This document shows, in pieces, positions 1-64,000 of a stretch of 64,000 bases of DNA. The position numbers and the translations under genes were made by a program. Location of the stretch: NCBI GenBank assembly GCA_005879315.1, contig VBLC01000046.1, positions 132,701 to 196,700 on the forward strand, in the 5' to 3' direction. Within the stretch, counting starts at the first letter, position 1. Every line of letters starts with the position of its first letter. The DNA is from Deltaproteobacteria bacterium. Lineage in GTDB: Bacteria > Myxococcota > Myxococcia > Myxococcales > 40CM-4-68-19. The notes beneath the pieces were generated by a model. That model was not told the DNA's origin and did not search any database. It saw nothing but the letters and a program-made list of their open reading frames with translations.

Positions 1-809
1 CCACGGCGGTCGATCTGCTCCGTCATCTGGGCGATGCGGGCGCTGGTGAAGCCCTGGTGATGGGCCTTCTCGGGGCCGTGGTGGCGCTCCTCTTCCTCGC
101 TCCCTTCATGGCGGGAGCGATGGTCGCCGCGGCGCGCAGCGACGAGCCGCTCCCGCTGCATCGGCTGCTTGCCGGCGCAGGCGAGATGTACGGCCGCATG
201 TTCCGCACCACCCTCTGCGGGCTCATCCCTGTCGGCATCGGCGCGGCGCTGGCGAGCGCGGCGTTGAAGGCGGCGCAATCGCTGGCGTCGAAGGCGATCT
301 GGGAGACCCAAGCACAGCGCAGCTTCCGCATTCTCTTCGTCGTCGCGGCGATCATTTTCTTCCTCTTTCATCTTCTCGTCGACACGGCGCGCGCGCAGTT
401 CGTCGCCGAGCCCGCGCGGCGGTCGGCGCTGCTCGCGCTCTGGAGCGCGGTGAGGCTGTTCTGGCGTCGGCCGCTGCGGGTCCTCGCCGTCGGCGCATTG
501 GGCAGCGCCGTCGGGCTCGGCCTCGCTGCCCTGGCGATGGTGTTGCGATTGCGCATCGATCAGGCCGGTATATTCAGTATACTCATTGCCTGGATGCTCG
601 CCCAGGCCGCGCATCTGTCGATCGGCTGGGGCAGGGCGGCGCGCATCTTCGGCATCGCGGAGCTGGCGCGCGCCGACACTGCCGATCGGGCTCGCTCCGA
701 AGCCTTCCGCATGGAGCCGCCCGCGAGCAGCCCGCCGCCGGTCGTACAATCGGAGACGCTGGAGACGCTCGTCCCGCCGTCCGCCGTTCCCTTGTCGCCC
801 TCGAAATAG
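1..809 (+). CDS. Hypothetical multi-pass membrane protein (5' truncated by window edge)
   Basis: Frame 3 is open from base 3 to TAG at 807-809; several hydrophobic helices and a Pro-rich tail. Confidence 0.7.
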   Translation, partial: TAVDLLRHLGDAGAGEALVMGLLGAVVALLFLAPFMAGAMVAAARSDEPLPLHRLLAGAGEMYGRMFRTTLCGLIPVGIGAALASAALKAAQSLASKAIWETQAQRSFRILFVVAAIIFFLFHLLVDTARAQFVAEPARRSALLALWSAVRLFWRRPLRVLAVGALGSAVGLGLAALAMVLRLRIDQAGIFSILIAWMLAQAAHLSIGWGRAARIFGIAELARADTADRARSEAFRMEPPASSPPPVVQSETLETLVPPSAVPLSPSK

Positions 810-863
810 GTTGTCCCGCATTTTTGTCGGGGCGCGGCTACAATCGCGCCGCGGAGGAAGACC

Positions 864-3353
864 TTGCAGGAGAAGTACGACCCGAAGTCGATCGAGCCCC
901 GCTGGCAGGAGCACTGGGCCAAGCGCGACCTCTTCCGCGCCGGCAACCGCCGCGACGCCCCGAAGAAGTACGTGCTGGCGATGCTGCCCTATCCCTCGGG
1001 CGAGATGCACATGGGACATGCGCGGGTCTACTCGATCACCGACGTGCTGGCCCGCTACTCTCGCAAGCGCGGTTTCGACGTCTTCCATCCCTTCGGCTGG
1101 GACTCCTTCGGCCTGCCCGCGGAGAACGCCGCGATCAAGGAAGGCGTGCACCCGGCGGTGCGCACGCCGAAGAACATCGCCTCCTTCAAGGCGGACGTCA
1201 TCTCGCTGGGCATCTCGGTCGACTGGTCCACCGAAATCAGCACCAGCGATCCCGAGTACTACCGCTGGAACCAGTGGTTCTTCCTCCGCATGCTGGAACG
1301 CGGGCTCTGCTATCGCCGCCGCGCTCGGGTGAACTTCTGCCCCTCCTGCAACACCGTCCTCGCCAACGAGCAGGTCGAGGAAGGCAAGTGCTGGCGCTGC
1401 GGCTCGACCGTCATCGAGCGCGAGATCCCCGAGTGGGCCTTCCGCATCACCGCCTATGCCGATCGGCTCCTGGAAGGGCTGAACAAGATCGACTGGCCCG
1501 AGCGGGTGGTGGCGATGCAGCGCAACTGGATCGGCCGCTCCGACGGCCTGGAGATCGACTTCGCCGTCTCCGGGCGCAAGGGCAAGGCCTTCCGCGTCTT
1601 CACCACGCGCGCCGACACGATCCATGGCGCGACCTACGTCGCGGCAGCGCCCGACCATCCGCTGGTGATGGAGCTGGCGCCGGAGGAGAAGAAGGCCGAG
1701 ATCGCCGCCTTCGCCGAGAAAGTGCGCCGCGCCGCCAAAGAAGTGGGCGAGGGCGCGCAGGCCGCCGAGAAGGAAGGGCTCGACACCGGCATCCGGGTGC
1801 GGAATCCCTTCACCAAGAAGCAGATCCCCGTCTGGGTGGCGAACTTCGTCCTCTCCGGCTACGGCACGGGCGCGGTCATGTCGGTGCCGGCGCACGACCA
1901 GCGCGACTACGAGTTCGCGGTCAAGTATGGATTGCCCATCGAGTGGGTCATCCGTCCCGCCGACGAGGACGAGGTCACCCAGGCCGCCGCGCGCAAGCTG
2001 GCCGAGCAGAACAAGGCCTTCACCGAATACGGCTTCCTCTTCGACTCCGGCGAATTCTCCGGGATGCCCTCCGAGCAGGCGCGGCTGGCCATCGCGGCGG
2101 AAGCGCAGCGGCGCGGCATCGGGCGTCCCGCGGTGAACTACCATCTGCGCGACTGGGGCGTCTCGCGGCAGCGCTACTGGGGCACGCCCATCCCCATCAT
2201 CTATTGCGATCGCTGCGATCCGGACCACCGCGGCATTCCCGTCCCCGACAGGGATCTGCCGGTGGTCCTGCCCGACATCGACGTGAAAGAAGTGCTGACC
2301 GGCAAGGGTGAGCCACCGCTGGCGAAGGTCGCCTCCTGGGTGAACATCAAGTGCCCCAATTGCGGCGGGCCGGCGCGGCGCGAGGCCGAGACGATGGACA
2401 CCTTCGTCGACTCGAGCTGGTACTTCGCTCGCTACCTCGATCCGCACAACGACCGCGAGCCGTTCTCGCGGGCGCAGGCCGATCGGTTCCTTCCCATCGA
2501 CGTCTACGTGGGTGGGCCCGAGCACGCGGTGCTCCACCTGCTCTACTTCCGCTTCTGGACGATGATGATGGAGGAGCTGGGGCTGTGCGGCATTTCCGAG
2601 CCGGCGCAGAAGCTGGTCACCCAGGGCATCGTCAAGGGCCGCGACGGCGAGAAGATGAGCAAGTCGAAGGGCAACGTCGTCCCGCCCCGCGAGATCATCG
2701 AGCGCTACGGCGCCGACACCGCGCGGCTGTTCATCCTCTTCGCCGCGCCGGCGGAGAAGGACATGGACTGGTCCGACGAGCAGGTCGAAGGCCAGCACCG
2801 CTTCCTCGGCCGCGTCTTCCGGCTGGTGCAGGGCGCGCTGCCGAAGGTGCGCGACGCGCGCGCTGGAGGGCCGCCCGACGAGCTGCGCCGGCGGACGCAC
2901 AAGACCATCCTGCGCGTCACGCAGCAGCTCGAGCGGCTGCAGTTCAACACCGCCATCTCCTCCTTGATGGAGCTGTCCAACGCCGCCGCGGACTACCAGG
3001 GCGATCCGGGCGTGCTGCGCGAGTGCCTGGAGATCCTCGTGCAGCTGCTCTCGCCCATGGCGCCGCACATCGCCGAGGAGCTATGGGAGGCGCTGGGCGG
3101 GAAGGGCGAGTTCTCTCTCTTGCAGTGGCCGCAAGCGGACCCGGCGCTGGTGGTCGACGACGCCTATTCCATCGCGGTGCAGGTCAACGGCAAGCTCCGC
3201 GGCGAGGTGCAGGTGGCGGCGACGGCGGGCGAGGCGGAGATCCGCGAGATCGCCGCGCAGGACCCCAAGGTGGCCGGCTGGCTGCACGGAAAGACCGTCA
3301 AGAAGGTCGTCGTGGTCCCGCGACGGCTGGTCAACTTCGTCATCGCCGGATGA
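864..3353 (+). CDS. leuS: Leucyl-tRNA synthetase
   Basis: YPSGEMHMGH (HIGH), KMSKS, FTTRADT editing motif, TMDTFVDSSWY; GGAGGA RBS before TTG start. Confidence 0.98.
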   Translation: MQEKYDPKSIEPRWQEHWAKRDLFRAGNRRDAPKKYVLAMLPYPSGEMHMGHARVYSITDVLARYSRKRGFDVFHPFGWDSFGLPAENAAIKEGVHPAVRTPKNIASFKADVISLGISVDWSTEISTSDPEYYRWNQWFFLRMLERGLCYRRRARVNFCPSCNTVLANEQVEEGKCWRCGSTVIEREIPEWAFRITAYADRLLEGLNKIDWPERVVAMQRNWIGRSDGLEIDFAVSGRKGKAFRVFTTRADTIHGATYVAAAPDHPLVMELAPEEKKAEIAAFAEKVRRAAKEVGEGAQAAEKEGLDTGIRVRNPFTKKQIPVWVANFVLSGYGTGAVMSVPAHDQRDYEFAVKYGLPIEWVIRPADEDEVTQAAARKLAEQNKAFTEYGFLFDSGEFSGMPSEQARLAIAAEAQRRGIGRPAVNYHLRDWGVSRQRYWGTPIPIIYCDRCDPDHRGIPVPDRDLPVVLPDIDVKEVLTGKGEPPLAKVASWVNIKCPNCGGPARREAETMDTFVDSSWYFARYLDPHNDREPFSRAQADRFLPIDVYVGGPEHAVLHLLYFRFWTMMMEELGLCGISEPAQKLVTQGIVKGRDGEKMSKSKGNVVPPREIIERYGADTARLFILFAAPAEKDMDWSDEQVEGQHRFLGRVFRLVQGALPKVRDARAGGPPDELRRRTHKTILRVTQQLERLQFNTAISSLMELSNAAADYQGDPGVLRECLEILVQLLSPMAPHIAEELWEALGGKGEFSLLQWPQADPALVVDDAYSIAVQVNGKLRGEVQVAATAGEAEIREIAAQDPKVAGWLHGKTVKKVVVVPRRLVNFVIAG

Positions 3354-3820
3354 AGAAAGGCAGGCCTCCGGCGCTTCTCTTCGCCCTCGCCGTCGCCTGC
3401 GGCTACGCCCCCGTCCGCCGTGCGGCTCCGCGGGGGATTCATGTGGCGGCGGTGCGCAACGACACGGCGCAGGCCGAAGCGGGCGGCCTCTTCGCCCAGG
3501 AGCTGCGCGCAGAGCTGGCCGGCCGCGGGCGTCTCGATCCCGACGGCGCGCCGGGCGACGAGCTGGCCGCGGAGCTGATCTCGATCGCCTCTTTGCCGAC
3601 CGCAGCCGGAGCCGACGGCGCGCTCGCTTTCGCCGTCTCGGCCGTTCTGCGCGTGCGCGTTGGCGGCTGGGAGGACACGTCCTCCGGCTCGGAGGAGTAC
3701 GCGAGCGGCGTCGATGTGCTCGGGACCGAGGCCAACCGCCGCGCCGCGCTGCGCCGCCTGGCGCGGACTCTCGCGCGCGAGGCGATCGAACGCTACGACG
3801 TCGCCGACCGGTTCAAGTGA
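3350..3820 (+). CDS. lptE: LPS-assembly lipoprotein LptE-like
   Basis: ATGA overlap with leuS stop; lipobox AVAC-GY; usual leuS-lptE synteny. Confidence 0.75.
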   Translation: MKKGRPPALLFALAVACGYAPVRRAAPRGIHVAAVRNDTAQAEAGGLFAQELRAELAGRGRLDPDGAPGDELAAELISIASLPTAAGADGALAFAVSAVLRVRVGGWEDTSSGSEEYASGVDVLGTEANRRAALRRLARTLAREAIERYDVADRFK

Positions 3821-3846
3821 TTCCGGTCACCAAAGTGTGATCGCGA

Positions 3847-4113
3847 TCACTTCGCCGGCGGCTGCGCCGCTTTGCTCAAGCGCGAGATGCGCCGCGCCGC
3901 CTGACCCTTGTGGATCACGCCCTTCGAAGAGGCCTTGGCGATCTGCTTCACCGCCGCCGTCAGCTCGGTCTTGATCCTGGCCGCGTCGCCGGCGGCCGCC
4001 GCCTCGCGAAAGCGGCGCACGCTCGTGCGGAGCGCCGAAAGGATCTGCTGGTTGCGCGCGCGATGCTTGTGCGCCTGGCGGTTCTGCTTCTCTGCCGATC
4101 GGGTATTGGCCAC
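3847..4113 (-). CDS. rpsT: 30S ribosomal protein S20
   Basis: MANTRSAEKQNRQ...KGVIHKGQAARRISRL. Confidence 0.97.
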   Translation of the reverse strand: MANTRSAEKQNRQAHKHRARNQQILSALRTSVRRFREAAAAGDAARIKTELTAAVKQIAKASSKGVIHKGQAARRISRLSKAAQPPAK

Positions 4114-4185
4114 GAAAACTCCCGGAATTTAGGCGGTCGCAGTTAGCAACCGGTTGGGCTGGTGTCAACGCGCTCGGGACACAGG

Positions 4186-4406
4186 TTGTCCACGGGGCGA
4201 GAGGAGCCTCCTAGCACTCCGTCTACGTGCCGTCACGTATCTTCGACCTCCCTCGGAAGCAAGGGGCAGCACCTCGAAATCCCATGGGTTTTTTGGACGA
4301 CAAAAATGAGACCGTCTCTTGCTGAACGCGGCCGAAAGGGATTGTTTTTTCTAAACTTGGCTTGAATCCACAGGCTATCCACAACTGCGGTGGCGCCTGT
4401 GGAGAA
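4186..4406. promoter_or_regulatory. Cluster of DnaA-box-like 9-mers with adjacent T-rich tracts
   Basis: TTGTCCACG 4186-4194, GAATCCACA 4364-4372, CTATCCACA 4375-4383, TGTGGAGAA 4398-4406 (reverse TTCTCCACA) versus consensus TTATCCACA; T-rich run at about 4341-4358. Confidence 0.5.
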
Positions 4407-4407
4407 C

Positions 4408-5220
4408 CTAGGAAGAAGACTTCTCGCGCGCCTTCGCCTCGTTCCAGAGCAAGTCCATCTCCGCGAGCGATGACGAGCGCGGCGAGCTCCCTTTCTCGCG
4501 CAACCGCGCTTCGATGTGATGGAAGCGGTTCTCGAAGCGCCGCAGCGCTCCGCGGAGCGCTTCTTCGGGGTGCACCTTGAGCCAGCGGCCCAGATTGGCG
4601 AGGGCGAAGAGCAGATCGCCCAGCTCATTCTCGATGCTCTCGCGCTGGCCCGCCGCCATCGCCTCTTCCAGCTCGTTCAGCTCCTCGCGCACCTTGGCGA
4701 GCACGCTCTTCGCATCGGGCCAGTCGAAGCCCACCGCGCCGGCTTTCTCCGTCAGCCGCTCCGCCCGCACCAGCGCCGGCAGCCCGACCGGCACGCCTCC
4801 GACGGCCGACCGCTCCGCAAGCCCCTTCTCCTTGCGCTCGTCGGCCTTGATCCTCTCCCAGTTCTTCACCACCTCGCGCGATCCCGAGACCGTCAGGTCG
4901 CCGAACACGTGCGGGTGGCGGCGGGTGAGCTTGTCCGCGATCGTCGCGGCGACATCGGCGAAATCGAACTTGCCCTCCTCGCGGGCGATGCGCGCCTGGA
5001 AGACGACCTGGAAGAGCAGGTCGCCGAGCTCCTCGCGGTGGTGCGCGGAGTCGCCGGCCTCGATGGCCTCGATGACCTCGTGGGCTTCTTCGAGCAGGTA
5101 GGGAGTGAGCGTGCGCAGGGTCTGCTCCCTGTCCCAGGGGCAGCCGCCGGGGTCGCGGAGCTTGTCCATGATGTCGAGCAGCCGGCCCACTGCGACTGCC
5201 GCTTTCGCCTGATCGGCCAT
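4408..5220 (-). CDS. mazG: Nucleoside triphosphate pyrophosphohydrolase MazG
   Basis: GCPWDREQT, EEAHE, EELGDLLFQ, KLTRRHPHVF, GFDWP, second ELGDLLF. Confidence 0.96.
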   Translation of the reverse strand: MADQAKAAVAVGRLLDIMDKLRDPGGCPWDREQTLRTLTPYLLEEAHEVIEAIEAGDSAHHREELGDLLFQVVFQARIAREEGKFDFADVAATIADKLTRRHPHVFGDLTVSGSREVVKNWERIKADERKEKGLAERSAVGGVPVGLPALVRAERLTEKAGAVGFDWPDAKSVLAKVREELNELEEAMAAGQRESIENELGDLLFALANLGRWLKVHPEEALRGALRRFENRFHHIEARLREKGSSPRSSSLAEMDLLWNEAKAREKSSS

Positions 5221-5299
5221 GCCGCGGCCATACCACATCCCCTCCAGATCCCCGGCGGTTTCCTTGCTGCTCTCTCGACGCAGCGGCTAGGATGCCGCC

Positions 5300-7291
5300 G
5301 TGGGGAGATCCCTGCGCGCGATCTACATCCTTGCCGTCGTTGCGCTGGCGGCGGCCGAAGCACGCGCCCAGCGGATGTCGGACAAGTCGGCGCCTCCGCC
5401 CGCGCCGCTGGTGACCGCGCCCGTGCCGCAGCCCGTGCCGGCGGCGACGGGCACCGGCGGCATCATCCTGCCGACGGAGAAGAGCTCCGACCTCCAGCAG
5501 CACTGGAACGCGCGCCGCGACTACCTGCGCGACCGCGACGAGCACCGCGCCGACGACGAGGAGCAGCGCGTCCGCCAGCTCAAGGACGACCTCGCCATCG
5601 AGAATCTCTTCTTCATCTCCGGCGCGCTGGTGCGCGAGAGTCAGCAGGCGCTTGCGGCCGGAGCGCCGGCGCTGGCGGTGACGCGCTGCAAGCATGCGGT
5701 GGAGTTCGCCCCGGCGATGGCCGAGGCGCACAGCTGCCTTTCGCGCGCGCTCCTGGCCGAGAACATTTTCTCCCTCAAGTCCGCCGCCAGTGAATCGTTC
5801 GCCGCAGCCTCGGCGACGATGGCCGATCCGCGCTCGGGGCATGCCCTCCTCGCCAATGTCCTCGGCGTGCTCTTCATCGGCCTGCTCGCCGCCGGAGTCA
5901 CCTTCGCCCTGGTGCTCTTCATCCGCTACGCGCAGCTCTACGCGCACGACGTGCATCACCTCTTCCCCCTCGGCGCGCGCCGCTGGCAGACGGCGATGCT
6001 GGCGGCGGTGCTGATCCTCCTGCCGCTCCTTCTCCAGCTGGGGCCGGTGCCGCTGATCTTCACTGCGCTGCTCGCCTGCGCGCTCTATACGACCACGCTG
6101 GAGACGGTGATCGCCTGCGCGCTCTTGCTCATGCTGGCGGCCTCGCCCTGGATGGCGCAGGCGATCGGTCGCGTCGCCGCTTTCGGCGGATCGGCGCTCG
6201 ACGTCTGGCTCGTCGAGCACGGCCCGGGATCGCCGCCCGAGATCGCCCGGCTGCAGAAGCGGCTCGAGTTCGGCAACGACCTGGCGGTCGATTTCGCCCT
6301 GGCGCGCAAGGCGAAGCGCGACGGCGACTTCGCCACGGCCGAGAAGCTCTATCTGCGCGCGCTGGAAGTCCCAGGCGCCAGCTCCTCGGGGTTGGCGGCG
6401 GTGCGCAACAACCTGGGCAACGTCTATCTGCTCGAAGGGGAAACCAGCAAAGCTCTGGCCCAGTACCAGCAGGCCATGGACCTGCGCGAAAGCATGGCCG
6501 CGCCGCACTTCAACATGAGCCGCGCGCTCAACCTCGGCGGGGTGGATACGCTGGAGAAAGTCCAGGCCGAGCAGGCGCGCGCGCTGGAGCTGGGCCGCGA
6601 GGCCGTCGATCGATTCACCGCCGGCCAGCTGCAGGCGAACAAGAAGTCGAACAAGTTCGTCATGGACATCGCGCTCGACGACGCGCTGCTCGAGCCCTTG
6701 CTCGAGGCGGAGGAGCGCGTCGCCGATGGAGTGGCCGATGAAGTCCGCTCCCAGCTGGCCGGGCCGCTGAGCAACGAGGTCGCGTTTCTCCTTCCGCTCG
6801 TCGCCGGCGGCCTTTTCCTGCTCCTGCGCGCGGCGCGCGGCCGGATCAGGCCGAGCAACCGCTGCGAGCGCTGCGGCCGCGAGGTGTGCCGGCGCTGCGA
6901 TGCCGAGGCGCGCCCGCAGGAGCAGCTCTGCGCCCAGTGCGTCAACGTCTTCATCCGCCGCACCGGGGTCGATCCGGCCGAGCGCCTTCGCAAGGAGTAC
7001 GCGGTTCACGCCTATCACCGGCGCCGCGAGACCACCGCGCGCGTTCTCGGCCTCGTCTCCGGCGCAGGGCACGTCATGCTCGGCTATCCCCTGCGCGGCA
7101 TCGTCTTCATGCTGGTGACGGCGTCGCTCGCGGCGAGCCTGCTCCTCTGGCGCGGCCTGGCGCGCGATCCGGTGGCGGTGCGCCAGGGCGTCTCGCTCCT
7201 GCGCATCGCCGCCAGCGCCCTCTGCCTCGTCGCCGTCTACGTCTTCTGCCTGCGCGATCTCCTCGCCCGCCAGCGCGCCGAGGGGGCCTAG
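5300..7291 (+). CDS. Membrane protein with signal peptide, TPR repeats and B-box-like Cys cluster
   Basis: N-terminal signal; TM block; TPR (VRNNLGNVY...A..Y); CERCGREVCRRC...CAQC; C-terminal TMs. Confidence 0.8.
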   Translation: MGRSLRAIYILAVVALAAAEARAQRMSDKSAPPPAPLVTAPVPQPVPAATGTGGIILPTEKSSDLQQHWNARRDYLRDRDEHRADDEEQRVRQLKDDLAIENLFFISGALVRESQQALAAGAPALAVTRCKHAVEFAPAMAEAHSCLSRALLAENIFSLKSAASESFAAASATMADPRSGHALLANVLGVLFIGLLAAGVTFALVLFIRYAQLYAHDVHHLFPLGARRWQTAMLAAVLILLPLLLQLGPVPLIFTALLACALYTTTLETVIACALLLMLAASPWMAQAIGRVAAFGGSALDVWLVEHGPGSPPEIARLQKRLEFGNDLAVDFALARKAKRDGDFATAEKLYLRALEVPGASSSGLAAVRNNLGNVYLLEGETSKALAQYQQAMDLRESMAAPHFNMSRALNLGGVDTLEKVQAEQARALELGREAVDRFTAGQLQANKKSNKFVMDIALDDALLEPLLEAEERVADGVADEVRSQLAGPLSNEVAFLLPLVAGGLFLLLRAARGRIRPSNRCERCGREVCRRCDAEARPQEQLCAQCVNVFIRRTGVDPAERLRKEYAVHAYHRRRETTARVLGLVSGAGHVMLGYPLRGIVFMLVTASLAASLLLWRGLARDPVAVRQGVSLLRIAASALCLVAVYVFCLRDLLARQRAEGA

Positions 7292-7294
7292 CCG

Positions 7295-8446
7295 ATGGCT
7301 CTCTCCGGCACCCTCAAGGATTTCGGCATCGCCGACATCCTCCAGCTGATCGGCCACCAGACCAAGACGGGCCGGCTGAGCATGAGGAGCGGCAACGAGG
7401 AGGTGGAGGTCTTCTTCATCGAGGGCAACGTCGTCTTCGCCAGCGAGAAGGCGCGCAAGTCTTCCAACCTGCTCGGCGCCCTGCTCTTGCGCGCCGAGCT
7501 GCTCACCCAGCAGCATCTCGACGAGGCCCTGGCGACGCAACAGCGCACCTTGAAGCGGCTCGGCGACATCCTCGTCGATGGAGCGATCGTCACCCAGCAG
7601 CAGCTGGCGCAGATGATGCGGCTGCAGACCACCGAGACGCTCTACAAGCTCTTCGCCTGGAAGAACGGCTGGTACGAATTCTCCCAGGAGGACGTCGACA
7701 ACTCGCGCAGCACCTTCGACGCCATCCGCGCGGAGAGCATCCTCCTGGAAGGCTTCCGGCGCATGGACGAGTGGCCGCAGGTCCGCAAGAAGGTGCCCTG
7801 GACCGACGCCACTTTCGAGAAGCTGAAGGAGCTCGACACCCGCGACCTTCCCTCCATCGACGACGGGGGCCTCGGCCTCGATGGCGCGGCGGAGATCGAC
7901 AAGCCCGCCGAGAAGCACAAGCTCGTCTACAAGCTCGCGGTCAACGGCAAGGACGTGCAGAAGATCATCGACGCCAGCCGGCTCGGCGAGTTCGAGGCTC
8001 TCAAGGCCCTGAGCGAGCTGATGGAATGGGGCTTCCTCAAGCCCCTGGCCCCCGAGCGGGGCGCGAAGGCGCTGGCGGCGGGCTTCAAGGCGCAGACCAA
8101 GAAGCTGACGGGAGCGGGGGCGATCGTCCGGCTGGCGCTCTCCTTCGCCTTCTTCGTTGCGACGCTCTTCGTCGTCCGCTGGGTCGCGCCGCAGCTGGGC
8201 TCGGCGCGGCCCGAGAATCCCGCCCGCCACGGAGCGCTGGCGCGGGTCATCGCGCACGACCAGCTGGTCCGGCTGGAAAATGCGCTCGAGCTCTACAAGA
8301 CGGAGCACGGCGACTATCCGCAGGCCTTGAAGCAGCTCGTCGAGGGACAGCTGCTCTCGGACCAGGACCTGCGCTATCCGTACCGGGAGCTCTACTACTA
8401 TCGTCGGACGCCGCAGGGGTTTGTATTACTGCCTCCTCTTGATTAG
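7295..8446 (+). CDS. DUF4388 domain protein with TM helix and GspG/pseudopilin-like C-terminus
   Basis: LSGTLKDFGIADILQLI...KTGRL (DUF4388); LGALL/LGDILV repeats; LENALELYKTEHGDYPQALKQLV. Confidence 0.8.
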   Translation: MALSGTLKDFGIADILQLIGHQTKTGRLSMRSGNEEVEVFFIEGNVVFASEKARKSSNLLGALLLRAELLTQQHLDEALATQQRTLKRLGDILVDGAIVTQQQLAQMMRLQTTETLYKLFAWKNGWYEFSQEDVDNSRSTFDAIRAESILLEGFRRMDEWPQVRKKVPWTDATFEKLKELDTRDLPSIDDGGLGLDGAAEIDKPAEKHKLVYKLAVNGKDVQKIIDASRLGEFEALKALSELMEWGFLKPLAPERGAKALAAGFKAQTKKLTGAGAIVRLALSFAFFVATLFVVRWVAPQLGSARPENPARHGALARVIAHDQLVRLENALELYKTEHGDYPQALKQLVEGQLLSDQDLRYPYRELYYYRRTPQGFVLLPPLD

Positions 8447-8483
8447 ATCAGACGAGAGGCCCGATCCCGGGCCCAGGAGCTGG

Positions 8484-9452
8484 ATGGCCGAACCATCTGC
8501 GCGGCTGGAGCTGCTCGACAACGATGGCGCACGAACTCTCGCCGGAGGGCGGAGCGAGAACCTCAAGCTGATCGAGCAGAGGTTCGGAGTTCACATCGGA
8601 CAGCGTGGCAACGTCTTTCTCATCTCGGGTGAGCCCGACAAGGTCGTGCTCGCCGAGAAGCTGCTCGGCCAGCTCAACGAGCTGATCCAGCGCAAGTACC
8701 CGTTGGGGCTGGAGGACGTGGAGCAGGCGAGCAAGGTCATGCTGGCCGATCCCGCCGCCGATCTCAAAGACATCTTCCTCGACACCATCTACGTCACCAA
8801 CCGCAACCGGCCGGTGACGCCGAAGGGCTTCAACCAGAAGGCGTACATCGACGCCATCCGCAAGCACGACATCGTCTTCGGCGTCGGCCCGGCCGGCACC
8901 GGCAAGACCTACCTGGCGATGGCGATGGCGGTCGCGGCGCTCGTCGAGCGACGGGTGAAGCGCATCGTGCTCTGCCGGCCGGCGGTCGAGGCGGGAGAGA
9001 AGCTCGGCTTCCTTCCCGGCGATCTCGCCGAGAAAGTCAGCCCCTACCTGCGGCCGCTCTACGACGCGCTCCACGACCTGATGGACATGGACCGCGCCCA
9101 GGACCTGGTCGAGCGGGGCACGGTGGAAGTGGCGCCGCTCGCCTTCATGCGCGGCCGCACCTTGAACGACGCCTTCGTCATCCTCGACGAGGCGCAGAAC
9201 ACCACCACCGAGCAGATGAAGATGTTCCTCACCCGCCTGGGCTTCGGCTCCAAGGCGGTCATCACCGGCGACGCGACGCAGACCGACCTGCCCGCCGGCA
9301 AGGCCTCGGGCATGCTCGAGGCGCGCGTCATCCTCCGCGACATCGAGGGCATCCGCTTCTGCGAGTTCACCGACAAGGACGTCGTCCGCCACCCGCTGGT
9401 CCAGGAGGTGGTGCGAGCCTACGATGCGGCGACGGTGAACAAGAAGGGTTAG
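8484..9452 (+). CDS. phoH: PhoH-family ATPase (YbeZ-like)
   Basis: GPAGTGKT, RPAVEAGEKLGFLPG, FMRGRTL, DEAQN, DVVRHPLV. Confidence 0.95.
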   Translation: MAEPSARLELLDNDGARTLAGGRSENLKLIEQRFGVHIGQRGNVFLISGEPDKVVLAEKLLGQLNELIQRKYPLGLEDVEQASKVMLADPAADLKDIFLDTIYVTNRNRPVTPKGFNQKAYIDAIRKHDIVFGVGPAGTGKTYLAMAMAVAALVERRVKRIVLCRPAVEAGEKLGFLPGDLAEKVSPYLRPLYDALHDLMDMDRAQDLVERGTVEVAPLAFMRGRTLNDAFVILDEAQNTTTEQMKMFLTRLGFGSKAVITGDATQTDLPAGKASGMLEARVILRDIEGIRFCEFTDKDVVRHPLVQEVVRAYDAATVNKKG

Positions 9453-9461
9453 AAGGGGCGC

Positions 9462-10766
9462 ATGCTCCTCTTCCTCATCGCGGCGCTGCACGGCTCGCTC
9501 CATTTCATCGACGACGACTACCCCAAGGCGCTCGCCGAGGCGCGCGCGCAGCACAAGGCCGTCTTCATCGATTTCTGGGCGACCTGGTGCCACAGCTGCC
9601 TTTCCATGCAGCGGTTCGTGCTCAGCGATCCAGGGATGAAGCCGGTGAGCGATGAAGTAGTCTGGCTTTCGATCGAGACCGAAGCGGAGAAGAACCGGCC
9701 GGCGGTGGAGAAGTACCCGCTCGATGGCTGGCCGACTTTCCTCGTCATCGATCCCGATAGCGAGCAGGTGATCGGGCGCTGGCTCGGGTCGAGCAGCGTC
9801 AAGGAGATGCGTGCTTTCGTCGAGGACGGCGCGCGCAAGTACCGGGCGAAGGGAAAGCTCGACGCGGCCGAGGCGGCGCAGCGCGACGGCGATCAGGCGC
9901 GCATCCGCGGAGACCTGAAAGCCGCGGCCGATGCCTATGGAAGGTCGGTGGCGCTGAGCAAGCCAGGCGATGCCCAGCGCTCCGAGCGGTTGACGCTCTA
10001 CGTGAGTGCGCTGCGCAAGCTCGATACGCCGGAGGCGGCGCGCACCTGCGTGGAGTTGGGGCTCAAGGAGGCGCGCAAGCTGGGGAACAGCGCGGTTGCG
10101 CTCGACTTCGTCTCGTACGCCGACAATTGCGGTGAACGATTGCCGAAGGGAGACGCGCTGGCGAGGAAGATGCGGCAGCTCGCCATCGCGCGCATCCGCG
10201 AGGTGCTGCACGAGAAGGACGCGCCGCTCGCCGCCGACGACCGCAGCGACGGGCTCTCCACTCTCGCCCAGATGCTCGACGACGCCGCCAAGCACGAGGA
10301 GGCGGTAGCAGCGATGCGCGAGCGTGCGCGGCTGCTCGAGGCGGCCGCGGCGGCGGCGCCCGATGCGACGATGGCCTCCACCTTCGATCCGCACCGCACC
10401 GACACCTATCTCTACCTGGGCGAGCCGGAAAAAGCCGAGCGGCTCCTCGCCCAGCGCGAGAAGGAGATGAGCGAGGACTACAACCCGCCGGCGCGGCTCG
10501 CGCGCGTCTACTTCGAGGAAAAGAAGCTCGCCGAGGCGGAGGCGGCGGTCGACCGCGCGCTCTCGAAGATGACGCGCGGACAGCGGCGGCTCGGCATCCT
10601 CGGGCTCAAGGCGAAGATCCTCGGCGCCGAGGGCAAGCCGAGCGACGCCGTCGTGCGCGAGCAGCTCGAGGTCTCGCGCGAGCTGCCCAAGACGCAGCGC
10701 AATCCGCAGCTCGAAGCGAAGCTCGAAGAGCAGCTGAGGCGGTCCAAAGGTCAAGCAACTCGCTGA
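9462..10766 (+). CDS. Thioredoxin-domain plus TPR protein
   Basis: IDFWATWCHSC CxxC motif, GWPTF cis-Pro loop, followed by helical TPR-like repeats. Confidence 0.8.
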   Translation: MLLFLIAALHGSLHFIDDDYPKALAEARAQHKAVFIDFWATWCHSCLSMQRFVLSDPGMKPVSDEVVWLSIETEAEKNRPAVEKYPLDGWPTFLVIDPDSEQVIGRWLGSSSVKEMRAFVEDGARKYRAKGKLDAAEAAQRDGDQARIRGDLKAAADAYGRSVALSKPGDAQRSERLTLYVSALRKLDTPEAARTCVELGLKEARKLGNSAVALDFVSYADNCGERLPKGDALARKMRQLAIARIREVLHEKDAPLAADDRSDGLSTLAQMLDDAAKHEEAVAAMRERARLLEAAAAAAPDATMASTFDPHRTDTYLYLGEPEKAERLLAQREKEMSEDYNPPARLARVYFEEKKLAEAEAAVDRALSKMTRGQRRLGILGLKAKILGAEGKPSDAVVREQLEVSRELPKTQRNPQLEAKLEEQLRRSKGQATR

Positions 10767-10799
10767 TCCGCGCAGACCTGCTAATATTCGGCGCCCGTC

Positions 10800-13202
10800 A
10801 TGCCTGCCCCGCAGCCGCCATCGTTGACTGCGCGCATCCTGCGCTTCCGGCGGGTGCGGCAGGGGCTCGCCCTCGCCCTCCTGGCAGCGGTTTCGGTGAG
10901 CGCCGCGTTCCTCCTGCCTCCTTCGCGCTTCACGCCCGCCATCCCCGGCGACGACGCGCTCGGCAAGCCCTTCTCCGGCACGCTGAAGGCGAACCGCGAC
11001 TACGACGTCCTCGATCCCGAGACGACCGCGGAGAAGCGCGACGAGGCCGCCCGCTCCGTCTGGCCCGTCTACGACTTCGACCGCAGCGCTGCCGAAGTGC
11101 TGCAGCGGCGCATCGCCGACGCCTTCGCCCAGGCGCGCGAGGCGCTGGCGCAGTGGAAGCGCAACAACCCCGCCAAGGCGCCGCACCTCGCCTCGCTCAG
11201 GCCCGGGCGCAGGATCGACCGCGAGGTTCTCGAGCTGGTCCTCTCCGGCCGCGACGAGTTCTGGAAGACGCTGCAGGCGGTGATCGACGACGACGAGTAT
11301 CTGGAGCTGGCGCGCAGCGGCTTCGACGCCTCCGTCGAGCACGCTGCCGCGCGCCTGGCCGGGCTCGCCGCGACGGGATTCATCGTCGAAGAGCGTGGGC
11401 TGCTCGCGGCTGACCGCGACCGCGGCGGCATCGCCGTCCGCACGCTGCCCGGTCCGCTCTCGGGCGGACCCTACGGAGCGCCGCTGGCGGAACAGACGGT
11501 GCGCGACATCGATCGCATCAAGGACCTGGCGCGCGCCCGCGCCGAGGTCGAGCGGCTCGCCGCGGAGCAAGTCGGCGAGCTGTCGCTGCCGCTCCGGCAT
11601 GGGGTGGCCCAGCTGGTGCGTCGATCGCTGCGGCCCAACCTCGCCTACAACGAGGGCGAAACGCGCCGCCGCCAGGAAGCGAAGCGGCAGCAGGTCAAGG
11701 ACGTCCTCCTGCAGATCAAGAAGGGCGAGAAGATCATCGGCGACGGCGAGCAGGTGACCAAGACGCACCTGCTCATCTTCCAGGCGCTGCGCGCGGCCGG
11801 CCGCGCTTCCGAGGCCGAACAGGTCCGCTGGGGCGGCGGGCTCTTCGCCGCCCTGGTCTGCGCGGCGGTCTTCGAGTTCGGCCGCCGCAACGTGCGCAAG
11901 TTCCGCCTGCGCAGCCGCGACGTCGTGCTGATGGCAGCGCTGCTCGTCGGCCAGCTCCTGCTCGTGCGCGGCGCGCTGGCCGGCGCCGATGCCTTGCACG
12001 AGCTCGTCCGCGACCAGTTGCCGGTGCGGTTCGCCTTGCCGGTGGCGCAGGCGCTCCCCGCCGCGATCCCTTTCGCCCTCGGCTCGCTGCTGGTCCGATT
12101 CCTTCTCCAGTCGGAGGCGGCGCTCCTCTGGACGGCCGCGTTCGCGCCTCTTTGCGGATTGCTCGCGGGAGGCTCGCTGCAGGTCGCGCTCGCCGCGCTG
12201 GTGGGAGGCATCGTCGCCGCCGACCGCATCGGTCACGCCGGCAGCCGCTCGGCCGTCTTCCGCGCCGGCCTCTTCACCGGCCTCGCCACCGCGGTCGTGC
12301 TCACGGCCTTCTCCATGTTCCAGGGCCGGCTCTGGTCGCTGGACGCTGCCGCCACCGTCGCCGCGGCCGTCCTCGGGGGCGCGATCCTCATGCCGATCCT
12401 GGCGCTGATCCTCGCGGCACTGCTCGAGGCGGTCTTCGGCTACGTCACCGACATCGAGCTGCTCAAGCTGGCCAGCTTCAACCATCCGGTGCTCAAGGAT
12501 CTAATCGTGCAGGCGCCCGGCACGTACCACCACGCCATCCTCATCGGCCAACTGGTCGAAGCAGCGGCGCGCGAGATCGGCGCCAATCCCCTGCTCGCGC
12601 GGGTGGGCGCCTACTATCACGACATCGGCAAGGGCAAGAACCCGCTCTTCTTCGGCGAGAACCAGAAGGGCGAGAACCGGCACGACCAGATCTCGCCGCA
12701 GATCAGCGCGCAGATCATCCAGCGGCACGTGCAGGACGGAATCGAGCTGGCCCGCCAGGCGAAGCTGCCGCGGCAGGTGATCGACTTCATTCCCCAGCAC
12801 CACGGCACGCGCGCCATCGCCTACTTCCTCCACCGCGCCAAGGAGGAGGCCGAGCGGACCGGCGGGCCGCCGCCGGGCGACGGCGACTTCCGTTACGCCG
12901 GACCCAAGCCGCAGACGCGCGAGACGGCGCTGGTGATGATCGCGGACGCGGTGGTGGCCACCGCCCGCAATCTTTCCACCGCCGCGCCGGAGAAATTGCG
13001 CGCGCTGGTCGATCGCGCCATCCAGGCGGTGGTCGCCGAAGGACAGCTCGACGAATGCGAGATCACCCTGCGCGACCTGGAGAGGACCGCGCAGAGCTTC
13101 GCCGCCACGCTGGCGACGCTCTATCGCGCTCCCGCCGACCTGCCGCCCAGCGCGCAGCGGCCGGCGTTGCGCGTGCTCGAGTCCGACGTCAGACGCGCGT
13201 GA
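10800..13202 (+). CDS. 7TM-HD phosphohydrolase (PgpH/YqfF-like cyclic-dinucleotide phosphodiesterase family)
   Basis: Extracellular domain, TM block, APGTYHH, YYHDIGK, QHHGT, FRYAGPKPQ. Confidence 0.92.
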   Translation: MPAPQPPSLTARILRFRRVRQGLALALLAAVSVSAAFLLPPSRFTPAIPGDDALGKPFSGTLKANRDYDVLDPETTAEKRDEAARSVWPVYDFDRSAAEVLQRRIADAFAQAREALAQWKRNNPAKAPHLASLRPGRRIDREVLELVLSGRDEFWKTLQAVIDDDEYLELARSGFDASVEHAAARLAGLAATGFIVEERGLLAADRDRGGIAVRTLPGPLSGGPYGAPLAEQTVRDIDRIKDLARARAEVERLAAEQVGELSLPLRHGVAQLVRRSLRPNLAYNEGETRRRQEAKRQQVKDVLLQIKKGEKIIGDGEQVTKTHLLIFQALRAAGRASEAEQVRWGGGLFAALVCAAVFEFGRRNVRKFRLRSRDVVLMAALLVGQLLLVRGALAGADALHELVRDQLPVRFALPVAQALPAAIPFALGSLLVRFLLQSEAALLWTAAFAPLCGLLAGGSLQVALAALVGGIVAADRIGHAGSRSAVFRAGLFTGLATAVVLTAFSMFQGRLWSLDAAATVAAAVLGGAILMPILALILAALLEAVFGYVTDIELLKLASFNHPVLKDLIVQAPGTYHHAILIGQLVEAAAREIGANPLLARVGAYYHDIGKGKNPLFFGENQKGENRHDQISPQISAQIIQRHVQDGIELARQAKLPRQVIDFIPQHHGTRAIAYFLHRAKEEAERTGGPPPGDGDFRYAGPKPQTRETALVMIADAVVATARNLSTAAPEKLRALVDRAIQAVVAEGQLDECEITLRDLERTAQSFAATLATLYRAPADLPPSAQRPALRVLESDVRRA

Positions 13203-14347
13203 GGCTGTCGCGCAACGTCGTCATCCTCGGTGTCGTCTCGCTCTTGGCCGATGTCTCGAGCGACATGGTGGTGCCGCTTCTTCCCGCCTTTGTCATTTCG
13301 CTGGGAGGAGGCGCGGCGTTCGTCGGCGCCATCGAAGGCGCTGCCGAGGCGACAGCGGCGCTCTTGAAGTACCTCTCCGGCGGGTGGGCCGACAAAGCGC
13401 GCCGCCTCCTGCCGCTGGCGGTGATCGGCTATGCGCTGGCCGGGCTGGCGCGGCCGTTTCTCGCCGTCGCGCGGGCGCCCTGGCAGGTGCTGCTGGTGCG
13501 CAACATCGACCGCGTCGGCAAGGGCGTGCGCACCTCGCCGCGCGACAAGCTCCTTGCCGGCAGCGTCGAGGAAGGGCGGCTCGCGGAAGCGTTCGCCTTC
13601 CACCGGGGCATGGACAACGCCGGAGCCGCCGTCGGGCCGCTGGTCGCTGCGGGGCTCTTGCTGCTCTGGCCCGGCGATCTGCGCCGCGTCTTTCTCTTTG
13701 CGGCCATCCCCGGCGCGCTGGCGGTGCTGGCGCTGTTCGCGGTGCGCGAAGAGGAAGCGCCGCGCAGCGAGGAGCCGGCGGCGGAAGATCATCTTCACGG
13801 TGCGCGCGTGCCGCCTCGGCTCCTCGCCGCGATCGCGCTCTTCACGCTGGGCAACTCCACCGACGCCCTTCTCGTGCTGCGTGCGCAGTCGGTCGGCGTG
13901 GCCACGGTGCACCTGCCCGTGCTCTGGTCGCTGCTCAACGTCACGCGCGCCGTGCTCTCCTGGCCGGCGGGGCGGGCGGCCGACAAGCTCGGCCGGCGCC
14001 GCACCCTCGCTGCCGGATGGCTCTGGTACGCGCTCTGCTATGCCGGCTTTGCCCTGGCGAGCGCGCCGTGGCACGCGTGGGCGCTCTTCGCCGCCTATGG
14101 CCTGGTGGCGGCGCTCAGCGAAGGCACCGAGCGTGCGCTCATCGCCGCAGCCGTCGGGAAGGAGCGCCGGGGTCGCGCGCTCGGGCTCTACAACCTCATC
14201 TCCGGCGCGGGGCTGCTCGTCGCGTCCGTCGTCGCCGGCGTGATCTGGGAACGCGCCTCGCCCGCCGCGGCCTTGCTCACCGGCGCGGCCCTGGCAGCCG
14301 TAGCGGCTGCGCTGCTCGTCGCGGGCTCCGCCAGGCAGGCGGCGTAG
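13199..14347 (+). CDS. MFS transporter
   Basis: GTGA overlap with HD gene stop; NVVILGVVSLLADVSSDM, DRVGKGVRTSPRD, GRAADKLGRRR (MFS motif A); many TM helices. Confidence 0.9.
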   Translation: MRLSRNVVILGVVSLLADVSSDMVVPLLPAFVISLGGGAAFVGAIEGAAEATAALLKYLSGGWADKARRLLPLAVIGYALAGLARPFLAVARAPWQVLLVRNIDRVGKGVRTSPRDKLLAGSVEEGRLAEAFAFHRGMDNAGAAVGPLVAAGLLLLWPGDLRRVFLFAAIPGALAVLALFAVREEEAPRSEEPAAEDHLHGARVPPRLLAAIALFTLGNSTDALLVLRAQSVGVATVHLPVLWSLLNVTRAVLSWPAGRAADKLGRRRTLAAGWLWYALCYAGFALASAPWHAWALFAAYGLVAALSEGTERALIAAAVGKERRGRALGLYNLISGAGLLVASVVAGVIWERASPAAALLTGAALAAVAAALLVAGSARQAA

Positions 14348-14384
14348 GCTTTCGCCGCAGCACCGCTGTGCCCAGCTTTGAGCA

Positions 14385-14864
14385 ATGCGAGTGAAGATGG
14401 GGCGCGTCATCCTGCTCGATTACCTGGTGCGCGTCGGAGACGGTCGTGTGGTCGAGTCGAGCTCGGGCAAGGGGCCGATCGAATACCTGCACGGCGCGAA
14501 CCAGATTCTCCCGGCGCTGGAGCGGGTACTCGAGGGAATGATGGAGGGCGACCAGGCCGCCTTCAGCATCGCGGCGGAGGAGGCGTACGGCTCGCGCCGC
14601 GAGGACAACGTCATCTCGCTGCCGCGCGCTCTCTTTCCCGCTGATGTGAAGCTCGAGCGCGGGCTCTGCCTCTACGCGCGCGCTGCGGGAGGGCAGAGCT
14701 ACCCGATCACCGTGCGGGAAGTGAAGGCCGACATGGTGGTCGTCGATCTCAACCATCCGCTGGCGGGCGAGCGGCTCTTCTTCGAGGTGAACATCCGGGG
14801 CGTGCGGCCCGCCGGGGAGCAGGAAGTGTTTCTGGGGAAGGCCGCGGCCGCCGAGGTCGTGTAA
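14385..14864 (+). CDS. slyD: FKBP-type peptidyl-prolyl isomerase (SlyD-like, no His-rich tail)
   Basis: YLHGANQILPALE, EEAYG, VVDLNHPLAGERLFF. Confidence 0.88.
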   Translation: MRVKMGRVILLDYLVRVGDGRVVESSSGKGPIEYLHGANQILPALERVLEGMMEGDQAAFSIAAEEAYGSRREDNVISLPRALFPADVKLERGLCLYARAAGGQSYPITVREVKADMVVVDLNHPLAGERLFFEVNIRGVRPAGEQEVFLGKAAAAEVV

Positions 14865-14876
14865 ATACAACTGACA

Positions 14877-14997
14877 GACCCGGGCCCGGGTTCGTACACG
14901 CGTGCGGGTAGGGGGACGCCGACGGGTTCGGAAAGAAGTGCCGTGCCCGTAGCCGTCCCCGTCCCCGTGAACGTAAACGCACCCGGACCCGGGCCCG
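14877..14997. repeat. Imperfect palindromic REP-like element between convergent genes
   Basis: CGGGCCCGGGT 14881-14891 is the exact reverse complement of ACCCGGGCCCG 14987-14997; interior has roughly 6-nt periodic CCGT/ACGG units. Confidence 0.6.
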
Positions 14998-15001
14998 TTT
15001 T

Positions 15002-17236
15002 TCAGCGTAGCAGTTCGAGCCATCGTCTCGCTTCGATTGCGCGTCCGGGGGGCGCGTCTTTTCCCAGCGCCAAGAACGCCTCTCTCGCCATGGCGTCGTT
15101 GCCGAGGTGCCACGCCGCGATTCCCTTCATCCGCAGCGCCTCCTCGATGAACCTGGCGTCGGGCAGCTCGCGCGACAGCGCGCTCTCGGCGAAGCGCAAG
15201 CATTCCTGCCATGCGCCGCGGTTCTGCATCTGCTTGGCGATGAGGTAGGCGGCGAGCCCGTCGCGCGGTCGGGCCGCGTCCAGCTCGCGCAGCGCGAGGA
15301 CGACCTCGGGGCCGGTGTTACCCTCTGCGAAGAGGGACCGCAGCGCCGGCCAGGTAACCCGATCGCGGACCGCGCGGAGCCGCACCGTCAGCGACCGCTC
15401 GGCGGCCTCGGTCTGCGGTAGCCGGGCCGCCTCTTCGTAGCGCGCGATCGCCTGCGGGACATCGCTCGCCTTCCACGCCGCATCGCCCGCCTGGACCAGC
15501 ACCTGCGCCCGCAGCGGAGCGGAGATCTTGGGATGCGACAGCGCCTTGGCCTCCGTCTGCTGCGCGCGGGCGCTCTCTCCCGCGGCGATCTGCGCACGCG
15601 CCAGCTGCAGGAGCAGCGCCGGATCGTCCGGCTCCATCTCGGCACAGCGGCTCCACAGCCCCGCGGCCGCGAGCACTTCCCCGCGTTGCACCGCCGCCAG
15701 AGCCTCGCGCTGCAGTCCGGCCACCTCGTGCGCGCAACGTTTGCGGACGATCGCCGGCGCCGAGTATCGCTGCGAAGCCAGCGCCACCGCGCGCTCCGGC
15801 TCGTGCAGCGAGTCGAGGAATCTGCCGTGCTCTTCCGCGAGCGCGCCCAGATCGCCGAGCGAGTCGGAGCGGTACGCCTGCCGCACGAACGCCGGACCGC
15901 GCGTCTCCCACAGCCAACGGACGAACGAGCCCGCCGTGGTGTACGCCCGCGCTCCCGACTCGGCGTAGAAAAGGCCAGGCTGGAAGAGCCGCTGCACCTG
16001 GGGCATGAGATGGAGGTCGCGCAGCGCGCGCGCCTCCTCATGCACCGTGAATTCTCCCGCCGGCCAGTCGCCCGCCACCGCCAGGCCCTCGATGAGCGCC
16101 ATGTCGGGGACGAGCCCGCGCAGCGATCCCGGAACGCCCCAGGGCCCGCGCGCGATGTCCGCCGCGAGTGCGTGGACCAGCTCATGGCGCAGGATCGGAT
16201 GCGGCGCGGGCGCGTCGTTGGTGTGGATCTGCCGTAGCCACGGCTTGGTGAAGCTGGTCTCGGCCGCGCCGAGCAGCCGGCGCTTCTCGTCGGCCGAGCG
16301 GTAGAAGTAGACGTCGACCTTTCCGCCCTCGCCTCCTTCGCCGAGAAAATCGCGCGCCGCGAGATAGGACGCCTCGGCATCGCGCCCGAGAAGCGCCTGC
16401 TCCGCCGGCGCCTTCTCGCGCGGGAAGTGGAGCACCAGGTGCCCGGTCTCGAGCCGTCCGCCCAGCTCCGCATCGAGGAGAGATGCGCTCGCCTTCCAAT
16501 GAAGGGCTTGCGCCTGCAGCGATAGCCAGAGAGCGCCGACGGCGCAGAGCAAGAGGGGCACTGCAGAACGCCGCTGCCCATTGGCGACAAGAGCGACGCC
16601 GATGGCTGCGCCGGCATAGAGCAGCGTCGCTCCGCGAAAGATCCAGAGCGCGCTCGAGGGCCGGATGGCCTCGTCGTAGAGCGGTCCCGGGTACATTCCG
16701 CCCAGATGGTCGAAGACGAAGACCTGCGGCCCGCGCAGGACCGGCCAAAGCGAAACGGCGAGCGCTGCGACGAAGATCGCCGCGACCGCGAGCCCCTCGC
16801 GGCGCGGCCAGAGAAAACCGCAGGCGACTCCGACCGCAGCCGAAAGCGCTCCGCTGGGGAGGGCCAGCGCTGCGTAGAGGGCCAATCCGCCGAGCGGCTC
16901 GCATGCCGGCCTGCGCAAGCCGTTGAGCAGGATGACGAGCACTGGAACGGCGAGCGCGCAAAGCCCAAAGCAAAGCGCGCGCCGCGCCGCTCGCGCCGGG
17001 GACGGTGCGGCGAGCTCGCGCTCCATGCGCGCCGCCGCCACTCCCGGCGCCGCGCCGAAGAGGCCGGCCGCGAGCGCGACGAGCTCGCTCAGCTCGTAGC
17101 CGAGATGATCGGCGAGCGGCAGAAAGCAGGCGACGAGCGCGAGGAGAAAGAGCGCGAAGAGATAGAGCCGCGGTCCGCGCCGCTGCCACAGCGCGCTTGC
17201 CCCCTCGGGCCACGTGCTGTCAGACTGAACGCGCAT
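15002..17236 (-). CDS. Membrane-anchored gluzincin-type metallopeptidase-like protein with C-terminal TPRs
   Basis: N-terminal TM helices; ILRHELVH (HExxH) plus downstream EGLAVA; TPR-like tail; start uncertain. Confidence 0.75.
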   Translation of the reverse strand: MRVQSDSTWPEGASALWQRRGPRLYLFALFLLALVACFLPLADHLGYELSELVALAAGLFGAAPGVAAARMERELAAPSPARAARRALCFGLCALAVPVLVILLNGLRRPACEPLGGLALYAALALPSGALSAAVGVACGFLWPRREGLAVAAIFVAALAVSLWPVLRGPQVFVFDHLGGMYPGPLYDEAIRPSSALWIFRGATLLYAGAAIGVALVANGQRRSAVPLLLCAVGALWLSLQAQALHWKASASLLDAELGGRLETGHLVLHFPREKAPAEQALLGRDAEASYLAARDFLGEGGEGGKVDVYFYRSADEKRRLLGAAETSFTKPWLRQIHTNDAPAPHPILRHELVHALAADIARGPWGVPGSLRGLVPDMALIEGLAVAGDWPAGEFTVHEEARALRDLHLMPQVQRLFQPGLFYAESGARAYTTAGSFVRWLWETRGPAFVRQAYRSDSLGDLGALAEEHGRFLDSLHEPERAVALASQRYSAPAIVRKRCAHEVAGLQREALAAVQRGEVLAAAGLWSRCAEMEPDDPALLLQLARAQIAAGESARAQQTEAKALSHPKISAPLRAQVLVQAGDAAWKASDVPQAIARYEEAARLPQTEAAERSLTVRLRAVRDRVTWPALRSLFAEGNTGPEVVLALRELDAARPRDGLAAYLIAKQMQNRGAWQECLRFAESALSRELPDARFIEEALRMKGIAAWHLGNDAMAREAFLALGKDAPPGRAIEARRWLELLR

Positions 17237-17624
17237 GGCGCCTCCCGACGACCTCCGCAAGAGCCCGCGCGCTCCCATCCGCTTGCGCGTCGATTACGAG
17301 CGGATGAACTCCTTCTTCGCCGACTACACCGCCAACATCTCCAAGGGCGGCACTTTCATCAAGACCGAGCGGCCGCTGCCCATCGGCACGCGCTGCCTGT
17401 TCTCCTTTTCCCTTCCCGCGCTCTCCGAGCCGCTGCAGCTCGAGGGCGAAGTGAGCTGGATCCTCCCGCCCGAGACGGCGCGGGAGCGGGGCGAGAACCC
17501 CGGGATGGGCGTGCGCTTCCTCTTCTCCGAACGCGCCGCGCAGCGCGAGTTCGAGGATCTGGTCGAGCGGATGATGGAGCAGAGCCTGGGCGAAGAAGTC
17601 GCGCAAGGCTTGCTCGAGCGCTGA
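17235..17624 (+). CDS. PilZ-domain protein (TIGR02266 myxobacterial family)
   Basis: RKSPR (RxxxR), NISKGGTFI, GMGVRF. Confidence 0.9.
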   Translation: MAPPDDLRKSPRAPIRLRVDYERMNSFFADYTANISKGGTFIKTERPLPIGTRCLFSFSLPALSEPLQLEGEVSWILPPETARERGENPGMGVRFLFSERAAQREFEDLVERMMEQSLGEEVAQGLLER

Positions 17625-17626
17625 GG

Positions 17627-18070
17627 TCACTCGGGGATGTCGATGAACACCGCGCGGGTCCCCGGCCCGACGGCGTGCGCGGCGGCCTCGCCTCCGCCGA
17701 CCTCGACGACATAGCGGGAGGGCTTCTTCACGGTGCGGACGATGTCGGTGCGCGGCTCGGCGCGCTCGACGACCCCGACGACGGTGCGGTCCTCGCCGAG
17801 AAAGATCATGTCGAGCGAGAGGAGCGTGTTGTGCATCCAGAAGCCGTGCTCGGCGGTGGCGGGGAAGAGGAAGATCATGCCGCGGTCCTGCGGCAGATCG
17901 CGGCGGAACATCAGCCCGCGCTCGCGATCCGCGCCGTTGGCGGCGATCTCCACCTTCACGATCCAGGGCCCGCGCGGCGTCTCGAAGCGCACCGAGCCAA
18001 CCCGCAGCTCCGTTTTCTCCGCGGCCTGGCTGTGGCAGGCGAGAAGAAGAAGGAAAAGGGCACGCCGCAT
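17627..18070 (-). CDS. DUF192 family lipoprotein
   Basis: Lipobox LLAC; RERGLMFR...GMIFLF...FWMHNTLLSLDMIF. Confidence 0.9.
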   Translation of the reverse strand: MRRALFLLLLACHSQAAEKTELRVGSVRFETPRGPWIVKVEIAANGADRERGLMFRRDLPQDRGMIFLFPATAEHGFWMHNTLLSLDMIFLGEDRTVVGVVERAEPRTDIVRTVKKPSRYVVEVGGGEAAAHAVGPGTRAVFIDIPE

Positions 18071-18079
18071 GGGCGACCG

Positions 18080-18463
18080 TTATCGCGCCGTCCTCACGCA
18101 ATACCAACTGGAATTCACCTGGCCGAAGAGCTGCGAATACTTGTCCGGCGGAAGCCGCTGCTTCATCGCATCGAGGTATGCCGAGCTCAAGTTGAGCTGC
18201 GAACAGGTCATGCCCGCGGGACAGCTCGCGCCGGCTCCGGCGCAGGACTGCGAGCAGTAGCCGCTATTGAATCCCGGCGTGGCGAGGCAGGCAAAGCTCT
18301 CGCACTCGCTCGATCCCAGATAGAGGTACTCGCGCCCCGGCTGCGGTTGCAGCTCGCCGCCGTTGATGTCCTGGACGTGACAGGGCGCACCCAGATCGCT
18401 CCGCGCGCACGCTCCGGCAAGCAAGAGAAGTGTCAGGCGCGCGACGGTTCGGAACCCCTTCAT
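18080..18463 (-). CDS. cglC: Gliding lipoprotein CglC/GltK-like
   Basis: Lipobox AGAC; Cys pattern GAPC..ECESFAC..GYCSQSC..MTC..FG...WYC; divergent from the beta-barrel genes. Confidence 0.75.
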   Translation of the reverse strand: MKGFRTVARLTLLLLAGACARSDLGAPCHVQDINGGELQPQPGREYLYLGSSECESFACLATPGFNSGYCSQSCAGAGASCPAGMTCSQLNLSSAYLDAMKQRLPPDKYSQLFGQVNSSWYCVRTAR

Positions 18464-18542
18464 GCGGGTGGAAAGTTGGTTCTCAGCCCCCCTTCCGCAA
18501 GGGGTTGCCCGCCTGGCGACCGGCTCCCATGTTTGCGGCGCC

Positions 18543-19196
18543 ATGCGCCTGCTGCCGCTCTGCATCATCGCCCTCCTTGCTACTCCTCTGCGAGCCGAGG
18601 GCCCGCCGGAGGCCGCGGACACCGTCACCGCCGTCCAAAAGAGGCCCCTGCGGCAGGCGAAGCGGCTGGAGATCCTGCCCTACGGCGCAATGAGCATCGG
18701 CGATCCGTATCTACAGCGCTGGGGCGCCGGCCTGCGTGCGATGTATCACCTCCGCGAGGGCCTCTCGCTCGGCCTGGACGCGACCGGCCTGGGCACCTGG
18801 GCGACCGAGGATTTCGTCATCGCCAAGCGCGAGCTGCATGCTCGCATCGTCGATTCGCGGCAGCGCGCATCGCTCGCGGCCGTCGTCTCGATCGCGCCGC
18901 TCTACGGAAAAGTGGCGCTGCCGGGCGATGCCCTGGTGCATTTCGAAACCTTCGCCGACGCCGGCCTGGGCGCCGCCGTCACCGAGACCGACGCCACCCG
19001 GGGCGTCCGGCCGCTGGTGACCGCCGGCATCGGCCAGCGCATCTTCCTCAGCGAGAGTTTCGCGCTCACCGCTCGGGTGGGCGGCAATCTCTACGCCGAA
19101 CGCGTCAAGGTGCCCGACGGCACCCTCACCAAGGCGATGGGCTTCTGGAGCATCGCCCTGGGCATTTCGTTCTATCTCCCCGGCGGTGAGCGATGA
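18543..19196 (+). CDS. Outer-membrane beta-barrel protein (GltA/GltB, TIGR04565-like)
   Basis: Signal peptide; AVQKRPL, PLYGK..L...HFE motif; C-terminal aromatic strand. Confidence 0.8.
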   Translation: MRLLPLCIIALLATPLRAEGPPEAADTVTAVQKRPLRQAKRLEILPYGAMSIGDPYLQRWGAGLRAMYHLREGLSLGLDATGLGTWATEDFVIAKRELHARIVDSRQRASLAAVVSIAPLYGKVALPGDALVHFETFADAGLGAAVTETDATRGVRPLVTAGIGQRIFLSESFALTARVGGNLYAERVKVPDGTLTKAMGFWSIALGISFYLPGGER

Positions 19197-19969
19197 AGAG
19201 GAGCGTCATCGCGGCCGCGTTCCTCCTCGCCGCCGCCCAGTCGCGCGCCGAGGAGGAGAAGCCGAAGGCCACCCAGGTGGCGGTGGGCGAGGCCCCCGAG
19301 AAGCCCAAGGTGACGGCGGTCGCGATGGGCGAGCTTCCGCCCGTCGCAGGCGCATCGCGCTACCGCGCGCCGGCCTCGCTGCCTCCGGTGAGCGCGCAGC
19401 TCTTCCACCTCAAGGGCATGCTCGAGATCGAGCCGCTCTTCGCCTTCTCCATCGGCGATCCCTTCTGGCGCACCTTCGGCGCCGGCATTCGCGCCGAGCA
19501 TCACATGGACGAGCGCTGGTCGCTGTCGGGCCACCTCATCGGCGGCTTCTCGCTCCTGGCGGCGCCCATTCAGGTGTGCACCGACGTCTCCTGCGGCGAT
19601 CCGGCAGGGGACAAGCTCCGCTCCACTCCCGGAAAGCTGCAGCTTCTCGTCGGCGCGGAGCTGGGCTGGGCTCCCGTCTACGGCAAGCTCTCGCTGATGG
19701 GCGAGCGCACGCTGCATTTCGACGCCTACCTCAGCGCCGGCCCGGAGCTGGTGATGGAGCGCATCGCGCCGGACGCGGCCTCGCCGGAGGCCACGCGCTG
19801 GGCGCCGGGAGCGCGCGTCTCGCTCGGCGAGCGGCTCTTCTTCGGCGATCGATTCACGGTGCGCATCGCAGCCAGCGAGCTGGTCTACTCCGGCCGGGTG
19901 CGCGGGCGCAGCGAGGTGGAGCGCAAGTTGACCTTCGAGGGCGGGTTGGCCTGGCTGTTCGGGCGGTGA
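19193..19969 (+). CDS. Outer-membrane beta-barrel protein (GltA/GltB, TIGR04565-like)
   Basis: SIGDPF, WAPVYGKLSLMGERTLHFDAY; paralog of the upstream gene; overlapping start/stop. Confidence 0.8.
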   Translation: MKRSVIAAAFLLAAAQSRAEEEKPKATQVAVGEAPEKPKVTAVAMGELPPVAGASRYRAPASLPPVSAQLFHLKGMLEIEPLFAFSIGDPFWRTFGAGIRAEHHMDERWSLSGHLIGGFSLLAAPIQVCTDVSCGDPAGDKLRSTPGKLQLLVGAELGWAPVYGKLSLMGERTLHFDAYLSAGPELVMERIAPDAASPEATRWAPGARVSLGERLFFGDRFTVRIAASELVYSGRVRGRSEVERKLTFEGGLAWLFGR

Positions 19970-19982
19970 AGGGGATGATGAC

Positions 19983-21680
19983 ATGCGCATCTGCGCATCT
20001 TTGACGGCGGCCGCGGTGCTCGCTGCGGGAGCGGCGCGGGCCGCCCCGGCCAGAGGCGCAGCGGAGGCCGCTGCGCAGGAGGCCTTCTCGCGCATCGACG
20101 GCGAGCAGCTGACCGCGGTGCAGGCGCAGGCGCGGTTCTCGCAGCTCATCGCGAGCCTGGCGGAGGCCGGCCTTTCGCGCAGCGGCACGGCGCTTCTGGC
20201 GTCGCTCGCCGCCGATGAGAAGCAGAGCGAGGACGTGCGCGCCGGCGCGCGAGCCCAGCTGATCGCGCGCGCCGGGCAGGACGACAGCCTCGCCCAGGCG
20301 GCGCTGACGGAAAAGATCGCGCCGGGGAAGCTGCCGGCCGCGATCGCGGTGCGGTTGGCGCGCGGCCACCTGGAGCGCGCGCTGCAGCTCTCCCCTCCGG
20401 AGGAGGGCGGCGATTTCATCGGGCTCCAGCCGGGGCCGTCGCTGGTGCCGGCCTCGGGCGAACCGCTCGACAAGGAGCTGGCGCGCGAGATGGGCGCCCC
20501 GCAGCAGGAGGCGAACGGCGCGGCAAAGCCGCAGGCGCCTGCGCCGGAGACCGACCGCAGGGCGCTGCGCGAGCTGGACGCGGCCCGCGCGCTGGCCGCC
20601 TCGGTGCCGGCCGGCGATCCATCCGAGGGAGACGCGCGGGAGGTGGCGGGGCTCGCAGCGCTGGCAGCGGGCGACGCCGAGAGCGCGGCGAAGGAGTTCC
20701 TTTCGCTGGCGCAGCTGCCGATCGAGCGCGGCGACGAGGGCGCCTCGGCGCGACGAGACGCCGCCTTCCTGCAGCTCGCGCGCCTCGCCTACCAAGGCGG
20801 TGACGATTCCCGCGCGACCGCCCTCTACGAGAAGGTCGGCCGCGGCGCGCCCGAGTGGCTCGACGCGCTCTTCGAAGCGAGCTGGGCGCACTTCCGCCGG
20901 GGCGAGGATGAGAAGGCGCTGGGGAATCTCCTCACCCTGCACGCGCCTTTCTTCCAGGGGCGATTCTTTCCCGAGTCGTTCGTGCTCAAGGCTCTGGTGC
21001 TCTACGAGAACTGCCGCTACGGCGACGCGCGCCGCGCGCTCGACGAGTTCGACCGGCGCTACCAGCCGCTGCAGGAGGGCCTGACGTCCGCGCTGGAAAA
21101 GCTGACCACGCCGCAGGCCGCTTATGAATTCCTCGCCCGCGGCGCGGTGGGGCTGCAGCCCTCGCCGGCGCGCGAGGAGATCGGACGCCTCGAGCAGGAG
21201 CTGCAGCCCGACGTCGCCGCGGTGGTCGAGCTGGCGCAGGAGATCGACTCGATCGACAAGCGGCCGGCCGCGTTCCGCGCCTCCAGGCTGGTGGCGCGCA
21301 TGGCGACTTCGGCGCGGCAGGCGCGGCTCGACCTGATCGACGGCGCCGGCCGCAAGCTCCTCGCGCGGATGGGGGCGGAGCGGGCCGAGCTGCGCGAGCT
21401 GCTCGCCCAGTCGCTGCGGCTCTCCTACGAGATCGCCGGCCGGGAGAAGGAGCTCGCCACCTCGAACGAGCCGGGTCTCGCGGCGCAGCCGCAGCGCGAT
21501 CCGCCCCAGGTCAAGGACGACGAGGAGGTATGGCCTTTCCAGGGCGAGTACTGGCGCGACGAGCTCGGCAGCTACCGGTACCAGCTCGGCCAGCGTTGCC
21601 GCCATGCGCGGCCCGCGCTGCCGCAGGCGGCGAAGGGCGGACCTGCGCCGGCCAAGGTGGCGGCCGAGCCCGGCCGCTGA
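19983..21680 (+). CDS. gltC: GltC/NfsC-like TPR protein
   Basis: WLDALFEASWA..KALGNLLTLHAPFF..FPES..Y.NC.Y; C-terminal WPFQGEYWRDELGSYRY. Confidence 0.85.
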   Translation: MRICASLTAAAVLAAGAARAAPARGAAEAAAQEAFSRIDGEQLTAVQAQARFSQLIASLAEAGLSRSGTALLASLAADEKQSEDVRAGARAQLIARAGQDDSLAQAALTEKIAPGKLPAAIAVRLARGHLERALQLSPPEEGGDFIGLQPGPSLVPASGEPLDKELAREMGAPQQEANGAAKPQAPAPETDRRALRELDAARALAASVPAGDPSEGDAREVAGLAALAAGDAESAAKEFLSLAQLPIERGDEGASARRDAAFLQLARLAYQGGDDSRATALYEKVGRGAPEWLDALFEASWAHFRRGEDEKALGNLLTLHAPFFQGRFFPESFVLKALVLYENCRYGDARRALDEFDRRYQPLQEGLTSALEKLTTPQAAYEFLARGAVGLQPSPAREEIGRLEQELQPDVAAVVELAQEIDSIDKRPAAFRASRLVARMATSARQARLDLIDGAGRKLLARMGAERAELRELLAQSLRLSYEIAGREKELATSNEPGLAAQPQRDPPQVKDDEEVWPFQGEYWRDELGSYRYQLGQRCRHARPALPQAAKGGPAPAKVAAEPGR

Positions 21681-21795
21681 TCCGTCGATGCGAAAGGAAG
21701 TTCCCAGCCTGGGAGACATCGTTCACACCGCCGCCGTCGGCAGGCCGGCGCTGCCGGGCGCGAAGGTTGCAGCCTGAGAGGGAGGGGAGGGGTCC

Positions 21796-24700
21796 ATGCT
21801 CGTTCTCTTCATCGCCGCCGCCATCGCTCAACAGCCCGCCCGCGACAAGGCGCTGCTCCACCCCCACGTCGAGCAGATCGTGGCGGAGAAGGAGCAGGAG
21901 CAGGAGCAGACACTGCGGCGCCTTCTTTCGCTGGGCGGTTCGGCGGAGGAACAGGCGGAAGTGACGGCCCGCCTCGCGGCGGTGCTGCGAGCGCGCGGTC
22001 TTTCCCTCTCCATCCGCGCCCAGGCCGAAGCCGACCAGGGCGACGAGGTCTCGGCAGGCCGCGATCGCGCCACCGTCGCCGCCGTGCGCGCCGAGGCCAT
22101 CGCGCGCTATCGCGAGCTCTTGAAGAAATATCCCGCCGCGCCGCGCCTGGACGAGGCGCTCTTCTTCCTCGCCGACATCCTCCAGGACTCGAGCCGCGAT
22201 CAGGAGGCGGTGGCCGCCGCCCGCGAGCTGGTGAAGAAGTACCCGCGCTCGCCCTGGGCGCCCGCCAGCCACGTCTTTCTCGGTGAGCATCTCTTCGACC
22301 AGGCCAAACTGGCCGAGGCGCTGCACGAGTACCGCGCCGCCGCCGAAGTGCCCGGAGACGAGGTCTATCCCTACGCGCTCTACAAGGCGGCCTGGTGCCG
22401 GTTCAATCAAGGCGCCTTCGTCGACGCCATGAAGCTTCTGCGCCGCGTGGTGGAGGTCTCGGCTAAGGCCGGCGACGAGAACAAGGTCCACCTCGCCCGC
22501 GAGGCGCGCCGCGACTATGTCATCGCCTACGCCCGCGTCGGCAAGCCCGAAGCGGCTCGCGACGAGTTCGCCCAGATCTTCGGCGCCGAGGCGGGCCGCA
22601 AGATGCTCGAGCAGTACGGCAAGCTGCTCTTCGAGACCGGCCGCGATCCCGAAGCGCAACTGGTCCACCGCCAGCTGCTCGAGATCCACGGCGACATCGC
22701 GGCGGCGGCGCTCGATCGAACACGCCTGCTCGTCCTCGCCCAGCGCAGCGGCCGGCGCACCGAGCTGCTCCGCGAGGCGAAGTTGCTGACCGAGACGTTC
22801 CTGCGGGTGAAGAAGAACGCCGCGCCCGGCGACGAGGCCTTCGAGGAAGCGAGCCGCATCGCCGAGGAGACGCTGCGCAACCTCGCCGTGCAGATCCACA
22901 ACGAGGCGCGCAAGACCGATCTGGAGGAGACCTGGGCGGCTGCGCGCTCGCTCTATTCGCAATACCTGACCATCTTCCCCGACGCGCCAGACGCCTACGA
23001 GCTGCGCTTCTTCTACGGCGAGCTCCTCTACGCGCAGGACGACAAGGGCGAGGCGGCCGGGATGTACGAGGCGGTCGTGCGGCAGGACATGGCGCGCAAT
23101 CCGCCCGGCCGCTGGCTGCAGAAGGCAGCGTGGAGCGCGGTGCTCTCGCGCGACGAGTTCATCCGCGGCGATGCGAAGGAGAAGAAGGATACCGGCGAAC
23201 GCCGCGCGCAGCGGCCGCTCACGGCCGACGAACAGAAGCTGGCCGCGGCCTGCCGCCTCTATCTGCTGGCGCTGCCCGAGGGTCCGCACGCCGTCGAGGT
23301 CGCCTTCAAGGTCGGCCGGCTCGAGTACGTCTCCAGCGACCTGCCCGAAGCCGAGAAGCATCTCTCCTGGGTCGCGCTCAAGCACCCCGAGCACGAGCTG
23401 GCCGAGTACGCCGCCAACCTGGTTCTCGACATCTCCAACCTGCGCAAGGATTGGGAGAGCGTGCACCGCTGGGCGATCAAGTTCCTCGAGGACAGGAAGC
23501 TGACTGCGCATGGGACGCTCGCGAACGATCTGCGGCGCATCGAGGAGGAGAGCGCGTACGGCATCTCCGACTCGACCGGGACGGACGAGAAGAAGGCGGA
23601 GACCCTGCTGGCGTTCGCCGCGTCTCATCCCAAGGGCGAGCTGACCGACAAGGCGCTCTTCGGAGCTGCCGCGGCCCTGTCGCGCGCCGGCCGTGTCGAC
23701 GATGCGCTGGCGGCGCGCGCGCGGGTCTGGAAGGAGACGCCGGCTTCGCCGCTGGTGCCTCGGGCGCTGCTCTCGTCCGCTTCCGACCACGCCGCCGTCG
23801 GGGATGTCGGTGAGGCGGCCGCGCTGCTCGAGAAGTACGCGGCGGGTTTCCAGAAGCAGCACGCGCTGGAGAAGTGGCTGCGCGAGCACGGCAAGACCAG
23901 GAAGGCGAAGAGCGCGCCCGTCTACGAAGAGACCAAGGCGCAGACCGCGCTGCACGACGCGGCCTTCTTGCGCGAGGCGCGCGGCGAGCTGCGACAGGCG
24001 CTGAGCGATCGCGCGCTGGCGCTGCAGCTGTGGAAGAAAGCGGCGGACTCCGACGACGAGCTCTTCGCCAAGGCCGCGCTGCGAGCAAGACTGGGTGAGG
24101 CGGCCCGCGCCGCGCGCGAGTTCACCGCGGTCGCCCGCGAGGCGAAAGCGAAGCCGGCGCTGGAGTTGACGGCGCTGCGCGAGGCGGCGAGGCAGTACGC
24201 GCGCGCCGGCGAGACGGGAAATGCGCAGTGGTCGTGGACCGAGCTCGAGCGCGTCTTCAAGTCTCTCGCCCCGAAAGCGCGCGAGAAGCTGACGCCCGAC
24301 GCGCTCGCGGCAGCCGCCGAGGCGCACTTCGCGCTCGGCACGCACGCCTTCGATCAATTCAAGCGGCAGCAGATCCAGCCGCCCTTGATGGCGACGCTCA
24401 ACCGCAAGGTGACTCTCCTGCAGGCGGTGAAGAGGCGCGCCGAAGAGACCGTCGCCATGCGCCAGGCCGAGCCCGCCGTCTGCGCTCTGGCCCAGCTCGG
24501 CGAGGCGCAGATCCTGCTGGGGCAGGCCATCGCGCAGAGCCCCTTCCCGCCGCGGCTCAACGGGGAGCAGCGAAAGCTCTACCGCGAGATGCTCGAGGAG
24601 AAGGCGCAACCGCTCCAGGTGGACGCGCGGGAGACCCTCAAGAGCGCCGACGAGAAGGCGCGCGAGCTGGGCGTGACCGGCAGCTGCGCCGCGAAAGTCT

Positions 24701-25866
24701 CCTCGCTCTTGGAGAAGGTCAACGCCAAGCCCGGCGCGCGGCCGCAGATGCAGCTCGCGCCGGCGCCGCTCGCGCCCGCGTCGGAGTTCCTCGAGGCCGA
24801 CGCCAAGCTGGTCGCGGCAGGAGAGCCGCAGCCGGGCGAGCGGGCGCGGCGGCTGCTGGACGACGCGCTTGTGGCGCTGAAGTCGGCGGACAAGATCAAG
24901 CCCGAGGAGCTGGTCGCCAAGTTCCAGGCGGCCGCCGAGGAGTCGGGCGCTCCGGGAATTGCGCTCTTCGACTACGCGGTGGCGCTCGATCGCGCAGGCC
25001 GCGCAGAGGAGGCGGAGAGCGTCTACCGGAAGATCGCCAAGGGCGAGCTGGGCTATCGCGCTGCAGAGCGGCTGGTCTCGCTGGCGCTCTCGCGCGGCGA
25101 TGTCCGGGCCGCGCGCCAGGCGCTCTCGATCGCCGACTCCGCCTTGGCCGGCGATGCGCGCGCGAAGACGCTGCGAGCCGAGCTGGAGCTGATGCTGGGC
25201 GACGCTCCTGCGGCGAGATCCGCATTGAGGCTGTCTCTGGCCCAGCGCCCGAACGACGTTCGGGCCCTCTGCGCGCTTGCGCGAGCACATCTGGCCCAAG
25301 GGGACAGGGGCGCTGCGAGACTGTTCGCCGCGCGCGCCGCCCAGGTCGATCCGCACCATGCGCTTCCGCTCATCGTCAAGGCGGAGGTCGCGCGGGCGGA
25401 GAACGACCCTGCCGCCGAGTTGGCCGCGGCGCGCGCGGCGGCGGAGGTGGATGAGCGCTCGGCGCTGGCCGCGCTGGTCCTGGGCCGCGCGCTCTTCGAG
25501 CGCGGATTGACGGGCGACGCCGTCGATCAATTCGCCCGCGCCGCCGCGCTCGACGCCGGCTCCTATCCGGCCGCGCTCGCCCTCGGACAGGCGCTCGCGG
25601 CATCGGGCCGCACGCAGGAGGCCGAGCAGGCGCTCGCCCGTGCGGTCGCGCTCGCTCCCAAGGCCGCCCAGCCGCACCTCGACCTGGCCCGTCTGAAGCT
25701 GGATGGCGACAACGATGCCCAAGCCGCGCTGTCGGAGGCAAAACTTTTCCTCGCGTTGTCCACGCAGCCTCCGCCCCCAGGGCATCCGATCCACGCCTTG
25801 GTGCAGCGCTGCGAGGAGGCGCTCAAACAGCGGGCGCAGGCATCGGTCGTGCAACAGGGGAAGTAG
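21796..25866 (+). CDS. gltD: GltD(AgmU)-like TPR protein apparently fused to a GltE(AglT)-like TPR region
   Basis: 1356 aa; YALYKAAWC.FN and other GltD-type repeats ending about ARELGVTGSCA, then about 350 aa GltE-like TPR region. Confidence 0.8.
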   Translation: MLVLFIAAAIAQQPARDKALLHPHVEQIVAEKEQEQEQTLRRLLSLGGSAEEQAEVTARLAAVLRARGLSLSIRAQAEADQGDEVSAGRDRATVAAVRAEAIARYRELLKKYPAAPRLDEALFFLADILQDSSRDQEAVAAARELVKKYPRSPWAPASHVFLGEHLFDQAKLAEALHEYRAAAEVPGDEVYPYALYKAAWCRFNQGAFVDAMKLLRRVVEVSAKAGDENKVHLAREARRDYVIAYARVGKPEAARDEFAQIFGAEAGRKMLEQYGKLLFETGRDPEAQLVHRQLLEIHGDIAAAALDRTRLLVLAQRSGRRTELLREAKLLTETFLRVKKNAAPGDEAFEEASRIAEETLRNLAVQIHNEARKTDLEETWAAARSLYSQYLTIFPDAPDAYELRFFYGELLYAQDDKGEAAGMYEAVVRQDMARNPPGRWLQKAAWSAVLSRDEFIRGDAKEKKDTGERRAQRPLTADEQKLAAACRLYLLALPEGPHAVEVAFKVGRLEYVSSDLPEAEKHLSWVALKHPEHELAEYAANLVLDISNLRKDWESVHRWAIKFLEDRKLTAHGTLANDLRRIEEESAYGISDSTGTDEKKAETLLAFAASHPKGELTDKALFGAAAALSRAGRVDDALAARARVWKETPASPLVPRALLSSASDHAAVGDVGEAAALLEKYAAGFQKQHALEKWLREHGKTRKAKSAPVYEETKAQTALHDAAFLREARGELRQALSDRALALQLWKKAADSDDELFAKAALRARLGEAARAAREFTAVAREAKAKPALELTALREAARQYARAGETGNAQWSWTELERVFKSLAPKAREKLTPDALAAAAEAHFALGTHAFDQFKRQQIQPPLMATLNRKVTLLQAVKRRAEETVAMRQAEPAVCALAQLGEAQILLGQAIAQSPFPPRLNGEQRKLYREMLEEKAQPLQVDARETLKSADEKARELGVTGSCAAKVSSLLEKVNAKPGARPQMQLAPAPLAPASEFLEADAKLVAAGEPQPGERARRLLDDALVALKSADKIKPEELVAKFQAAAEESGAPGIALFDYAVALDRAGRAEEAESVYRKIAKGELGYRAAERLVSLALSRGDVRAARQALSIADSALAGDARAKTLRAELELMLGDAPAARSALRLSLAQRPNDVRALCALARAHLAQGDRGAARLFAARAAQVDPHHALPLIVKAEVARAENDPAAELAAARAAAEVDERSALAALVLGRALFERGLTGDAVDQFARAAALDAGSYPAALALGQALAASGRTQEAEQALARAVALAPKAAQPHLDLARLKLDGDNDAQAALSEAKLFLALSTQPPPPGHPIHALVQRCEEALKQRAQASVVQQGK

Positions 25867-25932
25867 GCGGGCGTAGCCGCCACCGGCAGCAGGCGGGCGG
25901 GCGGCCGGAACCGGGTCGCGGGGGAGGGGGGA

Positions 25933-26199
25933 ATGCTCAAGAAGCTCTTGCTTGCGGCCGCCGCGGCAGCCTTTCTCGGGACCGGCGCCGCCGCTGCAGA
26001 TGACGCAGGCAAGAAGCCGCCGACCGCGCGGCCCCGCCGAACCGTCCTCCACTTCGGCGAAGACGACATCCGAGGCGACATCACCCGGCCGGATGGAGAG
26101 CTCGTCCAGGCCCCGCGCAAAGTTTCCGATCAGAGTCTCGTGCGCGTGCGCCGCTCCTTTCTCGACCGCGCCCTCGCCGCTCCCCTCCATGGACGCTGA
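25933..26199 (+). CDS. gltF: GltF/CglF-like small secreted protein
   Basis: Signal peptide; HFGEDDIRGDITRPDGE...SLVRVRRSF. Confidence 0.85.
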   Translation: MLKKLLLAAAAAAFLGTGAAAADDAGKKPPTARPRRTVLHFGEDDIRGDITRPDGELVQAPRKVSDQSLVRVRRSFLDRALAAPLHGR

Positions 26200-26226
26200 T
26201 CAAACCCTCCTCATGGACGGCAACCG

Positions 26227-28158
26227 ATGATTCCGATCGTTCTCAAGGTCTACGACGGCGGGAAGCTCAGGGCGTCCCGGTCCTTCCTTGCCGAGCGGAT
26301 CCAGATGGGGAGTGGCCCAGCCGACCTGGTGCTCGACGCGCCCTCGGTCGCGCCCAGCCACGCCGTGATCGAGATCGCGCAGGGAGGCGTCATCCTCCGC
26401 GCCGTCGGCGCCGCGCCCGTCTACCTGAACGGCCAGCCCATCCTCGCGGCGCCGCTGCGCCACGGCGACCTCATCTCCATCGGTGAATTGCGCATCATGG
26501 TCGAGCTGCAGAAAGCCGCGCCGGCGTCATCGCCGATGAGGCGGCCGCGGCTGCAGCTCATCACCGGTTCGGGCGAGGAGCAGCCGAAGTTCGACTCCGC
26601 GCATGCCCAACCGTCGTTGCAGGTGGTACGCGAGGATGTCGCGCAGCCTTCCGCGCTGGGCGCCGAGAGCGACCAGGGCCTCCACGCGCGCGCCGAGAGC
26701 GACCTGGGCCTCCATGTGCTCGAGCCCGAGATGCCCGCGCCGGCGGCCGCGCCCGCAGTGGTGGAGAACGCCGCGCTGGCGCTGCCCGAAGAGGAGCCGC
26801 CGCCTCCGCCGGCGCAGGCTCTACCTCCTCTTCCCGAGACGGCGACGCAGGGCGGCGAGTGCGCCGAGGTGGAGCTCTTCTGGCACGACACGCGGCTGAG
26901 CGTCTGGCAGCTGCAGCCGGGCGAGAAGTTCGTCGCTGGCACCGACCCTGGCTGCCACGCGCTGCTCTCCGGCGTCGACCGCGCAGTGGTGCTGCGCAGC
27001 GACGTCAACGGCTGGACGGTCGCGGTTCCGCGCCCGCTCTCCATCACTCTCGAAGAGGGTGGCCGCACGGTGGGCGGACCCGAGCTTCTCGTGCGCGGTC
27101 GCAGCCAGGCCGACGCGCAGGGCCTGGTGGTCCCGCTGCCGCAGCGGGCGGTCGCGCTGCTCTCCAGCGGCGAACTGGCGCTGCGCATCCGCCGTGTCCG
27201 CAGCGCCGCGCGCGCGGGCTCCGAGCGCACCGATTGGAAAGGCGTCCTGGTCGCCTCGCTGGCGGCCCTGGCGATGATGTTCGGACTCCGGCTCTGGTCC
27301 AACTCGGTGCCGGTCAAGACCGTCGGCGAGCCCGAGCTGATCAAGTCCCGCCCGCTGGCGGTGCGCAGCGTGATCAAGCCCGTCGAGGCGCCCATCAAGA
27401 AGACGGAGCAGAACCAGGGCCGCAAGGATCCCGGCCAGGCCGTCGCCCGCCACATGGGGCCGGAAGGCCAGGCCGGCACCAAGACCGCTCCGCGCAGGGA
27501 TGCGCGCGCCGAGCGCAAGATGGACGACCGGGCGCTCCTCGCCCAGACCGGACTGCTCAAGGCTCTCGGCGCGGGCAAAGGAACCAACGACGTCTTCGGC
27601 GTGGCGTTGGAGAAGGGCACCGTCGACGCCATGGGCCACCTCACCGGCCCGCGTGTGGGCGACGCTCGCGGCGACGGCGGCATGGGCCTCAAGTCGCTCG
27701 GCGGCAAGGGTGGCGGCGGCGACGGCTCGGGCCTCGGCCTGGCGCGCATCGGCACCAACGGCATCGGCGGCGGCTTCGCCAACTACGGCGACGGCAAGGG
27801 CGGCCTGCACGGCAAGGAGGACGGCGACATCGGCCTCGGCCCCGGCAAGCCACAGGTGGTCGGACAGATCGACCCCGAGCTGATCCGCAAAGTCGTCCAC
27901 GACCACCGCGCGCAGATCCGCACCTGCTACGAGACGCAGCTCAACACCCGGCCGACGCTGGCGGGCAAGCTTGTCTCCGCCTGGACCATCGACCCGAGCG
28001 GCGTGGTCACCGAGGCCCACACGCAGGAGAGCACGCTGCACGACCATGCGGTCGAGCAGTGCGTGGCGAGCAAGATCAAGACCTGGCGCTTCCCCATCCC
28101 CAAGGGCGGCGGCGAGGTCTTCGTCACCTATCCCTTCATCTTCACGCCGGGAGGCTGA
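26227..28158 (+). CDS. gltG: GltG/PglI-like protein: FHA, TM, Gly-rich linker, TonB-C-like domain
   Basis: FHA (SHAVIE..YLNG..LRHGDLISIG); single TM; IRKVV..H..QIRTCYE..CV..WRFP.PKGGG.V.VTYPFIF. Confidence 0.87.
   Translation: MIPIVLKVYDGGKLRASRSFLAERIQMGSGPADLVLDAPSVAPSHAVIEIAQGGVILRAVGAAPVYLNGQPILAAPLRHGDLISIGELRIMVELQKAAPASSPMRRPRLQLITGSGEEQPKFDSAHAQPSLQVVREDVAQPSALGAESDQGLHARAESDLGLHVLEPEMPAPAAAPAVVENAALALPEEEPPPPPAQALPPLPETATQGGECAEVELFWHDTRLSVWQLQPGEKFVAGTDPGCHALLSGVDRAVVLRSDVNGWTVAVPRPLSITLEEGGRTVGGPELLVRGRSQADAQGLVVPLPQRAVALLSSGELALRIRRVRSAARAGSERTDWKGVLVASLAALAMMFGLRLWSNSVPVKTVGEPELIKSRPLAVRSVIKPVEAPIKKTEQNQGRKDPGQAVARHMGPEGQAGTKTAPRRDARAERKMDDRALLAQTGLLKALGAGKGTNDVFGVALEKGTVDAMGHLTGPRVGDARGDGGMGLKSLGGKGGGGDGSGLGLARIGTNGIGGGFANYGDGKGGLHGKEDGDIGLGPGKPQVVGQIDPELIRKVVHDHRAQIRTCYETQLNTRPTLAGKLVSAWTIDPSGVVTEAHTQESTLHDHAVEQCVASKIKTWRFPIPKGGGEVFVTYPFIFTPGG
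26660..26719 (+). repeat. In-frame 30-bp tandem duplication within gltG linker
   Basis: Two 30-bp units starting GCGCCGAGAGCGACC; protein AESDQGLHAR / AESDLGLHVL. Confidence 0.85.
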
Positions 28159-28161
28159 TCG

Positions 28162-28623
28162 ATGCTGCTCGCTCTCTTCCTCGCTGCCGCGCAGCCCTGG
28201 CTGCAGATGGAGGCCGGCCCGATGTTCCTGCGCAACGGCGGCGGCGGGCCTCTCTTGCGGGTTTCGGTGGGCCAGCAATTTGCCGAACGACTCGGCGGAG
28301 AGCTGTGGCTGACCGCCGGGCTGCAGGGCCCAGCCGGCGGAGCGCGGGGCGATAGCGCGGTCCTGGGCGGAGGCGCGGGCGGGCGCGTGCTCCTGCGCTC
28401 CTTCGGCGAAGAAGGCAAGCTGGGCCTCTGGGCGCGAGCCGGGGTGGGCTGGTCGGCGGCCGCGGCCGGCAACGACGGCCAGGGACCCTCGGCATTCGGC
28501 GGCGCGCTGCTCTCCTTCCAGCCGTTCATGAAACGATTCACCGTCGGCCTCGAGGCCGACGCGCTCGCCTTCCGCAGGAACGTCGGGTTCGCCGTCCTGC
28601 CCTCCCTGCGCTGCAGTTTCTAG
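28162..28623 (+). CDS. Small beta-barrel protein, GltH/CglE-like
   Basis: Amphipathic beta-strands, terminal Phe, position directly after gltG. Confidence 0.6.
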   Translation: MLLALFLAAAQPWLQMEAGPMFLRNGGGGPLLRVSVGQQFAERLGGELWLTAGLQGPAGGARGDSAVLGGGAGGRVLLRSFGEEGKLGLWARAGVGWSAAAAGNDGQGPSAFGGALLSFQPFMKRFTVGLEADALAFRRNVGFAVLPSLRCSF

Positions 28624-28644
28624 CTCTGCGAGGCCCGGGCCGGG

Positions 28645-29736
28645 GTGTATGCTGCGCCCCCGGTGATCGTCCACCCGCCCATCCCCTTGCCCGACCGGTG
28701 GTCGCTCGGCGACCTCGAGCGCTTGCGGCTCATCCTTCGCGGCGGCTCGGTGATCGAATGGCGCCGGCTGCACTTCCGCGACAAGGCGGAAGTGGACCGC
28801 TACCTCCGCCTCTGTCTCTTCGAGCCGGACGATCCCTTCGACCGCGCCCGCCTGCAGCGCATCCTCGACGAGGCAGTCGACTACCTGCGCACCACCTTCC
28901 GCTACGCGGTGGCCGAGGAGGTGGCCAATCCGCAGCAGCTCCAGGATCTGTTCCTGCTGGCCTCCGGCGTGGGCGATCCCAAGCTGCGTCGCATCGCCTG
29001 CCTCGTGCTCAAGGTGATGCACGTCGTCCACCACGTCGAGGCGCGAGGCCTCCTGCATCGGGCGCGCGTCAGCGAGGAAGAGCTCTGCCAGATGGTCACG
29101 CAGCGGGTCGACTCGGCCATCGCGCAGCTCCGCCGCGAGGGCCTGCCCATCATCGCCGCGGCGGGCAGCGTGAAGACCCGACACAGCGTCATCACCAAGC
29201 TTCTCGCCAAGAAGGAGACGCTGGCGGCGCAGATCTACGACCGGGTCCGCTATCTCGTCGTGACCGCCGACCGCGAGCACGTCCTGCCCGTCCTGGTGCG
29301 GCTCTGCGATCTGCTCATCCCGTTCAACTTCGTCGTCCCCGGGCAGTCGCAGAACACGCTCTTCTCCTTTCGCAAGCTGGTGCGCGAGTCGGCCCAGCTG
29401 CGTGCGCTCGCTCCGGAGCTGCAAGTCGGCCTGCATCTCGAGGAGCACGACCGGAAGAACGGTGGCACCAACGAGTTCTCCGGCAACTCCTACCGCGTGC
29501 TCAACTTCGTGGTGGATCTGCCGGTGCGCCTGCCCGACCATGTGGTCGAGGCGGGCGATGGCCGCATCGCCTTCTGCATGGTCGAGCTGCAACTGGTCGA
29601 CCGCGACACCAGCGCCGGGAACGAGAAGGGCGAGAACGCTCACTCGCGCTACAAGAAGCGGCAGCTGCGCACCGTGCTGCGCCGGCTCTCGCGCGGACTC
29701 GTTCTGCCCAAGGGGATGAAGCCCGCACCCAGGTGA
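28645..29736 (+). CDS. TIGR04552-family protein (RelA/SpoT-like nucleotidyltransferase fold)
   Basis: LERLRLILRGGSVIEWRRLHF; SVKTRHSVITKLLAK; IYDRVRY; NEFSGNSYRVLNFVVD; VELQLVD; start may be GTG 28663. Confidence 0.85.
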   Translation: MYAAPPVIVHPPIPLPDRWSLGDLERLRLILRGGSVIEWRRLHFRDKAEVDRYLRLCLFEPDDPFDRARLQRILDEAVDYLRTTFRYAVAEEVANPQQLQDLFLLASGVGDPKLRRIACLVLKVMHVVHHVEARGLLHRARVSEEELCQMVTQRVDSAIAQLRREGLPIIAAAGSVKTRHSVITKLLAKKETLAAQIYDRVRYLVVTADREHVLPVLVRLCDLLIPFNFVVPGQSQNTLFSFRKLVRESAQLRALAPELQVGLHLEEHDRKNGGTNEFSGNSYRVLNFVVDLPVRLPDHVVEAGDGRIAFCMVELQLVDRDTSAGNEKGENAHSRYKKRQLRTVLRRLSRGLVLPKGMKPAPR

Positions 29737-29790
29737 GCGCTTGCAGTTGACGGGCGGGATTCTTCGCGATAGTCGCGCAGGTCCCGCGAG

Positions 29791-29866
29791 GGCACCGTCG
29801 CCAAGTTGGTAAGGCAAGGGACTGCAAATCCCTCATACCCCGGTTCGAATCCGGGCGGTGCCTCCA
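29791..29866 (+). tRNA. tRNA-Cys(GCA)
   Basis: GGCACCG/CGGTGCC acceptor stem, anticodon loop CT-GCA-AA, GGTTCGAATCC, encoded CCA. Confidence 0.97.
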
Positions 29867-32527
29867 CTAAACGGAGATCTCGCGCAGACCCCGGGCGGCG
29901 ATCGGCGTGCGCGGCAAGATGGCGTGGAACACGCTCCCTTGCCTCGGCGTGCTGCGAACTCCCACCGATCCCCCCTGGGCTTCGACGAGGCGCTTGGTGA
30001 ACGCAAGACCGAGCCCGGTGCCGCCGTACTTCTTGTTGAACCCGGCGTCGAGCTGCTGGAATTCGACGAAGAGGCGGCGCAGGTCCTCCGGCTTGATGCC
30101 GACTCCGGAGTCCTGCACCTCCAGCAGGAACGCGTCCACCCCTTCCGGCCGCGCCCGGACCACGACCGATCCGTCCGGCGGTGTGAACTTGAGGGCGTTG
30201 GAGAGGTAGTTGTAGAGCACCTGCTTGAGGCGGGTCGGATCGGCGAGGACGGGCCCGACCGCTTCATCGACCTCCATGCGAACCTGGATGCGGCCGCTCA
30301 CCGCCGCGGGTTCCAGGCTGGAGATCACCTCACCCACGATTTCGGGAATGTCGATCGGCTCGGGGTGGAGAATCAGCTTGCCCGATTCGAGCTTCACCAG
30401 ATCGAGCACGTCGTTGATCAGGCGCAGCAAGTGACGGCCGCCGCTGAGAACGTGACTGAGGAACTCGTCTTGCTTGAGCGAGAGGGGCCCCACCTCGCCG
30501 GACTGAACGAGCTCGGTGAAGCCGAGGATCGCATTGAGCGGGGTCCGCAACTCGTGCGACATGTTGGCGAGGAACTCGCTCTTCATCCGGGACGCCTCGA
30601 GCAAGCGGTGGTTCTCCGCCTCGGCCCGCTGCATCTTCAGCCGCTTGTCTTCCTCGGAGGCCGCCAGCGCCTTGGCCAGCTCGTCCGACCGTTTCTTCTC
30701 GGTGATGTCGCGCCCCGTGCCCCGATAGCCGCGGAAGGTGCCGTCCTCGACCACGATGGGCATTCCGCTGATGCTGAGGTACTGCATCTCTCCGTCCGCG
30801 CCGGTGTGACGGCACTCGAAATCGCGGAACGTCTTGCGGCCGGCCATGGCCGCCTTGAGCTCGTCCCAGGAACCCGACGCCGGCGTAGTGTCGGGCAACT
30901 CCCAGAGGGCCTTGCCGAGCGAGTTCTCGGCCGTGTAACCCGACTTGGCCTGGGCCGCGTCGGACAGGCTGATGAAGTGCAGGCCCGCGTCCTGCTCCCA
31001 GTACCAATCCGAGGACAGCTCGGTCAGGCTGCGGAAGCGCGCTTCGCTCTCGCGCACGGCCTGCTCGGCGCGGGCGCGTTTGGTCACGTCGGTGTAGATG
31101 CTGACGGCGCCAGTGCCTGGAACCCGGTATCCTCTGATCTCGAGAATGGTTCCATCCGGGCGCTCGTGCTCGAAGTGATGCGCCTCGAAGCGGCGCGCTT
31201 GATCGACGAGCACCCGCACTTGCTCCTCGCCATCGCCGGGCCCGTAGTCACCTCTCCGCACGCCGTAGCGAATGAACTCTTCGAATGAGGTACCCGGCTT
31301 GCAGAGAGCTTCGGGGAAATCGAGCAGCTCGCCGAATCGACGATTCGTGGCGATCACTTTCAGATTGTCGTCCGCGATGCTGATTCCCTGGTCCATGTAC
31401 TCGAAGGTCTTCTCCAGCACGTCCTTGCTCTGGCGCAGTCGGATGAGCAACACGCAGCCGGCGATGGCGAGGGCGAGACCGACCGCGAAGCCAGGCAGGA
31501 CGCGCGGGAGCACGCTGAGGACGGTGACTTCGACCTCGCTCTGCGGAACGTGCGCCACGATCGTGCCCCGAAGCATGGGGAAACGGCGCGAGGCGGCCAG
31601 GTTCGCGACGTGGTTGGTCGGCGAGGTGGGGCGCCAGAAGACCTTGCGCTCGTCGCCCTGGATCTCTTGAAACGGGAACGGGATCACGTCGTTGATCAGC
31701 TCCGCGGTCCGTTCCTGGAACCGCCGGCTCGACAGCATGGCGCGCTTCGCCTCATCCGACAGGGGCACGCTCGGATGAAAGAGGAGTTTCGGGTTCTTGC
31801 TATGGGCGACGCGGATTCCGTACTGATCGAAGAGGGCAGAGAAGCTGCCCCGCCCGGCCGTGTCGTTCGCGGCTCGCAGTACCGCCCACAGCGCCTCTGC
31901 GCGGACGGAGAGGAAATAAACGCCGACGACGAGCCCGGCGGCCGATCGCACCGGCGCCGCGAAATTCACGGACGGCGTGTTACCGGTTTCTGCGGAGCTG
32001 ATGAAGACGTCGGAAGTCGCCTCGACGCCGATGAGCGCACTCTGGAACTCCGGCCGCTCGCCGAGGTTCTTTCCGAGGAGGGGCCGCTCCGTGGCCGCGA
32101 TGACTCTTCCGGCGGGGTCGAGCAGGCCCAGGCCGCGGATGGCGGGGCCTTCGCCGCGAAACACGTCGAGGCGGTCCTCGATCGAGGGCAGACTGCTGCG
32201 CCGCATCGCGGGCGAGCGGGCGCAGAAGGCTACGATCGCCTGGTCCCGCGCCGCGCGCGAGGCCGCCGCCTGGTACCCGCCGTACATGGCCTCCAGCGTG
32301 TGGCCCACCTCGTCGACGCGCGCCTGCAGAACGGCGACGTTGGCCGAGCGCACCAGGGATCGTTCGCGCTGCAGGCCGAACCAGGTCACGAGCAGCGGCG
32401 GCAAGACCAGGCCGACGAGCAGGAAGGTCAACAGCTTGCGGTGCAATCGCCAACGGCGGAGATCGACCGGGGAGACGTGCTGCTCCTCTGCTCCCGGCCT
32501 GCTCTCTGGCACAGCGTTCTCGGCCAT
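29867..32527 (-). CDS. Sensor histidine kinase (TM-Cache-TM-PAS-PAS-HisKA-HATPase)
   Basis: FLANMSHELRTPLNAI, NALKFT, DSGVGI, GGTGLGL; PAS motifs SSDWYWEQD. Confidence 0.93.
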   Translation of the reverse strand: MAENAVPESRPGAEEQHVSPVDLRRWRLHRKLLTFLLVGLVLPPLLVTWFGLQRERSLVRSANVAVLQARVDEVGHTLEAMYGGYQAAASRAARDQAIVAFCARSPAMRRSSLPSIEDRLDVFRGEGPAIRGLGLLDPAGRVIAATERPLLGKNLGERPEFQSALIGVEATSDVFISSAETGNTPSVNFAAPVRSAAGLVVGVYFLSVRAEALWAVLRAANDTAGRGSFSALFDQYGIRVAHSKNPKLLFHPSVPLSDEAKRAMLSSRRFQERTAELINDVIPFPFQEIQGDERKVFWRPTSPTNHVANLAASRRFPMLRGTIVAHVPQSEVEVTVLSVLPRVLPGFAVGLALAIAGCVLLIRLRQSKDVLEKTFEYMDQGISIADDNLKVIATNRRFGELLDFPEALCKPGTSFEEFIRYGVRRGDYGPGDGEEQVRVLVDQARRFEAHHFEHERPDGTILEIRGYRVPGTGAVSIYTDVTKRARAEQAVRESEARFRSLTELSSDWYWEQDAGLHFISLSDAAQAKSGYTAENSLGKALWELPDTTPASGSWDELKAAMAGRKTFRDFECRHTGADGEMQYLSISGMPIVVEDGTFRGYRGTGRDITEKKRSDELAKALAASEEDKRLKMQRAEAENHRLLEASRMKSEFLANMSHELRTPLNAILGFTELVQSGEVGPLSLKQDEFLSHVLSGGRHLLRLINDVLDLVKLESGKLILHPEPIDIPEIVGEVISSLEPAAVSGRIQVRMEVDEAVGPVLADPTRLKQVLYNYLSNALKFTPPDGSVVVRARPEGVDAFLLEVQDSGVGIKPEDLRRLFVEFQQLDAGFNKKYGGTGLGLAFTKRLVEAQGGSVGVRSTPRQGSVFHAILPRTPIAARGLREISV

Positions 32528-32549
32528 CGCGATCCTCCATCAGGTACTC

Positions 32550-32566
32550 AGCAAGCAGTGGGCCAA
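32550..32566 (-). promoter_or_regulatory. Sigma-54 -24/-12 promoter of the histidine kinase gene
   Basis: Minus strand TTGGCCCACTGCTTGCT = GG-N10-GC with TTGC; GGAGGA RBS just downstream. Confidence 0.65.
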
Positions 32567-32720
32567 GCAGGCAACCGTACGAGACCGCTCGCCGCAGGAG
32601 GCGGCACGCTCTTGGCGCGCGCGGATAGGGAAAGGGCGCACAGCGCACGACAGGACTCTGGCGTCGGCACCATGGTGTCGGAGCAGGAGATGCGGACCGC
32701 GCCCGGCGCTGAGGCCGGGC

Positions 32721-33371
32721 TCAGTAGGCGGGCGCGCCGGCCGAGAGCGGCTGCATCCAGCGGCTGAACCATTCCGTGGCCAGCCGCGAGACTTCCTCGA
32801 GCGCGCCGGGCTCCTCGAACAGATGCGTCGCGCCGCGCACCAGCACCATCTCCTTCTCGACCCGCAGCTGATCGAAGGCCTGGCGGTTCAGCTCGATCAC
32901 CACTCCGTCGCGGCTCCCGACGATGAGCAGCGTCGGGGCCTGCACGTCGCGCAGCGCTGGCCCGGCCAGGTCTGGCCGCCCGCCGCGCGAGACCACCGCG
33001 GCGATCCCGCGCGGCCGCATCGCCGCCGCGATCAATGCCGCCGCCGCCCCGGTGCTGGCGCCGAAATAGCCGACCGGCAGATCGGCCAGCTCGCCCGGCA
33101 GGGACTCGCGCAATCCCGCCAGCCGCCTCGCAAGCAGCATGACGTCGAAGCGGAGATGCTTCGTGTAGCGCTCCTCGATCTCTTCCTCTTCCGTGAGCAG
33201 GTCGAGCAAGAGCGTCCCGAAGCCCGCTTCGTTCAAGTCAGCGGCCACCGCGCGGTTTCGCGGGCTCAGCCGGCTGCTGCCGCTGCCGTGCGCGAACAAG
33301 ATCAGCCCGCGCGCACCCGAGGGAAGATGCAGATCGCCTTCCAGCTCCACGCCGCCGGCAGCGAAGCGCAT
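32721..33371 (-). CDS. Dienelactone-hydrolase-like alpha/beta hydrolase (PRT-associated)
   Basis: FAHGSGSSRLSPRN, GYFGASTG, SRGGRPDLA, GATHLFEEPG. Confidence 0.9.
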   Translation of the reverse strand: MRFAAGGVELEGDLHLPSGARGLILFAHGSGSSRLSPRNRAVAADLNEAGFGTLLLDLLTEEEEIEERYTKHLRFDVMLLARRLAGLRESLPGELADLPVGYFGASTGAAAALIAAAMRPRGIAAVVSRGGRPDLAGPALRDVQAPTLLIVGSRDGVVIELNRQAFDQLRVEKEMVLVRGATHLFEEPGALEEVSRLATEWFSRWMQPLSAGAPAY

Positions 33372-34033
33372 CAGCGCACCTCCTCCGGCTGCCCGCCGCC
33401 GCTGGCGAGCAGCTGGTGCACTTCCTCGTCCGTGGTCTGCGAGAAGTCGTCGTACCAGAGGCCGACGGCGCGGAAGGGTTCGGGGGTCGCGCCGCAGACG
33501 ATGTCGTCCACCTCGGCGCGGATGCTCTCGCAGGTCGAGGCCGCCGCGATGGGCACTGCCACCACCAGCTCGCGCGGCCGCAATTGCCGAAGCGCCTGCA
33601 CCGCTGCGCGCATCGACGAGCCGGTCGCGAGGCCGTCGTCGACGAGGATGACGACCTTGCCCTCGACCTGCGCCGGGGGGCGTCCGTCGCGGTAGGAGCG
33701 CTCGCGCCGGATCAGCTCGCGCAGCTCGTCGGCCGCGACGCGCGAGAGGGTCCCCTCGTCGATCCCGAGCGCGTCGACCACTTCGTGGTTGAGCACCACG
33801 ATCCCTCCGCTGGCGAGCGCGCCCATCGCCAGCTCCTCCTGGCCGGGCACACCCAGCTTGCGGACGACGAAGACATCGAGCGGCGCACGGAGCCGCTGCG
33901 CGATCTCCCACGCCACCGGCACTCCCCCGCGCGGGAGCGCCAACACGACGACGTCCGTCCGCCCCTGGTACTTGCCCGCCAGCGCCTGGGCGAGGACCCG
34001 CCCTCCGTGCCGCCGATCGCGGTAGAGAGCCAT
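33371..34033 (-). CDS. Phosphoribosyltransferase family protein
   Basis: LALPRGGVPV, VILVDDGLATGS PRPP-binding loop. Confidence 0.92.
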   Translation of the reverse strand: MALYRDRRHGGRVLAQALAGKYQGRTDVVVLALPRGGVPVAWEIAQRLRAPLDVFVVRKLGVPGQEELAMGALASGGIVVLNHEVVDALGIDEGTLSRVAADELRELIRRERSYRDGRPPAQVEGKVVILVDDGLATGSSMRAAVQALRQLRPRELVVAVPIAAASTCESIRAEVDDIVCGATPEPFRAVGLWYDDFSQTTDEEVHQLLASGGGQPEEVR

Positions 34034-34127
34034 CGGGGAAAAGCTAGCGATGGTTTCGTCGGAGGCCCGGCCGCCGCCTCGGCAAACGCTGCGCTGCGCT
34101 CGCCTGCACGCTGTAGAATGCCCCGCC

Positions 34128-35570
34128 ATGGTGGGGACACTCACTCCCGCGATGGGGCTGAAGCGCAAGGCGCTCGCGCTGCCGCCGGGGCCGGCCCTCT
34201 ACCTGGCGCTGCACTGCGATCATCCCGCGGCGCCGCCCTCGCGCCATCTGCTCGTCGATGCCGACGTCGTCTTCATCGGCCGCGGTCCCTCGCGCAGCAA
34301 CGCGCGCCTCGCCGAGGGGGGCCTGCGGCAACTCTCGCTCTACGTCGCCGACGACTGGATGTCGAGCCGCCACGCCACTCTCCGCCGCTCGGGCGAACGC
34401 TGGATCGTCGAGGACACGGGTTCGCGCAACGGGACCCTGCTCAACGGCCAGGCCTGCTCGCGCGCCGTGCTCAAGGATGGCGATCTGCTCGAGCTGGGCC
34501 ACAGCATCCTCCTCTTCCGCGAGTCGGTGCCGCGCACGAGCGACGATGTGCCCGACCTCGACGCCTCCCGCCTTCATCCTCCCGCGCCGGGGCTGGCGAC
34601 GATGGTGCCGGCGCTGTCGGCGGAAGTGGCGCGCCTCGGGACGGTCGCGCGCTCGGTCGTGTCGGTCGTCATCCACGGCGAGACGGGCAGCGGCAAGGAG
34701 CTGGCCGCGCGCGCCATCCATCTGCTCTCGGGGCGGAGCGGCTCCTTCGTGGCCGTCAACTGCGGCGGCATCGCCAAGACGCTGGTCGAGACGGAGCTGT
34801 TCGGCTACCGCAAAGGCGCCTTCTCCGGCGCCGACGAAGACCGCCCCGGGCTGATGCGCAGCGCGGACAAGGGCACGCTCTTTCTCGACGAGATCGCCGA
34901 CCTGCCCGCGGCTGCGCAGGCCGCGCTCCTCCGCGCGCTGCAGGAGCACGAGGTGCTGCCGGTCGGCGCCACGCGGCCCGTCAAGATCGACGTGCGCGTG
35001 CTGGCCGCGACGCACTTCGACCTGCCCAAGCTGGTCGCTGAGGGACAGTTCCGCGCAGATCTCTTCGCCCGCATCTCCGGATTCACCGTCCGGCTGCCGC
35101 CGCTGCGCGAGCGGCGCGAGGACCTCGGCATCCTGGCGGGCGACATCCTCCGCCGGCTGGCGCCTGACCTGCTCGACCGCGTCTCGCTCACCACCGACGC
35201 GGCTCGCGTTCTCTTCCGCCACGGATGGCCGCTCAACATCCGCGAGCTGGAGAAGTGCCTGGCCACCGCGCTCGTCCTGGCCGCGGGAGAGCCGATCGAT
35301 CTTCCCCATCTGCCCGACTGGGCCCGCGGCGGCGCCCCCGGCCACAGGCAGCTCCTCGCGCCCGTTGCAGGGCCCGATCTCACCGGCCGCGAGGTCTCCG
35401 CCGACGACCAGCGGCAGCGCGACGAGCTGGTCGCGCTCCTCAAGGAGCACCGCGGGAACATCTCCTCGATCGCCCGCGCGATGGGCAAGGCGCGCATGCA
35501 GGTGCAGCGCTGGCTGAAGCGCTTCGGGATCGATCCGCAGACTCGCACCCACGGCAGATCAGCTACTTGA
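34128..35570 (+). CDS. FHA-domain sigma-54 enhancer-binding protein
   Basis: FHA (IGR..MSSRHA..DTGSRNGT); GETGSGKE, ELFG..KGAFSGA, LFLDEI, WPLNIREL, HTH. Confidence 0.93.
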   Translation: MVGTLTPAMGLKRKALALPPGPALYLALHCDHPAAPPSRHLLVDADVVFIGRGPSRSNARLAEGGLRQLSLYVADDWMSSRHATLRRSGERWIVEDTGSRNGTLLNGQACSRAVLKDGDLLELGHSILLFRESVPRTSDDVPDLDASRLHPPAPGLATMVPALSAEVARLGTVARSVVSVVIHGETGSGKELAARAIHLLSGRSGSFVAVNCGGIAKTLVETELFGYRKGAFSGADEDRPGLMRSADKGTLFLDEIADLPAAAQAALLRALQEHEVLPVGATRPVKIDVRVLAATHFDLPKLVAEGQFRADLFARISGFTVRLPPLRERREDLGILAGDILRRLAPDLLDRVSLTTDAARVLFRHGWPLNIRELEKCLATALVLAAGEPIDLPHLPDWARGGAPGHRQLLAPVAGPDLTGREVSADDQRQRDELVALLKEHRGNISSIARAMGKARMQVQRWLKRFGIDPQTRTHGRSAT

Positions 35571-35584
35571 CGTATCCGCTCCTC

Positions 35585-35600
35585 TGGCACGGCGGCTGCT
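35585..35600 (+). promoter_or_regulatory. Sigma-54 -24/-12 promoter
   Basis: TGGCACGGCGGCTGCT matches TGGCAC-N5-(T/C)TGC. Confidence 0.75.
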
Positions 35601-35637
35601 CTAGCCTCCTCCGCGAAGTCCTGCTGGAGGGAAGCAA

Positions 35638-35808
35638 ATGCTGAAGCTGATGCGTGAGTGGGGATTCCCGGTCGGTCTCCTCGGGCTCTGGGGCGTCGTC
35701 GCCGCCTACACCTTGCATGCGCTCGTCGGCCTGCAGACCACCCAAGTCCCCGTGATGCTGGCGCCGCCGGTGGTGATCGAAGTTCCCCGCGCGACCCACG
35801 GCTCCTGA
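35638..35808 (+). CDS. Small 56-aa single-TM protein (absent from ORF track)
   Basis: GGAGG RBS; MLKLMREWGFPVGLLGLWGVVAAYTLHALVGLQTTQVPVMLAPPVVIEVPRATHGS; own promoter and terminator. Confidence 0.7.
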   Translation: MLKLMREWGFPVGLLGLWGVVAAYTLHALVGLQTTQVPVMLAPPVVIEVPRATHGS

Positions 35809-35849
35809 TTCGTCGACCTCGCCGCTGCGCAGGTACTGAGCTTGCAGTC

Positions 35850-35897
35850 GCGGGGGCGCGCCGGTAAGGGGGGAACGGCGCGCCCCCGCTTTTATTT
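35850..35897 (+). terminator. Rho-independent terminator
   Basis: Perfect 14-bp stem GCGGGGGCGCGCCG/CGGCGCGCCCCCGC, 12-nt loop, then TTTTATTT. Confidence 0.85.
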
Positions 35898-35921
35898 GGG
35901 GCGCGGTAGGTTGCGCGCGGA

Positions 35922-37043
35922 ATGTTCCGCTCGTGGTACGCGACCTGTCCGCGCGGCGCCGAGCCAGCGCTGGAAAGTGAGCTGCGCGCGCTGGGCGCGA
36001 AGGGCATCCGCTCCAGCGTCGGCGGCGCGCGCTTCACCGGCGAGCGCGAGATCGCGCTGCGGGCGTGCCTCGAGCTGCGGACGGCGCTGCGCGTCCTCGA
36101 GCCGGTCGGCGATTTCCCGGCCCTCGACGCGGATGACCTCTACGCCGGTGCCGCCAGCCTGCCCTGGAAGGAGCTGATCGCCAGAGGGCAGACCTTCGCA
36201 GTCTCGGCGAGCGGCCGCACCGAGCGGCTCGTTCATACCCATTTCGTCGAGCAGCGGATCAAGGACGCGGTCGTGGACCAGCTGCGCGAGTCCGCTGGCT
36301 TCCGTCCGGGCGTCGACCCGCGCGCCCCCGACGTGCTGCTCGTGGCCCATCTCGCGAAGGGACGGTGCAGCGTCTCGCTCGATCTGGCCGGCGAGCTGCT
36401 CTCCAATCGCGGCTACCGGATCCGCACGGTCGAGGCCCCGCTGCGCGAGGCGCTCGCCGCCGCCGTCGTCCTTCTTTCCGGCTGGGAGGGAAAGACGCCC
36501 CTGCACGATCCGGTCTGCGGCTCGGGGACGCTCGCCATCGAGGCTGCTCTCTTTGCCGCCAGACGCGCACCGAACGCCGCGCGCCGGCTCGCCTGCGAGA
36601 AATGGCCGCGCACCAGCGCGGAGGACTCGCGGGTTCTGGGCGATCTACGCGCCGAGCTGCAGCGGCGCGTCGTCGAGCCGCCGCCCATTCTCGCGTCCGA
36701 TCGCGATCCCGAAGCGATCGCAGCGACACAGGCCAACCTGCGCGAAGCCGGCGTCGCGGTGCGCGTCTTCCAGGCCGACGCGCGCGACATTGGCCGGCTC
36801 GACCCACCCGGCCAGCTGCTCCTCAATGTTCCCTATGGCGAGCGCCTCGAGGCGGGCGGCCGCAAGCAGCTCAAGACCTTCTATCATCAGCTCGGCAAGA
36901 GCCTGCGCGCGCTCGCCGGCCACCGCGCCGCGATTCTCAGCGCCGGCGAAGATTTCGAGAGCGCCTTCGGGGCCCGCCCGCGCTCACGCCACACGCTCTG
37001 GAACGGACCGTTGAAGTCCGTCCTCTACCGGTACCAGTTCTAG
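35922..37043 (+). CDS. THUMP-domain RNA m2G methyltransferase (RlmL-like)
   Basis: IKDAVVDQ, RGYR...APLREALAAA, DPVCGSGT, NVPYGERL. Confidence 0.9.
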   Translation: MFRSWYATCPRGAEPALESELRALGAKGIRSSVGGARFTGEREIALRACLELRTALRVLEPVGDFPALDADDLYAGAASLPWKELIARGQTFAVSASGRTERLVHTHFVEQRIKDAVVDQLRESAGFRPGVDPRAPDVLLVAHLAKGRCSVSLDLAGELLSNRGYRIRTVEAPLREALAAAVVLLSGWEGKTPLHDPVCGSGTLAIEAALFAARRAPNAARRLACEKWPRTSAEDSRVLGDLRAELQRRVVEPPPILASDRDPEAIAATQANLREAGVAVRVFQADARDIGRLDPPGQLLLNVPYGERLEAGGRKQLKTFYHQLGKSLRALAGHRAAILSAGEDFESAFGARPRSRHTLWNGPLKSVLYRYQF

Positions 37044-37294
37044 GGCTTCTTCTCGAAGTCCTCGCCGGAGACGTCCTTGGGCAGGTCGCCCGCGCTGTGC
37101 GCGCGGCCGCTCTTTTCGGCCCGATCGAACTCGTCCTTGTAGTTCTCCACCTCGCGCTCCGCCTCGAGGCCGGTCTGCACGGTGTCGGTCCGCTTGGCGA
37201 AGTCGGTCGCGGCCTCGCGATACTTCTTGTCAGCCGACTTGCTCCCCTCGCCTTCGTTCTGCCTGCCGAGGCCCTTGCGCAGCTTGTCGTCCAT
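37040..37294 (-). CDS. Small hydrophilic hypothetical protein (NEGEG motif)
   Basis: GGAGG RBS; MDDKLRKGLGRQNEGEGSKSADKKY. Confidence 0.7.
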   Translation of the reverse strand: MDDKLRKGLGRQNEGEGSKSADKKYREAATDFAKRTDTVQTGLEAEREVENYKDEFDRAEKSGRAHSAGDLPKDVSGEDFEKKP

Positions 37295-37381
37295 GGATGC
37301 GCCTCCACGGTAAAAGATGATGACGCCCCAGGGGATTTCCAACGAGCGCCCGCCCGGACGCCGAGGCAGCGGGCTTGCGAA

Positions 37382-39250
37382 TCAGCGCCGGTCGAGGGCG
37401 CGCAGCTCTTCCGCCGCGAACTTCGCCTCGACGTCGCGAGTGGCTTGCTCGAGGGCCTTCTGGAAAAGACTGCGGGCTCCAGCGCGGTCGCCGCCTGTCG
37501 CGCGCAGAAGCGCCAGGTAGTAGTAGGCTTGGCAGAGCTGCGACGGCTTCTCGTCCTCATCGGCCTCGCCCGCGGTCTTGAGCGCCGCATCCTCGCTCTC
37601 TTGCCCCGCATAGACGCGCACCAGCGGCGCCGGCCAGTCTTCGTCGTCCAGCTCGCGGACGTACCGGGCCGCCTCGTTCTTCGCCTGCTCGGCGCGGCCG
37701 CTGCGACGCAGCAGCGCGTAGAGCTCGAGGTGCGAGCGGATGTCTCCGGGATTCCGGTCTGCCTGTGCGCGCAGCATGTCTTCGGCCTGCTTCGGCCTGC
37801 CCGCGTTGGCCACGGCGCGGGCGCCGGTGATCACGCCCAAGCTCGCCTCCGGCTGGCGAAGAACGGCGCGCAGGTGCTCGCCAAGCTGCTGCTTGAACTG
37901 CTTCTCGTCGAAGACGGGCGGCTTCGGAACAGGCGGGATGGGTGACACGCCGGGGACGACCGGCTGCGGCGGAAGCCCCGTGCGCCGCTCCAGCTCGGCC
38001 CGCCGCTGCCTGGACGAGCGCCGTTGGACGATCACCCCGGAGCAGAAGGCCGCCAGGATGGCCACGGTCGCCAGCGCGAGGACAGATCTCGTCGATCGCC
38101 GCCGCGGCGCGGCTGCGACCGGCGCTCCTTGCCCCAGGCTCTCCAGCGCGCGGGCCATCCCGGCCCCGTCGGCGAATCGGCGCGATGGCTCTTTCTCCAG
38201 CGCGCGGGAGACGACCGCCGCAAGTCCCTGCGGCGCGGAAACAGGCAGCGGGTCCGGCTGCGCCGTGAGAGTCGCGTGCCCTGCCTCGATCAGCGACCGG
38301 CCGCGGAAGGCGCGCCTTCCCGAGAGCATCTCGTAGAGGATCGCGCCGGCGCTGAAGACGTCGGAGGGAGGCCCGGCCTTCTCGCCTCGCGCCTGCTCCG
38401 GCGAGAGATACCCCGGCGTCCCGAAGATGGCGCCGCTGACGGTGAGTGCGCTGTCGCCCTCGGCGGGTGTGACCAGCTTGGCCAGACCGAAGTCGAGAAT
38501 CTTCAGTCGGCCGTCTTCGGTGACGAAGACGTTCTCGGGCTTGAGGTCGCGATGCACGACGCCGCGTCCGTGCGCCGCGGCCAGCCCGCGCGCGAGCTGT
38601 AGTCCGAGATTGTGCGCTTGCGCGGGCGGCAGCGGTCCCTTTGCGAGCACGGTGCGCAGCGTGTGCCCTTCGAGGAGCTCGGTGACGAGAAACGGCACGC
38701 CATCCTCCTCGCCGAGGTCGTACACGGCGAGCACGTTCGGGTGCTCGAGCGAACCGGCCATGCGCGCCTCCTGCTCGAAGCGGCGCACCCGCTCGGGCTC
38801 GTGCGCTCCGGTGACGACCTTGATCGCCACCCGGCGGCCGAGCCGCGTGTCCATCGCAGCCAGCACGCGGCCCATTCCTCCAGCGCCGAGCTCGCGCTCG
38901 ATCCGATACCGGCCGTTGGCCAGCGTCGCTCCCTTCTCGAGTGCGGCTTGCGGCGGCGCGGTGGCAGGCGCGGGCGTGGCCGGCCCGGGCGAGATCTGCC
39001 TCGGCGATCGCGGCGGCGCCTGCGTCAGGACGAAGCCGCGCCGGGTCAGGTCGAAGAACCAGGAGATCACCGCCGTCGCCAGAAGGCCCAGCGCAGCGAT
39101 CCAGATCAGCGCCCGCATCGTCCAGGGCGGCAGATCCATGCCGTGCACGACGATGTCGGCGAGCTGCAGCCCGCCCGCCGCCACGACGGCGTAGGCGGTC
39201 ACCGCGCCGAGGACGCCGCGCCGCCGCAGCTCGGACAAGGAGAGGTTCAC
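37382..39250 (-). CDS. Membrane Hanks-type Ser/Thr kinase with N-terminal TM hairpin and C-terminal TPR
   Basis: LGAGGMG, VAIK, HRDLKPEN, DFGLAK, GTPGYLSPEQ; TMs on both sides of the kinase domain. Confidence 0.93.
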   Translation of the reverse strand: MNLSLSELRRRGVLGAVTAYAVVAAGGLQLADIVVHGMDLPPWTMRALIWIAALGLLATAVISWFFDLTRRGFVLTQAPPRSPRQISPGPATPAPATAPPQAALEKGATLANGRYRIERELGAGGMGRVLAAMDTRLGRRVAIKVVTGAHEPERVRRFEQEARMAGSLEHPNVLAVYDLGEEDGVPFLVTELLEGHTLRTVLAKGPLPPAQAHNLGLQLARGLAAAHGRGVVHRDLKPENVFVTEDGRLKILDFGLAKLVTPAEGDSALTVSGAIFGTPGYLSPEQARGEKAGPPSDVFSAGAILYEMLSGRRAFRGRSLIEAGHATLTAQPDPLPVSAPQGLAAVVSRALEKEPSRRFADGAGMARALESLGQGAPVAAAPRRRSTRSVLALATVAILAAFCSGVIVQRRSSRQRRAELERRTGLPPQPVVPGVSPIPPVPKPPVFDEKQFKQQLGEHLRAVLRQPEASLGVITGARAVANAGRPKQAEDMLRAQADRNPGDIRSHLELYALLRRSGRAEQAKNEAARYVRELDDEDWPAPLVRVYAGQESEDAALKTAGEADEDEKPSQLCQAYYYLALLRATGGDRAGARSLFQKALEQATRDVEAKFAAEELRALDRR

Positions 39251-39300
39251 CGCGCGGAGCCTAGCTCGCCGGCAGCCGTTCTGCGCCGGAAAACGCACCC

Positions 39301-39993
39301 TTGTTCAGGTGTGGTGCCTTGCGGCCTTCACGGCCGAATCCTCTAGTGTCCGAGGCCGTGTTCTGGAGAAGGAGCTACGATCGGCGGGATGCGCTCGCTG
39401 TTGCCGAGAAGGCGAAGGCTCGCGGCAGCGTGCGAAAGGCAGTTCGCTGGTATCGCAAAGTGCTCGACCACGACCCCAACGATCTTCCGGTGCGGGCCAA
39501 GATCGCGCCGCTCCTCGCCCGCCTCAAGCGCTGGGACGAGGCGAAGAGCAATTTCGACGTGGCCGCGGCCGGGTTTCTCTCGGCCGGTTTCGTTCCCAAG
39601 GCCATCGCGGTCTGGACGGTGGCGGCGCAGACATTCCCCGAGCACGTCGAATACTGGGAACGCATCGCCAACGAGCAGGTCAAGTCCGGCAAGCGGCAGG
39701 ACGCGGTGCAGTCGCTGCTTCTCGGCCGCTCGATGCTTCGCCACAAGCGGCAGCGGCCGCTGGCCGCGCTCCTTCTGCGCCAGGTGCTGGCGCTGGAAGG
39801 AACGCACGTCGATGCGACGCTCGATCTCGCCGATCTCCTGCGCCGCGACGGCATCCGCGAGGAAGCGAGGCGGCTTCTCGCGGGGCTGCTCGGAGTGGTG
39901 GCCGGCCGCGCCCAGCGCCGCCGGGTCCGCTTTGCCCAGTTCCGCCTCGAACCCACTTTCCGCGGCGCCTTCGACTGGGCGTTTGCCCGCTGA
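39301..39993 (+). CDS. TPR-repeat protein
   Basis: Helical repeats A..WYRKVLDHDPND; start probably about 39358. Confidence 0.65.
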   Translation: MFRCGALRPSRPNPLVSEAVFWRRSYDRRDALAVAEKAKARGSVRKAVRWYRKVLDHDPNDLPVRAKIAPLLARLKRWDEAKSNFDVAAAGFLSAGFVPKAIAVWTVAAQTFPEHVEYWERIANEQVKSGKRQDAVQSLLLGRSMLRHKRQRPLAALLLRQVLALEGTHVDATLDLADLLRRDGIREEARRLLAGLLGVVAGRAQRRRVRFAQFRLEPTFRGAFDWAFAR

Positions 39994-40017
39994 CGTTTCA
40001 AAAGGAGGAAGAAGGAA

Positions 40018-41457
40018 ATGGAACACCTTTATCTCTGGCCGACGAACCCGGCCGCGTCGTTGCTGGCGATTTGGGTGCTCAGCCAGGTCTTCCTCTATTT
40101 CGCGCGGGCGCCGATGCACCGCGCCTTCCGGGCCCTTGCGCGCCTGACCGGCGGAGCCTTCCGGATCGCAGCGCGCTGGTGCCGGGGAATGGGGCAGATC
40201 GTCGCCAAGCGCGACCACGAGATGATCGTCGAGATGGGCAAGGGTGACCTCGAGGCCAAGATCGGCCGCGAGTTCCACCGCGTCGAGGGCGCCTTCGCCA
40301 AGGAGCTGGCCCGCTATCCCGACCTGCACCGCAAGATCGATGACGTGGTGACCAAGGTCGACGCCGACTTCCAGGAGTGCGCCACCGCCTCGCCCGAGGC
40401 CCCGGGCTGGACGGAGGCGGTCGCGGCGGTGGCGAAGATGCCGCCCAACAGCGACCGCGTGGTGCAGAAGGTCCTCGAGGAGATCCAGAAGTCGGCCACC
40501 GCCGGCGAGAAGAAGGCGCTGCAGGAGTTCCGCGACGCCACCTCCAAGCGGCACAAGATCCTCGGCAGCATGGCTCCCGCCTGGAAGGAGCTGACCAAGC
40601 TCGCCAGCGAAGTGAGCAACGCCGTCACCGGCGCGCTCGAGTCCACCAAGCGCATCGACGGTTACATGACGCAGTACGAGAAGGTGCGGCAGGCCGATCA
40701 GAAGGCGGTGCGCTCCTTGGGGTGGAACTCGACGCAGCTGTTCGTCGTCTCGGTGCTGGTGATGGCCGTGGCGATGGGCGGCGCGTTCGTCAACTTCAAC
40801 CTCATCGCGCTGCCGATGAGCGAGCTCGTTCCCTCCGGCAGCCGCATCGGCGGCATGCCGGTGGCGACGGTGGCCGCGCTGGTGATCGTGCTGATGGAAG
40901 TGGCGGCCGGCATCTTCGCCATGGAGATGCTGGGCATCACCAGCTTCTTCCCCAAGCTCGAGCTGCTCCCCAAGTCGCGGCGGCGGATGATCCTCACCGT
41001 TGCGCTGGGCGGCCTCTTGCTCCTCGCCTGCATCGAGGCGTCACTGGCGATCCTCCGCGAGCAGATCGTCGAGTCCTCCAGCGTGCTGAAGCAGGCTCTC
41101 GCCGGCGTCTCGGCGGCGCCGGTGGCCCAGACCGCGACCTCGAAAATCCCCGTCATCGGGCAGGCTGTGCTGGGCTTCGTGCTGCCCTGGATTCTCGCCA
41201 TGGTGGCGGTCCCACTCGAGACGCTGATCTCGACCGGCGGCCACATCGTGCTCAGCGCGACGGCAGGCCTCCTGCACCTCGGGAGCATGCTCTCGCGGCT
41301 GGGCGGCCACCTCATGCGCTACCTCCTCGAGGGGCTGCGGCACGTCTACGACATCTACATCGTCATTCCGCTGCAGATCGAGAAGATGGTGGGCAGCAGC
41401 AAGGGGGCTCAGGCGCTCCCGCCCGTCGCCTCGCTGCGGCCGGGGAGTCGCCCATGA
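40018..41457 (+). CDS. Membrane protein with long coiled-coil region and several C-terminal TMs
   Basis: AGGA RBS; N-terminal TM, about 200 aa helical region, TM block. Confidence 0.8.
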   Translation: MEHLYLWPTNPAASLLAIWVLSQVFLYFARAPMHRAFRALARLTGGAFRIAARWCRGMGQIVAKRDHEMIVEMGKGDLEAKIGREFHRVEGAFAKELARYPDLHRKIDDVVTKVDADFQECATASPEAPGWTEAVAAVAKMPPNSDRVVQKVLEEIQKSATAGEKKALQEFRDATSKRHKILGSMAPAWKELTKLASEVSNAVTGALESTKRIDGYMTQYEKVRQADQKAVRSLGWNSTQLFVVSVLVMAVAMGGAFVNFNLIALPMSELVPSGSRIGGMPVATVAALVIVLMEVAAGIFAMEMLGITSFFPKLELLPKSRRRMILTVALGGLLLLACIEASLAILREQIVESSSVLKQALAGVSAAPVAQTATSKIPVIGQAVLGFVLPWILAMVAVPLETLISTGGHIVLSATAGLLHLGSMLSRLGGHLMRYLLEGLRHVYDIYIVIPLQIEKMVGSSKGAQALPPVASLRPGSRP

Positions 41458-42101
41458 AGCGGATCGCGCTCGCTGCCCTGTTGGCGGCTTCTTGCTCGAG
41501 CGGCACGCAGTACGCCCACGCCGTCTGCGCGCTGGTCGACGTGTCGGGCACCTACGTCGACCAGAAGGAAGAAGTGGTCAACGTCATCCGGCGCGGCCTT
41601 TTGCCCAAGCTCACCCCGGGCGACAGCATCTACGTCATCCGCATCGACGACGAGAGCTACAAGAAGAACAACGTCGAAGCGTCGCTCAAGCTCGACATCC
41701 GCCCCTCGCGGGCGAATGCCCAGAAGCTCGCCTTCGCCTCGCAGCTGGACGCCTTCGCCCACCGCAGGACGCGGGCCGGGCACACCGACATCCGCGGGGC
41801 GATGATGCTCGGCGCCGAGTACCTGCGCGAGAGCGGGGCGGGCCGCAAGACGATGGTGGTCTTCTCCGACATGGAGGAGGACCTGCCGCGCGGCGTGAAG
41901 CGCGACCTCGCCCCCGACGAGCTCAAGGGCGTGCGGGTGGTGGCGATGAACGTCAAGCGGCTCGCCGCCGACAACGCCAACCCCGGCGCCTATCGGCAGC
42001 GGCTCTCGACCTGGGAGAAGCAGGCGACCGGCCACGGCGCCAAGGATTTTCGCGTCGTCCTCGATCCGGAGAAGCTGCTCGAGATGCTCGACGAGGGTTG
42101 A
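41454..42101 (+). CDS. VWA-domain lipoprotein
   Basis: ATGA overlap; lipobox AASC; MIDAS-like DVSGT, TDI, FSD. Confidence 0.8.
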   Translation: MKRIALAALLAASCSSGTQYAHAVCALVDVSGTYVDQKEEVVNVIRRGLLPKLTPGDSIYVIRIDDESYKKNNVEASLKLDIRPSRANAQKLAFASQLDAFAHRRTRAGHTDIRGAMMLGAEYLRESGAGRKTMVVFSDMEEDLPRGVKRDLAPDELKGVRVVAMNVKRLAADNANPGAYRQRLSTWEKQATGHGAKDFRVVLDPEKLLEMLDEG

Positions 42102-42141
42102 CCGACCGTTGCCCCCGGGTGTCGAATGACCCGGGGGCGCA

Positions 42142-42855
42142 GTGGCCGAGAACATCTACAAGCTCTTGCAGGGCGCGGAGGAGACCGCCCAGACCTCGCA
42201 GGCGTCGATCTTCGGCGTCGAGGTGGCGCTGGTCACCAACGTCAACGATCCGCAGAAGGAGGGGCGGGTGAAGGTCTGCCTGCCGCGGCTGCCGGGAAAG
42301 CCCGAGAGCGGCTGGGCTCGCATCGCCCAGCCCGCGGCAGGCCCCGGCCGCGGGATGTATTGGCTCCCGCTGGTCGGCGACGAAGTGCTCGTCGGCTTCG
42401 AGCGCGGCAGCGTCAGCCATCCCTACGTCATCGGCTGCCTGTGGAACGGCAAAGACAAGCCGATGAAGAACGCCTTCAATCCCGACAACACCACGCGGAT
42501 GATCCAGACCGCGTCCGGTCACCTGGTCATCCTCGAGGACAAGGACGGCGAGGAGAAGATCATCATCGCCGACAGCTCGGGGAAGAGGACCGTCACCTTC
42601 GACGTGAAGGCGAAGAAGTTCATCGTCGAGGCGAAAGAGGGAGACGTCGAGATCAGCGCAGAGAAGAAGATCGTGCTGCACTGCGAGGATCTCGAAATCA
42701 AGTCGACGAAGACGGGCAAGGTGGACATCGGCAGCACCTTCGATCTGGTGGTGTCCGACAAGGGCGCGCTCAAGGCCGGGCCGCAGATGAACCTCAAGGC
42801 CCAGCGCGTGGATCTGAACCCGAGCGGCGGGGCGGGATCGGGCGGTGACGACTGA
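42142..42855 (+). CDS. Phage baseplate assembly protein V / Gp5-VgrG spike (OB-fold plus beta-helix)
   Basis: VTNVNDP..GRVKV.LP...WARIAQPAAGPGRG.YWLP.VGDEVLVGFE.G....PYVIG.LWN. Confidence 0.9.
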   Translation: MAENIYKLLQGAEETAQTSQASIFGVEVALVTNVNDPQKEGRVKVCLPRLPGKPESGWARIAQPAAGPGRGMYWLPLVGDEVLVGFERGSVSHPYVIGCLWNGKDKPMKNAFNPDNTTRMIQTASGHLVILEDKDGEEKIIIADSSGKRTVTFDVKAKKFIVEAKEGDVEISAEKKIVLHCEDLEIKSTKTGKVDIGSTFDLVVSDKGALKAGPQMNLKAQRVDLNPSGGAGSGGDD

Positions 42856-42864
42856 ACTTGGTGT

Positions 42865-42949
42865 TGGTGCCCAGGGCGAGATTCGAACTCGCACGCCTTA
42901 CGGCGCCGCCCCCTCAAGACGGTGTGTCTACCAGTTCCACCACCTGGGC
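42865..42949 (-). tRNA. tRNA-Leu(GAG)
   Basis: GCCCAGG/CCTGGGC acceptor stem, anticodon loop TT-GAG-GG, long variable arm, TTCGAAT, CCA; downstream of secG. Confidence 0.96.
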
Positions 42950-42998
42950 GAGAGCGAGAGGGAAGCGCTTCTAGCACTGCTCCGATCTCGCTGCAACG

Positions 42999-43418
42999 CT
43001 ACTTCTTGACGGGCGGCGGCGCGCTCTGACCTGGGGCGGGCGCGCTGGTCGGACCCGGCGCGGGTACCGCCGCGCCGCCTGTGACCGGAGCGGGCGCAGT
43101 CTGTCCCGTCGGCTCGAGCGGCTTCGGCTCGGAGGTCTTCTGTGTCGCCTGGGCCGCCAGGTTGCGCCGCGCGCGCAGTACCGAGTCGCTGTGCGACGAC
43201 CTCCAGGCGAGGCTCAACGAAGTGAGCATGAAGATGATGGCGCAGACGGTGGTGACCTTGGAGAGAAAGGTCACCGATCCGCGACCGCCGAAGACCGTGT
43301 TCGCCCCGCCGCCGCCGGCGAAGGCGGCCATCGCGTCGCCTTTTCCCGGCTGCAGGAGGATGACGAAGATGAGAAAGACGCTGACGACGACATGGACGGT
43401 GACGATGAAGGCGAACAT
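42999..43418 (-). CDS. secG: Preprotein translocase subunit SecG
   Basis: ILLQPGKG....FAGGG...TVFGGRG...FLSKVT; two TMs; followed by tRNA-Leu. Confidence 0.93.
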   Translation of the reverse strand: MFAFIVTVHVVVSVFLIFVILLQPGKGDAMAAFAGGGGANTVFGGRGSVTFLSKVTTVCAIIFMLTSLSLAWRSSHSDSVLRARRNLAAQATQKTSEPKPLEPTGQTAPAPVTGGAAVPAPGPTSAPAPGQSAPPPVKK

Positions 43419-43533
43419 GGGGCAGCGCGAATAACACGCGGGCAGCGAGGCGGCAAGGCCGGGCGGCTGCCGGCCCGCCCGCTTTCCGGCCGTGCGCGGA
43501 ACTGGTAAAGTTTCTCTCGGGGGAGCGCGAAGA

Positions 43534-44358
43534 ATGCCCGGCGCGGCGAGGCTCGGAGACAAGGCCCAGGTGCAGGCGGACGCCCACGGCTGCCCGGCCT
43601 GTCCTCATCCCGGGACGGGGCCCATCGTGGTGGCGTCGACGAATGTCTTCGTCAACAGCAAAGGCGCGGCGCGCAAGAAAGACCTGGGCATCCATGCCGC
43701 CTGCTGCGGACCGAACCTCTACAACATCAAGGAAGGTTCCCCCACCGTCTACGTCAACGGCCAGCCCATGGCCCGCATGCAGGATGGTACCAAGCACTGC
43801 GGCGGCGACGGCAACATTACCGAGGGGTCTCCCGACGTGCTCATCGACGACGGCGCCAGCGGCGCCGGCCTGGGCAGCTACCTCGTCAACGCCACCAAGA
43901 TCCTGCTGGAGAAAACCGCGGCGACCAAGGCGGCGCAGGCGAAAAAGATCTCCGACACGCACAAGGGCGGAGAGCCGGCGAAGGGCGGCGGCCGCGATCT
44001 CGCCAAGGACGAGAAGCCGGCGAAGAAGTCGGGCTCGATCACCGCCGCCAGGTGGGCCGTGCAGCGCGCCGCCAACGGACAGGAAGTCGAGCTGCACATC
44101 GAGACCCAGGACGGCAAGGGCCAGCTCACCATCGAGATCTGGGCGCAGAGCGCCGACCGCACGCAGGACAAGAAAGTGAAGAGCGAGAGCGCCTCGGCCG
44201 GCAAGAGAGTGAAGAAGAAGATCAAGCTGGCGATCCCGCCCGATGCTGCGGCGGGCAACGAATGCTCCTTCTACTTCGTCGTCAAGGACGAGGAGGGCGG
44301 CGAGCAGAGAAGCGATCCGCTCTTCGTCGACCGCGCGCCCTTCAAGTTCTCCGTCTGA
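43534..44358 (+). CDS. PAAR-domain protein with Lys-rich linker and beta-rich C-terminal extension
   Basis: GAARLGD, GAARKKD, PMARMQD repeats; HGCPACPH, GSPTVYVNG, GSPDVLI. Confidence 0.9.
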   Translation: MPGAARLGDKAQVQADAHGCPACPHPGTGPIVVASTNVFVNSKGAARKKDLGIHAACCGPNLYNIKEGSPTVYVNGQPMARMQDGTKHCGGDGNITEGSPDVLIDDGASGAGLGSYLVNATKILLEKTAATKAAQAKKISDTHKGGEPAKGGGRDLAKDEKPAKKSGSITAARWAVQRAANGQEVELHIETQDGKGQLTIEIWAQSADRTQDKKVKSESASAGKRVKKKIKLAIPPDAAAGNECSFYFVVKDEEGGEQRSDPLFVDRAPFKFSV

Positions 44359-44384
44359 GGGCGAGCGCGCTCAGGCTTGCCTGA

Positions 44385-45095
44385 TCACATTTCGATGAGG
44401 CCTTTGCGCAGGCCCTCGGTGACGGCCTCGACGCGGTTGGTGACGTCGAGCTTCTCGTAGATGTGCTCGAGATGCGTGCGCACGGTGGCGCGCGAGAGGC
44501 CGAGGACCTGCGCGGCCTCCTTGTTCGAGAGGCCCTTGGCGATGAGGCGGAGAATCTCGATCTCGCGCTCGGTGAGCGGCCGCATGGGGGGTTCTTCGCG
44601 GTGGCCGGGCGGCAGCGGCGCCTTCTCCGGCGGTGCACCTTCCTCCGGCACGTGGAAATGCCGCAGCAAGCGCCGCGCGAGATTGGGCTGGATGATCGTC
44701 CCGCCCGCCTTCACCTCGCGGATGGCCTCGATCACTTTCTCCGACGGCGCGCCCTTCAAGAGATATCCGCTGGCGCCGGCCTTGACGGCCTCGATGACCT
44801 TCTCCTCTTCGTCGAAGATGGTGAAGACCAGCACCTCGATCTGGGGCCAGCGCTTCTTCACCTGGCGCGTGACCTCGATGCCGGTCATCCGCGGCAGGCC
44901 CAGGTCCTGGAGGATGACGTCGGGCGGCGGCTGCTTCTTCTCGAGGAGCTCCAGCGCGGCTTCGCCCGAGAGCGCGGTGCCGACCACCTCGATCTCCGGC
45001 GACTCCTGGAGGATCTTGAGCTGGTTCTTGAGGATCTGCGGCTGGTCCTCGACGATCAGGACCCTGATCCTCGGTGCTGCGGTTGCGGCGCTCAT
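44385..45095 (-). CDS. NarL/LuxR-family response regulator
   Basis: IVEDQ, QDLGLP, GASGYLLK, LTEREIEILRLIAKGLSNKE. Confidence 0.93.
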   Translation of the reverse strand: MSAATAAPRIRVLIVEDQPQILKNQLKILQESPEIEVVGTALSGEAALELLEKKQPPPDVILQDLGLPRMTGIEVTRQVKKRWPQIEVLVFTIFDEEEKVIEAVKAGASGYLLKGAPSEKVIEAIREVKAGGTIIQPNLARRLLRHFHVPEEGAPPEKAPLPPGHREEPPMRPLTEREIEILRLIAKGLSNKEAAQVLGLSRATVRTHLEHIYEKLDVTNRVEAVTEGLRKGLIEM

Positions 45096-46414
45096 CTCGG
45101 TAGCTCCTCTCCGGCGTAAACGGTCAGCTCGATGCACGTCCCGTGGCCGGGCTCGGACGTCATCCGGATCTGTCCACCGACTTTGTGGGCGCGCTCGCGC
45201 ATGTTGGCGAGCCCATAGTGTCCGTCGCGCGAGAGAGCGGCCGGCTCCTTGGGAAGGGCGAAGCCGTTGCCGCGGTCCTGCACGGTGAGCCGCGCCGAGC
45301 CGGAGGTGAAGGTGAGAGTGACCTCGACCGGCGTCCCCTTGCCGCAATGCTTGCTCACGTTGGTGAGCGATTCCTGCAGCACGCGGAAGAGAGCGAGCGC
45401 GCTCTCGGGCCCGACCTGCCGCTCGCGGCCGACGCGCGAGAAGCGCACCTCCAGCCGATGCCGGCCGCTCGCCATCTTGCAGTAGTCCGCGAGCGTGGCG
45501 ACGAGGTCGAAGTCCTCCTTCATCATCCGCAGCGAGCGGCGCAGCTCGTCCATCGAGTCTTCCGCCGCCTGGTGCAGGTCGGAGATCTCCTTGCGGATGG
45601 TGGGGAGGATGGCCGCGCGGGCCTCGCTCGTGCCCTGCAGGCGCGAGCGCACTTCCGAGCCGTCGATCATGTTGAGCAGATACTCGCTCTGGATGGCGAC
45701 CGAGCTGAGCACTCCGCCCAGGCCGTCGTGGATCTCGCGCGCCAGGCGATTGCGCTCTTCCATCACCGCCATCTCCTTCAGCGCGAGCGAGAGCTTCTGC
45801 AGCTCGCGGTGCTTCATCCTGTCGCGCTCGTTCAGATAGACCATGACGTAGACGAGGATGCAGTTGATGGCCGAGTACCAGAGCAGGATGAAGATGTCGA
45901 CCTGCACGACCGCGTGGCCGCCGAGGAGCTGATCGAGCTTGGCTACCGCCGGGAAGGTGAGCAGCGGCGGCACCACCGAGAGCGGAGTAGGGAAGAGCAC
46001 GACGAAGAGCGTGGTGAAGAGCAGCTGCGCCGCGAGCAGCGGGCTGCGCAGGCCGCCGGTGACGCTCACCAGCCAGACGAGAACGCAGAGGTCGGCGCAG
46101 AGCGTGATGAAGGTGAGCGCGCGGCCGACCTTCTTCCTCGGCAGGAAGACGTAGTTGGCTGCGCTGTAGGCGACCATCACCAGATACACGGCGAAAGCGC
46201 CAGGCCCGCCGACGCCGAACGCCTGCGACCAGGCGGGCACGCCGATGACTCCGAGGCCGAGCACGAGGAAGGCGAGCCGGGCGTAGAAGAGAGCGCGCGC
46301 CCGGGTGATGAAGCGGTCCTCGGTGAACCGGGTGGCGCCGCCGATCTCCAACTTGCCGCCGAACAGACCGCCGCCCCGCGCGGGAGGGAGCACGGCAGCG
46401 GTCGTTTCGCTCAC
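45092..46414 (-). CDS. Membrane histidine kinase (HisKA_3 type)
   Basis: ERNRLAREIHDGLG, QESLTNVSKH, DRGNGF, GHYGL.NMRER. Confidence 0.93.
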   Translation of the reverse strand: MSETTAAVLPPARGGGLFGGKLEIGGATRFTEDRFITRARALFYARLAFLVLGLGVIGVPAWSQAFGVGGPGAFAVYLVMVAYSAANYVFLPRKKVGRALTFITLCADLCVLVWLVSVTGGLRSPLLAAQLLFTTLFVVLFPTPLSVVPPLLTFPAVAKLDQLLGGHAVVQVDIFILLWYSAINCILVYVMVYLNERDRMKHRELQKLSLALKEMAVMEERNRLAREIHDGLGGVLSSVAIQSEYLLNMIDGSEVRSRLQGTSEARAAILPTIRKEISDLHQAAEDSMDELRRSLRMMKEDFDLVATLADYCKMASGRHRLEVRFSRVGRERQVGPESALALFRVLQESLTNVSKHCGKGTPVEVTLTFTSGSARLTVQDRGNGFALPKEPAALSRDGHYGLANMRERAHKVGGQIRMTSEPGHGTCIELTVYAGEELPR

Positions 46415-46453
46415 GGCGCGCGACGATAGCAGCCGCGCGAGGGAGCGAGCAAT

Positions 46454-46705
46454 CTACCGATCGGCGGCGCAGGCGGCCGCGATCTCGGGGTGGCGCTCGC
46501 GAATGTAATCGAGGCGGTCGCGCGACTTGCCGGTCTTCTCGTCGAAGAGAGGCGTGCCGCCGGCGTAGACGGTGTCCTTCGGATCGCCGAAGGAATTCAG
46601 GCCGCGAGCCGTCAACTGCGCGTCGAGGCAGGAGGGGGGCGCGGCCGCACGCTCCTGTGCCCGCTGGCAGGAACAGAGCAGCAAGAAGACAACCGCAGTG
46701 CGCAT
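46454..46705 (-). CDS. Small lipoprotein
   Basis: Lipobox-like LLCSC; LNSFGDP...YAGGTPLFDE. Confidence 0.65.
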   Translation of the reverse strand: MRTAVVFLLLCSCQRAQERAAAPPSCLDAQLTARGLNSFGDPKDTVYAGGTPLFDEKTGKSRDRLDYIRERHPEIAAACAADR

Positions 46706-46722
46706 CGCCTTAGAATGCCACC

Positions 46723-47349
46723 GTGACGCCGCTTCTGCGATGGGACAGCGCGCTGCTCAAGCTCGAGCTTCTCGGCGACCCGCGTCTGGCCTGGCCCGGC
46801 GGAGTGACGCTCTCGGGCAACCAGGCGCTGGCGGCGGCGCAGTCTGCGCGCGGGCTCATCGCAGTCGCGCTGCGCGGGGTGGTGACGCACGAGATGCGCC
46901 AGGCGCTGCGGCTTTGGGGAGCGACGCTGCTGCCTTCTGCGCCGCCCGCGCCGGATCTGTCGGCGGAGTTCGCGCGCACGCTCGGGACGGAGCTGGCCGC
47001 CGAGCTTTCGCAGGAGCCGCCGCTTCTCGTCGCTCCCGCAGGTGAAGCGTCGATGCTGCTCGGCGCGCTGCGCGCATTGCGGGCGAGATGGCCGAAAGTG
47101 CGCGGCGTGGCTTTGGTCGCTGGCGACGAAGAGCTCCCCGATCTGCCCCGCGAGGCTCCCGAGGGAGTGGACCGGCTCGCCATCTCCTGCGCTCAGGCTC
47201 GCGACGCTCGTGCGAGAGTCGCGCGCGAGCTGGGTCTTCTCGCCGGCCATGCCTCGGCTGCGGCAGCGGCGTATGCGCAAGAGCACGGGGGAGTCGCTCT
47301 CGTGACCGGACCGGGCGAGCGCGAGTTCTCCCTCGATCCTCCGAGATGA
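46723..47349 (+). CDS. Degenerate, shortened cysteine-synthase-like (PLP fold II) protein lacking the PLP lysine
   Basis: TPLLR..LLKLE, SGN, ARELGLLAG.AS.AA, GERE.S align with CysK/M, but NPGGSVKDR and GTGGT are absent. Confidence 0.65.
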   Translation: MTPLLRWDSALLKLELLGDPRLAWPGGVTLSGNQALAAAQSARGLIAVALRGVVTHEMRQALRLWGATLLPSAPPAPDLSAEFARTLGTELAAELSQEPPLLVAPAGEASMLLGALRALRARWPKVRGVALVAGDEELPDLPREAPEGVDRLAISCAQARDARARVARELGLLAGHASAAAAAYAQEHGGVALVTGPGEREFSLDPPR

Positions 47350-47993
47350 AGACGATTCTCATTCTCGGTGTCGGTGGCCTGGGGTGCCCCGCTGCGCTCG
47401 CGCTGAAAGAGGCTGGTGTGCCGCTGCGGCTGGTATTGGTCGACCCCGATCGGGTCGAGCGCTCGAACCTGGCTCGCCAGATCCTCTTCAGCGAAGCGGA
47501 CGTCGGCCAGCCCAAGGCGGAAGTCGCCGCGCGGAAGCTGGGAGCCGAGGCGCGCGTCCTGCGCTTCGAGCCGTCTACAGCGGCAGACTTGCTCCGGGGC
47601 TGCGACGTCCTCCTCGACGGCACCGATGACTTCGCCACGCGCTTTCTCGCCAACGACGAGGCCGTCCGGCGCCGGATTCCATTGGTGCACGGCGCCGCGC
47701 TCGGCTGGACCGGCCAGCTTCTCACTGTCCTCCCTGGCCGCAGCGCCTGCCTGCGCTGCTTCTTCGAAGGGCCGCCGGCGCCGGGTGCGCTGCCTACCTG
47801 CGCGGAGGCGGGCGTGCTCGCACCTCTCTGTGGAGCCGTCGGCGCCGCCATGGCCGAGGCGGCCCTGGCTGTCCTCTCGGGCAAGGCGAAGGCGGGCGTC
47901 CTGCGCCGCTGGGATGCCCGGCGCGGAGCCGAGCGTCCGCTGGCGCTCCGCCGCGATCCGCTCTGCGCCGTCTGCGCAGGCGTGGCATCCTAG
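47346..47993 (+). CDS. ThiF/MoeB-family E1-like adenylyltransferase (N-terminally shortened, no rhodanese)
   Basis: GVGGLG, DRVERSNLARQ, DGTDDFATR, CLRC, TCAEAGVL, CAVC. Confidence 0.92.
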   Translation: MKTILILGVGGLGCPAALALKEAGVPLRLVLVDPDRVERSNLARQILFSEADVGQPKAEVAARKLGAEARVLRFEPSTAADLLRGCDVLLDGTDDFATRFLANDEAVRRRIPLVHGAALGWTGQLLTVLPGRSACLRCFFEGPPAPGALPTCAEAGVLAPLCGAVGAAMAEAALAVLSGKAKAGVLRRWDARRGAERPLALRRDPLCAVCAGVAS

Positions 47994-48007
47994 AGGCGGA
48001 GGAACCG

Positions 48008-48289
48008 ATGCCCATCACCGTCAAGATTCCCGCGCCGCTCCGGTCGCTGACCGCCAACCAGAGCGAAGTGGCCGTCGAGAACGCGGCCACCGTCCAGGAC
48101 GCCCTGGAAGAGCTGTCGCGCAAATACCCGGGGCTCAAGGACCGCTTGCTCGACGAGAAGGGCGCCCTGCGCCGCTACGTGAACCTGTTCCGCAACGACG
48201 AGGACATCCGCCACGGCCGGGGGCTGGCCACGTCGCTCGCGGAGGGCGACAAGCTCACCATCGTGCCGGCCATCGCGGGCGGATGCTGA
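48008..48289 (+). CDS. MoaD/CysO-family ubiquitin-like sulfur carrier ending AGG-C
   Basis: VKIPAPLR..T, YVNLFRNDEDIR, IVPAIAGGC. Confidence 0.93.
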   Translation: MPITVKIPAPLRSLTANQSEVAVENAATVQDALEELSRKYPGLKDRLLDEKGALRRYVNLFRNDEDIRHGRGLATSLAEGDKLTIVPAIAGGC

Positions 48290-48588
48290 GTCCCGAGCAG
48301 CAGGAGCGGTATTCGCGCCATCTCCTTCTCGACGGGCTCGATCAGGAGAAGCTGCTGGCCGCGGCCATCCGCGTCCGCGGCACGACCCGCGCGGCGCGCT
48401 GGGCCGCGAGGTATCTGGCGGCGAGCGGGGTGGGTCGGCTCATCGTCGACGAGCCCTCCTGGGAGCCTGAGTTGCGCGCGCTCGGCCCGTGGCTGCAGCT
48501 GGGCGGCGAGGCGCGCATGGAGATCGCGCCGCAGGGCGAACCCTTCGACGGCGCCTGGGCTGCGCTGGAAGTCGTGCGTGGTCTTTGA
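48283..48588 (+). CDS. Mini ThiF/MoeB paralog (101 aa) with RYSRH helix but degenerate P-loop
   Basis: MLSPEQQERYSRHLLL..QEKL...RVRGTTRAA..YLAASGVGRL; overlaps both neighbours. Confidence 0.75.
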   Translation: MLSPEQQERYSRHLLLDGLDQEKLLAAAIRVRGTTRAARWAARYLAASGVGRLIVDEPSWEPELRALGPWLQLGGEARMEIAPQGEPFDGAWAALEVVRGL

Positions 48589-49465
48589 TTCCCTCGCCGG
48601 CGCAGTCGGCAACACCCCTTTGGTGAGGCTGAGATCGCTCGAGCCCGGCGGGGTGGAGATCCACGCGAAATTGGAGTGGTTCAATCCCGGCGGCAGCGTG
48701 AAGGACCGCGCCGGACTGCAGATCATCCGCGAGAGCGTCGAGAAGCTGCGCGGCCGGACGTTGATCGACTCGACCAGCGGCAACACCGGGATCGCCTACG
48801 CCTGGATCGGCGCGGCGCTGCGCGTGCCGGTGGCGCTGGTCATGCCGGAAAACGTGTCTGAAGCGCGCAAGCGCATCGTCCGCGCCTTTGGAGCGCAGGT
48901 CATCTATTCCGATCCGCTCGAGACCTCCGACGGCGCCATCCGCCTGGCGCGCCAGCTGGTGCGCGAGCAACCCGATCGCTGGTTCTACGCCGATCAGTAC
49001 TCCAACGAAGCGAACCCGCGCGCCCACGAGCTGGGCACGGCGCGAGAGATCTGGGACCAGACCGGCGGCCGGGTGACTCATGCAGTGGTCGGAATCGGCA
49101 CCGGCGGCACCATCATGGGAGTCGGCCGCGGCCTGCGCGCGCGCAACCGGCGCGTGCAGATCGTCGCCGTCGAGCCGGCGGAAGCGCTTCACGGCCTGGA
49201 GGGCCTCAAGCACATGCCCTCGTCGATCGTGCCCGCCATCTACAAGGAGTCCGAGCTGGACCGGAAGCTCTCGATCCCCACCGATGCCGGCTGGGACATG
49301 GCCGAGCGGCTCGCGCGCGACGAGGGCCTCTTCGCCGGCCACAGCGCCGGCGCGGCCGCCTTCGGCGCACAGCTGGTGGCGCGCGAGATCGCCGAGCGAG
49401 GCGAGACCGGCGTCGTCGTCACGCTGTTCCCCGACCGCGCCGACCGTTACATTGCCCCGGCATGA
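48578..49465 (+). CDS. cysM: Cysteine synthase CysM-type (PLP-dependent)
   Basis: GNTPLV, KLEWFNPGGSVKDR, STSGNTG, GIGTGGT, HGLEGLK. Confidence 0.9.
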   Translation: MVFDSLAGAVGNTPLVRLRSLEPGGVEIHAKLEWFNPGGSVKDRAGLQIIRESVEKLRGRTLIDSTSGNTGIAYAWIGAALRVPVALVMPENVSEARKRIVRAFGAQVIYSDPLETSDGAIRLARQLVREQPDRWFYADQYSNEANPRAHELGTAREIWDQTGGRVTHAVVGIGTGGTIMGVGRGLRARNRRVQIVAVEPAEALHGLEGLKHMPSSIVPAIYKESELDRKLSIPTDAGWDMAERLARDEGLFAGHSAGAAAFGAQLVAREIAERGETGVVVTLFPDRADRYIAPA

Positions 49466-49905
49466 TCGCGCCGGAGGTGCTCCGCCAGATCGCCGCGCAC
49501 GCGCGCTCGACCTATCCGGCCGAGTGTTGTGGGCTCTTGTTGCGCGACCGGAGCGGCGCGATCTCTTTCCGGCCGATCCCCAACATCGCCGGCTCGCCGG
49601 AAGCGCGGCCCACCAGCTCGCGCACCGCTCGCGACGGATATGTGATGGATCCGAAGGCGCTGCTTTCGGCAATGCAGGAAGGCGACCTTTGGGCCATCGT
49701 CCATAGCCATCCTGACGTCGGTGCCTATTTCTCTAAAGAAGACAGAGACATGGCGCTAGGCGATGGGGAGGAGCCACTCTGGCCCGGCGTGCGATATCTG
49801 GTCGTTTCGGTGCGCGCCGGGCGCGTGGAGGGCGCCCGCATCTATACCTGGGATAGTTCCCGCGGCGATTTTGCAGAAGAAGAAGTTATCGGAATAATCG
49901 AATAG
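49462..49905 (+). CDS. JAB/MPN+ (Mec+-like) metallopeptidase
   Basis: YPAECCG, IVHSHPD..AYFS.ED (JAMM motif). Confidence 0.93.
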   Translation: MIAPEVLRQIAAHARSTYPAECCGLLLRDRSGAISFRPIPNIAGSPEARPTSSRTARDGYVMDPKALLSAMQEGDLWAIVHSHPDVGAYFSKEDRDMALGDGEEPLWPGVRYLVVSVRAGRVEGARIYTWDSSRGDFAEEEVIGIIE

Positions 49906-49957
49906 ACATTCATTAGGCGCGAATGTATGGTGCGCCAATCTCTTGGAGCGCACCGCG

Positions 49958-50749
49958 ATGAATCTCGGCAGCTCGTCGAATGGCTTCACCGTCTGGTTTA
50001 CCGGAATGAGCGGCGCCGGCAAATCGACGCTGGCGCAGGGTCTGGCTAACCGCCTGCGACGACTGGGGAAAATAGTCGACGTGATGGACGGCCCGGAAGT
50101 CGAGCAGATGCTCGGGGTCGGCAAGGGCGGCACCAAGGACGAGCGCAATGCCGAGGCGCGCAAGCTGGCCTGGGTTTGCAAGCTCGTGACGCGGGGCGGC
50201 GGAACCATTCTGCAATCGGCCATCGAGAGTCCCTATCGCGAAACCCGCGACGAGGCGCGGCGGCAGATCGGCCGGTTCGCCGAGGTCTTCGTGGAGTGCC
50301 CCATCGAAACACTCATCCATCGCGACCGGAGCGGCCGCTACAAGCGCGCGCTCGCCGGCGAGTTGAAGACGCTCGTCGGCATCACCGAGCCTTACGAGCC
50401 GCCGGTGCATCCGGAGGTGGTCGTCGACACCAGCAAGCACTCGGTCGACGAAGCCGTCGAACACATCCTCGGCCAGCTCGTCGCGCAGCGGCTGCTCGAT
50501 CCGGAGTTCGCCGCCTTGAAATCGCGGCCGCGCCTGCAGGCGCGCGCGCCGCTGCCCGAGCAGCCGAAGCCTGCGGCGGCGAAGGTGGAGAAGCCTCGTC
50601 TCGCCAAGGTGAAGAAGCTGCGGCAGCACAAGGCGGCCAAGCCTTCCAAGCCGGCCAAGGCGCAGCGGCGGGCGCCGGCGCGCAAGTCGGCGGCCGCGCG
50701 CACGGCGCGGGTGGGGCCACAGCGGCGCGGCGGAAAGCGCAAGCGCTGA
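49958..50749 (+). CDS. cysC: Divergent adenylyl-sulfate kinase-like protein with Lys/Ala/Arg-rich tail
   Basis: TVWFTGMSGAGKST, SPYRETR, FAEVFVECP, GITEPYEPP; LDGD replaced by MDGP; about 80-aa basic tail. Confidence 0.75.
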   Translation: MNLGSSSNGFTVWFTGMSGAGKSTLAQGLANRLRRLGKIVDVMDGPEVEQMLGVGKGGTKDERNAEARKLAWVCKLVTRGGGTILQSAIESPYRETRDEARRQIGRFAEVFVECPIETLIHRDRSGRYKRALAGELKTLVGITEPYEPPVHPEVVVDTSKHSVDEAVEHILGQLVAQRLLDPEFAALKSRPRLQARAPLPEQPKPAAAKVEKPRLAKVKKLRQHKAAKPSKPAKAQRRAPARKSAAARTARVGPQRRGGKRKR

Positions 50750-50752
50750 GCC

Positions 50753-51568
50753 ATGCTGCAGGCCAAGCGCGAGGCGGCGCTGCAGCGCCTGCGCGGGCTG
50801 GGCAGCGCGCTGGTGGCCTATTCGGGCGGCGTTGATTCGGCGCTGCTCCTGGCGCTGGCGCGCGAGGCCTTGGGAGCGCGAGCCGTCGCTTTCACCGCCG
50901 TTTCGCCGGCCGTGGCGCCCGATGAGCTGGAGGGCGCGCGCTCTCTCGCGCAGGAGCTGGGCGTCGAGCACGTCGAGCGCGCCTCGGGTGAGCTGGAGGA
51001 TCCCCACTACGCTCAAAATCCCGTCGACCGCTGCTACTTCTGCAAGACCGAGCTGTACCGGCTGGCCGAAGACGAGGCCCGGGCGCGCGGGCTCGCCGCC
51101 GTCGTGGCGGGGACGAATGCGGATGAGCTCCTCGACTACCGCCCAGGCCTGCGCGCAGCGCATGAGCACCAGGTGGTCCAGCCGCTTGCCGAGGCGGGGT
51201 TGAGCAAGGCGGAGATCCGCCAGCTGAGCCGCGAGATGGGCCTGCCCACCTGGGACAAGCCGCAGCAGCCCTGCCTCTCCTCGCGCATTCCCTACGGCAC
51301 GGAGGTGACGGCCGAGCGGCTCGCCCAGCTGGCGCGCAGCGAGATGGCCCTGCGCGCTCTCGGTCTGCGCGAATTTCGCGTCCGGTACCACGGCGACGTC
51401 GCCCGCATCGAGGTCGCCGAGGGAGAGCTGGACCAGCTCCTGCGCGTCCGCGACCAAATCGCGCGAGTTCTAAAAGAATCCGGCTTCAAGTTCGTCAGCC
51501 TCGACCTCGAGCCCTTCCGCAGCGGCCGGCTCAACGAAGCGGCTGGCCTCGTGCCTCTCCGCCGCTGA
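50753..51568 (+). CDS. larE: LarE-family ATP-dependent sulfur transferase
   Basis: AYSGGVDS PP-loop, RCYFCK, GTNADE..DYRPG, PCLSSRIPYG, RVRYHG..ARIE. Confidence 0.93.
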   Translation: MLQAKREAALQRLRGLGSALVAYSGGVDSALLLALAREALGARAVAFTAVSPAVAPDELEGARSLAQELGVEHVERASGELEDPHYAQNPVDRCYFCKTELYRLAEDEARARGLAAVVAGTNADELLDYRPGLRAAHEHQVVQPLAEAGLSKAEIRQLSREMGLPTWDKPQQPCLSSRIPYGTEVTAERLAQLARSEMALRALGLREFRVRYHGDVARIEVAEGELDQLLRVRDQIARVLKESGFKFVSLDLEPFRSGRLNEAAGLVPLRR

Positions 51569-51654
51569 TCATCGGTCGATCGGCGGCTGCCGCCCGGGCA
51601 ATCGCTCTCGTACCATGCGCGCGCTCATTCCCGAGCTCGGGAGGTCGGTCGCGC

Positions 51655-54129
51655 ATGCCTATCGTCTCGTCCAGTCCGCGCGGCAAGCGGGTCCGCCTCG
51701 CCCTCGCCGCAGCGCTGCTCGCCGCCGGCTGCTCGGGCGGCGGCGGGTGCGGCACCTCCTGCGGCGGCGCTTTCAAGGCGGTCGACGAGCAGGGCCATCC
51801 CATCCAGTTCACCGGCGCGCGCCTCGACAACGTCGCGCAGGTCCGGCTGACCCGGAGCGGCTTCAACTTCCTCAACGCCAGCCACCTGAACGAAATCCTC
51901 GGCGCCCTCAACTCCGGCGCCGGCCTCTCCATGCCCTGCATCGAGAAGGACGCCCTTCTCGACGCCTGCCTCGGCAGCTTCGGCCTGCGCTTCAGCGTCC
52001 TCGCCGGCGACACCAACTTCAACGGGTCCTGCGACGCGGCCGACTCGACCCCGCTGCACATCGCCTTCAAGGACGTGAGCTGGATTCTCCTTCCCCCCGG
52101 CACGCTGCGGGCGCACATCGTCCTGCACCTCAAGACCGGGGACATCTACCTGCGCACCAAGGAGGAGCACAGCACGCTCTGCGGTGGCACGAGCGCCATC
52201 CAGCTGCGCGCCTTTTACGACGACGAGCTCCCCGGGCTGCCGGAGAAAGACACGGTGGTCGACCTCGACCTCGGCTTCAGCACCGCTCCGGACGGAAGGC
52301 TGCAGATCAATTTTCCCAACGCCTCGCTCGACGCCATCGTCGCGAACTTCCAGCCGGGAGCACTCTGGCTCGACGGCAACGTCGGCACCGATCCGCCCAT
52401 CGCCCCGAACGCGGCCGGCAAGTACTTCGGCAACGGGTGCGATTCGAGCGCCCGTGGCACCTACGCCGTGACCAAGAATGGTGGCGCGCAGCTGAGCTGC
52501 TCGCAGGTCTTCACCGACTTGTCCGCCGGCTGCGATCCGAACGGCAGCAACGGCGCCCTCTGCGGCATCGTCGAATATGTGCGCGGCTCTCTCTTCGATG
52601 ATCTCAAGAACCATTTCGCGAGCCACATCGTCAGCGTGCTGCGCGCGCAGCTCGACAACCTCCGCTGCCAGCGCGCGAGCGACAGGCAAAGCAGTCCAGT
52701 CGCGTGCGACGGCAATCATCCCTGCCCAGCCGACGACGACGGCCACGCCCTCGCTTGCGATCTCGCGCGCGGCGTCTGCTACTCGCCCGCGGCAGGCACC
52801 GGCAACTTCAACTGCGAGCCGATCCCGCTGGCCATCGCCGGGCAGCTCGACGTGAGCCACCTCACCGAGAGAGTCGGCTTTCCGCCCGAGACGAAGCTCG
52901 ACATCTTCGCCGGCCTGGGGAGCAAGGGCGCGGCGGGCCTCGTTGACGGCAACGGGCTGCAGCTCTCGGCCCAGGCGGGGACGGCGCCCGCCTCGCCGCT
53001 CCTGGCGCTTTGCGTGCCGCCCGCGCAGCAGGCTTCCGCGGTCGACCCACCGCCGATGGATTTCGAGGCCAACAAGCCCGCCGGCGTCACCAGCTACGAT
53101 GCCGCTTTCTCTCTCGCCGGCGCGATGCTCAACCGCGGTTTTCTCGACGCCTACCATGCTGGCCTCCTTTGCGTGGCGGTGACCCACAAGACCACGCCGT
53201 ACATCTCCAGCGGGCTGTTCAGGCTCTTCCTGCCTTCGCTGGGGCTGGTCACTGGCGACAAAGAGGTGCCGATGAACGTCCTCTTCCGGCCCACCCAGCC
53301 GCCCTACGTGCGCGTCGGCCGCAACACCACCAAGGTCAATCCCGACGGGAGCATCACGCCGGACGATCCGCTGCTCACGCTGGCTTTCAAGCAGCTCGAG
53401 GTCGACTTCTATGCGCTCGTCGACGAGCGACAGGTCCGTCTCTTCACGCTGCAGGCCGACCTGCAGCTGCCGCTCGGCATCCGGACTTTTGCCGAGCCGA
53501 ACGCGGACACGCTGCAGCCCGTGCTGGGCGGGCTCGAGACCCTGCTCACCAACGTCTCGGCGCTCTCGCCCGACGGCGGCCCCTATGGCCCGAGCGATCT
53601 GCTCGCGGAGGATCCGGGCGCGCTCAAGGACCTGCTTGCGGCGGTGTTGCGATTGGCGCAGCCGCTGCTCGCCGGCGTGATCAAGCCGATGGTGCTGCCG
53701 ACCATGCTCGGCCTGCGCTTCGGGGTCGAGGGCATCGCGGGCGCCGTACCGATGACGGACGTCGGGAGGGGCGGCTATCACCATCTGGCGCTTTGGGCGA
53801 ACGTGAACGAGTGTGGGAGCTCCTGCGCGCCTCGCACCGTGCGCACCGAGGCGCGAGTGGCGAGCGCCCAAGCCCCGGCAAGCCTGGAAAGGGCCCTGCG
53901 TCCCGAGCTCGAGATGGAACTCTTCTCACAGGCGCGCTGGGCAGAGTTCAGCTATCGGGTCGACGGCTCGCTCTGGTCGCCCTGGATCGGAAATGTCTCG
54001 CGGCTGACCATCCACGATCCGCTCTTCCTCCTGCCGGGGCATCACCTCGTCGAGGTCACCTCGCGCGAGGCTGGTGACGACCGGACCATGGACCGCGAGC
54101 CGGCGACGGTGGACTTCGTCGTCAACTGA
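51655..54129 (+). CDS. Large Cys-rich lipoprotein, possible LBP/BPI-like fold with C-terminal Ig-like domain
   Basis: Lipobox AAGC; NVAQVRLTRSGFNFL; many Cys; FSYRVDG..WSPW...GHHLVEV. Confidence 0.6.
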   Translation: MPIVSSSPRGKRVRLALAAALLAAGCSGGGGCGTSCGGAFKAVDEQGHPIQFTGARLDNVAQVRLTRSGFNFLNASHLNEILGALNSGAGLSMPCIEKDALLDACLGSFGLRFSVLAGDTNFNGSCDAADSTPLHIAFKDVSWILLPPGTLRAHIVLHLKTGDIYLRTKEEHSTLCGGTSAIQLRAFYDDELPGLPEKDTVVDLDLGFSTAPDGRLQINFPNASLDAIVANFQPGALWLDGNVGTDPPIAPNAAGKYFGNGCDSSARGTYAVTKNGGAQLSCSQVFTDLSAGCDPNGSNGALCGIVEYVRGSLFDDLKNHFASHIVSVLRAQLDNLRCQRASDRQSSPVACDGNHPCPADDDGHALACDLARGVCYSPAAGTGNFNCEPIPLAIAGQLDVSHLTERVGFPPETKLDIFAGLGSKGAAGLVDGNGLQLSAQAGTAPASPLLALCVPPAQQASAVDPPPMDFEANKPAGVTSYDAAFSLAGAMLNRGFLDAYHAGLLCVAVTHKTTPYISSGLFRLFLPSLGLVTGDKEVPMNVLFRPTQPPYVRVGRNTTKVNPDGSITPDDPLLTLAFKQLEVDFYALVDERQVRLFTLQADLQLPLGIRTFAEPNADTLQPVLGGLETLLTNVSALSPDGGPYGPSDLLAEDPGALKDLLAAVLRLAQPLLAGVIKPMVLPTMLGLRFGVEGIAGAVPMTDVGRGGYHHLALWANVNECGSSCAPRTVRTEARVASAQAPASLERALRPELEMELFSQARWAEFSYRVDGSLWSPWIGNVSRLTIHDPLFLLPGHHLVEVTSREAGDDRTMDREPATVDFVVN

Positions 54130-54147
54130 GAGATCGCGCTTGGCGCG

Positions 54148-54810
54148 TCAGGGGAAGGGGTCCATCTCCGGTGGATAGAACACCTCCACGAGCGTAAGGC
54201 CGTGCGCGGGGGCCGTTGCGCCCATCCACGGCCGGTGCCGCGCGGCCAGCTCCCGGAGCGACTCCGGCGAGGCATAGCCGAGCGCGACTGCACCGAGGTG
54301 CCCGGCGAGATTGCGAATCTGATGCTTGCGAAAGGCTCGCGCCTCGACGAGGAGGATGCCCTCGTCGTCGAGAGACCAGCTCGACAGGGGCGGCGCGGGC
54401 CGGTGCAGCTTGGAGGGCGAGGCGAGGCCGGACAGCTCCGGCAGCCCGAGAAGGCCACGCAAGGCCGTGCGCGCCCGCTCCCAGTCGCCGCGCGGCACGA
54501 ACGAGGACATGCGATACCGGTAGCGCTTGCCGATCGCGCTCGCCCGCGCATGGAACGACGGATGCGCCTCGGCCCAGCGAAGGAGACGCAGGCCTTCGGG
54601 GAACCGCAGCGCAGGAAACTCGGGCGCGCTCGCACTGCGGAACGACGCGACTTGTCCTTCCGCAGCGACCCCGGCATCGGTGCGCGAGGCGCCTTGCACG
54701 GTGTGGCCGAGAATTTCCTCCAGCGCTCCCTGCACGGTAGAAAGTCCAGGCTGCTTCTGCCAGCCGCGGAAGGCGCTGCCGTCGTAAGCGAGGAGGAGTG
54801 CGAAATTCAT
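54148..54810 (-). CDS. truA: tRNA pseudouridine synthase TruA-like (short)
   Basis: YDGSAFRGWQ.Q, SRTDAGV, FHAR, F..HQIR, APAHGLTL..V.Y. Confidence 0.85.
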   Translation of the reverse strand: MNFALLLAYDGSAFRGWQKQPGLSTVQGALEEILGHTVQGASRTDAGVAAEGQVASFRSASAPEFPALRFPEGLRLLRWAEAHPSFHARASAIGKRYRYRMSSFVPRGDWERARTALRGLLGLPELSGLASPSKLHRPAPPLSSWSLDDEGILLVEARAFRKHQIRNLAGHLGAVALGYASPESLRELAARHRPWMGATAPAHGLTLVEVFYPPEMDPFP

Positions 54811-54965
54811 TGCCGCTTCCGTCGATCTTGCGGTCAGGCAGGCGCCCGCACAGGGTCGCATTCTGGCGCAGATCGCCCGCCCTCTATATTTTTCATTACG
54901 GTGTTCGGCGGAGATGGTTGCCCGGCTGGCTGGGCCGCGCGTACACTTGGTAGCGTGGAGGTGAG

Positions 54966-56258
<1,293 letters not shown>

Positions 56259-56277
56259 GAGCAGAGCGTGTTGAAGA

Positions 56278-56317
56278 GGCCTTCCCGCCCTGCGTCCAAG
56301 CGGGTAGAGGCTTTTTC
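56278..56317 (+). terminator. Possible Rho-independent terminator after clpX
   Basis: Imperfect stem GCCTTCCCGC...GCGGGTAGAGGC followed by TTTTT. Confidence 0.45.
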
Positions 56318-56328
56318 GGGAGGCCCGC

Positions 56329-57297
56329 ATGAAGCGCATTCTCCTCGCTGCTCTCTTTCTCTCGCTTCCGGCGCTGGCGCAGGAATATCCCGGCGACGAC
56401 GACTACTCCTGGCAGATGCGGGAGCCGCCGCCGCCCGACTACGACCAGCCGCCGCCTGCCGATTACGACGAGCCTCCGCCGCCTGCGCGGCGGGGTCCGA
56501 CGCTCGACGACTTCCGCGGCGACCGCGAGCTTTCCGGGTCCGGCGAGTGGCTCGACACGCCGGAGTACGGCACGGTGTGGCGGCCCACCAGTGTCGACTC
56601 GGACTGGCGGCCGTATCTCTACGGGCACTGGGAGTGGACGACGGTCGGCTGGGCCTGGGTGAGCGACGAGCCCTTCGGCTGGGCCGTCTATCACTACGGC
56701 CGCTGGGCGTACATGGGCTCGTGGGGATGGGCCTGGGTCCCCGGCCGCGTCTGGGCTCCCGCCTGGGTCGCCTGGCGCTGGGGCAACGGCTACGCCGGCT
56801 GGTGTCCGCTCGGGCCGCGCCTGGTGGTCTGGGAGCAGCCGCAACTCTGGGTCTTCGTCTCGGCGAATCACTTCCTCGATCCGGTTCCGCGCTATGTCGT
56901 GCCGAGGACCGAGCTGCCCGTTCTCTACGCGCGGGCGAGGGCGCTGCCGGTGCAACCTGGGCCGCGCGCTGGACCCATCGCCGGAGCGGTCGCGCGCGCG
57001 ACGGGACATTCAGTGAGGCCGATGCCCATCCGCGAGGCTTCTTCGCCGCGAGCGACGGGCGGCGGGGCGGGTGTCTGGTACTACCGGCCGCGCACGGCTC
57101 CGCTGGCGGCGCCGGTCGGGACTCCGCGGCCGCACGCACAGGTGACGACGGGCGGCGGGCAGCGCTTCTACCGCGGCGCGCCTGCGGCCGTCAGATCTGG
57201 CGACGCGCCTCGCCCTGCTCCGGCGCCTCACGCGACCGGCACGAGGACTGCGCCGCAAGCGGAGTCCGGCTCCGAACAGAAACCGCATGCCCGGTGA
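56329..57297 (+). CDS. Secreted Trp/Pro-rich protein (DUF6600-like)
   Basis: Signal peptide; YGTVWRP, WRPY..GHW, EPFGWAVYHYGRW, WAPAWVAWR, GWCPLGP. Confidence 0.85.
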   Translation: MKRILLAALFLSLPALAQEYPGDDDYSWQMREPPPPDYDQPPPADYDEPPPPARRGPTLDDFRGDRELSGSGEWLDTPEYGTVWRPTSVDSDWRPYLYGHWEWTTVGWAWVSDEPFGWAVYHYGRWAYMGSWGWAWVPGRVWAPAWVAWRWGNGYAGWCPLGPRLVVWEQPQLWVFVSANHFLDPVPRYVVPRTELPVLYARARALPVQPGPRAGPIAGAVARATGHSVRPMPIREASSPRATGGGAGVWYYRPRTAPLAAPVGTPRPHAQVTTGGGQRFYRGAPAAVRSGDAPRPAPAPHATGTRTAPQAESGSEQKPHAR

Positions 57298-57321
57298 GCC
57301 ATCACTAGATTAGCCGGCGAC

Positions 57322-58260
57322 ATGGCCGGCCGTCGGCAGCAGATCCTCTTCGCGGTGCGCGTCGCCGCGTGGCTCGTGATGGGCGCGCTGGTCATCGGCC
57401 TCGCGCGGCGGATGAACTGGGACGAAGTCTTCGGCGCATTCGCTGCCGCCGACCTGCGGCTGGCGCTGGTAGCGACGCTCTTCGGCGTCCCTTGCGTCGC
57501 CCTGCAGGGACTGCGCTGGTCGTCGCTGGTCAATGCCGTGCGCAAGGTCCCGTTCGCGACGCCGGTGGCGGCGATCTTCGTCGGCCAGGCCGCGAGCGCC
57601 TTCCTTCCCATGCGCGCCGGCGAGGCAGTCCGCACCGAGCTGCTCGCGCGCGCCACCGGGATGGGCCGCGCCGCATCGCTCGGGACCGTCGCCCTCGACC
57701 ACAGCGTGAACGGCCTGGTGATGTTCGCCATCGCCGGCTCGCTGCCGCTGCTCTTGCCGGTGCCGCGCTGGATGGCGATCGTGCTCTGGAGCGGCATGGC
57801 CGGAGCCATCGCCCTCGCGCTGGTCCTGCTGCGGCTCTCGCGCACTCCCAGCTCCAGCGAAGGCCGACTCGGCCAGCTCATCGCCAAGATGCGCTCGGGC
57901 CTGGTGGCGCTGCGCAATCCCGCAGCGGTTGCGAGGGCTGCGGGCTTCTCCGCCGCCTCGTGGAGCGTGGAAATCGCCGTCGCGATGCTGGCGCTGGCGG
58001 CCTTCCATCTGCCGCACGACCTGCCGCACGCCATGGCAGTGCTCTTCGGCGTCAGCCTCGCGCAGGCGATCCCGGCGCCGCCCGCCTCGCTGGGAAATTT
58101 CGAGCTCGGCGCAGGCACGGCGCTGGTCGCGTTCGGCGGGCCGCCCGAGCATGCCGCGGCTTTCGCCATCGGCTACCACGCCATGCAGCTCCTGCCGACG
58201 CTGGTGGCGGGCGGCTTGATGCTCTCGCGCTTCCGCCTACGCCTCCCCCAGCACGCGTAG
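57322..58260 (+). CDS. Lysylphosphatidylglycerol-synthase TM / UPF0104 flippase-like protein
   Basis: LRW..L, FLPMRAGEAVR, IPAPPASLGNFE; multiple TMs. Confidence 0.85.
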   Translation: MAGRRQQILFAVRVAAWLVMGALVIGLARRMNWDEVFGAFAAADLRLALVATLFGVPCVALQGLRWSSLVNAVRKVPFATPVAAIFVGQAASAFLPMRAGEAVRTELLARATGMGRAASLGTVALDHSVNGLVMFAIAGSLPLLLPVPRWMAIVLWSGMAGAIALALVLLRLSRTPSSSEGRLGQLIAKMRSGLVALRNPAAVARAAGFSAASWSVEIAVAMLALAAFHLPHDLPHAMAVLFGVSLAQAIPAPPASLGNFELGAGTALVAFGGPPEHAAAFAIGYHAMQLLPTLVAGGLMLSRFRLRLPQHA

Positions 58261-59268
58261 GTAATTGCCGCCGAGGATGCCGCGCAGCTCCGCCTCGCTG
58301 AATCCGCGGCGCGAGAGCAGCTCGGTCAGGTCGGGATAGCGGCGCGCCTCGCGCATGCCTTCGACGCTGTAGACCCAGCCGTCGAAGTCGGTGCCGATGC
58401 CGATGTGCTCGGGCCCCGCGACCAAGGCGCCGTGGACGATGGCGTCGGCCATGGCATCGATCGAAGGTCCGCCGAGGATCTTGTTCCAGGTGATGATGCC
58501 GGCCACTCCTCCCGAGCGGGCGAGAATTCGCAGCTGCTCGTCGGAGATGTTGCGCTCCAGATCGGCGAAGCGGCGAAAGCCGGTATGGGTGGCGAGGAAA
58601 GGTCGCGCCGCCGTGCTCGCCACGTCGGCAAAGGAGCGGTCGGAGCAGTGCGTGACATCGACCAGCACTCCCAGCTCCTCGCAGCGCCGGACGACCTTGC
58701 GGCCCAGTTCCGTCAGGCCGGGAGCGCCGCGCAGGACGGCAAACCAGGGATGGCCGGGGATCCGCGCCGGCTGGGCGATGCCATTTTGTACAAAATGCGT
58801 GAGCGTCAGGTAGCGCAGGCCGCGGGCAGCGAGCTGCTCCAGCTTCTCCAGCGAGCGCTCGATGTGATGCCCCCCTTCCGCCGCATGCAGCACGGCGAGC
58901 TTGCCACTCTGCAGGATCCCTCGGACCTCCCCCCGCCGCCGGGCGACCTGCGCCAGCGCTGGGTGCCGCGCGCAGAGAGCCTCGAGCGCCTCGAACGTCC
59001 CGAGCGCCGCGCGAAATGGGCGCACGGGCAGCACGGCCGGCGCATACGCGCAGTTGGTCAGCACCCGCAGCCCGCCCGCGCGCGCGCGCGGAAGGTCGAG
59101 CTGCTGGCGCAGCGGATTCCAGCGCCGCGGCGGTTTGTGCTCACGCCCGAGATCGCGCCGCAGGTAGTAGGCGTTCAGTCCCGGATGCGCGTGCAGATCT
59201 GCGACCGGCGCCGCCTCGTGGACGGCCCTTGCGTCGATCGGCGCGACCTCCGGACGATAGATGAGCAC
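58237..59268 (-). CDS. Membrane dipeptidase (M19) family protein
   Basis: DLHAH, EGGH, TLTH, VDVTH, ATHTG, RNISDE, IGTDFDG, GGNYLRV. Confidence 0.9.
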   Translation of the reverse strand: MLIYRPEVAPIDARAVHEAAPVADLHAHPGLNAYYLRRDLGREHKPPRRWNPLRQQLDLPRARAGGLRVLTNCAYAPAVLPVRPFRAALGTFEALEALCARHPALAQVARRRGEVRGILQSGKLAVLHAAEGGHHIERSLEKLEQLAARGLRYLTLTHFVQNGIAQPARIPGHPWFAVLRGAPGLTELGRKVVRRCEELGVLVDVTHCSDRSFADVASTAARPFLATHTGFRRFADLERNISDEQLRILARSGGVAGIITWNKILGGPSIDAMADAIVHGALVAGPEHIGIGTDFDGWVYSVEGMREARRYPDLTELLSRRGFSEAELRGILGGNYLRVLGEA

Positions 59269-60786
59269 TCAGTGCTGCGTCACCCGCACCGTCGTCTTCA
59301 TCTGCTTGCCGGTGTCGAGGTCGCGCGCCGACATGGTGAGGATGCCCTCGATGTTGACGTCGAAGGTGATCTCCAGCCGCGCCTTCCCCGCCGGCCCGGG
59401 CTTGAGGCCGCTGAAGAGGAAGTCGCCGAGCAGCTCGTTGTGCGACACCTCCGGGGCGTCGCCCTGGAAGATGCGCATGGCCACTTCCGTCTGGCCGTCG
59501 TAGCTGGTGGTCGCCTCGACTGCCTTGGCGTTGGGGATGGCGGCGTTGCGCGGAAAGACGGTGTGGAACGCGCCGCCCGCTTTCTCCAGCCCGATGGCCA
59601 TCGGGATCACGTCGAGCAGCTGCAGCTTGAGGTTGGAGTCGTCCTCCAGCGAGTGCGCATAGAGTGCCGCGCCGATCGCCACCGCCTCGTCGGGGTGCAC
59701 TCCCTTCGAGGGGGCCTTCCCGACGATCTCGGTGAGCCGCTTCTGCACCGCCGGCATGCGCGTCTGCCCGCCGACGAGGAGCAGCTCGTCCACTTTCGCG
59801 GCGTCGAGGCCCGCGTCGCCCATCACCCGCGTGAGGATCACGATGGTGCGATCGACCAGGCTCTTCGTCAGCTCCTCGAGCAGCTTGCGGGTGAAGACGA
59901 AGTCGATGTTGAGCGGCTGTCCCTGGGGCGTCATGGTCACGAACGGCACGCTGAAGGGGGCCTGCTCGCGGCTGGAGAGATCGATCTTGACGCGCTCGGC
60001 GAGGTCCTTGATCCGCTGCATCGCCACCGGGTCGGTGGAGAGATCGATCTGGTGCTTCTTCCGGAACTCCTCGATCACGTGCTTGATCATCGCCTGATCG
60101 AAGTCGAGCCCGCCGAGGAAGATGTCGCCGCCGGTGGCTTTGACCTCGAAGACGCGGTCGCGGATCTCGATGATGGAGACGTCGAAGGTGCCGCCGCCGA
60201 GGTCGTAGATCACCACCGTCTCGTGCAGGTTCTTGCCGATGCCGTAGGCGAGCGCGGCGCTGGTCGGCTCGTTGATGATCCGGACCACCTCGAGCTGGAT
60301 CATCTTGCCGGCGTCCTTCACCGCCTGCCGCTGCCGGTCGGTGAAGTAGGCGGGGACGGTGACGACGGAGCGGCTGACCTTCTCTCCCAGATAATCCTGC
60401 GCGACGCCGCGGATCTTGTTCAAAATCTTCGCGCTGATCTCGGCGAGCCGGAAATTCTTGTGGCCGACGTCGAGGACCACGTCGTTGCGCTCGCCCGGCT
60501 TCATGTCGTAGGCGACCGTCTTTTGCATCAGCGCGACGACGTCGCTGGAGAAGGAACGCCCGATGAGGCGCTTGGCCGCATAGACAGTGTTGCGCGGATT
60601 GAGCTGCCACTGGCGCTTGGCTTCGTGTCCGATCAGCTCGTTGCCCTTCTCGTCGATGGCGAAGACGGAGGGGATGATGAACTCGCCGCCCTTGTAAGGG
60701 ATGAGCTTGACCGTATGGTCGTCCTTCTCGACGATGGCGGCGCAGCTGTTGGTGGTTCCCAGGTCGATGCCGATGATCTTGCTCAC
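59269..60786 (-). CDS. Hsp70/DnaK-family protein lacking the C-terminal lid
   Basis: IIGIDLGTTNS, TVPAYF, NEPTSAALAYG, DLGGGTFD, LVGGQTRMP; ends after the SBD-beta domain. Confidence 0.93.
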   Translation of the reverse strand: MSKIIGIDLGTTNSCAAIVEKDDHTVKLIPYKGGEFIIPSVFAIDEKGNELIGHEAKRQWQLNPRNTVYAAKRLIGRSFSSDVVALMQKTVAYDMKPGERNDVVLDVGHKNFRLAEISAKILNKIRGVAQDYLGEKVSRSVVTVPAYFTDRQRQAVKDAGKMIQLEVVRIINEPTSAALAYGIGKNLHETVVIYDLGGGTFDVSIIEIRDRVFEVKATGGDIFLGGLDFDQAMIKHVIEEFRKKHQIDLSTDPVAMQRIKDLAERVKIDLSSREQAPFSVPFVTMTPQGQPLNIDFVFTRKLLEELTKSLVDRTIVILTRVMGDAGLDAAKVDELLLVGGQTRMPAVQKRLTEIVGKAPSKGVHPDEAVAIGAALYAHSLEDDSNLKLQLLDVIPMAIGLEKAGGAFHTVFPRNAAIPNAKAVEATTSYDGQTEVAMRIFQGDAPEVSHNELLGDFLFSGLKPGPAGKARLEITFDVNIEGILTMSARDLDTGKQMKTTVRVTQH

Positions 60787-60789
60787 GAG

Positions 60790-60802
60790 TGTTACAATAT
60801 CA
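60790..60802. promoter_or_regulatory. Overlapping divergent extended -10 elements between Hsp70 and prkA
   Basis: Plus TG-T-TACAAT 60790-60798; minus TG-A-TATTGT 60802-60794, 7 nt before the Hsp70 GTG. Confidence 0.55.
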
Positions 60803-60833
60803 TGGTGCACTCGATGGGCGGAGGAGCCGAATC

Positions 60834-63077
60834 GTGGACTCGCTGCGCTACCTGAAGAGCGTCGGCGATCAGGTCAGGCGCGCGTTCCTCGAGAACAAGA
60901 CCATTCTCGCCTTCCAGGAGTACATGGAGGCGTTCTTCGAGGCTCCTCGTGTGCACGCGCGCGACGCGGCCCACTATATCCGCGACTGCTTCGACTTCTA
61001 CGGCACCGAGACGTTGCAGAAGCCGTCGGGTCCGGTGCGCCGCTTCAAGCTCTTCGACCGGCCCTTCGATCAGACCGCCACCGCGCAGGAGGGGGAGGGC
61101 GGCGCGCCGGTTGTGGGCCAGGAGGAAGTGCACAACGCCATCTATCGCATCCTCAATTCGTACGTGCGCACCGGACGGGTGCACAAGCTCATCCTCTTGC
61201 ACGGGCCGAATGGATCGGCGAAGAGCTCGCTGGTCGCGGCGATGCAGCGCGCGCTGGAGGACTACTCGCGCAAGCCGGAGGGCGCGCTCTACCGCTTCAA
61301 CTGGATCTTCCCCAGCGAAAAGCTGGTGAAGGGATCGATCGGCTTCGGCGACAAGGTCGCGGGCGGACAGCGGGTCGAGACCTACGCGCACCTGGAAGGC
61401 GAGCAGATGGATGCCCGCATCGTCTGCGAGCTGAAAGACCATCCGCTCTTCCTCATTCCTCGGGGCGAGCGGCAGCGGATCCTCGTCGATCAGTGCAAGC
61501 CCGACTCCGCCTTCCAGCTGGCGGCGGGAGTGCTCGAGGGCGAGCTCTGCCACAAGTGCCGGCAGATCTACGCCGCTTTGTTGCAGTCCTACAACGGCGA
61601 AGTCCTCAAGGTGCTGCGGCACGTGCAGGTGGAGCGCTTCTATCAATCGCGCCGCTACATGATCGGCGCGGTCACCGTCGAGCCGCAGATGTCGGTCGAC
61701 GCCGACTACCGGCAGGTGACGGCCGACAAGAGCCACGCCGCGCTGCCCGGGCCCCTGCAAAATCTTTCCTTGTATGAACCTTACGGACCGCTCGTCTCCG
61801 GCAATCGGGGAGTGATCGAATTCTCCGACCTCCTCAAGCGGCCCCTCGATCATTACAAGTACCTGCTCGGGACCATCGAGACGGGCGTCGCGCGGATGAA
61901 TCACTTCCTCCTCCATCTCGACTCGGTGCTCATCTCCTCGAGCAACGAGAAGCACCTCTCCGCCTTCAAGGAGATGGGCGACTTCGCCTCCTTCAAGGGG
62001 CGCATCGAGCTGGTGCGCGTGCCCTATCTGCGGCGCCTCTCCGAGGAGCAGCGGGTCTACGAGTTCCGCCTCAAGGAGACGGTCGGCAAGCATGTCGCGC
62101 CGCACGCAACCTGGGTGGCGGCGCTCTGGGCCGTGCTCACCAGGCTGAAGAAGCCGGTCGCCGACCGCTACAAGGGCGAGCTGCGCAAGCTGGTCGATCA
62201 TCTCACGCCCCTGGAGAAAGCGCTCCTCTACGAGTCGGAACGCGCCCCCGCGCGGCTCAGCTCGGCGCAGGCGCGCGAGCTGAAGAAGCATCTTCAGGAT
62301 CTGTGGCGCGAGTCCGACGCCTATCCAAACTACGAAGGGCGAACCGGCGCCTCCGCGCGAGAGCTGAAGACCGTGATCGGCAATGCCGCGCAGAACAGCA
62401 CCTATCGCTGCCTCACTCCCCAGGCGGTGATCGAGGAGCTGGAGGCGCTCTGCCGCGACAAGTCCGTCTATGAATTCCTCCAGCAAGAGGTCGTCGACGG
62501 CTATCACGACCACGAGGAGTTCGTGCGGGTGGCGGAGGGCGAGTACCTCGACGTGCTCGACGAGGAGGTGCGCGAGGCGATGGGGCTCATCTCCGAGAAG
62601 CAGTACCGGACGATGTTCGAGCGCTACGTGCTGCACGTGCTCGCCTGGACGCGCGGCGAGCGGCTGCGCAACCTGCACACTTCCGAGATGGAGCGGCCCG
62701 ACGAGGAGATGATGGCGCAGACCGAGGCCATCGTCATGGCGGGCAGCGAGGACCGTCGCGAGTTCCGCCGGGGGCTCATCTCCGCGGTCGGCGCGTTCCG
62801 GCTCGAGCACACCGAGGGCGAGATCGACTACTCGCAGATCTTCCCCGATTTGTTCCGACGGCTGCGCGACCATTTCTTCGACGAGCGGCGCCGCACGCTG
62901 CGCAAGAACGCCGAAAAGGTGTTGCGCTACCTGGGCGACGAGCGCGGCCAGCTCTCCAGCAAGGAGCAGCAGCAGATCCAGGAGACGCTGCAGGCGATGA
63001 AGGACCGCTACGGCTACTGCGAGCACTGCGCCAAGGACGGCATCGTGCTCTTGCTCGCGAAGCGCTACACGGACTGA
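60834..63077 (+). CDS. prkA: PrkA/YeaG-family AAA+ protein
   Basis: LILLHGPNGSAKSS, CELKDHPL, GNRGVIEFSDLLK, EGRTGASARE, YGYCEHCA; GGAGGAG RBS. Confidence 0.9.
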   Translation: MDSLRYLKSVGDQVRRAFLENKTILAFQEYMEAFFEAPRVHARDAAHYIRDCFDFYGTETLQKPSGPVRRFKLFDRPFDQTATAQEGEGGAPVVGQEEVHNAIYRILNSYVRTGRVHKLILLHGPNGSAKSSLVAAMQRALEDYSRKPEGALYRFNWIFPSEKLVKGSIGFGDKVAGGQRVETYAHLEGEQMDARIVCELKDHPLFLIPRGERQRILVDQCKPDSAFQLAAGVLEGELCHKCRQIYAALLQSYNGEVLKVLRHVQVERFYQSRRYMIGAVTVEPQMSVDADYRQVTADKSHAALPGPLQNLSLYEPYGPLVSGNRGVIEFSDLLKRPLDHYKYLLGTIETGVARMNHFLLHLDSVLISSSNEKHLSAFKEMGDFASFKGRIELVRVPYLRRLSEEQRVYEFRLKETVGKHVAPHATWVAALWAVLTRLKKPVADRYKGELRKLVDHLTPLEKALLYESERAPARLSSAQARELKKHLQDLWRESDAYPNYEGRTGASARELKTVIGNAAQNSTYRCLTPQAVIEELEALCRDKSVYEFLQQEVVDGYHDHEEFVRVAEGEYLDVLDEEVREAMGLISEKQYRTMFERYVLHVLAWTRGERLRNLHTSEMERPDEEMMAQTEAIVMAGSEDRREFRRGLISAVGAFRLEHTEGEIDYSQIFPDLFRRLRDHFFDERRRTLRKNAEKVLRYLGDERGQLSSKEQQQIQETLQAMKDRYGYCEHCAKDGIVLLLAKRYTD

Positions 63078-63078
63078 T

Positions 63079-63705
63079 CTAGCTGGGGAAGACGAGGTGG
63101 AAAAACTCGGCGCGGCCGGCGACGCCCAGCTTGGAGTAGACCTGCGTCAGGTGCTGCTTGATGGTCTTCTCGCTGTTTCCCATCATCGCCCCGATCTCAG
63201 CGGAGGTGAGCCCCTTGAGGACGAGCCGGGCGACTTCCTCTTCCTTCCGCGTCAGCCGCGCGCGCGACAAGGCGCGGTTGACCAGCCGCGCGAGATCGAC
63301 GTCCACCGTGGTCACCTTCTCCAGGACCTGCCGCAGCGCCTCGGTGGTGAAGGGCTTCTCGATCAGATACGCCGCGCCCGCATTCAAGGCTGACTTGAGG
63401 CGCTGCGTGTCGGCGAAGGCGGTCACCAGCACGACGGGCGCGCGAACCTCCTGGCGGCGAAGGGCGGCGATGAGATCGATGCCGGAGAGCTTGCCGTCGC
63501 CGAGGACCACGTCGGCCACCACCGCCTCGACGAAGCGCACCTCGTGATCCTGCAGCGCGCTCTCCGCGCTGGGATGGGCAAGGCAGGTCCAGCCATAAGC
63601 CTGCAGCCTGCGCGCCAGGATGGTGCGCGCGTCGGGCTCGTCCTCGACGAGAAGAAGGAGGCGCGGCGAGGTCCGCGGAGCCACACCTTCGCTTCTTTCG
63701 TTCAT
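63079..63705 (-). CDS. REC plus LuxR-HTH response regulator
   Basis: LVEDE, ADVVL, VTAF, EKPF, LTRKEEEVARLVLKGLTSAEI. Confidence 0.9.
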   Translation of the reverse strand: MNERSEGVAPRTSPRLLLLVEDEPDARTILARRLQAYGWTCLAHPSAESALQDHEVRFVEAVVADVVLGDGKLSGIDLIAALRRQEVRAPVVLVTAFADTQRLKSALNAGAAYLIEKPFTTEALRQVLEKVTTVDVDLARLVNRALSRARLTRKEEEVARLVLKGLTSAEIGAMMGNSEKTIKQHLTQVYSKLGVAGRAEFFHLVFPS

Positions 63706-63728
63706 CGTCCTCTCCGGCACAGTAAACC

Positions 63729-64000
63729 TCAACTACGCTGGAAGGTAAATCGGAAGGTGGTGCGGCCCGGCGCCGCGTCGCTGCAGACCAGATCGCCGCC
63801 TCCTGCCCGGGCGAGCGCGCGGGCGATGGCGAGGCCAAGCCCGGTCCCGTTGTGGCCGGAGGAAAACGGAGTGAAGAGGCGCGACTTCACGTCGACGGGA
63901 ATGCCCGGACCGTCGTCCTGCACGGTCAGCTCCACCCTGCCGTCGAACTGCTGCGCGCGCAGCGCCAGCCGGCCGCCGGCCCCTTTCGACTGCAGCGCCT
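63729..64000 (-). CDS. Histidine kinase C-terminal HATPase domain (truncated by window edge)
   Basis: VQDDGPGI, LFTPF, GTGLGLAIA. Confidence 0.85.
   Translation of the reverse strand, partial: ALQSKGAGGRLALRAQQFDGRVELTVQDDGPGIPVDVKSRLFTPFSSGHNGTGLGLAIARALARAGGGDLVCSDAAPGRTTFRFTFQRS

Follow-up and report, generated by a model that had tools for sequence, protein, structure and literature searches.

A predicted split E1 and a ubiquitin-like sulfur carrier encoded beside LarE in Myxococcota suggest a route of sulfur into the nickel-pincer cofactor

Operons of the ThiS/MoaD-JAB-E1-SirA kind (types 4c and 4e) were described by Iyer, Burroughs and Aravind in 2006, and the main text of their paper presents a type in which SirA, cysteine synthase, and adenylylsulfate kinase accompany a ubiquitin-like protein (Ubl), JAB, and an E1 lacking rhodanese; the term "PP-loop" is absent from that main text (PMC1779556). 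The TtuA-TtuB 2-thiouridine system of Thermus thermophilus (with TtuC) combines a three-cysteine [4Fe-4S] PP-loop enzyme and a rhodanese-less E1 with a Ubl thiocarboxylate as donor. According to a study that itself likens LarE to TtuA/TtuB, LarE of the CxxC..C type binds a [4Fe-4S] cluster in T. maritima and works with IscS in vitro (PMC9283937). A Ubl is therefore no general requirement for LarE. Among E1 enzymes, ThiF Arg11 and MoeB Arg14 are reported as arginine fingers supplied by the neighboring subunit and as catalytically non-essential in both proteins, and yeast Tcd1-Tcd2 provides a precedent for an arginine finger donated by a dead paralog (PMC13139853). A further point of comparison is the CysO-CysM-Mec+-MoeZ pathway of M. 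tuberculosis. SAE1-UBA2 and APPBP1-UBA3 are eukaryotic asymmetric E1 pairs.

The locus described here lies in a 64,000-nucleotide stretch of DNA from a soil myxobacterium (the window) and comprises eight genes at 46723-51568, all on the + strand. Both the gene set and the close spacing given in the initial annotation (about 50 bp at most) hold, as neighbors overlap or lie no more than 52 bp apart:

46723-47349, + strand: g1, pseudo-cysteine synthase with a reduced PLP fold (PALP), without the Schiff-base lysine, 208 aa
47346-47993, + strand: g2, catalytic E1 of the ThiF/MoeB type, 215 aa
48008-48289, + strand: g3, CysO/SAMP-like ubiquitin-fold sulfur carrier, GG-Cys precursor with the C-terminus AGGC, 93 aa
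48283-48588, + strand: g4, mini pseudo-E1 with an N-terminal helix carrying an arginine finger and a small E1-like core, 101 aa
48578-49465, + strand: g5, CysM-type cysteine synthase, apparently intact, 295 aa
49462-49905, + strand: g6, JAMM/JAB peptidase (Mec+/desampylase-like), in which HSHPDVGAYFSKED fits the HxHx7Sx2D motif, 147 aa
49870-49931, + strand: two sites resembling sigma-70 promoters, in the last part of g6 and the spacer before g7, by consensus match only
49958-50749, + strand: g7, APS-kinase paralog, with an alternative TTG start at 49943
50753-51568, + strand: g8, LarE sulfur insertase with a PP-loop, CxxC..C ([4Fe-4S]) type, 271 aa

The first two genes overlap by 4 bp, g2 and g3 are separated by 14 bp, and the next three junctions are overlaps of 7, 11, and 4 bp. 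The g6-g7 spacer measures 52 bp to the ATG or 37 bp to the TTG, and 3 bp separate g7 from g8. All eight genes are under purifying selection as judged by dN/dS. Like the operons in PMC1779556, the cluster contains a Ubl, JAB, a rhodanese-less E1, cysteine synthase, and the kinase, with SirA/TusA found in relatives. Unlike the operons as described there, it lacks an ATP sulfurylase, a PAPS reductase, and a transporter, its kinase has lost the APS motifs, its E1 is divided between a shortened catalytic gene and a pseudo-E1 gene, and a pseudo-PLP gene and a terminal LarE are added. We consider it about an even chance that the cluster is a Myxococcota elaboration of the ThiS/MoaD-E1-JAB-SirA operon, with a two-gene asymmetric E1 and feeding both CysM and LarE.

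The split of the E1 is apparent from a comparison of g2 and g4. The g2 protein (ThiF, 181.7 bits) matches its profile from position 22 onward and aligns to residues 30-245 of the 251 of E. coli ThiF (E 7e-35), retaining GxGGxG, SNLxRQ, two CxxC pairs, and the TCAEAGV cysteine; it has neither the N-terminal RYxRQ helix nor a rhodanese domain, which sets it apart from the E1 of the M. tuberculosis pathway. An in-frame RYxRQ upstream of the cluster E1 was lacking in 36 of 37 distinct contexts. The g4 protein has no match in Pfam, and NCBIfam MoeB/ThiF models (positions ~5-61) match only its residues 2-56. The protein aligns to residues 7-58 of ThiF and 5-66 of Uba4, and its GxGxxG motif is degenerate. 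Arg12 of g4 aligns with ThiF Arg11 and is invariant in 35/35 mini-E1 sequences (alignment A3), and 40 of the 42 distinct N-termini of pseudo-E1 proteins retain the arginine, the pseudo-E1 of L075 having Leu. Among 284 searched candidates of 55-177 aa, 270 homologs of g4 were found at E ≤ 1e-3, with lengths of 63-125 aa among the 120 listed. The g4 model (pLDDT 88.7; 61-67 for residues 1-20) has only E1 enzymes as top Foldseek matches (E 7e-4 to 2e-2, TMq ~0.5), SAE1 chains among them; dN/dS was 0.16-0.41, and a profile comparison between g4 and g2 was not significant (probability 4%). The helix lost in g2 and retained in g4 is thus shown to be complementary at the level of sequence, and g4 would bind g2 and supply the helix in trans. 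As in yeast Tcd1-Tcd2 (PMC13139853), the active site of a live subunit would be completed by the arginine finger of a dead paralog. Unlike in the asymmetric E1 pairs, the live subunit here physically lacks the helix, the dead subunit has in this family shrunk to 101 aa, and the chemistry is that of a bacterial sulfur carrier with no E2.

Two genes encode members of the cysteine synthase fold. The apparently intact g5 (PALP, 222.9 bits; TIGR01138 cysM, 316.7 bits, below the model cut-off of 394) retains GGSVKDR, TSGNTG, and GIGTGGT in alignment with solved cysteine synthases and, a point that sets the locus apart from the M. tuberculosis pathway, is not especially close to M. tuberculosis CysM (Rv1336) among the solved structures. 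For g1, the Pfam PALP match (32.2 bits, under the cut-off of 35) covers only profile positions 143-275, but its AlphaFold2 model (pLDDT 88.0, pTM 0.84) has CysK, CysM, and OASS as best Foldseek matches in the PDB (E ~4e-9, TMq ~0.7). An alignment of 14 homologs (A4) includes ten that span the lysine segment, and in none of these ten is the Lys of SVKDR present, A, S, D, E, H, or Y taking its position; the segment is deleted in three rows, including g1 of the window, and lies outside the coverage of the fragmentary row L027. With a dN/dS of 0.29-0.42, g1 occurs where CysM occurs (family f1, L062, L075, and L118) and was not found in loci without CysM (L041, L102-L112). By this co-occurrence, g1 is probably a non-catalytic partner of CysM.

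The g7 protein (APS_kinase, 132 bits) can be aligned to solved APS kinases and has an intact P-loop and a basic K/A/P-rich tail. In a motif alignment of 49 loci, the canonical LDGDvvRt..LGFS.EDRd.NiRR is replaced by MDGPEVEQ..KGGTKDERNAEARK in g7. A branch with support of 98/92 sets the 46 cluster-linked rows of the tree apart, and the lineage reaches across the order and beyond. It is the only APS-kinase-like gene of the genome. ATP sulfurylase and PAPS reductase (PF01747 and PF01507) gave no match in the whole genome, which is 97.55% complete, extending to the genome the lack of ATP sulfurylase first noted for the window; the sulfite reductase missing from the window has its sole NIR_SIR match on another contig. 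Where a genome has sulfate activation, it encodes a canonical APS kinase at another place in addition to the paralog beside LarE; G000 and G026 have the paralog only and no PF01507 match. The lost catalytic residues and motifs justify the labels "dead paralog" and "degenerate kinase" originally given to g1, g4, and g7. The initial annotation set the kinase apart as an extra part that the M. tuberculosis pathway does not have; this needs correcting, since in the main text of PMC1779556 adenylylsulfate kinase belongs to the described Ubl/JAB/E1 operon type. The g7 gene would thus be a repurposed relic of that operon and not entirely foreign to it.

The terminal g8 was identified as LarE (TIGR00268, 316.6 bits; model cut-off 150). 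It matches LarE of L. plantarum (5udq, E 5e-51), with SGGVDS, RCYFCK, PCLSSR, and RVRYH present and the SSR and RVR motifs aligned, and shares CxxC..C with the [4Fe-4S] LarE of T. maritima (PMC9283937); C94, C97, and C174 are invariant across nine sequences (alignment A1). As g8 is the only LarE of the genome and genes for LarB, LarC, and LarA are present elsewhere in it, g8 would serve the synthesis of the nickel-pincer cofactor. Across the phylum, LarB tracks LarE by family (75/101 versus 262/301 genomes). These genes and the [4Fe-4S] type of g8 make the link to a LarE-made thio-cofactor, as envisaged in the initial annotation, plausible. Our literature search returned no paper that combines LarE, nickel-pincer, and a sulfur carrier protein, and none of the papers listed on LarE ties it to ThiF, TusA, or MoeB.

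The full eight-gene order was found in 11/11 loci from five genera. Of 28 loci taken as species representatives, 16 show it too, and nine more are broken by contig ends and consistent as far as readable. We further compared 20 LarE loci from eight Myxococcota families. Ubl-system genes lie directly upstream of LarE in 15 of them, and the kinase paralog is present in 14. Only two of the 15 Ubl-linked loci have CysM in the cluster; unlike the M. tuberculosis pathway, the cluster of most relatives can thus do without CysM. The variable parts are CysM and the pseudo-PLP gene, and the constant parts are E1, pseudo-E1, JAB, kinase paralog, and LarE. Six loci of family f6 (L102-L107; one-contig genomes in five cases) read E1-(TusA)-Ubl-pseudo-E1-(JAB)-kinase paralog-LarE and lack CysM; with tblastn, TusA was not detected in L105, nor JAB in L107. 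Outside Myxococcota, a ThiF gene was near LarE in only 2/79 loci and the kinase paralog in 0/79. Conserved with the core at family, order, and class level and under purifying selection, g1, g4, g7, and g8 are not chance neighbors, in agreement with the original proposal. The survey did not reduce the locus to a standard CysO/CysM pathway with dispensable extras, because the dispensable part is CysM.

It is possible, if doubtful, that the cluster is nonetheless an ordinary CysO/CysM/Mec+ cysteine pathway and g7-g8 a separate unit, with a cysteine desulfurase supplying LarE with sulfur, as happens in T. maritima, and the adjacency of LarE reflecting regional synteny or loose co-regulation with cysteine supply. 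The two sigma-70-like sites before g7 (0.2 expected from shuffles), around which G+C drops to 0.64-0.67, fit such a division, as g7-g8 may form a separate transcript. L102 shares the flanking genes as well, namely those for the divergent small secreted protein, the histidine kinase, and the response regulator, and L060 and L075 have the downstream lipoprotein; regional synteny thus extends past the cluster and makes adjacency weaker evidence than it appears. The activity of LarE with IscS in vitro (PMC9283937) and the five of 20 Myxococcota LarE loci with no Ubl genes nearby point the same way. In 6/79 loci of other phyla and in 2/3 of those of Myxococcota family f12, a canonical CysK lies directly upstream of LarE, which speaks for a tie to cysteine and not to a Ubl. 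However, CysM is missing from the cluster in 13 of the 15 Ubl-linked loci, which still keep E1, pseudo-E1, kinase paralog, and LarE as a co-directional group. The arrangement also holds at LarE identities of 50-60%, in another order or class (L114, L118), and in G041, where a second locus carries CysM and a Ubl-E1 fusion, the truncated E1, TusA, pseudo-E1, JAB, kinase paralog, and LarE remain together.

We think it improbable that the Ubl acts chiefly by modifying proteins (SAMPylation/urmylation), with the E1 pair and JAB writing and erasing marks on CysM, LarE, or other proteins and sulfur transfer being secondary. Several model matches would agree with it: g3 (ThiS, 62 bits) has SAMP1 as its best NCBIfam match (78 bits), g2 matches the SAMP-activating E1 model and has a cysteine at the ThiF TCAEAGV/CRTAGV position, and g6 (Prok-JAB, 70.4 bits) reaches 40 bits against the desampylase model, whose cut-off is 130. 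In 17 of 38 distinct tails the Ubl already ends at GG and JAB is kept even so, which also favors a modifier. Against this, no E2 or E3 gene was found within or close to the cluster, sulfur enzymes and TusA make up the partner genes, and among solved structures g3 comes closest to the sulfur carrier CysO of M. tuberculosis (3dwg_C, E 3.8e-19, full length). The locus also resembles the CysO pathway in that CysM adjoins the JAMM peptidase and in that a precursor ending in GG-Cys equals the CysO-cysteine adduct cleaved by Mec+. That g1, g4, and g7 are decaying duplicates without present function is disfavored and very improbable, since their lost catalytic motifs and faster evolution (identity of 38-61% for g1 and 44-71% for g4 versus 64-82% for CysM) are set against open frames in every complete locus, dN/dS of 0.16-0.42 (g1, g4) and 0.12-0.27 (g7), g4 residues invariant across 35 sequences, confident compact models for g1 and g4, and a g7 lineage spanning the order and beyond.

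In the elaborated operon that we favor, the g3 Ubl would be made with one residue past Gly-Gly, which g6 would trim, as its family suggests. The asymmetric E1 of g2 and g4, the latter a presumed cut-down form of a ~200-aa dead paralog of other Myxococcales, would adenylate the Ubl, and sulfur loading would yield Ubl-COSH; the donor in relatives is probably the in-cluster TusA, which is absent from the cluster of the window and located elsewhere in the genome. Ubl-COSH would serve CysM for cysteine formation after the M. tuberculosis model, with g1 as its probable partner. The same carrier would probably give sulfide to the open iron of the LarE [4Fe-4S] cluster, as TtuB-COSH does for TtuA, a contact between Ubl and LarE being predicted here from gene order; unlike in 2-thiouridine formation, the acceptor would be pyridinium biscarboxylate mononucleotide and not tRNA. 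The sulfur so delivered would end up in both thiocarboxylates of the nickel-pincer nucleotide cofactor. The old paralog g7, with ATP binding kept and APS binding and phosphorylation apparently lost, would most likely be an accessory to the LarE step. Our analysis partly supports the interpretation first proposed for this locus, in which carrier sulfur is routed both to cysteine and to a LarE product, and the Ubl gene set beside the sole LarE suggests a route by which sulfur may enter the nickel-pincer cofactor.

The interval 46723-51568 is filled by eight forward-strand genes, g1 to g8, four of whose junctions are overlaps (4, 7, 11 and 4 bp) and three are gaps (14, 52 and 3 bp). Assignments from Pfam and NCBIfam bore out the gene list of the initial annotation, i.e., a pseudo-PLP enzyme (g1), an E1 (g2), a ubiquitin-like protein (Ubl, g3), a mini pseudo-E1 (dead E1 paralog, g4), CysM (g5), a JAB protein (g6), an APS-kinase paralog (g7), and LarE (g8). 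The source genome comprises 4.43 Mb in 125 contigs and is 97.55% complete, the window being a 64-kb part of contig C113; the public genomes nearest to it are MAGs from soil, which bear the label Myxococcales or Deltaproteobacteria. The cluster is flanked by the following genes:

43492-44358, forward strand: PAAR-motif protein
44385-45347, reverse strand: LuxR-type response regulator
45092-46414, reverse strand: HisKA_3 histidine kinase
46454-46705, reverse strand: small secreted protein without Pfam family
51655-54129, forward strand: lipoprotein-like protein (824 aa) without Pfam family, also 3' of LarE in loci L060 and L075
54148-54861, reverse strand: TruA-like pseudouridine synthase fragment
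54966-56258, forward strand: ClpX

The three genes divergent from the cluster, encoding the secreted protein, the histidine kinase, and the response regulator, also flank it in another genome (G147; locus L102, 6273-8887), and may represent either its regulator or merely conserved synteny.

Within the family of the window genome, all 11 loci compared, which represent five genera, contain the eight genes in this order (the E1 of one, L022, lies in two frames). A search with g7 yielded 28 species-representative loci, 16 of which hold all eight genes. In eight others, a contig end truncates the cluster on its upstream side, and the part present is consistent; L052 carries g1 to g7 before its contig ends. 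L062 shows the order g1-like, E1, TusA, Ubl, pseudo-E1, CysM, JAB, and g7, again followed by the contig end; in L041 and L060, CysM is absent and g1 was not found. Of 301 Myxococcota genomes sampled, 262 carry LarE itself, a tally that includes one unpublished genome (G210). Among 20 LarE loci from eight families, 15 have Ubl-system genes directly upstream; the kinase paralog is present in 14, TusA in 12, and an in-cluster CysM in two, and five have none of these. Six loci of family f6 (L102-L107), five of them in one-contig genomes, show the arrangement E1-(TusA)-Ubl-pseudoE1-(JAB)-kinase paralog-LarE with neither CysM nor g1; by tblastn, TusA is missing from L105 and JAB from L107. The gene contents of the sampled loci therefore define a constant set of E1, pseudo-E1, JAB, kinase paralog, and LarE; CysM and g1 are present or absent jointly. 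A standard CysO/CysM pathway surrounded by poorly conserved additional genes, which the initial annotation had named as the alternative, would show the opposite of this pattern, in which the additional genes are kept with the core and CysM and g1 vary. Four LarE-less Myxococcales genomes were also searched for the cluster with the pseudo-E1 of L102, a query that missed the known copy in the control genome G160.

In 79 LarE loci of other phyla, the kinase paralog was never found, a ThiF gene lies nearby in two, a canonical CysK lies upstream in six, and LarB or LarC is adjacent in about a dozen. The two ThiF cases are a Desulfitobacterium locus (L170, 6686-8637) with TusA directly upstream of LarE and a divergent ThiF gene, and a Geosporobacter locus (L134, 3396-6319) in which NifU and a ThiF-domain protein of 489 aa come after LarE. 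The six cysteine synthases, immediately upstream of LarE, belong to Binatia, Syntrophobacter, and Geobacteraceae MAGs (L122, L123, L125, L131, L144, L198). A canonical CysK also adjoins LarE in place of the Ubl genes in two of three loci of the Myxococcota family f12 (L116, L117), and the motifs SVKDR, TSGNTG, and GTGGT are intact in L116, L117, and L122. No discussion of this recurrent CysK-LarE pairing was found in the papers searched.

The E1 function of the cluster would be distributed over two genes. The 215-aa product of g2 consists of a ThiF domain only (181.7 bits, starting at Pfam profile position 22) and aligns with residues 30-245 of the 251 residues of E. coli ThiF (1zud), with nothing matching the first 29. 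In this alignment, it keeps the Rossmann motif GxGGxG, the arginine of SNLxRQ, the aspartate of DxTD, and two zinc-type CxxC pairs. It has no N-terminal RYxRQ arginine-finger helix, and the motif is likewise absent from the in-frame upstream sequence; a C-terminal rhodanese domain is also lacking, the MoeZ model scoring 137 bits against a cut-off of 647. The arginine-finger motif resides instead in g4 (101 aa), for which no Pfam family was assigned: its residues 2-56 alone match the first ~60 positions of MoeB/ThiF models, and ThiF residues 7-58 align with it, placing g4 Arg12 on ThiF Arg11. The structural model of g4 (pLDDT 88.7; 61-67 for the N-terminal helix) retrieved exclusively E1 enzymes as top Foldseek hits, and comparison of the g4 and g2 profiles by hhalign gave a non-significant probability of 4% over 20 columns, matching the C-terminal helix of g4 to no particular E1 helix.

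Searching 284 candidates of 55-177 aa revealed 270 g4 homologs at E<=1e-3, with lengths of 63-125 aa among the 120 matches listed. Every one of 35 aligned mini-E1s has this arginine. Across all loci, 42 distinct pseudo-E1 N-termini, which include two ordinary full-length E1s (L089, L114), carry the arginine in 36 cases by pattern match and in four more by eye; the remaining two are L075, with a leucine, and one N-terminus that was not captured. Conversely, an in-frame RYxRQ is absent from 36 of 37 distinct cluster-E1 contexts, a survey in which the extended frame of seven loci contained no GxGGxG and a chance GxGGxG served as the anchor of a few contexts. The one context with the motif, L089, belongs to a second locus, where Ubl and E1 are fused. 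Elsewhere in Myxococcales, the dead partner measures ~200 aa, keeps the CxxC pairs, and lacks the SNLxRQ region; in the family of the window genome, it is trimmed to 101 aa. An ordinary unsplit E1 occurs in L114 (family f10 of the same class). Two loci deserve separate mention. In the Archangiaceae MAG G041 (contig C192, L089/L096), CysM adjoins the fusion, in which ...AIAGG and a linker connect the Ubl with a full-length E1 keeping RYSRH; the LarE-linked cluster of this genome itself contains no Ubl gene. In G009, the two frames of the E1 gene (L022, 5304-5919) join near position 5437, reflecting a frameshift or an assembly error. ThiF Arg11 and MoeB Arg14 are described as arginine fingers from the neighbouring subunit, reported as non-essential, and a dead paralog donates the arginine finger in yeast Tcd1-Tcd2, according to PMC13139853. 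The putative split E1 is a bacterial parallel of asymmetric eukaryotic E1s and a natural experiment on the role of the N-terminal helix and arginine finger in ThiF/MoeB enzymes.

The presumptive carrier g3 matches ThiS/SAMP1 in Pfam and NCBIfam (ThiS, 62 bits) and CysO (3dwg_C, E 3.8e-19). Its C-terminus reads AGG followed by Cys (48287-48289), so that it combines a beta-grasp family match with a C-terminal Gly-Gly, as in ThiS/MoaD/CysO carriers. Among 38 distinct Ubl tails, 17 end in GG, seven in GGC, six in GGR, and one each in GGWI, GGWS, GGLR, GGA, and GGAHAR; three have no GG end. The JAMM/JAB metal site has the motif E...HxHx7Sx2D, and the translation of g6 contains ECCG and HSHPDVGAYFSKED, consistent with this site (Prok-JAB, 70.4 bits). 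JAB is retained even where the Ubl tail requires no trimming.

In cysteine synthases, SVKDR holds the PLP lysine, TSGNTG forms the Asn loop, and GTGGT forms the Gly loop. All three are present in g5 (alignment to 9nld). For g1, Pfam gave a weak PALP match below the cut-off (32 bits), and its AlphaFold2 model (pLDDT 88) found CysK, CysM, and OASS as best Foldseek matches (E ~4e-9), which predicts a reduced cysteine-synthase fold. The fold is retained and none of the three motifs is: the Asn loop has degenerated from TSGNTG to LSGNQ and the Gly loop from GTGGT to PAGEASM. Among 14 aligned g1 homologs, the Schiff-base lysine occurs in none of the 10 that cover its segment; the segment is deleted in three, including g1, and one fragmentary row has no coverage.

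The kinase paralog g7 retains the P-loop GMSGAGKST, in agreement with GxxGxGKS/T, and the lid of solved APS kinases. The motifs LDGDxxR, LGF, and DRxxNxRR are conserved in canonical enzymes, in which they serve APS binding and catalysis; in g7, the CysC motifs LDGDvvR, LGF, and DRdxNiRR are replaced by MDGPEVEQ, KGG, and ERNAEARK. Across 49 loci, the second Asp position varies between P, D, E, A, G, and Q among cluster-linked homologs; the canonical motifs are mostly kept by non-Myxococcota homologs, three Planctomycetota rows reading LDSGRIR, and they are also kept in four canonical Myxococcota copies. In a kinase tree of 67 rows (eight of 74 supplied loci gave no row, with no match at E<=1e-15 or <140 aligned residues), a branch supported at 98/92 has the 46 cluster-linked rows all on the same side, and the four canonical kinases from Myxococcota are placed with those of other phyla. 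An ESM Atlas search with g7 returned APS-kinase clusters only. The alignments bear out the initial annotation's labels of dead paralogs (g1, g4) and degenerate kinase (g7). Rough Nei-Gojobori dN/dS values were 0.29-0.42 for g1, 0.16-0.41 for g4, 0.12-0.27 for g7, and 0.10-0.26 for the other five genes (window compared pairwise with six loci, L023, L024, L025, L031, L032, and L026; dS 0.5-2.6, near saturation). The pseudo-enzymes of the cluster are real and maintained.

In addition to the paralog beside LarE, four complete genomes that carry PAPS_reduct genes encode a canonical kinase at another site, and the paralog is kept in G026 and the window genome, both without a PF01507 match. The absence of ATP sulfurylase, initially noted for the window, extends to the whole 97.55%-complete genome, which has no match to PF01747 or PF01507 and thus no APS source of the Sat or CysD type. 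Its only match to a sulfite/nitrite reductase (NIR_SIR; contig C88:10351-11517) lies inside a 1029-aa open frame; with neither ATP sulfurylase nor PAPS reductase in the genome, this match hints at a supply of sulfite or of sulfur in another reduced form. That g7 might be a serine kinase supplying O-phosphoserine to CysM was set aside, because it stays beside LarE in CysM-less loci. The paralog g7 represents a P-loop enzyme under strong constraint despite its lost substrate site, in genomes without APS synthesis. It ends in a basic, Lys/Ala/Pro-rich tail of ~70 aa (50540-50749), and similar tails of varying length occur in L075, L102, L114, and L060. In L118 (7697-8980, family f14), the slot of the paralog between JAB and LarE is occupied by a fusion of JAB with PUA_2, the N-terminal domain of ATP sulfurylase, directly upstream of LarE.

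The last gene, g8, matches the LarE model TIGR00268 (317 bits) and L. plantarum LarE (5udq, E 5e-51), with SGGVDS, RCYFCK, PCLSSR, and RVRYH present; C94, C97, and C174 are invariant across nine aligned Myxococcota LarEs. Judged by its motifs (SGGxDS, CxxC..C, SSR, RVR), g8 would belong to the [4Fe-4S] LarE class as defined in PMC9283937. There, the CxxC..C LarE of T. maritima is described to bind a [4Fe-4S] cluster and to take sulfur from IscS in vitro, and is compared by its authors with TtuA, whose sulfur comes from TtuB-COSH. IscS is the only donor so far shown for the widespread Fe-S type LarE, and in vitro only. The gene g8 is the sole LarE of the genome, which also carries the following nickel-pincer genes:

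C52:33570-34196: LarB (267 bits)
C52:32839-33324: LarC (185 bits)
C43: LarA-family user, Lar_N (118 bits)

A function of LarE outside the nickel-pincer pathway was set aside, since the genome has LarB, LarC, and LarA and since LarB, detected in 75 of 101 genomes sampled, tracks LarE by family.

In 2006, Iyer, Burroughs, and Aravind (PMC1779556) described operons in which ThiS/MoaD, JAB, and an E1 without rhodanese domain accompany SirA, cysteine synthase, or genes of sulfate assimilation, among them adenylylsulfate kinase. The window cluster is a derivative of this kind. The earlier picture of a complex routing carrier sulfur to both cysteine and a LarE product is upheld in part: its additional genes are conserved, but the cluster derives from an operon kind already described. 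In type 4e of that classification, SirA/TusA is stated to be always in the neighbourhood, whereas the window cluster has none; the genome's only TusA lies on contig C38, 3' of gcvT-gcvH, a context that offers no lead to the sulfur source, and 12 of the 15 Ubl-linked LarE loci of relatives have TusA in the cluster. Two features set the cluster apart from the known kind and make it worth bench work: its putative asymmetric E1 encoded by two genes, and its linkage to LarE throughout the order. The main texts searched contained no link between LarE and a Ubl carrier, and a term search of the main text of PMC11796402 gave no match for one.

The evidence tying LarE to the cluster is gene order. This link is weakened by promoter-like sites upstream of g7, which may give g7-g8 a transcript of their own, and by the flanking genes also being syntenic in L102. 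By analogy to TtuA/TtuB, this gene order suggests a candidate mechanism in which the C-terminus of the Ubl would dock directly at the Fe-S cluster of LarE. We tentatively propose, while rating it somewhat short of probable, that in Myxococcales the Ubl thiocarboxylate is the physiological sulfur donor of [4Fe-4S] LarE in the synthesis of the nickel-pincer nucleotide cofactor, the carrier being made by an asymmetric two-gene E1 (a truncated catalytic subunit plus a dead paralog with the arginine-finger helix) and the repurposed APS-kinase paralog being an obligatory accessory. If true, this would be the first link of Ubl sulfur carriers to a nickel cofactor, and a bacterial sulfur-carrier E1 would be built like the heterodimeric E1s of eukaryotes. 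The conserved Ubl/E1/TusA set beside LarE across the whole order provides a concrete hypothesis that is genetically testable in cultured myxobacteria.
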